The translations under genes were made by a program, and so were the position numbers. The notes beneath the pieces were generated by a model. It had not been told where the DNA came from. It was given only the letters and a program-made list of their open reading frames with translations, and ran no database searches. A stretch of DNA of 64,000 nucleotides, taken from Guillardia theta CCMP2712. Taxonomy: Eukaryota > Protista > Cryptophyta. Positions 1-64,000 of the stretch are shown here, one piece after another. Each line of letters starts with the position of its first letter. Position 1 is the stretch's first letter. The stretch spans positions 58,403 to 122,402 of the forward strand of contig NW_005434520.1 in the NCBI RefSeq assembly GCF_000315625.1, in the 5' to 3' direction.

Positions 1-23
1 CTGCTGCTCTTCTGCTTCTGCTC

Positions 24-668
24 TGCTGCTGCTGCTTCCTCTCCTACTGTGTATGCCCCTGACAAACTGAGAATCTTTCGCGCGCTCCCCATCGCATAGC
101 TCAAGCTCACAACCCCTGTAAACCCTCTGCTTACTCTGAGATGTGTGCCTCCCCTCCTCCTTCTACCCCTCTTCCCCTCTCTCCCTCCCCTTCTCCCCAT
201 CTCTCCCTCCTCCCCTCTCTCTTCTCCTCCCTTCTCCACTCTTATCCTCGTTTCCCTATCTCTACAACCTCCTCCCCTAGCATCTCGGACTCTGAGGACG
301 CAACCATAGGCAACGGTGATGTGGCTCGTGGGGCTCATGGGCAGCAACGCGGTGAAGAGCAGCACGGACGGGGGAGCGATCTCACTGCACCTGAGAGGAG
401 CTGCTGCCATACTGCTGGTACGTGCGAGAGCCAAGGGAGGGGGGGAGGGGAAGAGGGGAGAAGGGGAGGGAGAAGACGAGGAAGGGAGGAGGGGAAGAGA
501 GAAGAAGGGGAGGGAGAAAGGGGGAGAGGGGTAGAAGGAGGAGGGAAGGTACACATATCAGCATCAGCAGAGGGTTTACAGGAGTTCAGAGCATGAGCAA
601 TGCGATGGGGTGCACGGGAAAGAATTTCAGTTTGTCAAGGGCATACACAAGAAGGAGAGGAAGCAGCA

Positions 669-680
<12 letters not shown>
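24..680. repeat. Imperfect inverted repeat pair (~24-180 and ~515-680) flanking a probable small exon (281-417)
   Basis: tgtgtatgcccctgacaaactgagaatctttc...cctgtaaaccctctgct near 48-131 is the reverse complement, with scattered mismatches, of agcagagggtttacagg...gaaagaatttcagtttgtcaagggcatacaca near 566-649. Confidence 0.85.
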
Positions 681-701
<21 letters not shown>

Positions 702-1397
702 GCAGCTAATTCTGACTAATAATTTGTCAGGCTGGCTGTCTCGATTCCCTTGGAGATGAGGAGTTACAACGCAACGTTGTCAACATTGTAGAGGTCTGTA
801 TCGCCCTTCTTCTTCCCTCCTCCCTCCTCCTCTCTCTTCCTCCTCTTTTCTACTCCCTCCCTCCTCCCTCCCTCCCTCCTCGCTCCTCCCTCCCCTTTCT
901 CCCTCCCCCCTCCTCTTCCTCCTCCCTCCTCCCTCCCTCCTCCCTCCCTCCTCCCTCCCTCCTCCTCGTTTCCTTGCTTTCCTGAATCATTTAGTAACTC
1001 CCTCCCTTCATTACTTCCCTGCTCCTTCCTCCTTCCGTTTCATCCTCTTTGACATTCCTGACGTTGCACCTCGACCTGACCCCTCCGCTCCCTTCGCTCC
1101 CCCCTCCCTTTGCCTCCTTTTCCCTCCTGATCCTCCTCCTGATCGTTCACCTCCTCCTCAGGCCAGGATCGGGCTGGACACCTTCGAAGATTTGATCGTG
1201 CAAGTCTGCAAGTCGGACGCGCTGCAGGCGGCAAGGAGGAGGGAGCCGGTGCTGACGCCTCCTCGTCCTGTACGGGAGGAGGTGGAGTGGAAATTTCTGC
1301 TCTACGACTCCGATGTCGCTTCTCTTGCCGCTCAAGTTCAGTCGAAGCTGAACAAATGTTTGTTCCGCATCATGGGAGCTGCCCCCTCTCCTTCTCG
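281..1397 (+). CDS. Fragment of a multi-exon hypothetical gene (probable exons 281-417, 731-793, 1162-1397)
   Basis: Complex-sequence islands bounded by ag/gt between microsatellite-rich introns; no recognisable domain. Confidence 0.3.
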
Positions 1398-2355
1398 GTG
1401 ACTCCTCCTCTCTCCTCCTCCTCCTTCCCTGTTCTCCTCCTCTCTCCTCCTCCTCCCCTGTTCTCCTCCTCTCTCCTCCTCCTTCCCTGTTCTCCTCCTC
1501 TCTCCTCCTCCTCCCCTGTTCTCCTCCTCTCTCCTCCTCCTCCCCTGTTCTCCTCCTCTCTCCTCCTCCTCCCCTGTTCTCCTCCTCTCTCTTCCTCTTC
1601 ACTTTCTCCGCTGTACTCCTCTTGCTTTCCTTTCTTGCTTCACTTCTCGATTCTCCATCTTCACCTTCCTCAATTCCTCCTCCAAGCTTACTTGTCCTTC
1701 TCTCCCCTCTCATTTCCCCTCTCTCCACAAACCCTCATGTGGCTTCCAGTGGGAAATTCTCCAACGATGAAGTCGCAAGGGAGCGAGATGCGCTCAAGGT
1801 TTGTCCAGAGCAGGAGGAGGAAGGAAGAGGAGGAGAGAAAAAAATGCAGAAGGAAAGAGGGAGGAGGGACAGGGGTACAATGCTGAGAGGCAAGATGGAG
1901 GAGGGAGCAGGGAGCAGGGAGCAGGGAGCAGGGAGCAGGGAGCAGGGAGCAGGGAGCAGCAGTAGTGGGAGGACACATGCTGGTAACGCGGCGCGTAGGA
2001 GGAGGTTGAGCTGCTGCGAGCGAAACTCGACGAGCTTGCAGGTGAAAAGCGAGAGTGTGAGGGGCATGAAACATTGACGAGCCTCTTGCAGGAGCAGACG
2101 GAATGCAGGCAGCAGCCGGTGGCAGCGGGGAAGGAGGAGGAGGAGGAGGAGGAGGAGGAGGAGATGTCGAGAAGGCGATGAGACGATGCGAGGGAGCTGG
2201 AAGAGGCGGTAGAAAATAGGGAAGATGAGGTGGCTCGATCTATATGTACATGGGGGGGTGGAAAAACGGAGGGACGCCGAAAAGATGGACATCCTCCAGG
2301 AGGCGGATACAGTGCCCCGCTTTTTTCGGCGGCCCCAAGGCGTCGGGGGAACGAG

Positions 2356-2583
2356 NNNNNNNNNNNNNNNNNNNNNNNNNNNNNNNNNNNNNNNNNNNNN
2401 NNNNNNNNNNNNNNNNNNNNNNNNNNNNNNNNNNNNNNNNNNNNNNNNNNNNNNNNNNNNNNNNNNNNNNNNNNNNNNNNNNNNNNNNNNNNNNNNNNNN
2501 NNNNNNNNNNNNNNNNNNNNNNNNNNNNNNNNNNNNNNNNNNNNNNNNNNNNNNNNNNNNNNNNNNNNNNNNNNNNNNNNNNN
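2356..2583. other. Assembly gap
   Basis: Run of N. Confidence 1.
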
Positions 2584-2899
2584 TGACATGATCCTGTTTT
2601 AGATATGCAAACGATGAGTTGACCTGAGACGAAACTCTATGCTCCTCCTTTCGCCTTCACTCATCTGACCCCAGGTCATGTCACCGCCATCTCTGCGGGG
2701 ATTGACTTCACTGCGGCAATCTTTCAGGTCCCCTTGTACCTCCTCCCAGCGTTTTCCTCCCCTTTGGAACCCTTCCTCCTCCTCCTCCTTATCCTCATCC
2801 TCCTCCTTCACAACCACCACCACCACCACCACAACAACAACCACGACCACATCCTTTTCCTCCTCCTTTCTGTTCCTCCTGCTTCTGAGGGGCCGACAG

Positions 2900-3796
2900 G
2901 ATCTCGCCTCCTACGGGAAGGAGCTGATCTCCCTCCAAGCTGACGTCACGGAGCTGCACGCCAAGTTGAATGGAACAGCAGAGGAGGAGAGGAAGGAGGG
3001 GAGAGCAGAGCAGAGCATAGGGAGGAGGGGAGAGGAGAGAAGAGGAAAGGAGTGGAGAGCAGAGAAGAGGCGAGGGGAGGAGAGGAGAGGAGAGGAGAGG
3101 AGAGGAGAGGAAGGGAGGAGGGGAGAGGAGAGGAGAGGAGATAGCTAACTTTTCCATTCAAAGAATGATGACTTTGGGTTATGTCAGGATGATGATAACT
3201 TCTCCGAAAAGAACAGCAAGATCTCAAGCTTGCAATCTGAGGTGCTGAAATCCACTCTAATGAATCTGCTCCTCCTCCTCCTCCTCCTCCTCCTCCTCCT
3301 CCTCCTCCTCTCTCCTCTCTCCCTCCCTCCCTCCCTCCTCCGCTTTCTTTCTCACAAGTCACGTTCGTCGTTCAGGTCGATCGCCTCAAGGAGGAGTTGG
3401 TCGACAAGACTCAGGCCAACCAGAAGCTGCAGGAGGAACTTCAAGGTCCGTTTTGATTCCTCTAGCTCCTTCCCAGCTGAAGTCCCGAGAGCAGCATTGA
3501 AATCTTCCTCAGCTGAGAACGAGGGCTCAGCCCAGCAGGTGGAGGAGCTGAAAGAGGAGTTGAAGGCAGCACGTGCAGCTGGGGAGGAAGCTCGCGGGCT
3601 GCTGGAGGAGGAGAAGCTGAAGGTGAGATCGTTCTCCAGCTCCGTCTCCTCCTACCCATCGCCTTCCCCCCCCCACTCCCCACCGTACTTCTCCTCCTCC
3701 ATTCTACAGTCCTCGTCTGCTTCCTTCTAAATCCTCTGCCCTCCTCCCCTTCCCGCATCTCAGGCTGCTCCTCTTCCTTGGTCCTCTTCCTTTCTC

Positions 3797-3869
<73 letters not shown>

Positions 3870-5030
3870 CCCCTCGCTCTCTCTCCATCTATCCACTCTC
3901 TCCCTCCACCTCGCTATCCTCTCCCCCCTTTTGCTTTTGAGTGGGTGTTGTTCTGACAGATGCGCTCTCTGACAACATCACCGGAAGGANNNNNNNNNNN
4001 NNNNNNNNNNNNNNNNNNNNNNNNNNNNNNNNNNNNNNNNNNNNNNNNNNNNNNNNNNNNNNNNNNNNNNNNNNNNNNNNNNNNNNNNNNNNNNNNNNNN
4101 NNNNNNNNNNNNNNNNNNNNNNNNNNNNNNNNNNNNNNNNNNNNNNNNNNNNNNNNNNNNNNNNNNNNNNNNNNNNNNNNNNNNNNNNNNNNNNNNNNNN
4201 NNNNNNNNNNNNNNNNNNNNNNNNNNNNNNNNNNNNNNNNNNNNNNNNNNNNNNNNNNNNNNNNNNNNNNNNNNNNNNNNNNNNNNNNNNNNNNNNNNNN
4301 NNNNNNNNNNNNNNNNNNNNNNNNNNNNNNNNNNNNNNNNNNNNNNNNNNNNNNNNNNNNNNNNNNNNNNNNNNNNNNNNNNNNNNNNNNNNNNNNNNNN
4401 NNNNNNNNNNNNNNNNNNNNNNNNNNNNNNNNNNNNNNNNNNNNNNNNNNNNNNNNNNNNNNNNNNNNNNNNNNNNNNNNNNNNNNNNNNNNNNNNNNNN
4501 NNNNNNNNNNNNNNNNNNNNNNNNNNNNNNNNNNNNNNNNNNNNNNNNNNNNNNNNNNNNNNNNNNNNNNNNNNNNNNNNNNNNNNNNNNNNNNNNNNNN
4601 NNNNNNNNNNNNNNNNNNNNNNNNNNNNNNNNNNNNNNNNNNNNNNNNNNNNNNNNNNNNNNNNNNNNNNNNNNNNNNNNNNNNNNNNNNNNNNNNNNNN
4701 NNNNNNNNNNNNNNNNNNNNNNNNNNNNNNNNNNNNNNNNNNNNNNNNNNNNNNNNNNNNNNNNNNNNNNNNNNNNNNNNNNNNNNNNNNNNNNNNNNNN
4801 NNNNNNNNNNNNNNNNNNNNNNNNNNNNNNNNNNNNNNNNNNNNNNNNNNNNNNNNNNNNNNNNNNNNNNNNNNNNNNNNNNNNNNNNNNNNNNNNNNNN
4901 NNNNNNNNNNNNNNNNNNNNNNNNNNNCTCTCGTGCCCCTCTCCTGCTTCCTGCCTCTTTCCCCGTTGCAGTCTTTCTTCTTGTCTGACCATCTTTGCAG
5001 GAGGAGGAAGCAGCAGAAACTGAAGACTAG
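2900..5030 (+). CDS. Multi-exon coiled-coil protein (partial, spans a gap)
   Basis: Exons bounded by cag/gt read DLASYGKELISLQADVTELHAKLN, VDRLKEELVDKTQANQKLQEELQ and SAQQVEELKEELKAARAAGEEARGLLEEEKLK (heptad-like); boundaries approximate. Confidence 0.4.
3990..4927. other. Assembly gap
   Basis: Run of N. Confidence 1.
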
Positions 5031-5243
5031 GATCCTGGAGGAGGAGGAGGAGGAGGAGGAGGAGGAGAGGGGGAGGAAGGACAACGAGGAAGAGGGCTCC
5101 TCGCCGAGTAGGATGATCATGAGGAGGAGGAGAAGGATTCCCATTACACTTCATCAACTTTGCATAAGTTTATACACAAGGGAGGAGAGGAGGGAGGGTG
5201 ATGCTGTCCCTTCCTCTTCATGTCTGTCGGGGCATGCTGCCCT

Positions 5244-6774
5244 TCAGTGCGCGCGGGCTGGTGTCGGAGCAGCTGACGCGTCTCCTTCCACCGTGATGGG
5301 CTGCTTGGGCTGATCCTCGATGGGGGAGAGAGCAGCCTTCTTGCTGGGCCCCTGCTCCTCCGACTGACTCGCTGCTCGCTTCTTGCCGAAGACTCCGAGG
5401 ACTTTGACGGGCTCACAGCTCTCAACTTTAGCGAAGCCCTTCGCGTCCTGCTCCTCCTTCTGCCCGCTCAACTCCTTCAGCGCGTCTCCTCCAAACATGT
5501 CCTTGGAGCTCCCTTGCCCGGATGCTGCTGCCGGCTCCACCTGAAGCTCCTCCGACTCGACGGTCTGACGGAGATCCTCGGCAATGGCCTCCAGCTCGTT
5601 GATCTCGCTCTCGAGCTTCGACCGGGTCATGGATGAAACGCTGCTGCCCTCCAGGCTGCCCCCTTCCGACATCGTCTTCATATTCTTGATCCGGAGCTCG
5701 CAGATGTCGATGGCTTTGCGATAGAACTCCATCGCTTGGGGTCTGTTGTTAGTGGATTGAATCATCAGGCACATGCCAAGGTTGTAGTAGATCTCCACAA
5801 AGAGCCGGTCGTCAGACAAGCAGACCTGTGGAGGGTATCAGGGTAGCAAAAAGCATACAGCTAGGACAAGGACAAGTATGACGAGGACGACAACAAGGAA
5901 GACGACGAGGAAGAGGAAGAGGATGAGGATGAGGAAGAGGACGACGAAGAGGACGACGAAGAGGACGGGAACCTCTTTGCGGATGTCCAGGCATCGTTGG
6001 AAATCGGAGAACGCGAGCTCGAATTGCTCGTTGCGGAGGTTCACATCGCCGAGAAAGCTATACCTGCAGCATGGCATCCATCAACACAGCGAGCAGCAGC
6101 ACGAGGCAGGAGTCACGTGTCAGCCAGCAGAAGCTTGTCGCCATCATGCTTTTCAAATATGGTGCGTGCACAATCGAGCACCTTGACATGTCAATGTCAG
6201 CATGCACCATCTCAAGGTCAGCATACAAGTCCTACCTCCCAAGCGAGTTGCAGAGGATCTTCTAGCGGCTCTTGAGCTCCTTCCTCTCCCTTAGAAGTCT
6301 CGGGAGCGTCGCCTTCTTCCTCGCCCTTTGCTTCGTCCTCTCCCTCCTCCTCCTCCTCACCGTCTCCTTCTGCTCCCTCCTGCAGGGAATTTCCTTCGCC
6401 GTCTTGTTTCGCCGCACCCGTACAGACTTCTTTCGGAACAGACGCGCCGAAGACGTCTTGTCCTCCCGCGTTCTCTTCCTTGTCTTCGACTTCTCTCAGG
6501 AGAGCTGTGCCATACTGGAGGAGCGACTTCAGATTTCTCCACAGTCGTCTCTGCATCCTTCAAACCTTCAGGTAAACAGGAGCGCATTCCAGCGCAAGGT
6601 CGCCATAGTAAGCAACAAAGTCTTGCAGCAAGGAGCTGAGAATATCGACAGCCTGCCGAGGCTGTCATAGCCTAACGTTTGTCGCAAACCAACTACCTCA
6701 GAACACTTCTTCTGCTGCAGCAGCCCCGCCGCCTTCTCCAGCAAGGAGTTGTCTGGCTTCTCCGGTTGATCCAT
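5244..6774 (-). CDS. NASP: NASP/Sim3/Hif1-family histone chaperone (SHNi-TPR), multi-exon
   Basis: Spliced reading MDQPEK...YYGDLALECAPVYLK...YGTALL...acidic insert EGDGEEEEEGEDE...DPLQLAWE-VLDCARTIF...FLGDVNLRNEQFELAFSDFQRCLDIRKE...EIYYNLGMC: interrupted TPR with the LAWE motif, followed by a basic NLS-like tail (PSKKAAL). Confidence 0.85.
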
Positions 6775-7049
6775 TCTCTGTGCAAAGCACGTCACGTCAA
6801 GTCGTCATGACGCATGTCTGTTCGTTGCCTGCACGGGAGCCTCTCTGATGTTCTACAGCAAGGCAGGAGACAACCATCTACGTCCGATCAACTTCCTTCT
6901 ACTCTCTGCTCCCAGCTCGTGCTTGCATCTCTCACCCGTTCTCTCCTCTGCTTCGCTTCTCCTCTACTCCTTCCCCCGGTTCTTGCATCAGAGCAGTTTC
7001 GCGCGCTTTTCTTGCCCCTCCAGCTGCCGGCCTCATCCCCGAGTCCCCC

Positions 7050-9000
7050 GTGCAGTGACCGGCGCCGGCCAGGCTGCCGCGGCCGGGCGGCCCGGCCGGG
7101 CCTGCCCGGATCGGCCCGGGCCTCGTGACCGTACAACGTGGCTACCGTGACCGCCGAACGGTTCCGACGAAGTTCAGAAGTTCAACTGCGGTGCGGCGCG
7201 GCCCGGTGCGCCGCCCGGGCCGCGGGGGCGCGGGGCTGGCCCAGGCAGTGTGTGGCCCGGCCTCAGCCTCACACGGCCGCCGGCCGGGCCCGGGCCGCGG
7301 AGCTCCGATCGGACAGCCCGGGGGCCGGCGCCGCGGCCGCAACGGTGCCGCCCCCACGGCCGGGCGCCGCCGGGCGCCCCGCGATCAACATGATCGGATG
7401 TTGGCACCGGATGGTTCGGAAGTTCCGAGCCTGAGCGGCCGGGCAGTTCCAAACAGGCTTGAACGTTTGTGCGGCAGTGACACCGTGGCATCAGTGACCG
7501 TCCGTCACGGGCCAGTGAGTGGCCGCACGGACACTCAGCCGCGGGAGCCTTACCCGGCGGGTTCAACGGTTGCGGTCCGATCGGACGGTGGCATTACCCC
7601 GTACGGTACTACGCCGGGTAGTTCCGAAGTTCTCAGTCAGTCGGCAAAGGCGGCTTGTAACTCAGTCACTTACAGGCTGATCCTGTGACCGTGACTGGCA
7701 AGTTGACTGGCCGCACTGCAGTCACCGTTTCACCCCCCAGTGACCGTTCGGTGAGTTTCAAGTTTCCGAGGAGCCTGACTGGCAACGGTGACCCGGGCCG
7801 CGGCCGTCGCAAAGTGCCCCGCCGGGGGCGGGTGATACTGAGTCCCTTTACTCAAAGTTAAGTTACTTCAAAAATCAGTACAAGGACAACTTGATCAGGA
7901 GAGAGTCGAGGAGGCCCGACCCTCAGGACACTGTCGCACCGTGCAGGCCAAACGGCGAGAAGAGAAAGACAGCGAGAACCAAACCCAATCCTGCCGACTG
8001 CTGTCCGGGCCCTGAGGGGCCTGATCCCGGCGGGCCGGGCGCCGCCCCGGGCCGCCCGGCCCGGCGGAGTCCGAGTCCGTGCACACTGTCGTACCCCCGG
8101 GCCGACCGTCCGAGACGGACCGACCCCTTTACTCAAAGTTAAGTTAAAAATCAGTACGAGGACAATCAGGAGAGGACCGACCCATGCCAGTTTTCAAAGT
8201 GAGTTTTGCTGAACTTGAAAATAAAAAGATTGTTTTTAATCACTACCACAGCTAAAACTATCTGTACTGGCCCCCTCCTGGTACAAATCATCAATAACTA
8301 ATGTAAAAGTAGCAAATCGTTGCGACCCCTGCAATCTGATCGAATCTCAACTTCTCTCGACTTGAGATTGATCCTGAGATTTCACTTATCTGTACTCTAG
8401 TCACAAGGTCGCTGTCATCACTGTGCCCGGTTACCACCCCCAAATATTCTATACCCAACCCGTTGAACCCCTTCAACTGAGATCCCAAGTTCTCTTCTGA
8501 AATGACCAGGTCCTTAATATTCACGGAATCTTCCACCACCCACCCCTACCCTATATCTCGACGTCACGCGGTCTATTGTAGTGAAGTAAAATGGATCGTT
8601 TGGAAAAGAGGTAGAGGGGAATCTGAGTTACAAGGGGGTGGGGTTCCAATTGGATACGTCGAGAATCCCTCCATAGGTGGGGTCATAGAAAAGAAACTTT
8701 GAGGCAATCGAAGGGTGAGGTTATAGATTTGTGTCTGAGGTGGGGGTAGGGAGTAGGATGGACCCGGAAGTGTGGGGGTACTGTCACCAACTAATCTCGA
8801 GATTGCGTTTAAATCGTGTGAATAATCGGGGGGTGGGGTAATGCCTAGTACCATGCAGGGAGGTGCTTTCTGGTCGCCAGGGAGGGGGTCCCTCGTGATA
8901 AACCTGTGGTGTCAAATTGGGTGGTGGTACACGGGGTACAACATTCCTGGTAGGGTCGTATTTGACCTTGAGAGCACGGGTAGTTGGGTGGAGATGTGAG
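7050..9000. repeat. GC-rich mosaic non-coding block plus two copies of a dispersed motif (CCCTTTACTCAAAGTTAAGTTA..AAATCAGTAC) at ~7844 and ~8126
   Basis: The motif occurs twice here and as a reverse complement at ~23038-23074; the surrounding sequence is built of recurring gtgaccgt/ccggccggg/taccccc words. Confidence 0.55.
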
Positions 9001-9541
9001 GGAGCATGGCGTAGCTGTGCATGAGGAGCGCAGAGAGGGTAATGGCGTGGGCTTGGCAGGAAAGAGGAGAGTCATGGGCGGTAGAAGCATCTCACCTTGC
9101 ATGCATGAGTGCTTCTCGAACAATGTAGCAGGTTGGCATGATGAAGGTTTATGGTCACTTTCACATCGAAACTATGACTGCTCTAGTCCGTCTCCTAGCA
9201 TGCATTCGCCTTTTAAATTTAACATGAGAATATGCACGAGAATGAGTTAGACAATCTGATGTTTTCCAAGTGCGATGGTTGACATGAATTGCATCATTAC
9301 AAGTAGTGCTGATAAAGATTGGAACACGATCTCACTGATCGTTGCATTAACCTAATAGGGGTTCGTCCTTAGATAGCCATACAGCCAACAATTTTCATAT
9401 AGAAAGACAGCGATGTTTCACAATCTTGTGTAGCTAACTATTTGTAGGTACAAGGTCGGCCAGATGAATTGTGCAAGTGATTCTCAGGTAATTGTTGTCG
9501 GTATGGTAAAATTCTAAACGCCAGAGAAAACGAATTAAGCA

Positions 9542-12500
9542 ATGTTTCCATTTCTCAAAGGCATCTTGGATCAAGACGAAGATAGGCTGAAACAGGTCTC
9601 AGAAGAGAAAGAGGCTCTGCAGAAGCAAGTGGACATTCTCAGCTTGAAGCTGCAGAACATCTCTTCCCACATGTGCTCTCACCATGACTCTGAGGATGCA
9701 TTACAAAAATTTATAAACACAGCAAATATTCCCATCTGCGGATTCAATGCAGAATTGTCAATCGTACAGTTTAATGCAAAAGCTGAGGAGATTATGAAAG
9801 TCAAGAAATATCAAGTTATTGGTGAGCCCATCCTGGAAGCATTTCCACTTGACCCCGTGAGCAAAGAGCATGTAAAACCATTTGCTGTTGTGTTTCACTC
9901 GCACTCACTTGTTTATTCAGCTGACCAAACTGTGCAAGGAAGCATGGGAGGGTAAGGAAACTCGTGACTTTGAATTCTCAACATTGACCGGCAATGGAGA
10001 GAACATCGATTTGCTTATCAATTTCTCTCCCAGGACGGGTGAACATGGCGAAATTGTGGAAGTCCTTGGCATTGCCCAAGACATCACAGCTCGAAAAAGA
10101 CTTCAAGACCAGATGGAAAAGGCTACTGAAGATGCGAAACGTCTTGTAGAAGAAAAGGAAATGGTTGCGAAACAGTGGGAAGCTTTCATCCAGACAGCAA
10201 CAGCGCCGATCATTGGAATAGATTCAAACGGTGACATCAGTCATTGGAATGACAAAGCCGCTGAGCTGACAGGATTTGATACAAATGAGGTCCTTGGTAA
10301 GCCACTATTTGATGGATATGTCAAACAATCATCAAGAGCCAGCGTGAAGATCGTGTTTACGAATGCTCTCCATGGCATCGTCAGTGGAAATTTTGAGTGT
10401 CCTTTGCAGGGCAAAGAAGGAAATTTTTTAGACTTGTTGCTCAATTGCACTCCCCACCGTGACGTTAGTGGAAATGTTATTGGAGTCATCGCGGTTGGTC
10501 AAGATATCACTGAGAGGAAGAAGGTGGAGCAAGAGAAATCTCGAGTTGTTCAGGAGCTACAATCCTTCATTGACACTGCGAATGCTCCGATCTTTGGTAT
10601 TGATGTAGAGGGATACTTGAACGAATGGAATAACAAGGCAGCTCAAATCACTGGATTTTCTCGTGATGACGTTCTAGGGTGCAACTTTGTGGAAGATTTG
10701 ATTGATGTTGCCTACCATAGCAGTTTGCAAGCTGTCCTCGATGACGCCTTGAGAGGAAAGGAAACGGTAAATTTCGAGTTTCCTTTCTATACGCAAAAAA
10801 ATCGCAAACTCAACTTGCTTTTGAACGTGACTGCACGTAAAGATATTAATGGAGCTATTATTGGTGTGATCGGTGTAGCCCAAGACGTCACGGACCGTAC
10901 CGTAGCAGAACAAGAAAAGATACGTGTTGCTCAAGAATTACAGTCCTTCATTGACACGGCGAACGCCCCCATCTTCGGTATCGACGCGAACGGGCTTGTG
11001 AACGAGTGGAACAACAAGGCGGCGGAGATCACGGGCTTCTCGAGGGAGGAGGTGATGGGAAAGAGCCTTGTTGACGAGTACATCACGGACGAGTATCGGG
11101 CGTCAGTTACTGAAGTACTAGACAACGCTCTACAGGGTCGCGAGGCGGCGAACTTCGAGTTCCCCCTGTACACGAAGGACGAGAGGAGGGTGGAGGTGCT
11201 GCTCAACGCCACGACACGAAGGGACGTGAGCGGGCGGGTTGTCGGAGTGATCGGGGTCGGGCAGGACATCACCGAGAGGAAGCAGGTTGAGATTGAAAAG
11301 ACCCGAGTGGCGCAGGAGCTGCAGACTTTCATCGACACGGCGAACGCCCCCATCTTCGGCATTGACGCGAACGGGCTTGTGAACGAGTGGAACAACAAGG
11401 CGGCGGAGATCACTGGCTTCTCGAGGGAGGAGGTGATGGGGCAGAGCCTTGTCGATGTGTACATCACGGACGAGTATCGGGCGTCGGTGAAAGCGGTACT
11501 AGACAACGCTCTACAGGGTCGCGAGGCGGCGAACTTCGAGTTCCCCCTGTACACGAAGGACGAGAGGAGGGTGGAGGTGCTGCTCAACGCCACGACACGA
11601 AGGGACGTGAGCGGGCGGGTTGTCGGAGTGATCGGGGTCGGGCAGGACATCACCGAAAGGAAATGGGCGGAGGAAGAGATGACTCGAGTGGCGCAGGAGC
11701 TGCAGACTTTCATCGACACGGCGAACGCCCCCATCTTCGGTATCGACGCGAACGGGCTTGTGAACGAGTGGAACAACAAGGCGGCGGAGATCACTGGCTT
11801 CTCGAGGGAGGAGGTGATGGGGCAGAGCCTGGTTGACGAGTATATTACAGACGAGTATCGGGCGTCGGTGAAAGCGGTACTAGACAACGCTCTACAGGGT
11901 CGCGAGGCGGCGAACTTCGAGTTCCCCCTGTACACGAAGGACGAAAGGAGGGTGGAGGTGCTGCTCAACGCCACGACACGAAGGGACGTCAGTGGATGTG
12001 TGATTGGAGTGATCGGGGTCGGGCAGGACATCACCGAAAGGAAATGGGCGGAGGAAGAGATGACCCGAGTGGCGCAGGAGCTGCAGACTTTCATCGACAC
12101 GGCGAACGCTCCCATCTTCGGCATCGACGCGAACGGGCTTGTGAACGAGTGGAACAACAAGGCGGCGGAGATCACTGGCTTCTCGAGGGAGGAGGTGATG
12201 GGGCAGAGCCTGGTTGACGAGTATATTACGGACGAGTATCGGGCGTCAGTTACTGAAGTACTAGAAAACGCTCTACAGGGTCGCGAGGCGGCGAACTTCG
12301 AGTTCCCCCTGTACACGAAGGACGAGAGGAGGGTGGAGGTGCTGCTCAACGCCACGACACGAAGGGACGTCAATGGAAACGTTGTTGGAGTGATCGGGGT
12401 CGGGCAGGACATCACCGAGAGGAAGCAAGCAGAGCAAGAAAAGACCCGAGTGGCGCAGGAGCTGCAGACTTTCATCGACACGGCGAACGCCCCCATCTTC

Positions 12501-15500
12501 GGTATAGATGCTCTTGGACGGGTAAATGAATGGAACAACAAGGCAGCTGATATTACGGGCTTCTCGAGTGATGAAGTTGTTGGGCGAGACTTGGTTCAGG
12601 ACTTTATTACTGAGGAGTATCAGATTTCTGTCAAAGAGGTGTTTGACAATGCACTCAAGGGAAAAGAGGCGGCGAACTTCGAGTTCCCCCTGTACACGAA
12701 GGATAAAAGAAGAGTGGAGGTGCTGCTCAACGCCACGACACGAAGGGACGTGAGCGGGCGGGTCATTGGAGTCATTGGGGTCGGGCAGGACATCACCGAG
12801 AGGAAGCAGGTTGAGATTGAAAAGACCCGAGTGGCGCAGGAGCTGCAGACTTTCATCGACACGGCGAACGCTCCCATCTTCGGCATCGACGCGAACGGGC
12901 TTGTGAACGAGTGGAACAACAAGGCGGCGGAGATCACGGGCTTCTCGAGGGAGGAGGTGATGGGGCAGAGCCTTGTCGATGTGTACATCACGGACGAGTA
13001 TCGGGCGTCGGTGAAAGCGGTACTAGACAATGCTCTACAGGGTCGCGAGGCGGCGAACTTCGAGTTTCCTCTCTTCACCAAGGATAAGCAACGAGTTGAG
13101 GTGCTGCTGAACGCGACCTCGAGACGTGACGTGACAGGAAAGATTATCGGAGTGATCGGGGTCGGGCAGGATATTACCGAGATGCGTAGGCTGATGAACC
13201 AGGAGACTTTGTTCACTCAAGCTCAGGCAGCCAATGAAGCAAAATCTCAATTCCTGGCGAACATGTCTCATGAGATGCGAACGCCTTTGAACGTTATTAT
13301 GGGCATGTGCCAATTGATCTTGGATACAAAACTCTCTGCTGAAGCTCGAAAATTTACAGAGCAGATCATGACGTCGTCAGAAGCGTTGTTATTCCTTATC
13401 AATGAAATTCTGGATCTTACAAAGATTGAAGCTGGGCAGCTGGAGCTCTCAAATATGAACTTTGATTTGCGACAAGTGCTTGAGGATACGGTTGACTCTG
13501 TGGCTTCGAGAGCTTTGAAGAAAGGCCTTGAGATTTGTTCGTTTCTGGACCCAGACAACTCAACGTCGGTCAATGGAGATCCAGATCGTCTGAGACAGAT
13601 ATTGCTCAATCTGCTTTCTAATGCGATCAAATTCACAAAGAATGGTCAAGTCTATGTGTTGGTGGAAACCGAAGAAGTGACCAATTCGCACGTTACCTTC
13701 AGGTTCAAAGTCTATGATTCTGGCATCGGAATCTCAGAAAAAGGACAGAAGAAATTGTTTGGACGTTTTTCGCAAGTCGACTCTTCGACAACTCGCGAGT
13801 TTGGTGGAACTGGGCTGGGACTTGCAATCTCGAAAGAGTTTGCTGAACTCATGAATGGCTCCATGGGCGTGCACAGCACTCCTGGTGTCGGATCTCTCTT
13901 TTGGTTCACCGCAATGTTCCAACGTCGACCGGATGAGCGTCCGGCATACTGCATCACCTCAGGCCATGTGATGAACGCGTTGCTTATTGCCAAGAATGAG
14001 ACTCTACGTAATTCTGTTCTCCGATTGTTGGAGGCCCTGGGTGTGAATGTGTCGGCCGTTGAAAGCACTGCCAAGCTGCCCAACAACCTCCAGCAGTTCC
14101 AAGTGGTCATTATTTGTCCTGCTGCGTCGAACGACGAAGGACTAAGCCTTGCGACATCGCCTGACATTGTCAAGAACGGGGATGACTTGAACTCGTCAAG
14201 GAATTTCCTTAATCGCGTGGCTCAAGATTACTCTTCAGTGCGTACCATCTTGCTCTGCCCCCTTACGCAGTTGAGTCAAGCCTCGGACTGCCGCAAGATT
14301 GCCAACTGCTCAGTCGTCAGTCGCCCTGTCCGGCTCTCCACGCTCTGCGAGGTTCTATCTCAAGAGGGCTCACAAGAGGAGTTTGGTATGTCGTCGAAAA
14401 GCCTCAGCCAGCGTGAGATGGATACCATCCCGGAAGAGCCTTCGGAGCTCAGTAACCTCTGCTTGTTTTGCCGCATTCTCCACTTACATCCTTTGCAGAG
14501 TTGTTGATCGCGATCTCAAATGATTCCCAGAGGATGGTCGCAAAAGCCATTCTAACCAGAGAGATGTACGTTCAGGAAGGTTGCCGTGTTCATGCTGAGC
14601 CTGCCGCAGGTACAAATGTACAGTCGTTACTAAAGCTGAAGAGTTCTCTGGCTCCATCAAACAAACCAAGGAAGGGTGGAACCATGACGTCGTCTTTCTA
14701 GAATTGTCAAAAGGCAACGACAAGGTGAAAACGAAGCAGCAATTTACCTTGAGACGCTCACTGTTATGGGTTTGCCAGCTCCAGCCAGTCTTGGAAACCT
14801 TGCGGCGTATTCGCGAGATCGAAAACAATTGCTCGATATCAAAGGTCTTTGTTTCTCATGTCTTCGCAATTCCTCCTTACTGTCTTGCAGAAATTGTTCG
14901 TTGTTGGAGTACTTTCCGGCAAAGAATCAAACACTAACGAGGAGGTGCCTGACGGTGTTGACGTGTGTTTGAACATGCCGCTGGAAAGGTCATCAATCAC
15001 AGAGGCCATGCAAGGAATCATGCGTCAACGGCGTTCCGCTTCTATTGATGCTGCAATGTGTGGAAAATCTTCAGAGAATGGTTTGCACCGTCAAGTGCGA
15101 GTGCTGGTTGTCGATGACGACTATGGGCAACGTGCTGTCTTGAAGGCGATGCTGCAGAAGGAAGGCTTTGATGTCGAAGTGGCAGAAGACGGCGATCAAG
15201 CAGTCAAAGCCGTGTTGAGGGTTCCATACGATGTCGTCCTGATGGACGGGTTCATGCCGAACAAGACAGGCTGGGAGGCAACGGTTGACATCCGCAAGGA
15301 AGAGAGCAAGTTTCCAGACAAGAGGAGAGTTGTGATCATCGGTGTCACTGGAGCCACATCAAAGGATGATGAGACCAAGTGCTTCGAGTCAGGCATGACC
15401 GACGTCATCTCCAAACCTGTCAAGCGCGAAGCCTTAACGGCTAAGATCCGACAGTGGACGAAAGACATTGGGGGAGGCGCTCCAGAGGTCTTGAATCCCT

Positions 15501-16734
15501 CAAAACCCTTTTCTAGCCCATGCCCTTGCAATGACCCCAAGGTTCTCATCCTCAGCAAAGATAGAGCTAACAGGATTGTGCTGAAGAAGATCCTCAGTAA
15601 TGTGCAGTTCAAGAGCGAATGTGTCGAGTCAGCCGAGAACTATATGAAGCTGCTGGACATTGGCGGGATTGATTGCATCTTTATGGAGTCTAACGCGGAT
15701 TACGAAATCTTCGGTTTGCTTCAAGAGACCAGACAGCTGCTGGACTCAGGCCGTAAATCAAAGTTTCCCATCTTCGCCATTACCTCTGAGAGCGACGAGA
15801 GCACGTATTGCGCAAGTCTTGATGGTTTGCATATCTGAACATTCTTGTTTCCTTCAGGTTTGTGTCGAGAGGCTTCACCAACATCATCCGCAAACCCTTC
15901 GACAAAGCTTCCATCGTCTCCTTGATGGAGGAGTACGTGACTTCCCCAGAGCAGAAGGAGAATGAGAACCTCGAGCTGGCTCAGGTCAACCAGGTCGCCA
16001 ACGGCAAGGCGAAGGGGGTAAGACTGCATGTGGAGGAGCGGCAGGTGAGGCTGACGGGAGATGGCAGGCAAACATCCTGATAGTTGAGGACCACTGGGCC
16101 AACCGGAGGCTGCTGGAGGCGATGCTGATCAAGCAGGGACACACGATGGAGGCTGTTGAGAACGGGCTGGAGGCCGTCAATATCACAGGCTCCCGCAAGT
16201 ATGACGTGATCCTCATGGATTGCAACATGCCCATCATGGACGGCTGGCAGGTACGAGTTGACTTGTGGTGATGGTGATACGGTTGGACTCGAGATGGGAG
16301 CGGGGGAGGGAAAGGAAGAGAAGTGGGGAGGGGGGTTGAAAGGAAGAGAAGGGGGGAGTGGGGAGGGAGGATGAGGCTCGTTTTGCTTCAGGCGTCTTCC
16401 AAGATCCGACAGAAGGAAGGGCCCAACCAGAAGACGCCCATCATTGCGGTGACGGCGAACGCCATGAAGGTGAAGAAGGCGGCAGGAGATGCGGGACTTT
16501 TGACGGGGAGCAGGGGGACCGAGAGAAATGCCTCGCTGCGGGGATGGATGATTACATCAGCAAACCCGTCGATCGCAAACGACTCGAGGTAAAATGAAAG
16601 ATGAGCGAAAGGAGGACAACGTTGACGTATGTGCAGGAGCTGATCTTCAAGTGGACCACGAAGGCGAGCAAGAGGTGAGCTGTGCATTCCTTGTCTCACG
16701 AGCTCTCGTGATTTTGTTGGACCTGAGCAGTTGA
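9542..16734 (+). CDS. Hybrid sensor histidine kinase: 9 PAS/PAC repeats, HisKA, HATPase_c and ~5 receiver domains (multi-exon)
   Basis: Repeated FIDTANAPIFGID...EWNNKAAEITGF...GVGQDITE; H-box FLANMSHEMRTPLN; N-box LRQILLNLLSNAIKFT; G1 DSGIGI; G2 GGTGLGLAIS; canonical receivers VLVVDDD...VLMDGFMP and ILIVEDH...ILMDCNMPIMDG...GMDDYISKP; inferred stop TGA at 16732-16734 after the last intron. Confidence 0.93.
10560..13180 (+). repeat. 381-bp (127-codon) coding tandem repeat encoding PAS domains
   Basis: gcagactttcatcgacacggcg recurs at 11321, 11702, 12083, 12464 and 12845 (period 381); related units at ~10560 and ~10941. Confidence 0.95.
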
Positions 16735-16917
16735 TCTCTCCATCAAGACTCGTTGGGTCACGGCGAGTCAGCGCCATGAGCAAACGAGAAATACTGTACG
16801 ATAGTCGATGCTGTTGTAGTCTAGTGTTGAATCATAAAGAGGTGCCTCCTGCTATCACTCCAGCCCCTCTCCTCTCCCATCTTCCTCTCCTCTTCCCCTT
16901 CCCCCTCTCTCCTCCCC

Positions 16918-17219
16918 TCAACGCGCTTCAGCCTCGCTCGCTCGCCTGGCCCGTTCGTACCATTCCTGCGAGGACACTGAAAGATGCTCAGAGGAAGGGA
17001 AACAGCACCTCAGCTGCTGTCTTGTTGCAGGCAACTGCTCGTCCTGTCTCGTACAGTTCGCCGAGTGACTCCATGGCCTACACGCGCGTCAGGGAGCGAA
17101 AGAAGAGGAGGGGAAGCAAGTACTAGATCGCATCCGTTGTCTGCTGCCTTGCGGAGCCAGGACACCCCCTTCGCCTCATCCTGCTGTCACAGTCAAACTT
17201 AAAGATCATTCTACTGTCT

Positions 17220-17309
<90 letters not shown>

Positions 17310-18862
17310 GCCCTCCCACTCTCTTTGCCTTGGTCAAACTTCCGAGCCCGTCGAGCCAGCAGATCGCAAGGTTGTACTGAGCCAAGGGATGATCCTTGCT
17401 GGCAGCCTGCTGGCCTAGTCAGATGAGGTTTTGATGCTCATCAAGTTTGCGCCTTGCGGAAGAAGTCAAGTGACTTCTTAGGGTCTGATGGCAGGCCGTA
17501 GGAGGCGTTGGAGTACAAAATTCCCAGCTTGAACTGAGCCTCTGCATCCCCCTCCGGCACATGTCACGCTCTCTTGAGCCCCCTCCCCCCCCCCCTCACC
17601 ATCCGCGATGCCTCCAGGAGCAGCTCAAGTCCTGCCTGGCGAGCTCTGGATCAGCTGGAGAAGACAGAGAGAAAGTGGAGGGGAGGAGAGGAGGGGAGGG
17701 GGGGAGGGACCTGGGGGTCTCGCTCGACTCCTTGGGCCTTGAAGTACTTGAGGCCTAGGATCGTGTGGGCCGGACGATCTCCCAACTTGACGGCCTGCGA
17801 GAAGAATGAGAGAGAAAGAGAGAGAGAGGAGGGGACACAAAGAATGTCGGCGACAGGAAGGGAGGCAGACTCAAATGGTCAAAGGACGAGGACGAGGAGG
17901 AGGAGGAGGAGGAGGAGGAGGAGGAGGAGGAGGAGGAGGAGGAGGAGGAGGAAGGAGAAGGGTTTAGGGAAGAGAATGAGAATGAGATATGGAAGAAGAG
18001 GAAAACAGTCGAGGGGAGAAGTGAGGAGGGGAATGAAGTAACCTCTCTCAAGAAGTGGATCGCCTTGGAGTTATCCTGTCGCGTAGATCAGAAATTAGGA
18101 GGAAGAATGAAGAGGAAGGAACGGAGGACCTGAGGTACTCCATCGCCTGACTCGTACATGATAGCAAGGTTTCGCTGTAAGAAGCAAAAAAGCGTCAGCC
18201 TCCTCCTCTCGCTTCAGTTTCATCACATTGGCTTTTGCAGAGCCTCTGCTCGCAGCAAACGTGTAGGCGCGGATCGCTTCCACCTTGTTCTAACAAGCAA
18301 GAAGTGTGAGGATACTAAAGAAAAATGGGAGGGAGGAAGGGAGGGAGGGAGGGAGGGAGGGAGGGAGGATGCAGAATGGTACAGAGCATAAGAAAAAGCA
18401 ACTTGAGAAGCGGCAGCGAGGAGGAGGAGGAGGAGTAGGAAGGGGAGGGGGGAGGGGGGCTTTGGAAGCAGAGCACCCGCGGACATCCAAGGCCGTTAAA
18501 TAGACACCATCCATAAGCAAGAGATGCGTCGACTGTATGCAGTCAAAGTCAAGTAGTGACCCTGTCGCATCCCATCCCTTCGCTTCCTCTCCTTGTCTCT
18601 CATCTTCCATCCTCTCCCTCCCTCCCTCCTTCCTTCCTCACCATCTCCCTCCTCCGCGGCGTGTTTGAAGAGCTCGCTGGCCTTGACCTGATGTAGATAA
18701 ATTCTCCTCCTCCCCTTCTCGCATGCACACCTTGTCTATCTTCTTCACGCCGATGCCTGAGAACAGTCGGAGACCAAATTCATACTGCAGAAGCAAAATC
18801 ATCTATCTTCCCGCTCTCTTATTCCCATCAGCTCTCCTCCTCTGCACAACCAAACGTTTTTA

Positions 18863-18942
<80 letters not shown>

Positions 18943-18943
18943 G

Positions 18944-18993
<50 letters not shown>

Positions 18994-19756
18994 TCCCATC
19001 TTTGTCTTTTGTTTCTTTCATGCATCTCCCTCACTCACAGAAGCTTTGACATGTCCTTGTTTTGCCGCCTTCTCGAACCTGAAAGGGTCGGGGACAGAAA
19101 GGAAGGCGGAAGAGAAAAAAAGCAAATGAAGAGTAAGTATGGGAGGGCGAGAAAGAAGGAGGAAGAGGAGGAGGAGGAGGAGGAGGAGGAGGAGGAGGAG
19201 GAGGAGGAGGAAGGAGGAAGAGGAGGAGGGGGTGGGGGGGGAAGCAACAGAGAGCCAGTCAGAGAGACATGAGAGAAAGTTGCGAATCAATAGGAGACCG
19301 ACCAGAAGGAAGATCGATTTTCATTCTGTTGGCATCCTTTCCCAGTAGAGAAGCACAGCTGTTGTAGTCGTTATCCCTCCCGAGGAGCGGCAAGGGCACA
19401 CACACAGCAAGCTCGTACTGAGCAGTCGCATCTCCGTCCTCTGCTTCCTCCATCCCTGAAGGCTGTCAGACACCTTCCTGCTCTACTTGAGTTTACAATG
19501 ATCTGCGCCATGCTGTCTTTTCTTCTTCTTCTTCTTGGTAGGCGCGTTTGCCTCCGCCTGCTCTTGCTCTACATCTTCAGCTTTGATCTCATCACTTCGC
19601 TTCTTTCTGTGTAGCGTCCCGTCAGTTTCTCCTCTTCCTCCTCCTCATCGCTTCTACTTGCTCGTGACCTCCAGCCGTTTGCTCGCTGCTTCCCATCCAC
19701 GCTGGCGATATTGCTGGCTTGTCTTCTTTGGATCATATTCTTCAGATGAATCAGAG

Positions 19757-19794
<38 letters not shown>

Positions 19795-20574
19795 TTCTTG
19801 TCTCTCTTCGCTTTTCTTCTCACGGTCCTGACAAGCTCAGTCAGGATGCGAGCAGGCGGTCGGCCGCATCCCACCTGATGTCCGCGTCTTCCTCCGCCCC
19901 TCAGCGAGACGAAGCATGGGATCCAGCAAGGACCAGGACGCGCTACCGCACGGTGATAGGGCTCGAGTCCAAGATCGATGCTCTCGGGGATCACCAAGTA
20001 GTGTAGGAGGAGGAGGAGGGGAACGCACTGGCACTTTGTCAGCGCAAGAAGAGAGCTATGCACAATCCTTCACCAGCGGATTCATGGCTTTCTTTGACGA
20101 TCTTCTTCTATCTCTTCCTCCCAAGTTTCCAGAGGAAGCCGTTGTTGCGGTTGATCCCCTGTGTTTCTGCTCTGACTGTGGGGACATGCTTGCTGTTCTT
20201 GCTTCCTCCCTCCCTCTCATTCTGAGAGTCTTCCTACCCTCATCCTCTCTCGTCACACGTGTCGCTCCCGCCATCTCGCATCCTCCCTCCCTCCACCTCT
20301 GCCTCTCCCTCGCACCGACCCCGGTCCCCCGCGTATCCTGGTTTCCTCGCGTTGCGCCCCGACTCTATTGTCCAGGCGGCCGAAAGGGAGGGAGGAGGGG
20401 AGGAGGTGGAAGCGGGGGTGGAGGGGGGGGCGGAGGAGGAAGCTGAAGCCAAGGGTGGAGACTTGAAGAGTTGGAAGTAGGCGAGGCCATGAAAGATGGC
20501 GAAGACAGCATCGGACCATGATGGGCGGGCAGGGAGGGGGAAAGGAAGAAAGACAGCCAAGCTTTAACTAGCAT
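16918..20574 (-). CDS. Sel1-like repeat (SLR) protein, multi-exon; start uncertain
   Basis: Exons read AEDGDATAQYELAVC, FEKAAKQGHVKAS-YEFGLRLFSGIGVKKIDK-VKASELFKHAAE, LGLKYFKAQGVERDP, GDAEAQFKLGILY, HPLAQYNLAICWLDGLG, QDEAKGVSWLRKAADNG, AMESLGELYETGRAV and EWYERARR; stop at 16918-16920. Confidence 0.8.
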
Positions 20575-20706
20575 GCAGTTCCAGGCAGAAAACGTGCATG
20601 AACATGTCGAATCAATATCATCTTCATATCTAAGTTGCTCCTGTGTTTGCCTTCCACTTGAGTGAGAAAGTAAACTTTGATATCATTTGGTCTTGAGCAG
20701 CTTCTG

Positions 20707-21627
20707 TCATTCATTCATGACAGACAGGTTCCTTTCTTTCTTACGCTTCTCCTTGTCCTTCTTCTTTTGACGGTCATTGAATCTTCTTTTCTCGAACGCT
20801 ACTTCACGTTTTGCACCAAAGGAGATGCTAGAGGGAATGCTGATCCGCTGCACATGAGAGCATAGATCCTCCATCTCCTCATCATGCTCTCCTCCTTGCG
20901 CGTCCTCGCTCTCCATGTTCTCGTGGGCCTGAGGTTTCTTCTTTCCTTCCTTTCTCTTCTTCGCTCCCTGCACGTTGAATCGCAAGCTTCTGGGATACTT
21001 GTGCACATTGACCAGGTGCCAGTGACGCTGCAGCTCGCCCTTGAACTTCTTGCCGCATCCTTCCACCAGGCATTCGTACATGTTCTCCCGCTTCGCCATC
21101 GCCCGAAAGAAGCTGTCGTGAGTCTCCTGGACATGCAGCCCCAACAATCGGCAGGTGCGAAAGTTTGCCTTGCAGATGGAGCAGGTGTTAACATGCGAGT
21201 GAGCGTAATGCCGCTCGTACTCCTCAATGGACGAGCTCACATACCTACATCCGTCTATCCCACATTGAATCTCCTCACACACATCATGCAGACTCTTCAT
21301 CCCCAGCTCTCGCAGCCCCTTCTTGACAAGAACCTCTCTCGTAGCGTTGCCCTCCTGAAAGAACGTGTCCCAAGGAGCGTAGGATCGTTTGCAAGGCCTG
21401 TAAGCATTCATTCTTGCATCGTCGAGATTCATGGCAGTCGGACACCCGCCATGGGACACGGGCTCCTCTTGGTTGGGATCCATATTCTCTCCGGTACAAT
21501 GACGCGAACGATATTCCATGATGCTCACTAGTTCAAGATCAAGGATCCTGCAATGAATCAAGGTCAATCCATGAACAAAAAATGTTGGAAAGACACAACC
21601 AATCCGCACTTTGCAATGCTTTCCCAC
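20707..21627 (-). CDS. ZNF511-like C2H2 zinc-finger protein (5' end uncertain)
   Basis: Three C2H2 fingers CGIDGC...HYAHSH, CSIC...HVQETH-DSFF and YECLVEGC...HLVNVHKYP; the HDSFF and CLVEGC..HxYP motifs are typical of ZNF511 homologues. Confidence 0.8.
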   Translation of the reverse strand: MGKHCKVRIGCVFPTFFVHGLTLIHCRILDLELVSIMEYRSRHCTGENMDPNQEEPVSHGGCPTAMNLDDARMNAYRPCKRSYAPWDTFFQEGNATREVLVKKGLRELGMKSLHDVCEEIQCGIDGCRYVSSSIEEYERHYAHSHVNTCSICKANFRTCRLLGLHVQETHDSFFRAMAKRENMYECLVEGCGKKFKGELQRHWHLVNVHKYPRSLRFNVQGAKKRKEGKKKPQAHENMESEDAQGGEHDEEMEDLCSHVQRISIPSSISFGAKREVAFEKRRFNDRQKKKDKEKRKKERNLSVMNE

Positions 21628-21949
21628 ATATCCTACTCACTACCTGATCATAATTTGCTTTAGTCATTCTTCTTTTTCTGCTACCTGACTCAGTGAGAAT
21701 CTTGAAGAGTAATCTCGTGAGATGATAGTCCCTTCCCTCCCTCCCTCCCTCCCTCCCTCCCTCCCTCCCTGCATCGATGTCTCCTTTCAACATCCTTGAA
21801 AAGTTCACCAACGTATTTCAGCAACTTCTGCTATTCTTGCTCGTTGTGCTCCTTGGGGTCGCGATCGTGGCTCCTTATCTCCTTTGCCTTGGCGCTGCCG
21901 TAGTGCGCATAGAATCAGTTGACCCTGCAGTTCCGTGGAAGGAACAAAT

Positions 21950-23075
21950 TTCAAAGTCGGGGCCGTCAGTGCCACGGTGTGACTCGTACGTCACCAGGCC
22001 CGGCGCTCGGCCTGTCACGCGGCCGGCAAGCCAAGTTGCCTTCAGTACGGTACCGTCAACTTGTGCCGCTGACGGACGGTGCCGCGGTCGGTGGGCCCCC
22101 AAACTTACAGTCACGGATACCTTCCAACGGCTCACTGGCTTGACTGGCCAGTGCGGCGCTCCGAGCCTCGGAGGACCCGGACCTCGTTAACAATCAATGC
22201 CATTGCCAGCTGAATCCGATCCCCGGCGGGCCCCCGGCTCGCCGCGAGTCACACGGTCAGCCGAGTCACGCCTGGCGCTGCCACCGTGGCGCGCCGCGCC
22301 CGGCCGCCCGGCCCGGCACTGATCGGACCCGGGGCCGCGGCACCCGGTGGTGGCCAGCCGCATGCCCAGTGCCGCGCTGCCAGGTGAGAGTGATAAGTAC
22401 GGTCGCCCAGTGAGTGACGGTGGGAGTCCGACGGTCCGATCGGACTCATCATCTGTTCAATTCGGATCCCCGGCGGAAGTTCGCCGAGCGCTCCGCCGGA
22501 GATGGGCCGGGCGGGCGGCCGGGCGGCCGGGCCGCCCGGCCACCGCTGGGGGCCCCGGGCCGGCGCGCGAGTCACTGGCCGCACTTCAACTGCCGCAGTG
22601 CGGCTGGTCAGTCCGAGCCGCGGAGCCGTGCAGTGCCACCGCGGCATCCGACTGATGAGTCATGACCGTACCTGCCACAGGTACGTGCGGTGCGGCTAGT
22701 GACGTACGGTATGCTGCGCGTCATAGGGATGATAGGACTGGGATAAGTTGAGTCTCGTGAGGCCCCTATCCCCCGCTACTTAAAGTACCCCTCCGTCGCT
22801 CTACCCTCCCCGTTTCCTTCCATGTTCCTCCAGTCAACTTTGGGTTTCCCGGATGTCAAGCCCGCCCAGACCACCCCACCCCCAATTTATCTATCAGCCC
22901 TAAATGCAACAGATCCTGGAAACCCCCCTAGGAGATTTTGAGGGAGGGGGTGGGGACAGGCAACCCTTTCATGTTTGTAGCCTACCCTACCCACACAAAT
23001 ACCCTACCCTACCTCTTACCTACCCTATGTTTATAAGTGTCCTCGTACTGATTTTTAACTTAACTTTGAGTAAAG
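21950..23075. repeat. Second GC-rich mosaic block, ending in the reverse-complement ACTCAAAGTTAAGTTA motif
   Basis: Same composition as 7050-9000; gtcctcgtactgatttttaacttaactttgagtaaag at ~23039-23075. Confidence 0.55.
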
Positions 23076-23775
23076 AAGCCCAGGACCCTGGCCTCTGCTT
23101 ATGTCAAGGTATCGTGAAAAATAATGAGAACGAAACAAAATCTCTATAAAAGAAATTTTTTACAGTACCGACAAAGCCAAATAAATCACGTTTATTATTT
23201 TCTAAATATATATTATTAGTAATTTTGAAAAAAAACATGAGGTGACTAAAGTTTATGATGCTGGCTGTTCCTGCAGGAAGTTGACGTGAAGGAAGCAGGA
23301 CCATGAGACCGTGAGGGAGGAGGGAAGGGAGGGGGAGAGGGCAGAGAAGAACGAGCGTGAGAGGATCAGATCGTCTGTTGAAACAGACTTGAAGAGCAAG
23401 GATGTTGTGGGTGCATCTATTCCGAAACTTGTGTGATGAGAGCGGTGAGGGATTACTTGAAAAGGCTCCAGGGCCTCTGGAGGGATACAATGGAACATGC
23501 GTACCTGAACGTTCAGCTAAGAAGTCGTGCGTGTAAGGAGGTCGAAGATCAACTAGATTCTGATGGGGATTAAGGTCTTGCAGAGCACCAGGTTCAATGC
23601 AAGTTTGTAGAGCAGAATTAGGAGTGACCATACTTGAAGTAGAAGTACACACATACAAGCGTGAGCATATATTGTGGTGTAGGAAAACACAACAATGTTA
23701 TTGTGATTATCATCTATCGCTTTGATGGTTGAGAGGCGTGAGACTCTCATATGACATGATGATACAGACTTGAAG

Positions 23776-24956
23776 ATGCCAGGAATAGTTCGCCTGGCAC
23801 TTGTTCTAAACCTTGTCGCGCCCTCAGCATGCTTCCTCACTCCTTCGATGAAACTGATTCGGCCAGGTGAAGTCTCAAGTTTGCCTTTGATTCGGTCTGA
23901 GTGTTTTTTGAGCAGCCATGGAACTGAAATCGTCATCTTTCCTGGCATCCTCTGCTCGCACTTGTACAGCATCGCCATCGCTCTCGAAGCATCGTTGCCG
24001 TGCCATGAGTGCTTTGAGGATGCAAGTGGACAAGACAAAAGGTCTAGAGCGACATCCTTCCATATTGCATGTTTTTGAACGTGTATCGTATTCATTTCTG
24101 TGATGATATGATCTCTGTTCCCATTTGATGCCGTTATATTCATGATTACGTCTGGTGCAGCGAATTCCGGGAGTGGCAAGTCATCGGCAGCGTACAAGGC
24201 AAGGTAGTAGGCGATTTTATTTAACATGACAAGATTGTTAGACTGCATTGAGAGACACTGCCATCGCCGTTTCTCTTGCTTCCGCGTTCGGGGTAGCAAA
24301 ATTCTCACCATATGCTTGCAATCGCTCATTTCCCTGTCAGATTGGTATCTGGAATTTTCTTGGTGGAGACAAGGCACTTGAATACTTCACTGGGTATCTT
24401 TTGGGTACACAAATCTCTGATTTACTTTTCTTGTGTGATCTTCCTTTGTAGAGGAATCTTTGTCTGTCGATAACTTGTTTGTATTTCTCCTTCTCTTCGA
24501 GGTAAAAGAGTAGTGCGTTTTCATGTTTCTTTGACTCATTGCTTCCACAGTATTTCAAAGTTCCTCAATCACAACAAAAAAAAGTTTTATCCTATGGAAT
24601 ATGGGTAACGACACAGGTCAGGATTTGATGTATCTGAGTTTCAAACAGGGCGCTATCGTGATGAGGGCTGGATTCATCTCAGCAGGTTTCCCCCCTTGTT
24701 GCTGTCTCTGCTTGACTTGTTCGTTCCCGCCCTCCTTCCACAGGTCTAGTTGCAATCCAGCAGTTTCGTGGAGTTCTCTTGGTGTTTGCTGGACTTCTGA
24801 TGTATTCTTCCTTCAAGATGCTCACCGGTAAGCCCCAAGCGATGGACAGGAAGCAACGAGGAAAGACTCTACGAGAGAGCGAGAGCGAATGAGAGAGAGA
24901 GAGAGACAGAGAGACAGAGAGACAGAGAGCGAGAGCGAATGAGAGCGAGAGAGACT

Positions 24957-25010
<54 letters not shown>

Positions 25011-26232
25011 GATGAGAGAAGTGCGGAAATTGAAGTATCGCCAAAGTAGTGAAGAGATGCAACAGGAAAAGAAGAGGAAGGAGATGAAGCAGATATCAGC
25101 GAGAACTCGATCGTGAAGGTAAGCCATTTCGGACATCGGGAAGGCGTGAGATGAGATCATGGAATTCAGTTTGCGAGCAAACTTGTCCAATCTACCCCGG
25201 AATATGACGGCGATAGATTTTTCACGCTTGTTGATGGTAACCAGATTTTTCGTCTTGCGCTCTTGACGGGTGATGAAAGGTGTGAAGAAAGCGACCCCAT
25301 TGTTCCTGGTTCTTCTCTGTGTCGAATTCAGGTATTTCAGCAGCAGCAGCAGCAGCAATAGTATTTGAGTTTATGCTGCGGTTATGCGATTCATGCATTG
25401 ACTTCGATCGTAGCGATGTGATGTTTGCGGTCGACTCGATACCTGCTGTCTTTGGAGTCACCGAAGATCCTCTTATAGTGTTGACTTCCAATATCTTTGC
25501 AATCATGAGGTGATCCGAGAAGTTTCTTTCCTGAGGCTGCCTACTCAGCCATGTCTCCTTCAGTTTGAGGGCATTGTATCAAGTACTGGCGCAGCTAGTG
25601 AGATATGCACTGAATGACCGTTAGTTGCACTCAAGCTTTTGCAGGCCAAGGACTTGAAGTATCTTGAGACTGCAGTTGGAGCTGTGCTGGGCTTTGTGGG
25701 TCTAAAGTTGGTGTGTTGCTCTTGCATGCCATGAAGTATGCTCACTTTGCTTGTCAAGGTTGGCGAGTATTTCGGGTTTGAGCTTCCAGAGCAAGCTTCC
25801 CTGGTAGCATGAGCATCTTTTCTTGTTCCTTCCGGCTTGGCCCGTTTCTTCTCTTTTGTCCTCATTTCTCCTGCTCCTCCCTCCTCGTATCATCTTTGAC
25901 AAGCAAGCAGTCTGTCGTGATCGGGCTCCTGGGCACTGGGGTGGGAGCAAGCATCTACGAAAAGAGGCAGAAATTCAAGTTGCTTGACCTGGACAACGAT
26001 GGTTTCCTCACCAAGGTTCCTCCTAGCCTGCCTTGTTGCACAAATGTCTTAACGAACTTGCTTTTGCAGGAGGAGCTTGAAAAGAGCGGGTTGGATGTAG
26101 AGGAGGTCAAGTGACACTGTGAGTGTGAGCCTCGTTGATGGATTTTTTTTTCTGCAGCTTTTGTCGCAAGCAGACGTTGACATGGACGGGAAGATTTCGA
26201 TGAAAGAGTTCATGGACGAGTACAAGGCGTGA
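23776..26232 (+). CDS. terC: Plastid-targeted TerC/Alx-family integral membrane protein with a C-terminal EF-hand pair, multi-exon
   Basis: Signal peptide [20 protein letters not shown] followed by a Ser-rich transit-like segment; [89 protein letters not shown]; then [17 protein letters not shown] and [14 protein letters not shown]; stop at 26230-26232. Confidence 0.88.
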
Positions 26233-26739
26233 AGCCAAGGCTGTGATCATCGCGAAGAACGCTGTTTGGATTCGGAACTCGGGATCAAGATAGAACTCAA
26301 GTTGAAGCAAGTCTGGGTAGAAGGGGGTACTGGTCATAGGCACTGAACAACTTCAACGATTCCGAGTGATGGTTCAGTTCACCATCATGACAACGGCGGG
26401 CAACTTTGCGCTGAGTCGAAGACTCTTCATGACTCATGATCGGAAGGCCGCTGTGGTTCGACGTGAAACTTTGTTCGTCAAGCTTAACTTGACTCTTGAC
26501 TGAGTTCAACGGTTGGGACTTGAGATACGGTACGCCGTGGTTTAAAGCCTAGTTGTGGTGAATGATTTCTTTAGTGAAAGCTTTGTCTCAGCCTAGTGTC
26601 TCAGTATAGTATGGCCCCGGGCAGCGCCGGGCCCCTGCTAGTTACAGTGGGCACACAGAAAGTGTGCGATGGCGAAGAGAGGGGAGGGGACTGCACAACA
26701 ACCTTGACGATGAAAGACATCGATTCCAGCCTGTAGGAT

Positions 26740-29700
26740 ATGCTGCACATGCGGGCTGCTCTCTTGTCTTCCGTCCTCTTTTGCCTCCTGTCGCCTTCGT
26801 TCCCCTCGGGCGTGTCTAAGTTGTCGAGGGAAAGTCGCAGGTATGCTCCCCTTGGAGGTCTGCTAGAAACCCCACCGAGACACTCGGTGACGAGAATCTC
26901 CCTGGACAAGCTCAAGTCGCAGACCAAAAGCGTGCGGAGCCTGAGTAACTCAACTCGTTTGAGCGTCGAGCGAGCCTTCGACTCTTTGCTGGACGTCTGC
27001 ACGTCCGACGCTGTGGTAACAGAGTCGCTGCGTCAGGCCTTCGAGACTCTCAATGTCATGAAGTCTTGTGGCGTCAAGCTAAGCAAGTCTGCCTATCGCG
27101 CTGTTATCAACGCCTGCATCGGCTCTATAACAGGTAACCAACTGCCCTTGCATCCCTTGTTGAATTTCTCTCCAGGACACGCCAAGCACACAGATCATGA
27201 ACAGCAATTGATGTTGAAGAAAAAGAAAACTCTGCAGCATCTCTCATCTCTGGTGGCATCTTGTGCCATCAACTCTGTTCGATGTGAGGCTTTGGACATT
27301 GCCCTTGAGACTATCTCGGCCATGCACAACCATTCCATTCCTCTCGACCACACCGACTTCTCTCCTCTCTTCAAGGCCATCGAAGTCTTCGCTGGTAACG
27401 CTGGTCCTCTGCAAGAAGGAATCCGTAGCATGCGGACGATGCTCGACATGGGTCACTCGCCGGACGCGATTGTTTGCAATGCTCTGGTGGACATCACCTC
27501 CTGCGGCCTTGACTGATCGGACTTTTACAGCTAGAAGCCTGCACAGAGCTGTCTGCTGGAGGAGGCGTGTACGAGCAGATCCTTCACCTGCTAGACTCTG
27601 CAAGAAGGGAACATTGCGCTGACCCTTGGGCCTACTCATCCGCACTCTTTGCGCTAAACGAAGCACAGAGATACGTGCTGGGTAGCGGCCTTGAAGTGCT
27701 GGAACTAATGATCGAGATGGTGAGGGATGAGAAGATCAGCACAGGCTCTCATGTTCGTGTTTCAGAACGTCAAGCCTGATCCGGTGATGTGCAACCTTCT
27801 CCTTATGGAATGTGGACAAGCCGTTGCTTGCAGCGGGGGTTGCCTGGTGGAGTCTTTGCAAGTGAGCATCAAACTACCTAAACCTCATTGTCTGATGGCA
27901 TGCAGCTCATCAAATCTGCGGTTGAAGAAGGAATCGATCTGACTCAGCTTCCTTTTGATATGGTTGTCAAGTCCAGCGCTGAGGTCGCGAAAGTTTGCCT
28001 TAGAGCTTGCGACATTTTCATTCTGACTTTCAGGTTATTGCACATGAACATGGGGCAATCAGCCTTGGTGATAAACTGATTCGCATGATGATCGAAGAAG
28101 AAATTACGGTACTATATGTTTCTCGATAAAATTGTTTGACGAGCAGCAAAATGCTTTTCTTGGTTGTCACAAGCTTGTTGCAGTTACAATCAGAATCTAT
28201 CGAGGCGTATTTGCATGGATGTTCGGAAGCAGCGCGAGGGAGTGGAGTGTTTAAGGTCTGTCGACGATGACGTTAAAGTAGATCTATCGGTAAGTCGATT
28301 TGCAGATCTTGAATGGCATCCTGGACATCATGCAATCAAGCAGTAATCCTGTGAGATTTCGCCATCACTTTACCTCAAGTGTACGATTGATGAATCTCTT
28401 GACAAAGGCAAATCTTCGTGTTCAATCAGAAATCATCCGCCTTTGCGCTCATGCTGGGGGCAAAGGCGGATCCTTAAGCAAGGCGCTGTCGGTGATGCAG
28501 TACCTACGCTTGCATGACGTCAAATATGGTGCATTGCCAGCAGCCGAGGCTGTGAGTGCTGATCATATGACAGATGCAAAAGCTGTTCTTGACGTCATGG
28601 ATGCCGCTTATCATTCCGCGAATGGTAAGCTAAAACGATATGTTTGTGCTATGCCTGAGATAGAACAGGTGAAGGATGCCTTTTCTATGGCTATAAGGTC
28701 ACCACAGACTTGAATAGCAATGTTTTTTCCTTTACACTTGCTTTCTTTAGATCTTGCAGAGAAATGTTTTGCAGACCTCAGAAATTTCAAGCGGTGCTTT
28801 GGCCGAGACTTGATCTTCCCGTGCTGATGTTGCTGCTTTCGTAGGCAGTGAAATTCTATGCGCGATCTCATCAGCTGCTGAAAACTCTTTTGAGTTGAAC
28901 GTGAGAATTTTTCTGCCCCACAATTCAGTGATAGGCCATGCTCTAGACGCGAACAAAAGATCCGTACTACGTTTTGTCAAAGAAAGGTTTCTGATGTCTT
29001 TTTGCAATCGTTGATCTCGATAACTTTTCTCCCAGTTGGTCATCAACGTCCACACAACTCCTCCTCAGCGGCCAGATCAAGCTCAGTAGGTGTTGCGAGT
29101 GAGGTTGTGCTGGAAGGCGTCAAGGTTGTGGAATCGTTGAGTCCTCAGCAACTTCATCGCGCTGTTTCTTTGTATGCGAGCTGTTGGCTTGTCGCCACGC
29201 TGACCTGGCTTCCTAGGGCGATCGAGACCATCTTGAAGGAGTGCGCGGGCGTGAAATCGGTTGGGTTCTTGGATGACCTTGAGGGATCTGAGACCCAAGA
29301 AGGAATTTTTCGACTTGGTATTGAGGTTGAAGGAGCTTTTGCCCAGGGGTATGTGCGATGTGAAGTCGATTTAGGTCTTTCAAACAATGGCTGATGCGGG
29401 GTTGAAGCCGTCAGATCAGGCGATTTGTTCGTTGATATCTGTATGATAGCTGCTCCAAACTTTTGAAAAATTCTCTAACATATTTACAAAGACGAGTTGC
29501 AACTCTGGATTGGTGGCGAACGAAGGAGTCTCGAGATGCATTCAACTTCTCAAACGAGTCAAGGTCTGAGCATCTGCACCGACCTGCTTTCATCCGGTTG
29601 CTCAGGTTGCTAAGTGGAAGGTTGAAGACAATCAGTTGGAATACTTTGCAAAACGAGTTCTTGAATTCTGTGCGGTGGGGGCTAGAATATCCGGTATGAT

Positions 29701-30678
29701 GCAGGAAATTCTTGATTAGTTTGATACCTTTTGGAAGGGGTGGCTACTGCCATGGACATTGTCACCATTCTTCAGTCAAGGTCTATACTTGCAACTCAGC
29801 ATTTCATTCATTCGTTTTGATTAGAAGCATACCCATCGACAATGAAGTGTACAATGCCTTGATGACATCAGCGGAGGCACAATCAAACTCTGTTGCGTGG
29901 AGTCTAATAGTTTGCTAGATGGAGTGCTCGAGAGCTCCGACTACCATCTCCTTGGGAATTTCCCTACTCAAACAGATGCAGTCGACAGGTAGAGAATAAA
30001 CAAAAGCGCAAATTTATTTGACTTGTTGCTCTTTCAGGAGTTAATGCCGACGCCACAGTCTGTGAACATTTGGTTTCAGCCGCAGCTGTGGCACAGACAG
30101 GAGCGTACAAAACAGCCATGGAGGTCGGGGATAGCCGTAGTTGTTGATCGATTGAATGCTTCGCAGGTGCTCAACTTTGTTGACGGGAAAACGATGGACT
30201 CGAAGAACGATGAAAAATCTTTCAAGGACTTGACAAAATCACGAACTGCCTCAAGTAGACCCAGCGATCTTGAAGCATCTTTGAGTGGTTGTGTGAGAAG
30301 ATTGAAAGAGGAGGAGCTGAAAGTTTTCACTCTCTCAGGTAGTCAATCTCCTGCAGCTTCAAAAAGCTTTCGATCCCCTTCCTTGGACTCCCTTGCCACC
30401 GTCCCACGAACACCCAAGGATAGCATTAAGCGCATTGTGAGAGGAGGAGGAAGAGAGAACCAGGAGGGGCTGGTTCTGATGACTTGCAGGGGGTTGTACC
30501 AGACAAGCTGCCCAAGACGCCGACTCCTCTTCTGTCTGCCTCGAAATGCCTTCCAAGGTTATGAACCTCGCCATCCTAGCCTGAGCCTGACGTGAAGACC
30601 TCCAACAGGTCATCGCCCACCCGACGAACTCTTTTCTCTGAAGACAAGAGTCCTGCAGACATGGACAGCTTCTCTTGA
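26740..30678 (+). CDS. PPR-like helical-repeat protein with N-terminal signal-peptide-like segment, multi-exon (may be more than one gene)
   Basis: Degenerate PPR-like units AFETLNVMKSCGVKLSKSAYRAVINAC, MRTMLDMGHSPDAIVCNALVD, NVKPDPVMCNLLLMEC and IPIDNEVYNALMTS; hydrophobic N-terminus MRAALLSSVLFCLL. Confidence 0.55.
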
Positions 30679-30873
30679 TTCCGGAAGCTTTACTTCATGA
30701 CATGTCATCCTTACTCTCCTCGTTGGAGGATACAGTGCGTTGCAGGGATAGCTTGAGAAGGAGAGTATTACGCATTGAAGAGAGCAATTTGTCTGTAATG
30801 ACTTGGCAGATGCATATTTTGGTACGCGAATGACTAGGATTAGCCTCTGATTCCAACAAAGTTTAATAATATC

Positions 30874-31095
30874 ATGTACAACTTACATCAGAGTGTATTG
30901 TTGCAAAAGATGGTACAACCTATTTGCTTTGAGAAATTAACGCCAGTCACTTTTCTACACTGGGTTGCTGACTGCAAATTGAACAACAAAACAGTTAGTA
31001 CTCTAAACATGCTCGTAGTAAAAGTCAGGGTTGATACAGCTGCACAGGGATGCAAAGAAGGGGAAATGGAGGACGGCATGAATGATGCTCGAGCC
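30874..31095 (+). pseudogene. Short remnant related to the Crypton-like element at 48.5-49.5 kb
   Basis: LQKMVQPICFEKLTPVTFLHWV resembles LQKQINPIHFEKFTPVMFLDWV (48996-49232, - strand). Confidence 0.5.
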
Positions 31096-31859
31096 AGCGA
31101 TCGCGAACTGAAAGAGATATAGATCCGAGATAGCGAATGCTGATGATGTCCCGGACGCTACTGCTCATCAATAGTACATCACGGAATATTCCAACAGTCT
31201 TGCATAATTCTTCTGCATGTGGCATATCATGAAGAATACGCCATATTTTCGTATCACATTACATATCTGCACCCGCTAGGCACATTTTCAGAAATGCTAC
31301 ATTTCAATTTCAGCTCATGTTTGATAGGTAAGACACTAGCGAAACCCGTTCAAAGCATCGCGAACCTTTTCGTAGGAGGTCCATCCTTTAGCCGTGGAGC
31401 ACTGAACCACAAACAAGACCAATACCAACCGACTGTTGGGAACATGATGAACTTGCGTCGAATATGGGATGATGTCGATTCTTACACAGCACATTCCGGA
31501 TTTGGCCCATTATTCAGCTAGACATATCAGACAAAAGCAAGATTGATTTTAGTCCCTATCGTCCCTATCGTCCTCACTTACTCGCTATCAAGCCCAACTC
31601 GCCCCCCATCTGAGATAAATCGGAAGAACACAAAATGGAATGTTAGCCCATCGTTCCCTGAGCTCTCTTCAATCAAGACACCGCCTGTAATTCGCAAAAA
31701 CCGTGATAGAAATGTCAGCAAGCCTGTCCCTCAAGACTTCTGATCTTGCCCATTTGGTTTGTGTTCGGAGCCAGGGTCGATTTCGATGTGAAGCAGCCCG
31801 GTATGATGGGGGAGTGAGATGAAGGAGCAAGTGAGGACGTGGAGGAGGAAAGTAGGGCT

Positions 31860-33445
31860 TAAGGATGGAGTGACGCATCCAGAAAATCATCCGGTTTATG
31901 CAGCAGATGGAGGAAGCCAAGAAGCAGGTGACTTCCTTCATCTCCATGACTCTCCTGGGTCTCTCTTCGGTGTATGTCAACCAAGAGGAGAAGATGAAGA
32001 AGAAATTCGAAGAGATCGGACTGATCGTAGACTCAGTGCAAGAGAGTAAATCGATCATGTGGAAGGCTCCGTATAGATCCGAGATAGCGAGTGCTGATGA
32101 GATCCCGGTGACTGTTTCCTTCCTCTGCAATGCACTAGCGGAGAAGCTCTGGCAGGGAAAAAAACTTCCAGATCGATGGTCGCAAGCTCACGGCCGTACA
32201 TGTGAACAAGCGAGCAAGTCCACAAAGATCTAGGTCAGAAAGGCTTCGTGAGAGGTCGAGTAGATCATCTCCTCGAGCTGCCCAGAGGCAAGCGATACCT
32301 GAGCATTCCGAGCTTTCCGAGAGAGCGAAGCGATGAAGGGAGTACACCTGACTCTATTCAGCGAGGACCCGAAGATCAGGGAGGCGCCGGCTCGCAGTCG
32401 AGCTGACAGCTGATAGCTTCGTGTCCAGAAACAAGTTGAAGAAGGCAGCAAGGACACAGAAGAAGAAGGCAGGCCGCAGAGACGACAAGGAGATCAAGAT
32501 CATCATCAAGTCGACGGCGGCTACTGGTCGCTTCACGAGGAAGGAGATGGAGGGGCTGTGCAACGGCGGCAACACGTCCATCGCAAGAGCGGAGAGAGTC
32601 TTGTTGGAGATCGCAAACAGGCTTGACATCAAAGTTGAAGGCATCGACATGGAGGAGGACTCAAATACCAAGTCATGGAACGGGTCCAAGCTATGCATCT
32701 TCCTTGACTCCACGGAGGATGCTCGACGCATGATGAAGGAGCTGCCCTTGTCTTTAGAAGGCGCAGCAATCAAGCTCGAAGCAGTCAGCTTCGACATGGA
32801 GCCTGAGGCGGTGGCTGCTGGCGACACTCAGCGGCAGGAGGAGAGCGAGGGGGAGCAGTGGCTGGAGACGGCTGTGAGCTTGCGACCATCGATCTGGAAG
32901 TCCTCTCTTCCCTGCCAGAGCTTCTCCGCTAGTGCATTGCAGAGGAAGGAAACAGTCACCGGGATCTCATCAGCACTCGCTATCTCGGGTCTATACGGAG
33001 CCTTCCACATGATCGATTTACTCTCTTGCACTGAGTCTACGATCAGTCCGATCTCTTCGAATTTCTTCTTCATCTTCTCAGAGTCTTCATGGTTGACATA
33101 CACCGAAGAGAGACCCAGGAGAGTCATGGAGATGAACGAAGTCATCTCGTTGCCTGCTGTGGCGGTGTATGTCTCGACCTTCTCCTTCTTGGCTTCCTCC
33201 ATCTGCTGCATAAACCACTCTCTGGACGCGTCACTCCATCCAGTCAATGCTTCTTGTAGAAGCTCACGTCGTGCCTGCTGACATGTCGAGCGGATGGCTT
33301 CTGCGATAGCGTCGGGGGTGCATCCCTCCACAGCCTTGCAAGCCTGGGCTGTCCTACTGTTAGGAAAACGCTTCGCGAAGCTCTTCACCCTCTCGACCAG
33401 ATCAGCTTCGAGGACCGTACAGCATGTTGCGAACACTTTCATCAT
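31860..33445. mobile_element. Two degenerate inverted copies of an RRM-like ORF (possible non-LTR ORF1 remnant)
   Basis: Arms ~31863-32197 (+) and ~32868-33241 (-) encode nearly the same peptide, SMTLLGLS...KKKFEEIGLIVDSV...VTVSFLCNALAEKLWQG..FQIDGRKL, which looks RRM-like; stops and frameshifts present. Confidence 0.5.
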
Positions 33446-33997
33446 ACTGACGAGCCATACTTAGAAAGCTGTTTGAACTATACCATTCTCCTACACCTGG
33501 CGCGGAGCCATGGTGCCCTAGAATGCTTGTTTAAGCCGCGTATCTGCTCTCACCCAGCAATCGGCCGCCGCTGATATCCTGTATCTCCGCATCGCCGAAT
33601 CTCAATGGAGCTTCTCTTGCCTGCACCGTCCCTTGCGTGGTTAGTATAGCGGTTTTTGCTGCCTTTTCTGTTTCCTAGTATTTAGCTGAGGCGGGTTTGT
33701 AGGGTTTATTCTCTTCTCCTTGTTTGCCCCCTTCAACAGCCTGCCAGATTCCACGAGCCCTTCTGCTCAGCTGCTGATACCTGCTCTTGAAACCCTTATC
33801 ATGTTAGTATGTCATATCTTGATATTTGTTTCTCCTCACACCTCATCTCTTCTCGCCGGCGAGCATCTATAACATGTCGTTAGCAGGTGCATGGCGAATG
33901 CTCTCATGGGTGTCTATGGTTTGTTTTGTGTAATCGGTATTGTTGTTGTTGATCAAAGCATGGTTCAGGGCTGCATCTTCTGATAGCAAGCGGTTGT

Positions 33998-36040
33998 GTG
34001 GTCCTTGTACATGTTGCTGGCAGTTTCTCATCTCACGTGGCGCCAATGGTGATTCGAGGCGGTGGAATAGGAGATGCAAACCAGACCCTGCGGATAGGCA
34101 AAGACCTCCATGACATGAATAGAGAGGAGGTAGATGCAAGGCTGTGGCTAGAACAGGACAAGATGAAGAGAGAACGGGAGAAGGTAGAGAAGAAGATAGT
34201 TAAAGTAGAACCAGAGATCAGGAACGTTGAGGCAAGAACGGAGAAGGTAGAGAAGAAGCCAGTTGCAGTAGAACCAGAGATCAGGAACGTTGAGGCAGAA
34301 AAACACAAGGACTTGAAGAAGCAGGTATCGCAACTTCATGACAAGGGGACCAACAAGAAGTTCATCAAGAAAATAACGCAGGAAATAAAGTACCTTCGAA
34401 AGGAAAACAAGCAACTTCGAAAGGAAATGAGGCAACTTCGAGATAATGTGAATGAGAAAAAAAAGAGCCTTTCCTGGTCAGAGACAATGCTGGATCTTAG
34501 TCAAGCAGGATACAGTGAGGATCGCAAAATTTTCACCATCGATCGAGCATTGCTGAATTCAAATCCTGGGCCAGCAGGGCAGCTGATGCTCTACTGCAGG
34601 GAAAGCTTCAATGAGCAATGGCGTTTCCTTGAGGAGAAGGTGTGCAAGGAAGGATATTTGGGTTGGATCCTAGGCCCTCCGGGGACAGGGAAGACGACGA
34701 CGACGACATGTTTCCTGCTATGGCAAAGCATGGAAGCGAGATGGAGGGTGATGTGCGTACGACTCTGGAAGGCGGGTCCTGTCAGCCTGATACAGGTGGT
34801 TGACGGGAAAGAAAGAAGGTGCGACTTTTCTCTGAAGAGAGCAGGGGACGAGATAGAGGACTTCCTTGAAGGATGGGGAGGGGTCAGCGAAAAGTACCTT
34901 CTGTCCTTGGACGGTTACCTGGAGGGGAATCCAGAACATGATAATTTGCTCAGCGTCTGCATGCTATGGCGCCGTCGTGACATGGAGAATCGACGGCTTG
35001 TCGTTACGACTTCGATGGGTGCTCGAATAAAGGTGTATTCTGAGCAAGATATGATAGAAAGGATCAAGGAAATGAAAGTATACTCGTGGATGCTTGAGGA
35101 GTACAAGGAAGCCGTCAAGCACGACCTTCTGTACAAAAATGTAGCTAACATGGTGGGAACGAGCTTGGGAACGAGGAATACGATGAGGAAGCAGGAGACC
35201 GAACAGGAGAGAAGAGCGAGAGAGGTTGAGTCCAAATATCAGATTGTTGGAGGCTCATGTCGGTACATGTTCCAATACACGACAGCAGAGGCGATTGAAC
35301 AACTGCATTTCGCGATGGCTTCTGTGGATAATTTTGAAACGCTGATGGATTCGAAAACGGGAGACCGAGCAAAGCGGATGGTGAATCGGCTGCATGCAAT
35401 GTATCGTGTTGGAGACAATGTGCACTGGGGGCTTCTCAGCAGGTTTGTCGCCACAGAGCTAGCACAGAGGCTTGGAGAAGCTTTTGTGAGAAAGATCGAG
35501 CAGTTGGTGGGGATCGCTGAGAATCCGATACTTCGTGGTGTGTTGTTTGAGATGCTATTCTTTGCTCGGATAGGAAACGAGCAAGGGCTACGTGTGACCA
35601 GTAGGACAGGAGAAGAAGTCCATTGGGAGAGCTATGCTGTGAAGACGTTTGACCCAACACAACTCTATACGTCTGGAATCGAGAGGAGTGTATGCCTGAA
35701 GCCAATAGCTTGGAATCAGGGCGGCTACGACGCTGTGATTGTAGATCTAAGGGAGAGGATAGTGCGCTTTGTGCAGGTGACAGCGGCAAGCAAGCATGAC
35801 CTGAAATTGCAGTACTTTGCAGACTGCATGGATGCCTTGAGCATCGAAAGATGGGATCAATGGAAGATGGAGATTGTTTTCGTCGTCACAAAGGACAATC
35901 TTGCAAAGTTCAGTCTGAGCGAGGTGGTCGAGGAAGGCGCGCTCGCGAGGTATGGTTGGAGAGCCGGAGAGGAAGCGAGCAAAGCATGTGTGGTTGGGAT
36001 GGACCCTAGAGCACAAGGATGGAGCAGCAGGATAGGATGA
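33998..36040 (+). CDS. Crinkler/RHS-type (CRN-like) protein: coiled-coil N-terminus, P-loop NTPase and PD-(D/E)xK restriction-endonuclease-like C-terminus; intronless; likely ATG at 34046
   Basis: LMLYCR; Walker A GWILGPPGTGKTTT; LSLDG; VVTTSM; VGGSCRYMF; GVLFEMLFF; CLKPIAWNQGGYDAVIVD...VRFVQVT..KHDLKLQYF, all motifs I recognise from oomycete CRN C-terminal domains. Confidence 0.8.
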   Translation: MVLVHVAGSFSSHVAPMVIRGGGIGDANQTLRIGKDLHDMNREEVDARLWLEQDKMKREREKVEKKIVKVEPEIRNVEARTEKVEKKPVAVEPEIRNVEAEKHKDLKKQVSQLHDKGTNKKFIKKITQEIKYLRKENKQLRKEMRQLRDNVNEKKKSLSWSETMLDLSQAGYSEDRKIFTIDRALLNSNPGPAGQLMLYCRESFNEQWRFLEEKVCKEGYLGWILGPPGTGKTTTTTCFLLWQSMEARWRVMCVRLWKAGPVSLIQVVDGKERRCDFSLKRAGDEIEDFLEGWGGVSEKYLLSLDGYLEGNPEHDNLLSVCMLWRRRDMENRRLVVTTSMGARIKVYSEQDMIERIKEMKVYSWMLEEYKEAVKHDLLYKNVANMVGTSLGTRNTMRKQETEQERRAREVESKYQIVGGSCRYMFQYTTAEAIEQLHFAMASVDNFETLMDSKTGDRAKRMVNRLHAMYRVGDNVHWGLLSRFVATELAQRLGEAFVRKIEQLVGIAENPILRGVLFEMLFFARIGNEQGLRVTSRTGEEVHWESYAVKTFDPTQLYTSGIERSVCLKPIAWNQGGYDAVIVDLRERIVRFVQVTAASKHDLKLQYFADCMDALSIERWDQWKMEIVFVVTKDNLAKFSLSEVVEEGALARYGWRAGEEASKACVVGMDPRAQGWSSRIG

Positions 36041-37424
36041 CCATGGTGCCCGTGTTGGTGAATGCACCAGTAGAGATTGGGTTATGCTCGTGCAAGTGAG
36101 CAATGTATCAAATTTCAGCATCTTCACTGTGCAATGTTGTCAATCATTGTAAACCAATGCGGGAATGGTGTAGCCACCAGATACGAATACGCTCATCACC
36201 TCACCTGTACAAGAAAATGGCTTGTTCCGTTCTCGTCCTCACGTTTCCACGGACCATCGCTTTTGTAATGGTGCTCGTCGGGAGCTGCGCGCCGGCGCTA
36301 AATACCTATGCCACCCGGGAGAGTGCAGCCTTCCGAGCTGCAAGGTGGAGCACGACTCAGGAGTCCGGAGTCTAGCGACGCCTCCACGGGCGTGGTGAGC
36401 TCTGTCCGAGTCAAGGAAGCGGAGAGCCGAATTAGACTCGTCGGAGCCTTTCAATCGAGTCGGATCACAGGTATTTTGATCCAGAAGCGAGCATTTTTTC
36501 CATGCTGGTTGGTGGGTCAGCAACAGATCTCTTAGACACTCATGACTACACAACCAAGATTCTGTTTCAACCATTATTCGAGCTTTTTCTGTAATCCTGA
36601 AGATTCAACTTTACATATTCAACACAAACATTTCCCAATTGGTATATTTCAAAGTATGTTTGCCTGACGTTACATGGTCGATGATGTGCATTGGTGATGG
36701 ATGTCAAGCGATGGTTTCTGTAATGAAGTTATTCTTGCCGAGCTCTTATCAGCACATTGCGTTCAACATCGGCATTAGAAGCACCTTGCTCCGCCATTCG
36801 GAAGCACCTTGCTCCACCGTCGCATTTTTGCGCCAAGAGCCATGAAAACTTCACATTAGGTAGGTTGGGTGCTCTATGTCCAAAACCGCCTATTACATCG
36901 CCCCGGCCAGCTTCTTACAATGGAGCGCTACCCTACCTTGTGTGCAAACCTGGAAATTCTCGACCCCTCCTCTGTTCTCTCGGCTGGATGGTACCCTCCG
37001 TCAAGCGGACGAGCCGGATCTGGCCCTCCTACTGGCTTCCTTTCTGCTGGTGCATCAGGCCCTGGTTGATGGTGGAGTGCTGCGATATATGGACCTCAGT
37101 GACCTGGATGACGCACCATTCCGTTCCAAGTCCCTTCTGGAATTTATTGTACCAGACCATTTTGTTTGCAAAACGAGATTGTTCTCGAGCTGGTTGGATT
37201 TCCAAGCAGAGCGGTTCATACAAAGATTCAGGTGCAGATAACGGAGATCCTTCTAAGTCAGAAAAGCTTTGTCGATCATCAGCATCTCGTCGAGACTGTA
37301 TGCCATTCGCCGCTGCTGTTCCGACGCTCCGCCGACGTGCCGTTGCCGGCTCTCGCATGCGAATGGGCAATGGTAGTAGATGAAGGGGGGCGAATGGGCA
37401 ATGGTAGTAGATGACTTAAGTTAA

Positions 37425-38330
37425 CCTTTAATCGACAAAGGCCTCCCCTGGGAATCCCGGACTCCCCGGGGAGTCCCTTTTTCGAGCCCTCATACAGCCC
37501 CCTTGGAAGGGCATAAAGGCGCAGATAAAGGCGGGGAAAATGGCAGGGGAAGGAAGAGGGGAGGAAGAACTTTCCAACGCTGAAATTCGCGTTGCAAACG
37601 ACCAACCCGTTGTCGAGATAGGACAGGAGATAACTGTGAAAAGTAAGATGTTTGGCCGTTTCAGGCCTGCAAAGAGCATTCTCATGGGCGTGCATAGATG
37701 CGATTGGAACTCCGTCGCGATAACTGGAAAGGTGATAGCGAAGTGTGGGAATGGTAGATGGATGGTTGATTGGTACTTGCCTGGTGAAAGAATGAAAATT
37801 AGCGTCTTGGAGAGTACCTTACGATCCACATTGTTGCCTGGGGAAATGCCAAATTTGCAAAATTCTACCGTGCCAATGTTTCCGCTGCCCGCGATGTAGC
37901 CGCGTCCGATGACGCTGGCTCTAATGATGTAGTGGTGTCTCATCATGACCCTGTCCCTATGCAAGGGGAATCAAACCATGAAAATGATTCCTCTTCGCCT
38001 ATGACCATCAATTGCAATTTTGGAGAAAATGTCCTCGTTTGGCAGTTATCACCGACTGGTGTTGCAGAAGATCAACGACTGTCAAGTGGATTTGCAATGC
38101 GCAAAACTGTGATTCGCTGGACACCAGCTCTGCAGATCCTTGACGAGAAAACTCCATTTGATTGCTGGAAATTTCTGCTTCCGTGGAAGTATTTTTTCGG
38201 AGATTGCGACGAAACTGGATGTTGTTTGCTCTGGACGAACAATTCTTTGCCAGCAAATGTGAAACCGTTCACTGTACATGAATGGCTTCAGTTCATGGGT
38301 GTGCTGTTCATGAGAACTCTACATGAAGGC
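37425..38330 (+). mobile_element. 5' part of a truncated piggyBac-like element
   Basis: TTAA (37421-37424) followed by CCTTTAATCGAC; downstream reading KTPFDCWKFLLP...WTNNSL...FTVHEWLQFMGVLFMRT matches the N-terminal part of piggyBac (DDE_Tnp_1_7) transposases; cut off by the satellite at ~38330. Confidence 0.6.
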
Positions 38331-38510
38331 TACCTCTGAGAGGGAAAGCACTACCCCCTCTAGGCTACGAGTACCACCCCTATATCACGTTTTCATAGAG
38401 AGCTGCCGTAACCGGTACCTGATGCTAGTGGTAGTGTGTGAAAAACGATACACCCGTTATATTATGCGGAGACTACCTACTACCCCCTCTAGGCTACGAG
38501 TGGTAGTGTG
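38330..38510 (+). repeat. ~155-bp satellite unit, block 1
   Basis: ctacctctgagagggaaagcactaccccctctaggctacgagtaccacccc...caccggtacctgatgctagtggt...tattatgcggagac. Confidence 0.9.
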
Positions 38511-38579
38511 CCACCTTTTAGCGGTTTAGAGAGCAAGAACAGCTGCTCAAGATCATTGCGAGTCTTGTGGTTTTTGAAC

Positions 38580-39898
38580 CTAGCAACTTGGCAACACAAG
38601 ATGTGCACACTGTGACATAGTAGACACACTGGCAGGGCCATGGCACTTTCGAATGCTGGTCCGATCATCTCTCTTCGTCTATGGCATGATGAGCATGTTT
38701 TCAGTTCTTCGACCAGACGACCCTCGCGACGTTGGATACTACAGCAGGCTGTTGACTGCTACCGAGCGCAATCATGACACGACGGACAGGGAACTCGTTG
38801 CTATCAAGGATACGCTTCTTTGTTTTCGTTTATATGCAAAAAAATCCCGAAGAGGCTGCGTCGGCTTCTCAAAGGGGAGGAACCGGCTCATTCACTGGCA
38901 GAAAGCAATACATCACGTTGATAACGACATGTAGATCGTAGACTACGCTTCACCGTATTCAACGATGTCTCCATTACTCAGCACGCACTTGCATTTCCCT
39001 TCCCCATCGACCAGCAGGACATCCAGGTTTTTCACGAACTTGCATTCTTGAAGTTTTGAGATCACGATCGCAAGCGCTTCTGCAAGCGGCGGTTCCCCTC
39101 CAACCACATACCCTGTGTAAATCTTACCCGATACGTGCGGTCTGTGTAAAGGTTTTGAGATCTCGTGCATGAGGTTTTTAAGTTCTTTCTGAACAAAGTC
39201 TTCCTTCGCTGCGAAGCCAAAGTTTCGCAGCTTATTACAGACTTCTCTGCCATACATACTCAATGTCGTTTTGTCACGGCCTACAGTCAACAAATGCTCG
39301 TTCACAAACATCTCCAAACCTTTCGTGAGAGACAAGTCGCTCTTGTACTGTTGCATGGCGTTCTCAATCAGAGCTCGGTTGTTGGCTATGACCTTGACCC
39401 GCGATAATTCTTGGAGACTTTGCATCTCCTGTTGCAGCAATTGGCTCTTGAGATCTTTCAGCTGTGTTTCCTTTTCTGCAATGCGTATATCCTTTTCTTG
39501 AATGAATTTATCCTTTTCTGCAATGAGTTTATCCTTTTCTGCAATGAGTTTATCCTCGCGAGTCTTGAGATCTTTCAGCTGCGTTTCCTTTTCTGCAATG
39601 AGTTTATCCTCGCGAGTCTTGAGATCTTTCAGCTGTGTTTCCTTTTCTGCAATGAGTTTATCCTTCAGGGCAATGACTTCATCCTTGTGGGCAATTATGC
39701 TTGACTGCCACGGCCACCAGCTTGCTGATCCTGTTGGGGACATGCTGAGGGGTCTTGACAGCGTGATCTGCCGTGACCTGTCCCAACCAACACTGTAGAC
39801 CAGCTGCTTATCTCCTCCTAGTCTTCCTCTTCTTTTCTGCATGCTGAAACTCATTCCTCTCCCCAACATTTTCAACATATTCGAATGTTCTGCCAGAA
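38580..39898. repeat. Segmental duplication copy 1 (partner at 45937-47765)
   Basis: Near-identical from ctagcaacttggcaacacaagatg to gaatgttctgccagaa; includes a Ty3/gypsy RNase H scrap (GYYSRLLTATERNHDTTDRELVAIKDTLLCFRLY). Confidence 0.95.
38943..39878 (-). CDS. Hypothetical intronless protein with IAEK coiled-coil repeats (311 aa), copy 1
   Basis: Open ORF with repeated LIAEKETQLKDLKTREDK units and a globular-looking C-terminus; conserved in both copies. Confidence 0.65.
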   Translation of the reverse strand: MLKMLGRGMSFSMQKRRGRLGGDKQLVYSVGWDRSRQITLSRPLSMSPTGSASWWPWQSSIIAHKDEVIALKDKLIAEKETQLKDLKTREDKLIAEKETQLKDLKTREDKLIAEKDKLIAEKDKFIQEKDIRIAEKETQLKDLKSQLLQQEMQSLQELSRVKVIANNRALIENAMQQYKSDLSLTKGLEMFVNEHLLTVGRDKTTLSMYGREVCNKLRNFGFAAKEDFVQKELKNLMHEISKPLHRPHVSGKIYTGYVVGGEPPLAEALAIVISKLQECKFVKNLDVLLVDGEGKCKCVLSNGDIVEYGEA

Positions 39899-39932
39899 GC
39901 CTCTTTGAGTTGAGTTTATATTGCCTACTGTA

Positions 39933-40282
39933 GCCACCCCTATATACCCGCTATATTATGCGGAGACAACCTATCTCTGAGAGGGAAAGCACTACCCCCT
40001 CTAGGCTACGAGTACCACCCCTGTATCATCTTTTCATAGAGAGCTGCCGCAAGCACCGGTACCTGATGCTAGTGGTGGTGTGTGAAAAACGATACACCCG
40101 TTATATTATGCGGAGACTACCTACCTGGTTTAGGCTCTGAGAGGGAAAGCACTACCCCCTCTAGGCTGCGAGTACCACCCCTGTATCATCTTTTCATAGA
40201 GAGCTGCCGCAAGCACCGGTACCTGATGCTAGTGGTGGTGTGTGAAAAACTTCGATACACCCGTTATATAATGCGGAGACAA
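39933..40282 (+). repeat. ~155-bp satellite, block 2 (interrupted by the Mutator insertion)
   Basis: About two tandem units of the 38330 repeat, ending in CGGAGACAA. Confidence 0.9.
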
Positions 40283-43200
40283 GGGGTATTCGACAGAAAC
40301 GCGCCCGAAATCTTGGGTGACAGATTAAAATCTTATCTATTTTAAAGCATATTCTCCTCTGCCTTAACCGGTCCAAACAAGGCAAAGACATCTAGAGGGG
40401 GTGGGTACTCTCTGGTACCAATTAATAATTGTTAACAACCTTTTTAGGATTACGGTACCAAAAGTATTCTTGTATTCGACTACCCCTCCACTTCACTCTC
40501 ACTACCCCCCATTACCCCCACCTCTCCTCAATCCACCACCCCCCCACCCTCCTTTGTCAGAGAACATCGGTTGTCACATGGGTGGTCGTCATACCCCAAA
40601 CAGACTACAGTACCCCCTCCTGGCAGCCTGACATACTATACGTAGGAGGGGTACTTCATCACGATTAGGAAAGTCTACAGTACCCCCTTGTGGCAGCCTG
40701 ACATCCTATACCCAAGAGGGGTACTTCATCACTTTGTTGGAAAGTCTACAGTACCCCCTTGTGGCAGCCTGACATACTATACCTAGGAGGGGTGCTACAT
40801 CCCCACTCCTCCCTCCTTCACTCGTCCCACATCGTCGCGGAGTATGTCATTCGCACACCAATGCTGCTAACACTGTTCAGTGTCGTACATTCTGGGGCAC
40901 TGCGGCAAGCTCTGCAGTCATCTATATCAGTTCATCAGACCATCTCTTCCTTGTCAGGACTACTCCCATTGACTTCCTCTCTGTTATGCCCATTGCACGT
41001 TGTCGGCAGGTTGTTGGTTTGACGATGGTGAACGCTATGATGGCAACTACTATCCTCCTGTCCCCAACACTCGTCCACGTGTGTTTATCTTCGAAGTACC
41101 TTTATCCTACCTTGCAATGCTAGTCTGGACTCTGCAAACTCCTCGTTTTAAGGCATCCATCACTCCACGTTTACTTCTTCCCCTGATAAATACACCTTTG
41201 TCAACAACCTTTCCATCGCTTGCCGGATCTCGTCTATGTCCCCTTGGCCAAATGTATTCACTGCCATGTTTCCAGACAGGCAGTCAGCTATTCCGCACAG
41301 AAATATGCCACATGACATGGAATCAGTTTGTCTCGGGATCTGTGTCAGGTGATTCAAACTCGGTGAATAACATTGGGCATTTGAAAATTCTCTACTGACC
41401 TGGTTCGAAGCCATGTATTCCTCCTGCCAAACCTCTCCTGCATCCAATCCCTCTTGCTGCCATTCATGTCGCAAGAAATCTATTCCACCCATCACGACAC
41501 AAGGTATGCTTTTGTCAATAGAAGCGCATACCTGCGACTATTCCCATGTACGCCGATGGTGTGTCATGTCTAGGATCATACATCCTGCCAATCCATCATC
41601 ATTCCACATCCAATGCATTTCTCAATGTGTCCACACTCACCTTATCACCTTCGTCAGGGGCTCTACAACCATCAAAGACCAATGCACTCCTTGAATCCTC
41701 CCCGAGCCGTCCTTGTTCAGCTCACCCGTGTTGACAGGGATCAAAATTTGCTTGTAATTGGACCACGTCCCAGCTGGAAACCATCGTCGTAACGAGTTGT
41801 AACCCTCAGTCACCTCGTCGTTCGACTGTCATGTCACATTAGAATGATTGTAATGTAGCAATCACTTGCTACCTTGGCAAGTTCGTGATTTAGCCTCAAC
41901 TTTGTGAAGAAGAACGTTGAAACAATGAAGCTGTTTCCTTGTCCAACCTCTCCCTGCTTTCCTCTCAATCGACGATTGTCCATTTCGCGTACGATTAGCA
42001 ACTGTAAGAATGCATTGATGGCCTCGTCTCGTACCCATTCACCTGGTTGCAATACTTTGACATCCTCCTGTGACAGAGTTGATCGTGAGATCACATACAC
42101 ACGTTTGTGTGTAAGATATTGCATCACAACATTCCTGCTGTACTGCTCTGTGCCGATCCATTTCTTCAGATACTCGCACCTTACATCTGTATCAAGTCGA
42201 CGTGATAACGTTGACGGTCCTTCCTGTCCCAAATCTTCACCTTCCTCGGCTTCTTTCGACATTCCCGATACTTCCTGTCCTGTATGTTGTCCATTCCGGA
42301 GGTTTAATTCGGTTGGCGGGGCATGGAGTACCTCCTTAGGTGCATTCTCTTCTTGTGCTTCATGTGTAGCCTTGTCTTTCTTCTCGCAAGTCCGTACATT
42401 ATGTCCGACCTCCCCACAGTATCCGCATGATCTTTGTCGTTTTGGTGGAAGTTCGCTAAATCCCTCAGTGTTGGCAATGTCATCATCAGTCATGTTACAG
42501 CCAGTCAATGAGCGTTTGTTCGATGAACCATATTGCTTCCTCTCTGACAACCCCTGATTCGGTATTCTGCCTTTCGGTCGGCCTGTGCGCTTAGGTTTAC
42601 GCGGGGGAGTATCCAACTTTGCATCTTCATTGCGAGGAAGCGGTATGTCGTCTTGATGAGGAATAGATTGTCCAAATTCAAAGTCTTCGTGTTGAAAAGC
42701 GGCATGGAGAGTATCCCCCAACCAGACTTTGTCGTACAATGATGTGATGAGCTGTTTACCACTTGTCTTCCCCTTGTGTATCTTGTTGTAAACTGCTATT
42801 GCATGCTTACAAGCTCTGCCCGTCTGCTCCCATTGCCAGCAAGGCCTGCATTGTCGTTTGCTCAGACTCACGAATGACATAACTTTGTTCGACTGAGCAG
42901 TCCGCACTGTGACTGTCGTCATTCCTTCATTGCCAACAGCATCTGGTATCACACATCTGGTGCTTGCCGTGCATGCCTTGTCGTGTTCCTGCAAGACTTT
43001 GTTGCATAGGAACAGACTAGGCTGTTCCCCTGGTGGTGGATTGTAATTATGGTATAATTTCTGAAGTATTTCCATCCAACGCTCAGCGAGTATCTGGAAA
43101 AATCTCAATGGATCAGATGATCTGGACAGATTATGACGGAGTCTTGCATTTTCACTTTCAGTATTGTTGTTGCATCGTATTCCATAAGTCCTGATGTAAG

Positions 43201-45517
43201 ATCCTCGGTTGCCAGAAGCATCTTTTGGCTCTTTGCATTGCGCATACCTTGCCTGCTCCAAGTCAATGTCGCACAATCATACAACCTAGTGCTTACCCAA
43301 CACTTATGGTCTATAGCATTGAGGTAATCATGTGCCACTGGGTTGTGCTCTTTCAGGTTTGCCATAGCATCTTCGAATCGGCGCAAAGTCACTGCAGACT
43401 AAGACGTGTGAACGACTCGGACAAGTGATCGGTTTGTCAACTGACCTGTGCTTGCCAGAAGAATGGTTGAGTGGCAGGACAAGTGCCTTTCCCATTGGTG
43501 GTGAGGCAAGGAGCACGGTGTTCTGTGAAGATATGTGACCAATATCTATTGAAATCCATCACGATGATGATACCTTTGCAATGTTGGTTGATGTTGCAGA
43601 GCAAGTGGAAGCAACAGAAGATAACATCGGCTTCAGGCATAGCACGTCGCACTCCCGCCAGGATAGCCTTCCCCCGGTCGGAGATAATAGTCAAAGGCCC
43701 CGAGTCGCGAGACAACCATTCGTTCAATCCCGTGGCCTTCAGCTGGTCCCACATGAACGCAGTATTTTCTTCTGTCTCGTCACCAACCACGGAGCCTTCT
43801 TCTTTCCACGAAGCAAACACACCTGTTAGCTGTGTTGGTGAAGGAAGGCAAGATGGGAAGAAGTATCAGAAGATACCTACTGCGAGAGGGATGATGGTAT
43901 TAGTTCCCAACCTTGCTTCAATCACCATGATTTTGCCAGAATACCACCTATGTAGAATCATCACACCACAACATACACGGGAAACAAGAAGATTGAAGGG
44001 GGGAACCTGTGTGTGATGTGACAGAAGTCCTGTCCTAGAAAGCGCAGACCAATAGTCTTCACCAAATGGATCATGGTTCCATTCGCAAGGAATGCTCCAC
44101 GAAACGAATTGCCCCTGCTGGAAGGCATGGGTGACATGACAACTCCGCGACTTCCCTTGTTCAAGGAGGTATATTCCTCCATCCAGTTCTCCAGAAGGAG
44201 ATAGGATTCTCGATATTCGTCCCAAGATCCACTTTCAACCTGTGATCGAGCTTTGAATATAGTTGCAAGACTAGCATCTACACCCAATTCAGACTTGATC
44301 GCAACTTGCAACTCCTTAGCGGTCATACGGGTTTGATGCAAACCACCGCCATCTCCAATCGAAGTGGATAGCAAGGAACGAAAGTATTCGTTGTTCACCA
44401 AGAATCGTATAGTACCCGTTCCCACTGAAGTACACATGGGTTTGCAATGTCGAGTAATGCTATTCTCGACATCTATATACCAGTAACTCTTATATCTCTG
44501 AGCAAGGCTCACAGATTTTTTGGCTACCAACCGGTACCTGTCCACCCACATTTACAGGAGATACGTGTTCTCACCGAAAGGTTACCTGCATCCTTCACAC
44601 GTACACAGGATCAGATATGATTTAAATCCTGAGGGAGCTCGTTGAACACGAACACCCTTGTTCCCATTAAGAAAGTTGATTTCTTGTACATAAGACGTAC
44701 ACTGTTTACGTTTGAGGAAATGTTTGCCTTGAAGCTTGGAAGCATGACATACGGCGGGGACAATGGCGGATGGAGTTGCGTATAGCATTGCGTCGACAGG
44801 GGACTGAAGGGGCGGGGCAGGGGCTGGTGATATGGAATGCATCGCAGAAGAACCATACTTGTTCCCGGACTGCACAGGACGAAGAGAGCCTTGCTGAAAA
44901 TCATCGTCTGACATATCCTCTGTATCAAGAGAACTGCCTATGTCATTACAATCAGGTGGGCCAGCCTTACTATCAAAAGGCATATGCTGTGATGTATCAT
45001 CATCACCTACTTGAAGACCTGCCAGTACTGTTGTGTGACTAACATTGACCGTGGCGGGAGAAGTAGGCATAGATTGGTCTGCCAGTTCATGATAAAGACG
45101 ACTAGCCGCTTCCACGAGGTTCCCGTCAAGCCTCCATCCCACGAGTTGATGTCCCTTCGAGATAACTTGACCTATACGAAGGTTGGAGGAAAGCCCCAGC
45201 TGAGAACGTATGGTTTCAACATGGTGCATGAACGATGTGGGATGCAGAGCTGCCATGGCGCGGCGTCCGCGGCGTGCTGGAATGGCCAGATTTGTTGGCG
45301 GGAAAGTAGTACCAAGTTGGAGAGTTTGTACGGGGTCGTACTACGGTACCTTAGCAATAATTGTTTGTAAAGGGCAAATGTAACTTAAATTAGTACCGAG
45401 TTTGCTATTTTCATACTGTTTAAAATAATCCAAGAAGCGTTACTATCCAAACAATTTGTACTATTTATCCAATTGTCCTATATCCATGATTTTGGACGCG
45501 TTTCTGTCGAATACCCC
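40283..45517 (-). mobile_element. Complete Mutator/MULE DNA transposon carrying a Ulp1 protease domain
   Basis: TIRs GGGGTATTCGACAGAAACGCG... at 40283 and ...CGCGTTTCTGTCGAATACCCC ending at 45517; perfect 9-bp TSD CGGAGACAA at 40274-40282 and 45518-45526. Confidence 0.95.
41160..45256 (-). CDS. MULE transposase - SWIM finger - CCHC knuckle - Ulp1 (peptidase C48), multi-exon
   Basis: DDE core FLGQDFCH / TIISDRGKAI...FCCFHLLCN / NNNTESENARLR; SWIM CRPCWQWEQTGRACKHAIAV; knuckle CGYCGEVGHNVRTC; Ulp1 LQPGEWVRDEAINAF, STFFFTKL, ILIPVN, HWSLMVV, YDP and QTDSMSCGIFLC; ends approximate. Confidence 0.85.
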
Positions 45518-45940
45518 CGGAGACAACCTACCTCTGAGAGGGAAAGCACTACCCCCTCTAGGCTACGAGTACCACCCCTGTATCATCTTTTCATAGAGAG
45601 CTGCCGCAAGCACCGGTACCTGATGCTAGTGGTAGTGTATGAAAAACTTCGATACAACCGTTGTATTATGCGGAGACTACCTACCTCTGAGAGGGAAAGC
45701 ACCGTAGTACCCCCTCTAGGCTACGAGTACCACCCCTGTATCATCTTTTCATAGAGAGCTGCCGCAAGCACCGGTACCTGATGCTAGTGGTGGTGTGTGA
45801 AAAACTTCGATACAACCGTTATATAATGCGGAGACTACCTACCTCTGAGAGGGAAAGCACTACCCCCTCTAGGCTGCGAGTACCACCCCTGTATCATCTT
45901 TTCATAGAGAGCTGCCGCAAGCACCGGTACCTGATGCTAG
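45518..45940 (+). repeat. ~155-bp satellite, block 3
   Basis: Units begin at ~45527, ~45680 and ~45838. Confidence 0.9.
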
Positions 45941-47765
45941 CAACTTGGCAACACAAGATGTGCACACTGTGACATAGTAGACACACTGGCAGGGCCATGG
46001 CACTTTCGAATGCTGGTCCGATCATCTCTCTTCGTCTATGGCATGATGAGCATGTTTTCAGTTCTTCGCCGCTGGAAGCCTCGGTGGGGCACAACATAGC
46101 TTTGCCCGCCAAAAAATTGATTTGAATTTTCTCGTGACATTCCGGCTGCCATGGCATGCAGCCCCCCCTAAATTCCCCGCCATAGCGCCCCGAACGCACT
46201 CAGTGCTGCATGGAGGCACGATGCCATGATGCCAATGATGATGCTGAGGCGGGGGGGTATTGCTCGTGGAGGCCCTTCCTTAAGCAGCTCAACGTCTACC
46301 TTGCTCGCTTCAAGGACTGGAAAGTCCCGGACGAGTACAAGCTCACCGAGCGCATCAATCGCCCTCTACCGCGCGGAGTCACACATCAGCCCTGACGCCC
46401 AGGAGAGCAGATCGAGGCTCGCAGAGCTACCGTCCTCGACGAATGCGTCCGGGCTGTCTTCGCTGCCCGGCCGGATAACCAACGAGCAGCTGGCACACGA
46501 GCTGCTGCTGTGCATTGATGTATTCTCGTTGACTACTTGCATGTTATTCTGACCTGCTGCAATCCTGTCTGCGTACTCTCTGAAATGAATCATTTCAGCC
46601 TATATTTTAGCCAGTGATTCCTCATTCGCGCGACCAGACGGCCCTCGCGACGTTGGATACTACAGCAGGCTGTTGACTGCTACCGAGCGCAATCATGACA
46701 CGACGGACAGGGAACTCGTTGCTATCAAGGATACGCTTCTTTGTTTTCGTTTATATGCAAAAAAATCCCGAAGAGGCTGCGTCGGCTTCTCAAAGGGGAG
46801 GAACCGGCTCATTCACTGGCAGAAAGCAATACATCACGTTGATAACGACATGTAGATCGTAGACTACGCTTCACCGTATTCAACGATGTCTCCATTACTC
46901 AGCACGCACTTGCATTTCCCTTCCCCATCGACCAGCAGGACATCCAGGTTTTTCACGAACTTGCATTCTTGAAGTTTTGAGATCACGATCGCAAGCGCTT
47001 CTGCAAGCGGCGGTTCCCCTCCAACCACATACCCTGTGTAAATCTTACCCGATACGTGCGGTCTGTGTAAAGGTTTTGAGATCTCGTGCATGAGGTTTTT
47101 AAGTTCTTTCTGAACAAAGTCTTCCTTCGCTGCGAAGCCAAAGTTTCGCAGCTTATTACAGACTTCTCTGCCATACATACTCAATGTCGTTTTGTCACGG
47201 CCTACAGTCAACAAATGCTCGTTCACAAACATCTCCAAACCTTTCGAGAGAGACAAGTCGCTCTTGTACTGTTGCATGGCGTTCTCAATCAGAGCTCGGT
47301 TGTTGGCTATGACCTTGACCCGCGATAATTCTTGGAGACTTTGCATCTCCTGTTGCAGCAATTGGCTCTTGAGATCTTTCAGCTGTGTTTCCTTTTCTGC
47401 AATGCGTATATCCTTTTCTTGAATGAATTTATCCTTTTCTGCAATGAGTTTATCCTTTTCTGCAATGAGTTTATCCTCGCGAGTCTTGAGATCTTTCAGC
47501 TGTGTTTCCTTTTCTGCAATGAGTTTATCCTTCAGGGCAATGACTTCATCCTTGTGGGCAATTATGCTTGACTGCCACGGCCACCAGCTTGCTGATCCTG
47601 TTGGGGACATGCTGAGGGGTCTTGACAGCGTGATCTGCCGTGACCTGTCCCAACCAACACTGTAGACCAGCTGCTTATCTCCTCCTAGTCTTCCTCTTCT
47701 TTTCTGCATGCTGAAACTCATTCCTCTCCCCAACATTTTCAACATATTCGAATGTTCTGCCAGAA
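45937..47765. repeat. Segmental duplication copy 2 (extra ~565 bp at ~46068-46632)
   Basis: Matches 38580-39898 except for the extra block and one fewer 54-bp unit. Confidence 0.95.
46864..47745 (-). CDS. Hypothetical IAEK coiled-coil protein (293 aa), copy 2
   Basis: Same as 38943-39878 except for an 18-aa repeat deletion and a T>S change. Confidence 0.65.
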   Translation of the reverse strand: MLKMLGRGMSFSMQKRRGRLGGDKQLVYSVGWDRSRQITLSRPLSMSPTGSASWWPWQSSIIAHKDEVIALKDKLIAEKETQLKDLKTREDKLIAEKDKLIAEKDKFIQEKDIRIAEKETQLKDLKSQLLQQEMQSLQELSRVKVIANNRALIENAMQQYKSDLSLSKGLEMFVNEHLLTVGRDKTTLSMYGREVCNKLRNFGFAAKEDFVQKELKNLMHEISKPLHRPHVSGKIYTGYVVGGEPPLAEALAIVISKLQECKFVKNLDVLLVDGEGKCKCVLSNGDIVEYGEA

Positions 47766-47941
47766 TATAGAAAGAATAGCACGGATTCTATATGGAGCCC
47801 TTTCTTTTACTTAAAGTTGAGTAAACTTTCTTAGTTAAGTAACGTTCACAATGCAGGAAGCACAATGAAGAGCATCGACGCCGCCCTAGAGCAAGGATGA
47901 TGGTGTTCTACATCCGATCACGTCTTAGGATCATTCTAGGC

Positions 47942-48108
47942 ATAGTTGTGCATTACTTCTACACATCTTTCAATCATGATAAGGATAGAAAACCTTTCAT
48001 GTTAGAGAAGAACATGGTCTGAAAAATAGTTGCGCATTACTTCTACACATCTTTCAATCATGATAAGGATAGAAAACCTTTCATGTTAGAGAAGAACATG
48101 GTCTGAAG
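47942..48108 (+). repeat. Two-unit ~86-bp tandem duplication
   Basis: atagttg.gcattacttctacacatctttcaatcatgataaggatagaaaacctttcatgttagagaagaacatggtctgaa occurs twice. Confidence 0.9.
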
Positions 48109-48559
48109 AATCATACTTGTCTTGTTGAGATTCCCAAGTTGTCATTATCATGATGTCGTCCATCCCCAACTGTCTGCAATATGCAAGTCCCTTGAGCAAC
48201 CATATCACGCTTGTTTCCTTTGTACACTGCACGATCATCCACACCCTAATCACAAAAGCATCCTCAAGCTCCCCTTACCCCGCACTTGTCCCATGATCCC
48301 ATCCCCATGAACATTATAGAAGTGACAAGGTGTAATCGTTGTTGCATGCAGGATAGCATCCAACTTCCCAATGTGTCTGTACCTGATCCTCTCAAACCTG
48401 CGCATACTCCTTCACCCCCATCCCCAGTTATCTGGTATTGCACTTGCATGTTTGTAGACATCTCCGACAGGTACTATGCTCTTCTGTATTGCACATTAAT
48501 GTATTACACTAGTAACTACACCAAAACATCTCTACATCCTTCGCCCTCGCCCGCTCTTC

Positions 48560-49490
48560 CTAAGCAGAAGTAAATTCCTGTGATATGTCAAGCGAGGGAA
48601 GATCCCCCTCCCACCCCAAACAAAATCATACTCACCCAGTGCTAGCAGAGGACATACTTCAGGTGAACACACGTTGCTGTAGACATATTTTGGATCCCGC
48701 GGTTTCTCACCAGCCTGATCATTTTTTGCGTAAATTACGTAGAAGCGCAAGGCATCCCCGACGAATTCCATGTGATTGTACAACAGTGTGCATACGTTTC
48801 TGGATCTGGACATCAAATTCCAAGCCAGAATCAAAAAAGGTCCTGGCCCAAACATATTCTCTTTCTGGTTTCTGTAGCATAACCTTGGCGAACACTGAGT
48901 ACAAATCGTATGACAATGGTACATTGCCGGTTGTCACTTTTGCATCTTGATTGCAAGATTGAGAAAGATTCAACGTTCGCTTCAATCCTCTGAAGTCACT
49001 GCTCAATGTTTTCACCGCCTCGATGCTTCAATCCTCTGAAGTCACTGCTCAATGTTTTCACCGCCTCGATGCTCAGTGTAACCCCGTAATTCTTGAGCAT
49101 GTGCATCTTGTACGACGAGCATGTTTGGAATGTTAGTTCTGGATTTTGTTGAACTTTATGGGTCACCCAGTCAAGAAACATCACTGGCGTGAATTTTTCA
49201 AAGTGGATGGGATTAATTTGCTTCTGTAACATTATACTCTCTTCATGTAAGTTGTAGTTGGTAAACTCTCGTCCGTCGTCGCCGGCTCTGTCACCTGATC
49301 TGATCCGTTCAAGAATTTGTCATGTTCTTCACGCATGTTCGTTTTGAATTCATCAGTTATGAGAGCATAATACTCGTCATTCGCGTACAACCATTCTATG
49401 AAGCGTATCATGTAGTTCATATACATCTCTCTGAGAAGATACATTGTTCTGCTGAATGCGTGTACGTCTTTCCTCGAATTCTCTCCGCTG
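48560..49490 (-). pseudogene. Degenerate Crypton (CryptonS-like) tyrosine-recombinase transposon remnant
   Basis: Frameshifted reading EYVWARTF-LILAWNLMSRSRNVCTLLYNHMEFVGDALRFYVIYAKNDQAGEKPRDPKYVYSNVCSPEVCPLLALG matches the WNLMxR / KNDQxG..PRDP / PxxCPxLAL motifs I recognise from stramenopile Crypton recombinases; the C-terminal catalytic half is missing. Confidence 0.7.
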
Positions 49491-49840
49491 TTGCACACAT
49501 AACACAGCAGCTGTGGATTGAGGACGCTTGCGACCTCGCCGTGCCCTAGGCTGCACCGGCGATTGATCCAATGGGGCTTGGGGGGTATTACGTCCTTCAG
49601 CGGCACCAAGCTTTTAACTACGGAAGCATAGGTCTGTCTGGCGCAGAGGGAAGTGTCTTACGCAGTGCTGAAGTGGAAGTGACGGCGGAAGAGGATCGGG
49701 GGGGACTCCGGGGATGAGGAGGAGGTAATGGAAGAGGTTCATGACAGTGATTCAACGGGGCCAGAGGTAGGAGGGGAACAGGCTATTCCAGCTTTTGCTG
49801 TGGAAGGAGACGAAAACGTCTTGCAACCTGACCTTCTATC

Positions 49841-51480
49841 TTAGGGTTTAGGGTTTTGTAAGAGGGCTATTGTCCCCGGTTTCATCTTGCTTTCAATCAT
49901 TTCCCAACTGATGGTGGTCTGCATTTTTTCCGCTATCCAGATTGCGAGTCTTTCCGGTCCTCTCATCTCTTCGTTCTCTTTGAGTCTGCCCGATCTGATT
50001 TCTCGTTGTAACTGGTTTATTGTTTGACACCCCCATTGGTTGCACCATGATGTTAGTTTGTGGATCAGACTGCTTTTGATATCATCATCCACCCTGCATT
50101 TCTTATTCGTTTCTTTCTCTAGATACCGAATCGCCGCCCTTCCCAAGATGGGTGCTGGATGGGGGAGTTGGAGGCCTCCTCTGTCCCAAGGTAGGTGAAA
50201 GATAGCGTTGCTTGTACTCTTGCTCAATCCCATAGCTCTTTTGAATGCTCTGGTCCAGAGGGTATCTAAGGTTTGTAAGTCTGACCAAGACCAGCTCACC
50301 AGTACCGCCGAGTATCTAAAGATATTGACGATGCCTACCTTCACCAGGTAATATTTTTGGGCTGCAGAGTAAGCAGATGATTCAATCAGCTTTGTCAGTT
50401 CTTTTGTCTTCTCCAAGATGTGTTCTTTCTCTCCCCACGTGAAGGGGCAGGTGTGCGCCTTGTTGCCTCTTCCTCCTGGTCTCCACAAGCTGATCCGGAT
50501 CCCTAGATATTTGAACCATTTTGTCGGTGGTAGGTTCACAAACTCCTTGTCAAAGAACTTGATGTTTTGTGTTCCTTGGATCTCCCTCTTTAGCCGATAA
50601 TCAAAGCTGGTGATTTCAGATTTCTTCGTGTTCAGTTCTAATCCACTCCATCGACAGAATCGTTCTACCACTTGAACAAGCGTTTTCATCTCTCTCACTG
50701 AATGTGCTATCAGGACAAGGTCGTCTGCAAATGACAGATTATTAGGGTGTTGAGTTGCTTTCTCGTCTTGTTGTTGATCAAGTTGTCTGGACAAGATGCT
50801 GAGCAGAAGATTTGTTTTTGGTGGACTCGCGGGGCTGCCTTGAGGTAATCCCCGGAGGAGCGGGATTGCTGCTGTATCAAACCTCTCAGTCTGGATTTGC
50901 AGAGCTATGCCTTGACTGCAGCTGACTGCGACGTCGACATCGCGCTGGTGGAATCCATATACCTCCATGATTTTTGCGATGGATTCAACCGCGACGTTAT
51001 TGAAGAAGTTGGCAAAGTCGAGGTATAACAGTATAATGTTGTTTTGACTGCTCTGGGCCTCCTCGATGATGTTAAGTAGTCTATGACCTTGACGGATCGT
51101 CCCGCCCTCGGGTCGGAAACCCTCTTGGTTATCTGTTAACAGCTTGTGCCTCTCAGCTGCTTTTGCCAGTCTGTGTGCTATCACCGCTTGGAAGATTCGC
51201 GTCACCGACGAGAGGATACATATAGGACGCATATTTTCCAGAACATGACAGAGCTCGTTTTTTGGAAGGAGTCTGACTCGTGCTAGCATGTTCAACAACG
51301 TTTTGTCTCCTGTCAACGCTCTACTGATCACTTTTCCTATCTCCTCCTTTGCGCTGTCAGGTAAAGCTTTCAGGATCTCGTTTGAGATCAAATCCATGCC
51401 TGCTGCCTTGCGATTTGATACTTTTTGAATCCAAATCTAAATTTCTCCTGGCTCCAGGGGAAAAGCAATTTCTATTTCCC
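49841..51480 (-). mobile_element. Non-LTR retrotransposon reverse transcriptase (degenerate)
   Basis: KAAGMDLISNEILK, NMRPICIL, NQEGFRP, LYLDFANFFN, RGLPQGSPASP, LSFADDL, SGLELNTKKS, FKYLGI and RGGLQL; in-frame stop upstream. Confidence 0.9.
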
Positions 51481-52216
51481 TGGTCGGGTGTTGATCAATG
51501 TTCGCGGGAGAGTTGAATTCCGGTGGCTCAAAATTACCCGGGTGCAAGCCTTCGTATTCGTTTCCTCTCTCCCTTGGTCCGGTCTGGCTAGTTTCTTGTG
51601 TGGCTGAAGTTCATGTGGGCTAGCCTCCCTTTTTCCTTTCCTTCTCTTGTTTGGGGGCTTCCCCTCCTCCCTGGCTGGCCTTCTTCTCTTCCCTGTTCCT
51701 GCCTGCTCAAGTCCGAGTTTTGCCCAGATGACATTCGCCGCTTGTAGATATTGTGCGAGGATTTCTTCTGCTTGTTCCCTTTGCTTTGGGAATGGCCAGA
51801 GTCGGATGGGCAGGTGCAGGGAGATGCCCTCGGTATCTGGGACGGGTAAAATACTTGTCATGGAGTGGAAGCCTACTTGGGGCAGTAGTCTCCATGCCTT
51901 TGCAAAACTCTCCCAGCCTTGCCGAGCAGGAGATGTAGGTAGGGAGTTTTCTCCGGACGGCAGGTAGCCAGACAACAGACAATGGTGGCAAGGATTCGAG
52001 CGGGAGACCTCACCTTGACAGAGAAATTCATGCTCGAAATGCATGTGTGAAGAGATTTACTAGGGAGAGCGTTCAGATTATGCGAAGGGTCAGTTACGCG
52101 AACAGCTATCCAAGCGATCACCTTCTCAGCACCGACGAGGAAGAAGCTCTTTCAATGGGGGAAGACTAACTCACCATGTTGTCCTCACTGTCCAGACCGA
52201 GAAGAAACCTGGGGAC

Positions 52217-52444
52217 TGTTAGGAAAACTTCCTAAAAGTATCTCTCGATCCAGTGTTGACACACGAAGTGATCCCGTCAAGAAACCAAAGAACAAGCGCG
52301 CGACAGCAATGCACAATTCAACGGCAATTTACTCCAAATCAACGTTAGAGATAAAGAAAAGTAAGTAATCTAATTTCCTAAGAAACGAGACTGCCTAGGA
52401 CACCTACTTAAGAAAGACAGGAAGTCAGTAAACATATCCTATCA
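52217..52444 (-). repeat. 3' LTR
   Basis: Appears identical to 63102-63329 by eye. Confidence 0.97.
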
Positions 52445-52512
52445 TTTCGCTCCCTAGCGCTGATAGATGAGAACACACTTCTCAGCTCCAACTTCGCTGC
52501 AAACACCAAGAA

Positions 52513-53657
52513 TCATTTAGCATTCACAAGATTGAAATCACGAATCATTTTCCTCAACTCTGGAGTGCGAAATTCACGCGTAGACAACCAAGAATCATCC
52601 GACGACTTGTCATATCCTTTCCAACGAACCAGGTACTGCACACGATTACCTTTCCCACGACGAGCCAAAATACGATCGACTTCAAAATACTGTCCATCGC
52701 GTTGAACCAAAGGCAACGGTGGTGGTTCAATTTCATCCAGAGAAACATCTCGAAAATAGTAAGGACGAAGTTTCGCCACGTTGAAAACTGTTTTCTTCAT
52801 GTGTTGAAAACGCGGTGTGAACTCCAAGCGCACAGAGTTATCCGAAACTTTCTCTTGTATCTTGAAAGGTCCAATGAAATCGGAATTTTCATCTTGCCCA
52901 TGGACTCATGCAACTTCAAATCGCGCGTCGACAACATAACGAAGTCGCCAACATTGAATTGCAGATCCTTCCGAGATCGCTTCATAGTCTTCTCCTTCTG
53001 AATCGCTGACAACGTTAACGCATCGCGAGCCAAGTCGACGGCTGCCATGATCTTGTCACGTACTTCCTCCACGTCCTCAGCACGATCGTCAGGAGTCAAG
53101 TCCAAAACTGTACGAACGTCTCTGCCATAGATGATCTCAAACGGCGTAAGATTCGTCGCATCTCTAACGGTCGTATTCCAAATTGTCTCCAGATGTACGA
53201 GATAATCATCCCAAGACTTGCTATCGTGCCGCATGCAGTAGATCCGCAAGGCTTCAACTATGACACTGTTGAACTTCTCAACTCGTCCCTGCGACTGCGG
53301 ATGATAAACGCTGCTATGGCGTATGTCGATTCCCATTAGAGTGAACAACTCAGTCCAAAATTCTGAAGAAAATAAACTCCCGTTGTCCGAGACCAACGTT
53401 TTGCAAATCCCTTGAGCACGATAAACCGTCTCGAAATACGCACGAGCTGCTCCTTTCGATGTGATCGTCTTCTTACACGGATACAAGAACACCCTGTTGG
53501 AAAACTGATCGAGGAACACCAAGACACTGTCGTTTCCCCGCTTCGAGGTGGGCAGCGCTGTGAGCAAATCCACTGAAACCTTCTCGAAACGCTCACGCGG
53601 AACCAAATGACTGTGCGGTTCGCCAGCCGCTCGTTGCTTGTAACTCTTGCCTTGCAA
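52513..53657 (-). CDS. Integrase core and C-terminal chromodomain (frameshifted pieces 52797-53657 and 52513-52833)
   Basis: VSVDLL...LVSDNG...YHPQSQGRVEKFN (DDE); YFEVDRILARRGKGNRVQYLVRWKGYDKSSDDSWL (chromodomain). Confidence 0.9.
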
Positions 53658-56290
53658 ACACTCCGCACACGAGTTGACATAGTTCGCGACCGTACGTCCT
53701 TACTCATGGTCGGCCAGAAGGCAATTTGCGACGCCTTCAAGAAAGTCTTCGTCTTCCCTACATGGCAAGAATCGTCATGAATCAGGCGCAAGAACTTCGC
53801 TCGAGAATGATAAGGAATACACACACGTTCCCGACCAAGCGAGTCCTTCCAAAACAAGACTCCGTCTCGCAGAAAATAAGTTCGACGCTGCATTGGGACT
53901 AGGTTTCCCTGTTGAATGTCCTGGAGAACCTGCGCGAAATATCTGTCCTGCTGATAATTTTTGACGACATCAGCTGTAAATGCGTTGTCTGTTGCTAGAG
54001 CGTAGCAGTGCGTAACAACCTCTGCATCACTGTCAGTCACCTCCATCACCTCCCCCTCCCCAGAGGACGAGATGGTACAAAGCAAGGTAGGATCCAAGTT
54101 GACCAAATCAGCACGCTGTCGAATCTCATCGTCTAACGCACTCTGTGACGGCACAACCGTAGAATCGTTCGGACGAGATAGGTAGTCAGCGATGACATTC
54201 TCTTCTCCAGGGATGTAGGAGATTTCATCCAAATCGAAATCAGCAAGAATTTGACTCCATCGAAACAATCGACCCGTGAGGTTGCTCTGCGTGAGAAGAT
54301 ACTTGAGACTCTTGTGATCTGTACGAACCAACACCCTGCGTCCGTACAAGTAAAACTTGAAATGAACCAATGCTGAAATCAATCCCAGAAGCTCTTTCTC
54401 GCGCACAGAATAATTTACCTCGGCACTGTTGAGACGCTTGCTGAAGAAGGCGACAGGCAACAGATCTTCGCCATGCTGTTGTGTCAAGACAGCACCAATG
54501 GCGTAGTCGCTCGCATCGACCAACACGCAAGTAGCTAACGCTGGGTTGAAGTACCTTAAAACAGGGGCTGATATCAAACGCTTCTTCAGCTCCTGAAAGG
54601 CCGCTTCTTGCGCGTCATCCCAACAAAACTTCACATTCTTGCGTAGGAGATTCGTTAGCGGAAGTGCTAACGCTGCGTAATCCGGCACATACTTCCTGTA
54701 AAAGTTCAACACTCCCAAAAACGACTTGAGTTCCTTCACTGTTTGAGGTGCCGTACGATCCACAATCGCTTGTACCTTTTTCTCTTGTGTCGAGACGCCT
54801 GCCTCGCTGATGTGGAAACCGAGGAAATCAATTTCAGAGTGAAACAGCTTACATTTCGACTTCTTGACAAACAACTGCTCTTTACGAAATCGATCCAGAG
54901 CCTGTCGAAGCAAACGCTCATGTCTCTCCAAGCTCCCATAACTGATCAAGCAAACATCGTCGATATAGCTCAGGCAATTCTCGAGACCTTGAAGAACACT
55001 CTCGAGAAATTTCTGAAATTGATTTGCCGAATCTACCAAGCCGAAAGGAATCCTCCGATACTGATATTTCCCAAACTTCGTGATGAAACAGGTGTACTTC
55101 CTCGACGCGGCGTCCAACTCAAGTTGCCAAAAACTTTTCGCCAGGTCGAGTGAGCTGATCCACAACCGTGCCCCAGGTTCTGAAGCATAACGCGCTCTCT
55201 CTTCCATGATCTTTCGACCCACTCGTTCTATCAGCTCCATCACCAACGGCAATGGAAAGTTATCATTCCGGATCAAGCTGTTAACGAACCTCATATCAGT
55301 GCAAAAACGCAATGTACCATCAGACTTTTTTGTGAAGATTACGGGAGACGTAAACTCAGACGTCGAAGGTTCAATGATCCCACGCTCCAACAAGAAGGCA
55401 AGATTCGCTTTCAACTCCTCCTCCAACGCGAGTGGCACAGGGTAAGGTTTCTTTTGCACCGCCTCAACGTTATCCTTGAGTCGAATCGTCGCCTTGAAGG
55501 ACCGGTCAAGAACAACGTCACTGGGAATGTCGTCACGAATGACATCCGAATAATCTTCCATGATCGTCTCGGCAGCCTTCTGCTCGAGACTCGTGGCACC
55601 ATCTGTCGGCTGAGCCATCTCCAACAGGTTGCACAAATGTACCACGTACCATTCCGAATCGTTCTGCTTGAGGTCTCTCACTGCCTCAGTGTAAGAAAGT
55701 ACCTGACACAGCGAGACGTCCGCAGCCCCGAATTGCTTGTTCGTCGGGCAAATAAGTAACGGAAGCTCGACCATCTTGCTGCGCCACTTGGCAAAGACTC
55801 TGGGATGACCCGCATCAATCACGATCTTGTTCGTACGCATCCATTCCCATGAGAGGATCATGTCCGCATGCGGCAAGTCAAGCATGTAGAACGACCCACT
55901 ACTCTTGAAACTGGAGCCTACGCCCAATTTTGTCTGGAAAACCATATCAGACAATCTACTCGTCCCGTCGGCCATAATAACTCGTTTACGAACTTCTGCA
56001 TCCGTGACCGACAGACCAAATTTGCGCACTGCCTTCGTGCTGATAAACGACTCTTCAGCAGCTGTATCGAGCAATGCATTAAGAACTATGGATTGATTCC
56101 CGAACCGAAAGGTCACAGGTACCATAGGTAGAGCTTTGATCCTGTGAGAGTCAACGGTGATACGACATTGACGAACATCCCTAGGATCTTCTGGCGGAGG
56201 TGTGCCCGGGTCGAAGACAACATTCGAAGTCTGCAAACCCGTGCCCCCGTCGATTGCGCCCTCCGCGGCAACCGACGTCACTGGTTTAAA
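53336..56290 (-). CDS. pol: Pol: aspartic protease, RT, RNase H and integrase zinc-finger start
   Basis: ALLDTAAE; LRFCTDMR, LDLAKSFWQ, IPFGL, YIDD; VDASDYAIGAVL, FSKRLNSAEVNYSVREKELL, RTDHKSL, NVIADYLSR; IHDDSCHVG; frame lost near 53690. Confidence 0.93.
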   Translation of the reverse strand, partial: FKPVTSVAAEGAIDGGTGLQTSNVVFDPGTPPPEDPRDVRQCRITVDSHRIKALPMVPVTFRFGNQSIVLNALLDTAAEESFISTKAVRKFGLSVTDAEVRKRVIMADGTSRLSDMVFQTKLGVGSSFKSSGSFYMLDLPHADMILSWEWMRTNKIVIDAGHPRVFAKWRSKMVELPLLICPTNKQFGAADVSLCQVLSYTEAVRDLKQNDSEWYVVHLCNLLEMAQPTDGATSLEQKAAETIMEDYSDVIRDDIPSDVVLDRSFKATIRLKDNVEAVQKKPYPVPLALEEELKANLAFLLERGIIEPSTSEFTSPVIFTKKSDGTLRFCTDMRFVNSLIRNDNFPLPLVMELIERVGRKIMEERARYASEPGARLWISSLDLAKSFWQLELDAASRKYTCFITKFGKYQYRRIPFGLVDSANQFQKFLESVLQGLENCLSYIDDVCLISYGSLERHERLLRQALDRFRKEQLFVKKSKCKLFHSEIDFLGFHISEAGVSTQEKKVQAIVDRTAPQTVKELKSFLGVLNFYRKYVPDYAALALPLTNLLRKNVKFCWDDAQEAAFQELKKRLISAPVLRYFNPALATCVLVDASDYAIGAVLTQQHGEDLLPVAFFSKRLNSAEVNYSVREKELLGLISALVHFKFYLYGRRVLVRTDHKSLKYLLTQSNLTGRLFRWSQILADFDLDEISYIPGEENVIADYLSRPNDSTVVPSQSALDDEIRQRADLVNLDPTLLCTISSSGEGEVMEVTDSDAEVVTHCYALATDNAFTADVVKNYQQDRYFAQVLQDIQQGNLVPMQRRTYFLRDGVLFWKDSLGRERVCIPYHSRAKFLRLIHDDSCHVGKTKTFLKASQIAFWPTMSKDVRSRTMSTRVRSVCKARVTSNERLANRTVIWFRVSVSRRFQWICSQRCPPRSGETTVSWCSSISFPTGCSCIRVRRRSHRKEQLVRISRRFIVLKGFAKRWSRTTGVYFLQNFGLSCSL
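56248..56290 (-). promoter_or_regulatory. Predicted -1 programmed ribosomal frameshift signal at the gag/pol junction
   Basis: Minus strand gcT TTA AAC (in gag phase), 6-nt spacer, 10-bp stem CGTCGGTTGC/GCAATCGACG; pol lies in the -1 frame. Confidence 0.8.
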
Positions 56291-57632
56291 GCTGACGGTT
56301 GTTCAGACCTCGACAAGAGAGGGCACTTGTCTCTAAAGTGACCGAACTTCTGACAGTTGTAGCACTTCACCTTCTTCTTGTCGAACTTCTTCTCCTTGCC
56401 CTGCATGTCCTCGCTCTGAGTGGGAGCCGACCGCTTGCCCTCATGACGAGGTTGTGCTTGGGTGAAATGAAGACTCGTCTGACCGTCTTGTGGGTGTCTC
56501 TGACGCAGATTAAGAGCTTCGCGATACAACTGCGGCAAATACTTGCCCATCTCCGACGGCTCCGCATGATAAGTAATCCCAAACGTCTTACCATCGCGTT
56601 CCATCAGCATGCTCAATTCCTTCCGTAGCATGGCACGCGCATAGTCCATTTGAATCCCATCGACAAAGGCGCGTTCCCAGCTACCTAGCGCAACACTAGG
56701 TCTCTTGGACACAAGGTAGCACGCCTGCAGGTGTGTAACCATCGCCTGGAATCTTGCGGTGTACACCTCGACGGACTCCTTGGGCCCTTGCCTAGCCTGC
56801 TTCTGCACATGACGCTCAAGTTTCTCAATAAACTCGAACGGTAACCATTTCAACAACAGTTTCTCCACAAACTGTTCCCAATCACCATGCTCAGCTGAGA
56901 ACTGATCTTGCTCAGCCATCGGGAGTGTAGCCCACCATAGCTGCACCTCCGGCCCGAACGCAGAGATGGCCGCTCCTACCCATCGATGGCGTGCTATACG
57001 GTGAAATTTACACCTGCCTTCGATATATCCGAGCCATGAGACCACCGACCTCTCCATGGTCTGCTCACCATTGTACTGCAACAATGCCAGACTTCGGATC
57101 CAGCTTGCAAATCTGACCACCGTCATTCTCCGCATGCTTAAGCTTGTGAGGCTTGTCCTCGGATTCCCGAACCCGCTCACAAAGCAGTACACGCATCTCC
57201 GCTGCCTCCTTGGCAAGCCTACGGTTCTCTCGCTGGGATTCCTCAAGTGCCCTCACAAGATCCTGGAGTTTGCGATCAGCTTCTCTCTGGGATTCTGCGA
57301 GTGCATTTACGAGATTGTGCATCTTATCCATGTTGTTCTGTTCCACAGACCTGAGCTCTCTACATGTCCGGCGTAGGTGCTCATTTTCTTCCACGATGTC
57401 ACGAAAACTGGCTTTCAAGGGAAGGGCGGGACCATCTCTTTCGTTTTCATCCCTACTCTCCAACCATGAAGGCACTGTACGACCACTGTCAACACTATCG
57501 TCACGTACAACAGCCTCCTGCTGGATGACAGTTTCCGACGGATCGTACGCATGTGACTGCGGCGACATGCCTGTCACCGTAGGAAAGCGCGGCTCTGCTG
57601 ACCCATTCAATGTCTCCTTCACAAAGCTGCCC
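56278..57632 (-). CDS. gag: Gag (one frameshift near 57090; the first ~22 codons lie beyond the nested transposon at 62970-63034)
   Basis: LWW, QGPKESVEVYTARF and the knuckle CYNCQKFGHFRDKC; removing the nested element restores ...SMSR-L-GSFVKE in frame. Confidence 0.88.
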
Positions 57633-57864
57633 AACCATTCTGGGGTCAAACCGTGGTAGTCGAACTTAACGCAAAAGAGGAATGGGTAATTCGAGTTATA
57701 GGAGACCGGTGGATGGGTACCCCTTGTTTTGATGGTGGTAGTTTTTACTAATATCAGAGGTAGGGGTAATGGCGGATTTCATTGTGACCGGCCCAAATTC
57801 TGTTTAAAACTACAATTTTTATCAGTCTTGTTTTTCCATCGTGTTTTGTACCAATCTTGTAGGA

Positions 57865-58790
57865 GGTTTGAATTTTTGTACCAGGAGCACTAGATAGACC
57901 GGGTCCATGCACAGTTGTTTTCTGGAACCAGGCTCCTGGGTCCAGATCGTACCCTACCTGGTCAGGCTTTTCTGGTTTGAATTTTTGTACCAGTGGGTCT
58001 ACATACACCGGGTCATTTGCGCCAATATATTCGATTGAGGGTAGGGTACTGAAAGGTACCTTGTACCCCTCCTGATAGGTCAGAGGGGGTAGTGGATGGT
58101 TTGAATTTTTGTACCAGGAGCACTAGATAGACCGGGTCCTTCTAGAGTATTATGACCCCACGGGTGCTAGGCTCAATCCGAGGTACCCTACCCCTATGCA
58201 CGCTCAGATCGTACCCTACCTGGTCAGGCTTTTCTGGTTTGAATTTTTGTACCAGTGGGTCTACATACACCGGGTCATTTGGGCCAATATATTCGATTGA
58301 GGGTAGGGTACTGAAAGGTACCTTGTACCCCTCCTGATGGGTCAGAGGGGGTAGTGGATGGTTTGAATTTTTGTACCAGGAGCACTAGATAGACCGGGTC
58401 CTTCTAGAGTATTATGACCCCACGGGTGCTAGGCTCAATCCGAGGTACCCTACCCCTATGCACGCTCAGATCGTACCCTACCTGGTCAGGCTTTTCTGGT
58501 TTGAATTTTTGTACCAGTGGGTCTACATACACCGGGTCATTTGCGCCAATATATTCGATTGAGGGTAGGGTACTGAAAGGTACCTTGTACCCCTCCTGAT
58601 AGGTCAGAGGGGGTAGTGGATGGTTTGAATTTTTGTACCAGGAGCACTAGATAGACCGGGTCCTTCTAGAGTATTATGACCCCACGGGTGCTAGGCTCAA
58701 TCCGAGGTACCCTACCCCTATGCACGCTCAGATCGTACCCTACCTGGTCAGGCTTTTCTGGTTTGAATTTTTGTACCAGTGGGTCTACAT
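57865..58790 (+). repeat. Subterminal 262-bp tandem repeat (~3.6 units) inside the RAG1-like transposon
   Basis: ggtttgaatttttgtaccaggagcactagatagaccgggtcc at ~57865, 58098, 58360 and 58622. Confidence 0.95.
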
Positions 58791-58978
58791 GCACCAGGTA
58801 CTTCGTCCACAAATTGAAGGGTAGGGTACATTCAACAATACCCACCCATGGAAGGTCCTGGCTGGTACCCCTTCAAATCCCCCCCGTTCCAATCTATAAA
58901 AGCTGGGATGAAAGTTGTGTTTCTCGCCGGGGTGCCACATTCACGCCTTGTTCCACACTCTCACGAAATCTTGAAGCA

Positions 58979-61438
58979 ATGTTTCAATTGGACTGTGGTC
59001 TTTTCAAGAGAAATTCTACATCTTTGCATCAAGGACCACCAACGAAGAAGAGAAGAACAAAACAGAAAATTGAAATCAGTGATCCATCTTTGCAAATCTT
59101 GGAAGAATTTGCCAAAGAGGCAGACTTTGTCTACTCCAAGCGCAGTAAATGGCAAGGTGATGGCGATCTGCATTCGTTCTTGAATGGTTTTGGTTCAAGT
59201 GCCTCTGCCAAGTTTCCTGCACACATTCCTGCGCGTACATTCAGTGAACTGTGGGAAGAATTCAAGACAGAGCATGAATTTCCACCGGAATTCCAACCAT
59301 CCTCTTTCACAGATTTTGAAGAAGAGAATATCCAGCAACTGTTCTTGGAGAAGGCTAAAGGGCAAACAATACCTTTCCTGGACATGGCTCTGCGGAATTG
59401 GTTGAAAGGGATCGGGAAACCCGGACGCTCACACGAGGAACAATGGAAGAATTTTGCATACGTGTTCGATTCGCTTTCCAATAAGAAAAACAAGAACAAC
59501 AAATTTACTTTGGAGAAATTTTTGTCGGGGTTTGTTTCTAACAGGAATTGTAAGCGTCAGCTTGCAAAAGAGCTTCGCAAAAACCTAAAACTTCAAAAGA
59601 AGCTAAAGTACATTGCCCGAAGCTATATGCCGGATGTCAACGAGTCATGCGCGTTACTGCTGAAGGCGAATATGACCAAGGGCGCGTACAATATATTCTG
59701 GGGTGATGATGGCCGAATGCATCGTCTCGCGGTTCCATTCAAGAAAATAGGAAAATGCCGTGTGATGAAGAAGCTTTTCTTGAAGCAAGCTTTGAAAGTT
59801 TTTCGAACCGAACAAGGATGTCACGGAACAGACCTTTCCGATTCTGTGAAATTGAAGATAGTGCAGAAGCATTTGCAACACAAAAAGAAGTTGCTGTTGA
59901 TTTTCAACACAGACGCAACGGTTTTGGGGAAGTCACTTGGATCGGACACAAAACACACTGAAGTATCTATCACAGTCCTCGCACCTCGATCCGAATGCGA
60001 TGACAGCGAAGAATGGAATGAAATCGAAGCTTGTGTCAGGCGGGCCCTCGATGCTGGGACCTTGATGATATTACCTGTGGGTGACAACGCCAAGAATATG
60101 GACTTCAATTTTTGGAAACCGTACGAGAACCCTATCATTTCGATTCTGAAGAATGGCATCACGATCGGAGACAACAATATCGAGATTCAAGTATTTTTCA
60201 GAGCAGACTTAGCAGGACACTATGGATTGCTCGATCATGGTGGAGTTCACGATCGCAGCGGGAAGTTTTGTCTTCACTGTGAAGAGACAGCGCAAGCCAA
60301 GAAGGCAGGCAAATTCATTTTCCTTTCCGAGATCCAGCAGCAGGATTCTATCTCTTTGCGCGAATTCTGCAAACGTCATCGCCTTTTCCCCTCCGACATT
60401 GAAATGTTGCATGACATTGTACGCAGTGCTTGCGGTAATGGAGATCTTGCTCTGGCAGAAATGATTGAAGGCAGTGATTCGGGAGGGGGCGCACATGTTG
60501 AACAGCTTTTGAGCAAATGTCTGGAAGCGGGCAATCAGCAGGAGTTGAGTACATGCTTAGACAATCCAGACAAGCCTCTTCCTATTGGACTTGTTGTACC
60601 TTGTCTTCGTTTATGTAAGATTTCAAGAAAGTCTAGTCATCTTCAACAAGCTGACTTCCCGAGTTTGCATTTCCTCTACTGCGCACTTCATTTGAGGTTA
60701 AGATTTGTCAACTTGTTGGTGAACTATATTTATGAAGTCGCTGCCAATCAAGGCAAAGTGGCAGCGGTTAACAGAATCTTGCAGTCGTTTCAAGTCAACA
60801 TGGAACTGAAAAATGACAAAGATCAACAAAGACAGTTGAGCGGAAAGATGTGTAAACGGTTTATGAACGCTTTACCGCAAATCATAGATTTGCTGATTTC
60901 GAATGAGGTCACTCGTCAAGAGTGGAGAACTGCCCTTGATGAATGGGATCATGTCATCACGGTGCTCTCGTGTCAGTACTACGACAAAATTACTCGGGCA
61001 GATGCAGAAGAGTTGCCGTCTAGAATCCGGAGCTTTTGTGTAAAAATTGTCAAATTGATCGGAGATGTGAAGAGGCTGCAGTCGTTTTATTTTCATAGCC
61101 TCCTAATTGGGCACATCGGCGAACAATTCGAGTATCTATACAAGGAGTTTGGAGTCCCCCTGGGACTTTTGAGCCTTTCTGCAATCGAAAAGCGACACGA
61201 AACAATGGGAAGACGATGCTACAAGAAAGCTATAGCAGAGATCAATTTGTACATGAGTGGAAAGAGTACTTCCGATTTGCATCCCGATGGACAACCCGAT
61301 TCTAAGGCCTCACGATCGTTTTACACTCTAATGAATCTGCTCTTACAATCATACAACGATGAGACTGCTGAAGCTCTATTTCAGCACACAGTTCAGAACG
61401 TTGATTTAGCAGCGTTAAGAAGAAGTTTGGATGAATAA
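58979..61438 (+). CDS. RAG1-core/Transib-like DDE transposase (~819 aa from the ATG at 58979; ORF open from 58676)
   Basis: Ordered motifs LIFNTDAT (D), VFFRADLA (D), FCLHC (CxxC), CALHLRLR, LSGKMCKRFM, FYFHSLLIGH and GVPLGLLSLSAIEKRH (E); NLS-like PPTKKRRTK; TATAAAA at ~58895 upstream; intronless with no stops. Confidence 0.75.
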   Translation: MFQLDCGLFKRNSTSLHQGPPTKKRRTKQKIEISDPSLQILEEFAKEADFVYSKRSKWQGDGDLHSFLNGFGSSASAKFPAHIPARTFSELWEEFKTEHEFPPEFQPSSFTDFEEENIQQLFLEKAKGQTIPFLDMALRNWLKGIGKPGRSHEEQWKNFAYVFDSLSNKKNKNNKFTLEKFLSGFVSNRNCKRQLAKELRKNLKLQKKLKYIARSYMPDVNESCALLLKANMTKGAYNIFWGDDGRMHRLAVPFKKIGKCRVMKKLFLKQALKVFRTEQGCHGTDLSDSVKLKIVQKHLQHKKKLLLIFNTDATVLGKSLGSDTKHTEVSITVLAPRSECDDSEEWNEIEACVRRALDAGTLMILPVGDNAKNMDFNFWKPYENPIISILKNGITIGDNNIEIQVFFRADLAGHYGLLDHGGVHDRSGKFCLHCEETAQAKKAGKFIFLSEIQQQDSISLREFCKRHRLFPSDIEMLHDIVRSACGNGDLALAEMIEGSDSGGGAHVEQLLSKCLEAGNQQELSTCLDNPDKPLPIGLVVPCLRLCKISRKSSHLQQADFPSLHFLYCALHLRLRFVNLLVNYIYEVAANQGKVAAVNRILQSFQVNMELKNDKDQQRQLSGKMCKRFMNALPQIIDLLISNEVTRQEWRTALDEWDHVITVLSCQYYDKITRADAEELPSRIRSFCVKIVKLIGDVKRLQSFYFHSLLIGHIGEQFEYLYKEFGVPLGLLSLSAIEKRHETMGRRCYKKAIAEINLYMSGKSTSDLHPDGQPDSKASRSFYTLMNLLLQSYNDETAEALFQHTVQNVDLAALRRSLDE

Positions 61439-61541
61439 ATTTTTTACTTCTCTGTCTGAATACTTTTACCATCACAACAGTTCACAACGCAGAGTTAAGA
61501 AATTTGGAAGAATAAAACTTTGGCCTTGTCTGCCTTGTTGC

Positions 61542-62687
61542 TTAGTAGTGTTCCGAGGGAGGGAAATTCCACATTAGCGCCTTGGTGAAGGATAACCTTA
61601 CAATTTTTGTGAACTTGAAGGTGATCGCTGTTGCACATGCCGAACGCGGATTTTGAATTGGCATGAAAATTTGGATAGGGCCTTCGAGGTAGATGGATCC
61701 TCGAGCAGGCCCCAGGCTAAAAGGACAATCTTTCAAGGGAACATTCAAGGCTTCTTTGAACAATGGAGTATGTAACAGATTTGCATCCAGAGTCCAGGCA
61801 CATCGACGAGAATGGCGGTTTGAAATTCCTGAGCACAGCACCTTGCTTGTTTCTACAGGCATCTGTCTCAACAAATACAGTATCGCAGTAAAATCTTGAA
61901 TTGGTACGGTGAAAGCAAGGCGATTTGCTTTTCTCGGATTCCATTTAGTGCATCCTCGCTTCACCAACCATATCTTCAATTCTTCTCGTATGACATTAAA
62001 AACATTGGAGATCTTGAAGAAGTTAAGCTCATCCTGAAAGTTCGCCAAATAACAATTGAGCATTGATTGTGTCAACCGAAATCCTTTGAAGTATTCTATG
62101 TGACAACGTTCTTTTTGCTGTACATTCTCGAAAAAGATCCATCCAACGACGCTTACAAGTGAGACAGGAGATGGAGGACCGGGGGCAACAAAAACACAAG
62201 GGAATGTAACATGGAAAATTCTCACGATATCTGATATTGGAAACTCATCTGTATATATGCTCTGGAAACACTCATGTGATTGAATTCCAGCTAGCAAACT
62301 TGTGTACCTCCTGTCATTCATGATAGACAACTTTTGGAAAACTTCCTCAATGATCGACCTATTATACAAAATGTAAACTTCTACTGACTGCTCTGTGACA
62401 TGTTTTATGACTCCGTGCCGCTCCTTACGATCGACGTCCAAGAACACAACGCCAAGAAAGGGTTTCAACGTAAGATCAACATTCCACATGGGCACATGGT
62501 ACTTTGGAGGGTTTGGCAACGGAGGAGAAGCTTGCATGTCAGTTTGGTAGGTAAAACAAAGAGGGACTTGGACATTGTTAGGAATGTTTCCGGGCTTTTC
62601 TTGCAGCTGGACCCGTTTGTCCCTCTGTTCGTAATGTCTCCTACTGTCATCTGCAAGTTGAGCTGCCTTCCTTCGAACTCTTGCCAT
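61542..62687 (-). CDS. Transposon accessory protein (381 aa), possible BAH-like domain
   Basis: Intact ORF inside the TIRs, tail-to-tail with the transposase (~100-bp gap); GVIKHVTEQSVEVYILY...HECFQSIYTDEFPISDIVRIFHV resembles the BAH pattern (weak). Confidence 0.6.
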   Translation of the reverse strand: MARVRRKAAQLADDSRRHYEQRDKRVQLQEKPGNIPNNVQVPLCFTYQTDMQASPPLPNPPKYHVPMWNVDLTLKPFLGVVFLDVDRKERHGVIKHVTEQSVEVYILYNRSIIEEVFQKLSIMNDRRYTSLLAGIQSHECFQSIYTDEFPISDIVRIFHVTFPCVFVAPGPPSPVSLVSVVGWIFFENVQQKERCHIEYFKGFRLTQSMLNCYLANFQDELNFFKISNVFNVIREELKIWLVKRGCTKWNPRKANRLAFTVPIQDFTAILYLLRQMPVETSKVLCSGISNRHSRRCAWTLDANLLHTPLFKEALNVPLKDCPFSLGPARGSIYLEGPIQIFMPIQNPRSACATAITFKFTKIVRLSFTKALMWNFPPSEHY

Positions 62688-63101
62688 TCCTTTTCAGGCT
62701 GGTTGGACAGGGAGGGCACCGCCAACATTTTAAGATTCAGAATTTTAAGAGTTATCAATTCTAAAGCTATAATTGCAATAGATTTGTACCAATTCCATGT
62801 TAAGCTTTGACAGTAAAATACATGTAAAAAAAGGTTTCAACCAAGTGTGAAAATCTTCAATAGAAAATTTCAAGAAACCTTCAAACAGAAATGACTACCC
62901 CCTGTTTCCCATGCCCCACCCCCCTTGAGAATTCCATTGAAACTACCGCGGTTTGACCCCAGAATGAACCGCGACATGCTTCGACTCATGAAGTCCGAGA
63001 CAACGCTACCTGACTGAATGCTCGTCCTATCCATGTTTTCTTGAACAACTTCTTTCAACACAACAACTCCGAGAGGAAAACCAGGCCTTCGCGTACCAAA
63101 A

Positions 63102-63329
63102 TGTTAGGAAAACTTCCTAAAAGTATCTCTCGATCCAGTGTTGACACACGAAGTGATCCCGTCAAGAAACCAAAGAACAAGCGCGCGACAGCAATGCACA
63201 ATTCAACGGCAATTTACTCCAAATCAACGTTAGAGATAAAGAAAAGTAAGTAATCTAATTTCCTAAGAAACGAGACTGCCTAGGACACCTACTTAAGAAA
63301 GACAGGAAGTCAGTAAACATATCCTATCA
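63102..63329 (-). repeat. 5' LTR
   Basis: TG...CA termini; followed on the - strand by PBS-like TGGTACGCG. Confidence 0.97.
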
Positions 63330-64000
63330 GGGACATGTTCAGCTTGCGTGTAGGCAATTCCAAGATATGATCCAAAAAGCACACAACGAAGTCATGAAGA
63401 AGATCAAGGTAAGACTGCAGCAGAGCTGGAGGAAACAAAGGTTACAGGTCAATTCATGGTGGGACACTCCAATACGCATCGTGATGGAAGCGATGGGGAC
63501 TTCAATGCACCGAGAAGGGCAATGGATACCAGACGGTTGCTGCTACTTTGCAAGCATCAAACGCATTGTCCTCATCGAATTTGCAAGGACATCGGAATAT
63601 GACGGAGTCGAACAAACAAGTCTGGAATGCCTGAAGAAGAAATTTCAGGAAAAGGAAGAGAAATATGCCCCCCTACGAGCAGAAATCACAGCTTTGCTAC
63701 CTGACCATGAAGTGGAACAAGCAACATTCATAGCAGGAGTGAAAGGATCGATCATGGAGAGGGAATGGCATCATTCCGTTCCAATCGGCCCCTTCTGGAA
63801 TCTTTAGTACCAGGGCGTTTTGTTTGTACTGCCTTTAAAATACTTGTTCCAAAGCGTTGTGGTATTTGTACGGAGGTCCTCAGGGCTCCCCATACATGAG
63901 GTTGTACCACAAAAGTCCCTCATTTTCTGTGAGGTTCGCATGGGTGGTTTCAGATAGTTTAGAGAACCCGTACGTTTCCCTCCGTCAGAGTCAGGGTGGG

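Follow-up and report, generated by a model that had tools for sequence, protein, structure and literature searches.

A two-gene locus in the cryptophyte alga Guillardia theta CCMP2712 raises the question whether a transposon with a RAG1-like transposase and a second gene exists in a protist and, if so, to which transposon lineage it belongs. RAG1 and RAG2 descended from a Transib-like transposon, and the RAG1/Transib proteins are the enzymes behind antibody-gene assembly. To our knowledge, the known two-gene relatives (i.e., ProtoRAG and TransibSU) are all from deuterostomes. The locus lies in a 64,000-nucleotide stretch of contig NW_005434520.1, which was analysed as a whole and is referred to here as the window. 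An original prediction, made from the letters of the window, had proposed an intact and recently active element of an undescribed lineage, bounded by 25-bp terminal inverted repeats (TIRs) and a 3-bp target-site duplication (TSD) of AAC. The features of the locus are as follows (positions in the window):

57065-57635, minus strand: host gag frame of an LTR retrotransposon, downstream part, interrupted by the element
57633-57635, no strand: left copy of the TSD, AAC; a single AAC at paralogous empty sites
57636-62966: complete transposon, 5.3 kb
57636-57660, plus strand: left TIR, 25 nt, CATTCTGGGGTCAAACCGTGGTAGT
57865-58810, plus strand: 5' subterminal tandem array, 262-bp unit x 3.3
58979-61438, plus strand: transposase gene, 819 aa, intronless (from the ORF, family alignment and predicted structure)
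61542-62687, minus strand: partner gene, 381 aa, in convergent orientation to the transposase gene (from the ORF and predicted structure)
62942-62966, minus strand: right TIR, 25 nt
62967-62969, no strand: right copy of the TSD, AAC; a single AAC at paralogous empty sites
62970-63035, minus strand: host gag frame, upstream part, continuing beyond the element

The proposed ends were borne out. The two TIRs are complementary at 24 of 25 positions (96%), with AAC on either side of the element; position 19 of the left TIR is a T, where other copies have a C (CpG to TpG). The inverted repeats are conserved and read 5'-CATTCTGGGGTC...GACCCCAGAATG-3'. The host LTR element is near-identical to its own paralogues. 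An empty-site query of 72 nt, composed of 36 nt of the left flank and 36 nt of the right flank with one AAC, matched seven further genomic sites at 100% (positions 1-72) and five more at 97-99%; uninterrupted sites with a single AAC are found in no fewer than seven other members of the LTR family. These matches fix the boundaries and the 3-bp duplication. Removal of the element together with one AAC rejoins the host gag in frame on the minus strand (...SMSR-LGSFVKE; ORF 57065-57649), as the original prediction had it and in agreement with the empty sites.

Within the element, the tandem array is confined to the region upstream of the transposase gene and contains eight direct copies of the motif GTTTGAATTTTTGTACCAG. 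The motif occurs nowhere else in the window, and the same array is present in a second copy of the element (C285). The array may represent a protein-binding or promoter region. The C285 copy further contains ~20 kb of extra DNA, whose ORFs gave no informative Pfam match.

A genome-wide search for the TIRs yielded 17 TIR-bounded copies, of which 14 are flanked by a perfect 3-bp TSD and three by an imperfect one; by chance, such a duplication is expected at 1/64 per copy. The perfect TSDs (AAC, TGA, AGC, TCC, TTA, GCC, GAC, TCA, TCA, GCT, GTT, TTC, CTA and GTG) show no target consensus. All TIR-bounded copies end in CATTC...GAATG, and the CAT termini and the 3-bp TSD remain constant in a subfamily with 58% amino-acid identity, which places the element on the Chapaev/CACTA side, as had been supposed. 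The copies show that insertion proceeds by a 3-bp staggered cut with no target consensus. Near-identical autonomous and non-autonomous copies exist; three non-autonomous copies of 2104 bp are 100% identical to each other, as are two of 2141 bp, and in both sets the copies occupy separate sites with different TSDs, which bears out the recent activity claimed for the element.

These copies also bear on the possibility that the locus merely looks like a transposon and is in truth an assembly artefact or a pair of genes that is immobile or domesticated. Such a gene pair might explain why the sole certain RNA run yielded only four reads. Moreover, the dN/dS ratios against the C285 copy (0.31 for the transposase and 0.19 for the partner) indicate at the sequence level that the gene pair is under purifying selection, as seen in domesticated genes. 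However, the empty sites are precise, the perfect TSDs in 14 of 17 copies lie at unrelated sites, dispersed copies are 100% identical and the TIRs are conserved between subfamilies. This reading is already largely refuted, and we hold its probability to be negligible. Instead, the locus is quite probably an autonomous cut-and-paste DNA transposon of an unnamed CMCT lineage (see below), with several subfamilies in Guillardia theta and recent activity.

Sequence searches assigned neither protein to a family. A Pfam scan of both ORFs matched no family, phmmer against PDB sequences gave nothing useful, and a 46-sequence profile retrieved no RAG1/Transib chain among PDB sequences, only a LysM-like local match. 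The RAG1 Pfam models did not match the transposase at E<=1; at the same threshold, DUF1280, Transposase_21 and other models matched neither it nor its paralogues in Guillardia. The DUF1280 model PF06918, the RAG1 model PF12940 and PF02992, searched genome-wide, matched no member of the transposon family. DUF1280 (Chapaev) signals were observed in 5 of the 46 relatives, namely distant metagenomic ones, at 13-15 bits and hence below the cut-off of 25. A word-index protein search with the distant metagenomic group brought up no named protein and none with a Pfam domain. The proposal of an undescribed lineage thus holds with respect to Pfam, PDB sequences and named homologues; Repbase stood outside this comparison, and the family may already be deposited there under some name.

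The residue positions given in the original prediction for the 819-aa ORF (D312, D410, C431, C434, H571, H706, H712 and E737) are all correct as read from the sequence. A family alignment of 12 sequences with identities down to 23% shows no variation at D312, D410, C431, C434, C568, H571, H706 and H712, while E737 is kept in at least 90%. The corresponding motifs are C431xxC434, which is placed 21 residues past D410, C568xxH571 and H706x5H712; the H706-x5-H712 spacing is invariant in the Guillardia family, whereas the distant metagenomic relatives have H-x3/4-H. The original prediction also compared them with H795 and local peptide contexts of mouse RAG1. The mouse RAG1 numbering used in the original prediction for the remaining residues (D600/D708/E962, C727/C730 and H937/H942) agrees with the literature (PMC4914335).

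The closest relatives emerged from the predicted fold. The AlphaFold model of the transposase has a pLDDT of 88.4 and a pTM of 0.86; the fold search employed a template-free model of residues 160-800, with HzTransib (PDB 6PQX/6PQN) and the ProtoRAG protein BbRAGL (6B40) among the references. All 49 significant Foldseek matches were RAG1, HzTransib or BbRAGL (E 3e-9 to 4e-5), which supports the proposed clan membership, and Hermes followed at E 0.02. In VIA-align, HzTransib was the best match (Z 20.2, 417/480 residues, 3.9 Å, 16% identity), RAG1 reached Z ~19-20 (RAG1 459-1004) and BbRAGL Z 18.7, these matches spanning about 420-430 residues; the next family was the P element at Z 11.2. In the predicted model, strand 1 of the RNase H-like domain bears D312, D410 comes directly after strand 4, and a late helix begins with E737. 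The 819-aa protein is thus predicted to possess the full RAG1/HzTransib architecture, from DDBD-equivalent helices to the C-terminal domain. By protein-language-model features, RAG1 clusters were nearest (0.95, 175-183 shared features), followed by DUF1280/Chapaev (0.94). The relation of the transposase to RAG1 is therefore one of predicted structure and embeddings. PIF/Harbinger, Zator and Academ, which are superfamilies with 3-bp TSDs, were also considered and were rejected as the fold search lies firmly with RAG1/Transib.

By analogy to RAG1/Transib, D312, D410 and E737 would hold the catalytic metals, and C431/C434 together with H706/H712 would form a zinc site anchoring the large insertion domain on the core. 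Both TIRs would be brought together by a dimer of the transposase, which would nick at the border between transposon and flank, and the element would be released via hairpins on the flanking DNA. The 3'-OH ends of the transposon would then be joined to target phosphates 3 bp apart, compared to 5 bp in Transib/RAG. The 381-aa partner may act as an accessory subunit whose BAH-like domain touches nucleosomes or histone tails, a role that would be functionally comparable to chromatin reading by RAG2, with an unrelated fold.

The model of the partner (pLDDT 79.6, mixed alpha/beta) opens with a basic helix at the N-terminus; a BAH-like beta-barrel follows at residues ~52-201, and the C-terminal half gave no structural match. 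Foldseek returned BAH matches at E ~1e-4, and an exhaustive structure search found 19 BAH chains at Z 6.4-10.3 before a drop to 4.8. Judging from the model, residues ~52-201 adopt a BAH fold; the PF01426 (BAH) signature was absent in the Pfam scan of the partner. A kelch/RAG2 reading of the partner was rejected, as the top structural matches are all BAH and none is a propeller. Prediction of a complex between the transposase core (model residues 56-641) and the partner (55-381) gave 0.00 in both runs, which included no controls and made no use of the alignments; this speaks neither for nor against an association of the two.

The two genes travel together. A convergent partner is situated next to the transposase in every diverged paralogue of the genome, down to 23% identity, and the metagenome contig L074 encodes a transposase at 22% identity along with a convergent homologue of the partner (hhalign 99.7%, E 6e-27). 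In locus L073 (12 kb), where a distant relative of ~1,100 aa is encoded, a six-frame search found no partner homologue up to the end of the contig ~800 bp past the gene, and a partner may lie farther out. Within the DNA covered, neither L074 nor the surroundings of the paralogues of greater divergence (L044-L060) yielded TIRs. Homologues of both proteins are present in the EukProt data of Hanusia phi, and contigs of runs X1, X2 and X4, which may be RNA runs, span both genes without introns.

To place the element, we turned to the CMCT clade, which comprises CACTA/EnSpm, Mirage, Chapaev and Transib/RAG1 and also Plavaka, ESTA and Lanisha (Kojima 2025, PMC12730594). Its members have a DDE triad, C(2)C after the second D, H(3-4)H before the E, 5'-CA..TG-3' termini and a 2-5-bp TSD (PMC12730594). 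The Guillardia element shows an RNase H-like DDE triad (with the fold taken from the model), C(2)C, CA..TG termini and a TSD within 2-5 bp. Its histidine pair before the E occupies the same position as in CMCT, with H(5)H instead of H(3-4)H, i.e. one longer. Predicted Transposase_21 clusters (CMC) fit the transposase at TM 0.54-0.55 and Transib/RAG1 models at 0.58-0.59. We know of no solved structure of a CMC transposase. Because the predicted CMC transposases fit about equally, likeness to RAG1 does not set the lineage apart from CMC, and such similarity has already been published for other CMCT lineages (PMC12730594). As predicted CMC transposases fit about as well as Transib and the sole sequence link, a weak one, leads to Chapaev (DUF1280), we read the element as a new lineage within the known CMCT clade and not as Transib proper.

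It is conceivable, albeit doubtful, that the Guillardia family and its environmental relatives constitute a new superfamily-level branch of RAG1/Transib/Chapaev, whose RAG1-fold transposases depend on a co-inherited BAH subunit that reads chromatin. If true, the arrangement of a RAG1-like catalytic protein with a chromatin reader arose repeatedly or is older than animals, and it would still be at work today in a mobile element of an alga that can be cultured. The conserved BAH-like partner suggests chromatin-guided transposition. This protist element is intact, intronless, two-gene and apparently still mobile. It offers a natural comparison for how the RAG1/Transib fold sets the target stagger and recognizes transposon ends, and for why RAG1-like enzymes recruit a second subunit. 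Furthermore, it is a candidate native transposon tool for Guillardia theta, and structural annotation was gained for unannotated eukaryotic and metagenomic proteins in 128 representative clusters as well as in another 56 clusters akin to the distant group of ~1,100 aa.

With HzTransib, RAG1 and BbRAGL, the predicted model has in common the dimerisation/DNA-binding helices, pre-RNase H, the RNase H core, the split zinc-binding insertion domain and the C-terminal domain; the order D...D...CxxC...HxnH...E with similar spacing and the CA...TG termini are likewise those of Transib/RAG1. The element could be a true Transib-superfamily member (sensu stricto), which would make it a protist in direct kinship with the ancestor of RAG1: no structure matches better than HzTransib (Z 20.2, 16% identity), and no named family is nearer by features than those of RAG1. 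We consider this very unlikely: the TSD is 3 bp instead of 5 bp, the termini are CAT instead of CAC, and the TIR bears no likeness to heptamer or nonamer. In addition, RAG1 Pfam models match neither the protein nor the genome, the profile finds no RAG1/Transib chain among PDB sequences, and sequence similarity to Transib/RAG1 is not detectable in the transposase. Further differences are the H(5)H spacing, a longer insertion domain that includes a LysM-like beta-alpha-alpha segment, and the host, a cryptophyte alga. The resemblance to ProtoRAG and the RAG1-RAG2 locus that the original prediction had drawn holds for the second gene and the convergent layout but does not extend to the partner, which is not RAG2-like, having a predicted BAH fold as opposed to the kelch propeller plus PHD of RAG2.

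More serious, although still improbable in our view, is that a divergent member of a described CMC superfamily (Chapaev or EnSpm/CACTA) is at hand, whose likeness to RAG1 reflects a clan-wide fold. Chapaev has a 3-4-bp TSD and invariable CAC..GTG termini, and Chapaev3 targets TWA (PMC4079192); Chapaev was also put within Transib sensu lato by Kapitonov and Koonin (PMC4411706). The element falls into the same clan and TSD range, has CA..TG termini, and is linked to Chapaev by the sub-threshold DUF1280 signals in 5 of 46 relatives and by DUF1280 clusters among the nearest by features and shape. However, it ends in CAT..ATG, lacks a target consensus, carries two genes instead of one, and its transposase has no cysteine-rich Chapa zinc-finger or RING N-terminus; by inspection, residues 1-160 comprise a basic KKRR stretch and no cysteine/histidine-rich region, and no Pfam zinc finger was matched there. 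With EnSpm/CACTA (TnpD plus TnpA), the element shares the 3-bp TSD, subterminal repeats, two proteins, the C(2)C and HxnH motifs and a similar predicted fold (Transposase_21 clusters, TM ~0.55). It differs in having no CACTA ends, no match to Transposase_21, DUF4218 or Transposase_24, and convergent, intronless genes, with a BAH-like partner that has no Pfam match and is unlike TnpA. That neither the window protein nor its paralogues in Guillardia match DUF1280, Transposase_21 or another model at E<=1 also argues against membership in either superfamily.

The predicted fold of the partner at residues ~52-201 is common to the BAH domains of ORC1, Sir3, DNMT1, AIPP3 and BAHCC1 (Z up to 10.3), from which it differs in the missing PF01426 sequence match. 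With the CMCT clade as a whole, the element shares the DDE triad, C(2)C, CA..TG termini, a TSD of 2-5 bp and, apart from its H(5)H spacing, the pair of histidines that precedes the E; within this clade, ESTA is tied to RAG1 by profile methods only (PMC12730594). As far as this is testable, the element is none of the named CMCT lineages: these are fungal, plant or animal, whereas the lineage described here belongs to a cryptophyte and unnamed environmental eukaryotes and brings along a BAH-like partner.

The element lies within the minus-strand gag frame of an LTR retrotransposon and carries two convergent genes.

Features of the element and its host (window positions)
57636-62966: two-gene DNA transposon
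58979-61438, plus strand: transposase, 819-aa ORF
61542-62687, minus strand: partner gene, 381-aa ORF
53336-57635 and 62970-63035, minus strand: LTR retrotransposon serving as host, with a CCHC knuckle in gag and a 981-aa pol ORF

Inverted repeats of 25 nt bound the element, complementary at 24 of 25 positions with a CpG-to-TpG change as the single mismatch, and AAC flanks it at either end. The boundaries and the 3-bp duplication had been predicted from the window alone. We therefore searched the genome (87.1 Mb in 669 contigs) with a 72-nt query in which the two flanks are joined via a single AAC. This query matched the window itself in two halves only and was found at full length and 100% identity at seven other places, and at 97-99% identity at five more. 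These matches are paralogous empty sites in other copies of the LTR family, and thus establish both the boundaries and the duplication. Among 17 copies bounded by the terminal inverted repeats (TIRs), 14 have a perfect 3-bp target site duplication (TSD) and three an imperfect one, as judged from the tabulated flanks. As the duplications vary in sequence from copy to copy, there is no target consensus. Every copy terminates in CATTCTGGGGTC, including a distant element on contig C19 that also entered the tabulation. Since the C19 transposase is only 58% identical to that of the window, the CAT ends and the 3-bp TSD are traits of the lineage and not mutations of one copy.

Using the whole element as genome query, we obtained three kinds of relatives: a second autonomous copy on contig C285 (94% identical), the C19 copy, and a non-autonomous derivative of ~2.1 kb, present in about 15 copies, whose match to the full element is confined to ~135 bp at the 5′ and ~70 bp at the 3′ end. 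Three non-autonomous copies are 100% identical across 2104 bp and two further ones across 2141 bp, each at a different site and with a different TSD. Both ORFs of the window copy are intact, and the host LTR element has at least five paralogues of ~100% identity (400 bp tested), so that this LTR family is itself very young and probably active. Taken together, these observations bear out the predicted recent activity: the element is a genuine transposon, young and autonomous.

The non-autonomous family (locus L021 and 13 similar loci) falls into three subfamilies of 88-100% identity and contains no ORF above about 100 aa. One member, L023 (G000:C10:742482-745285), is 100% identical to two other copies, yet has unmatched flanks (CAC / GGC) and a second, degenerate 3′ end 107 bp downstream; it may have been rearranged, or have inserted beside an older remnant. 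The C285 copy (G000:C285:586-26312; loci L031 and L032) has matching CTA duplications at ends 25.7 kb apart; its 5′ repeat array is separated from its transposase gene by ~20 kb of additional sequence. This extra DNA may have been captured or may stem from a nested insertion; it holds a 102-N gap and ORFs of 341-541 aa, none with an informative Pfam match. The array in question lies in the 5′ non-coding region, repeats a 262-bp unit 3.3 times in tandem and includes GTTTGAATTTTTGTACCAG eight times in direct orientation; it is common to the window and C285 copies and absent from the remainder of the window. Broken or interrupted copies, which retain pieces of the partner gene and of the 3′ part of the element at 92-100% identity, occur at G000:C8:1159648-1159999, C8:1168340-1168813, ~8 kb from the former, and C144:115774-116176.

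Both genes are likely transcribed. Contigs from three sequencing runs, putatively of RNA, cover 59125-62721 without gaps, with at most one differing base and no intron indicated. Contigs of putative RNA run X4 are split into 59179-61452 and 61434-62721, roughly the two genes. Their 19-nt overlap (61434-61452) lies between both stop codons; if these contigs derive from mRNAs, then the 3′ ends of the two convergent transcripts overlap. The only run certain to be RNA, of which 6% was sampled, yielded four reads. The only named homologues of both ORFs outside this genome are EukProt proteins of the related cryptophyte Hanusia phi, presumably transcriptome-derived.

One transposase paralogue is NCBI protein XP_005818475 of Guillardia theta CCMP2712, which, with the Hanusia homologues, assigns the genome to this cryptophyte alga. 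Within the genome, many diverged transposase paralogues exist, down to 23% identity, and the partner ORF adjoins every one of them, always convergently. The pairing extends to L074, a 4797-bp ENA metagenome contig of eukaryotic source, where a convergent pair of 868 and 383 aa combines a transposase at 22% identity with a partner homologue (hhalign 99.7%, E 6e-27); no TIRs were found within the contig. Comparison of the window copy with the C285 copy gives a dN/dS of 0.31 for the transposase and 0.19 for the partner. Both genes are therefore under purifying selection, and they are co-inherited.

The 819-aa ORF matched neither Pfam nor any PDB sequence. A profile matched 128 of the 1.84 billion representatives searched, nearly all of them unnamed metagenomic proteins, including a group of ~1,100-1,300 aa aligning across the whole catalytic region. 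None contained a transposase Pfam domain; the sole recurrent Pfam signal in the relatives was a sub-threshold DUF1280, a family assigned to Chapaev transposases and grouped with RAG1 by Majorek et al. (PMC3985635). The predicted catalytic residues and their local contexts read from the sequence as proposed. D312, D410, C431, C434, C568, H571, H706 and H712 are invariant in a 12-sequence alignment, and E737 nearly so. Just past the CxxC, the family profile has a LysM-like β-α-α segment (about 60314-60418, aa ~446-480). Three metagenomic relatives match Pfam LysM (best E 4e-6), and LysM repeats were the only matches of the profile to PDB sequences (E 0.09), suggesting a LysM-like module inside the insertion domain.

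A template-free model of residues 160-800, predicted from a 46-sequence alignment, reached a pLDDT of 88.4 and a pTM of 0.86. All 49 Foldseek matches in the PDB at E ≤ 1e-3 were RAG1, HzTransib or BbRAGL, the amphioxus ProtoRAG transposase, followed by Hermes at E 0.02. VIA-align gave Z-scores of 20.2 for HzTransib (417/480 residues, 3.9 Å), ~19-20 for RAG1, spanning residues 459-1004 from DDBD through CTD, and 18.7 for BbRAGL, with P element (11.2), ISCth4 (8.8) and Hermes (7.8) below. By protein-language-model features, RAG1 clusters were nearest (0.95), then DUF1280. In the model, D312 lies on strand 1 of an RNase H-like sheet, D410 directly after strand 4, and E737 opens a long late helix, which is the canonical arrangement. 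The mouse RAG1 residues D600, D708, E962, C727/C730 and H937/H942 are confirmed by PMC4914335. We infer, with good support, an equivalent triad and a C2H2 zinc site.

The partner model (pLDDT 79.6) is not a propeller. Foldseek, an exhaustive VIA search (19 BAH chains at Z 6.4-10.3, next 4.8) and the ESM Atlas alike identify modelled residues ~52-201 as a BAH-like domain; none of the three gave a structural match for the C-terminal half. We infer that the partner is a chromatin-contacting accessory subunit. The proposed parallel to the RAG1-RAG2 layout thus holds for gene position, in which alone the partner resembles RAG2.

To our knowledge, no transposase of the CACTA/EnSpm-Mirage-Chapaev (CMC) group has a solved structure, and the PDB result thus cannot separate Transib from CMC. 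We therefore compared predicted structures from the ESM Atlas.

Similarity of the transposase model to Atlas clusters (TM by query)
Eukaryotic clusters without names (16% DUF1280 in one of them): 0.58-0.63
Transib-like clusters and RAG1 clusters: 0.58-0.59, apart from a shorter RAG1 fragment cluster (463 aa) at 0.51
Transposase_21 (CMC) clusters: 0.54-0.55

Transib/RAG1 and CMC clusters both fit, and the predicted fold is thus common to the whole clade including Transib (CMCT). The motifs C(2)C and H(3-4)H define this clade, together with CA..TG termini and TSDs of 2-5 bp, and another member, ESTA, has been tied to RAG1 by HHpred (Kojima, PMC12730594). The element agrees with this definition except for its H(5)H spacing; distant relatives of the transposase have H(3-4)H. 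It shares none of the following defining features of Transib (5-bp TSD, CAC ends, sequence models), of Chapaev (DUF1280 model, Chapa zinc finger and CAC..GTG ends, which are invariable there; PMC4079192) or of EnSpm (CACTA ends, Transposase_21, TnpA). The original prediction of an undescribed lineage in the Transib/RAG/CMC clan is supported, albeit with a RAG1-like fold that is not distinctive. By comparison with Transib, Chapaev and EnSpm, rather than with Repbase, we therefore file the element as a new, unnamed lineage of the known CMCT clade with a BAH-like partner.
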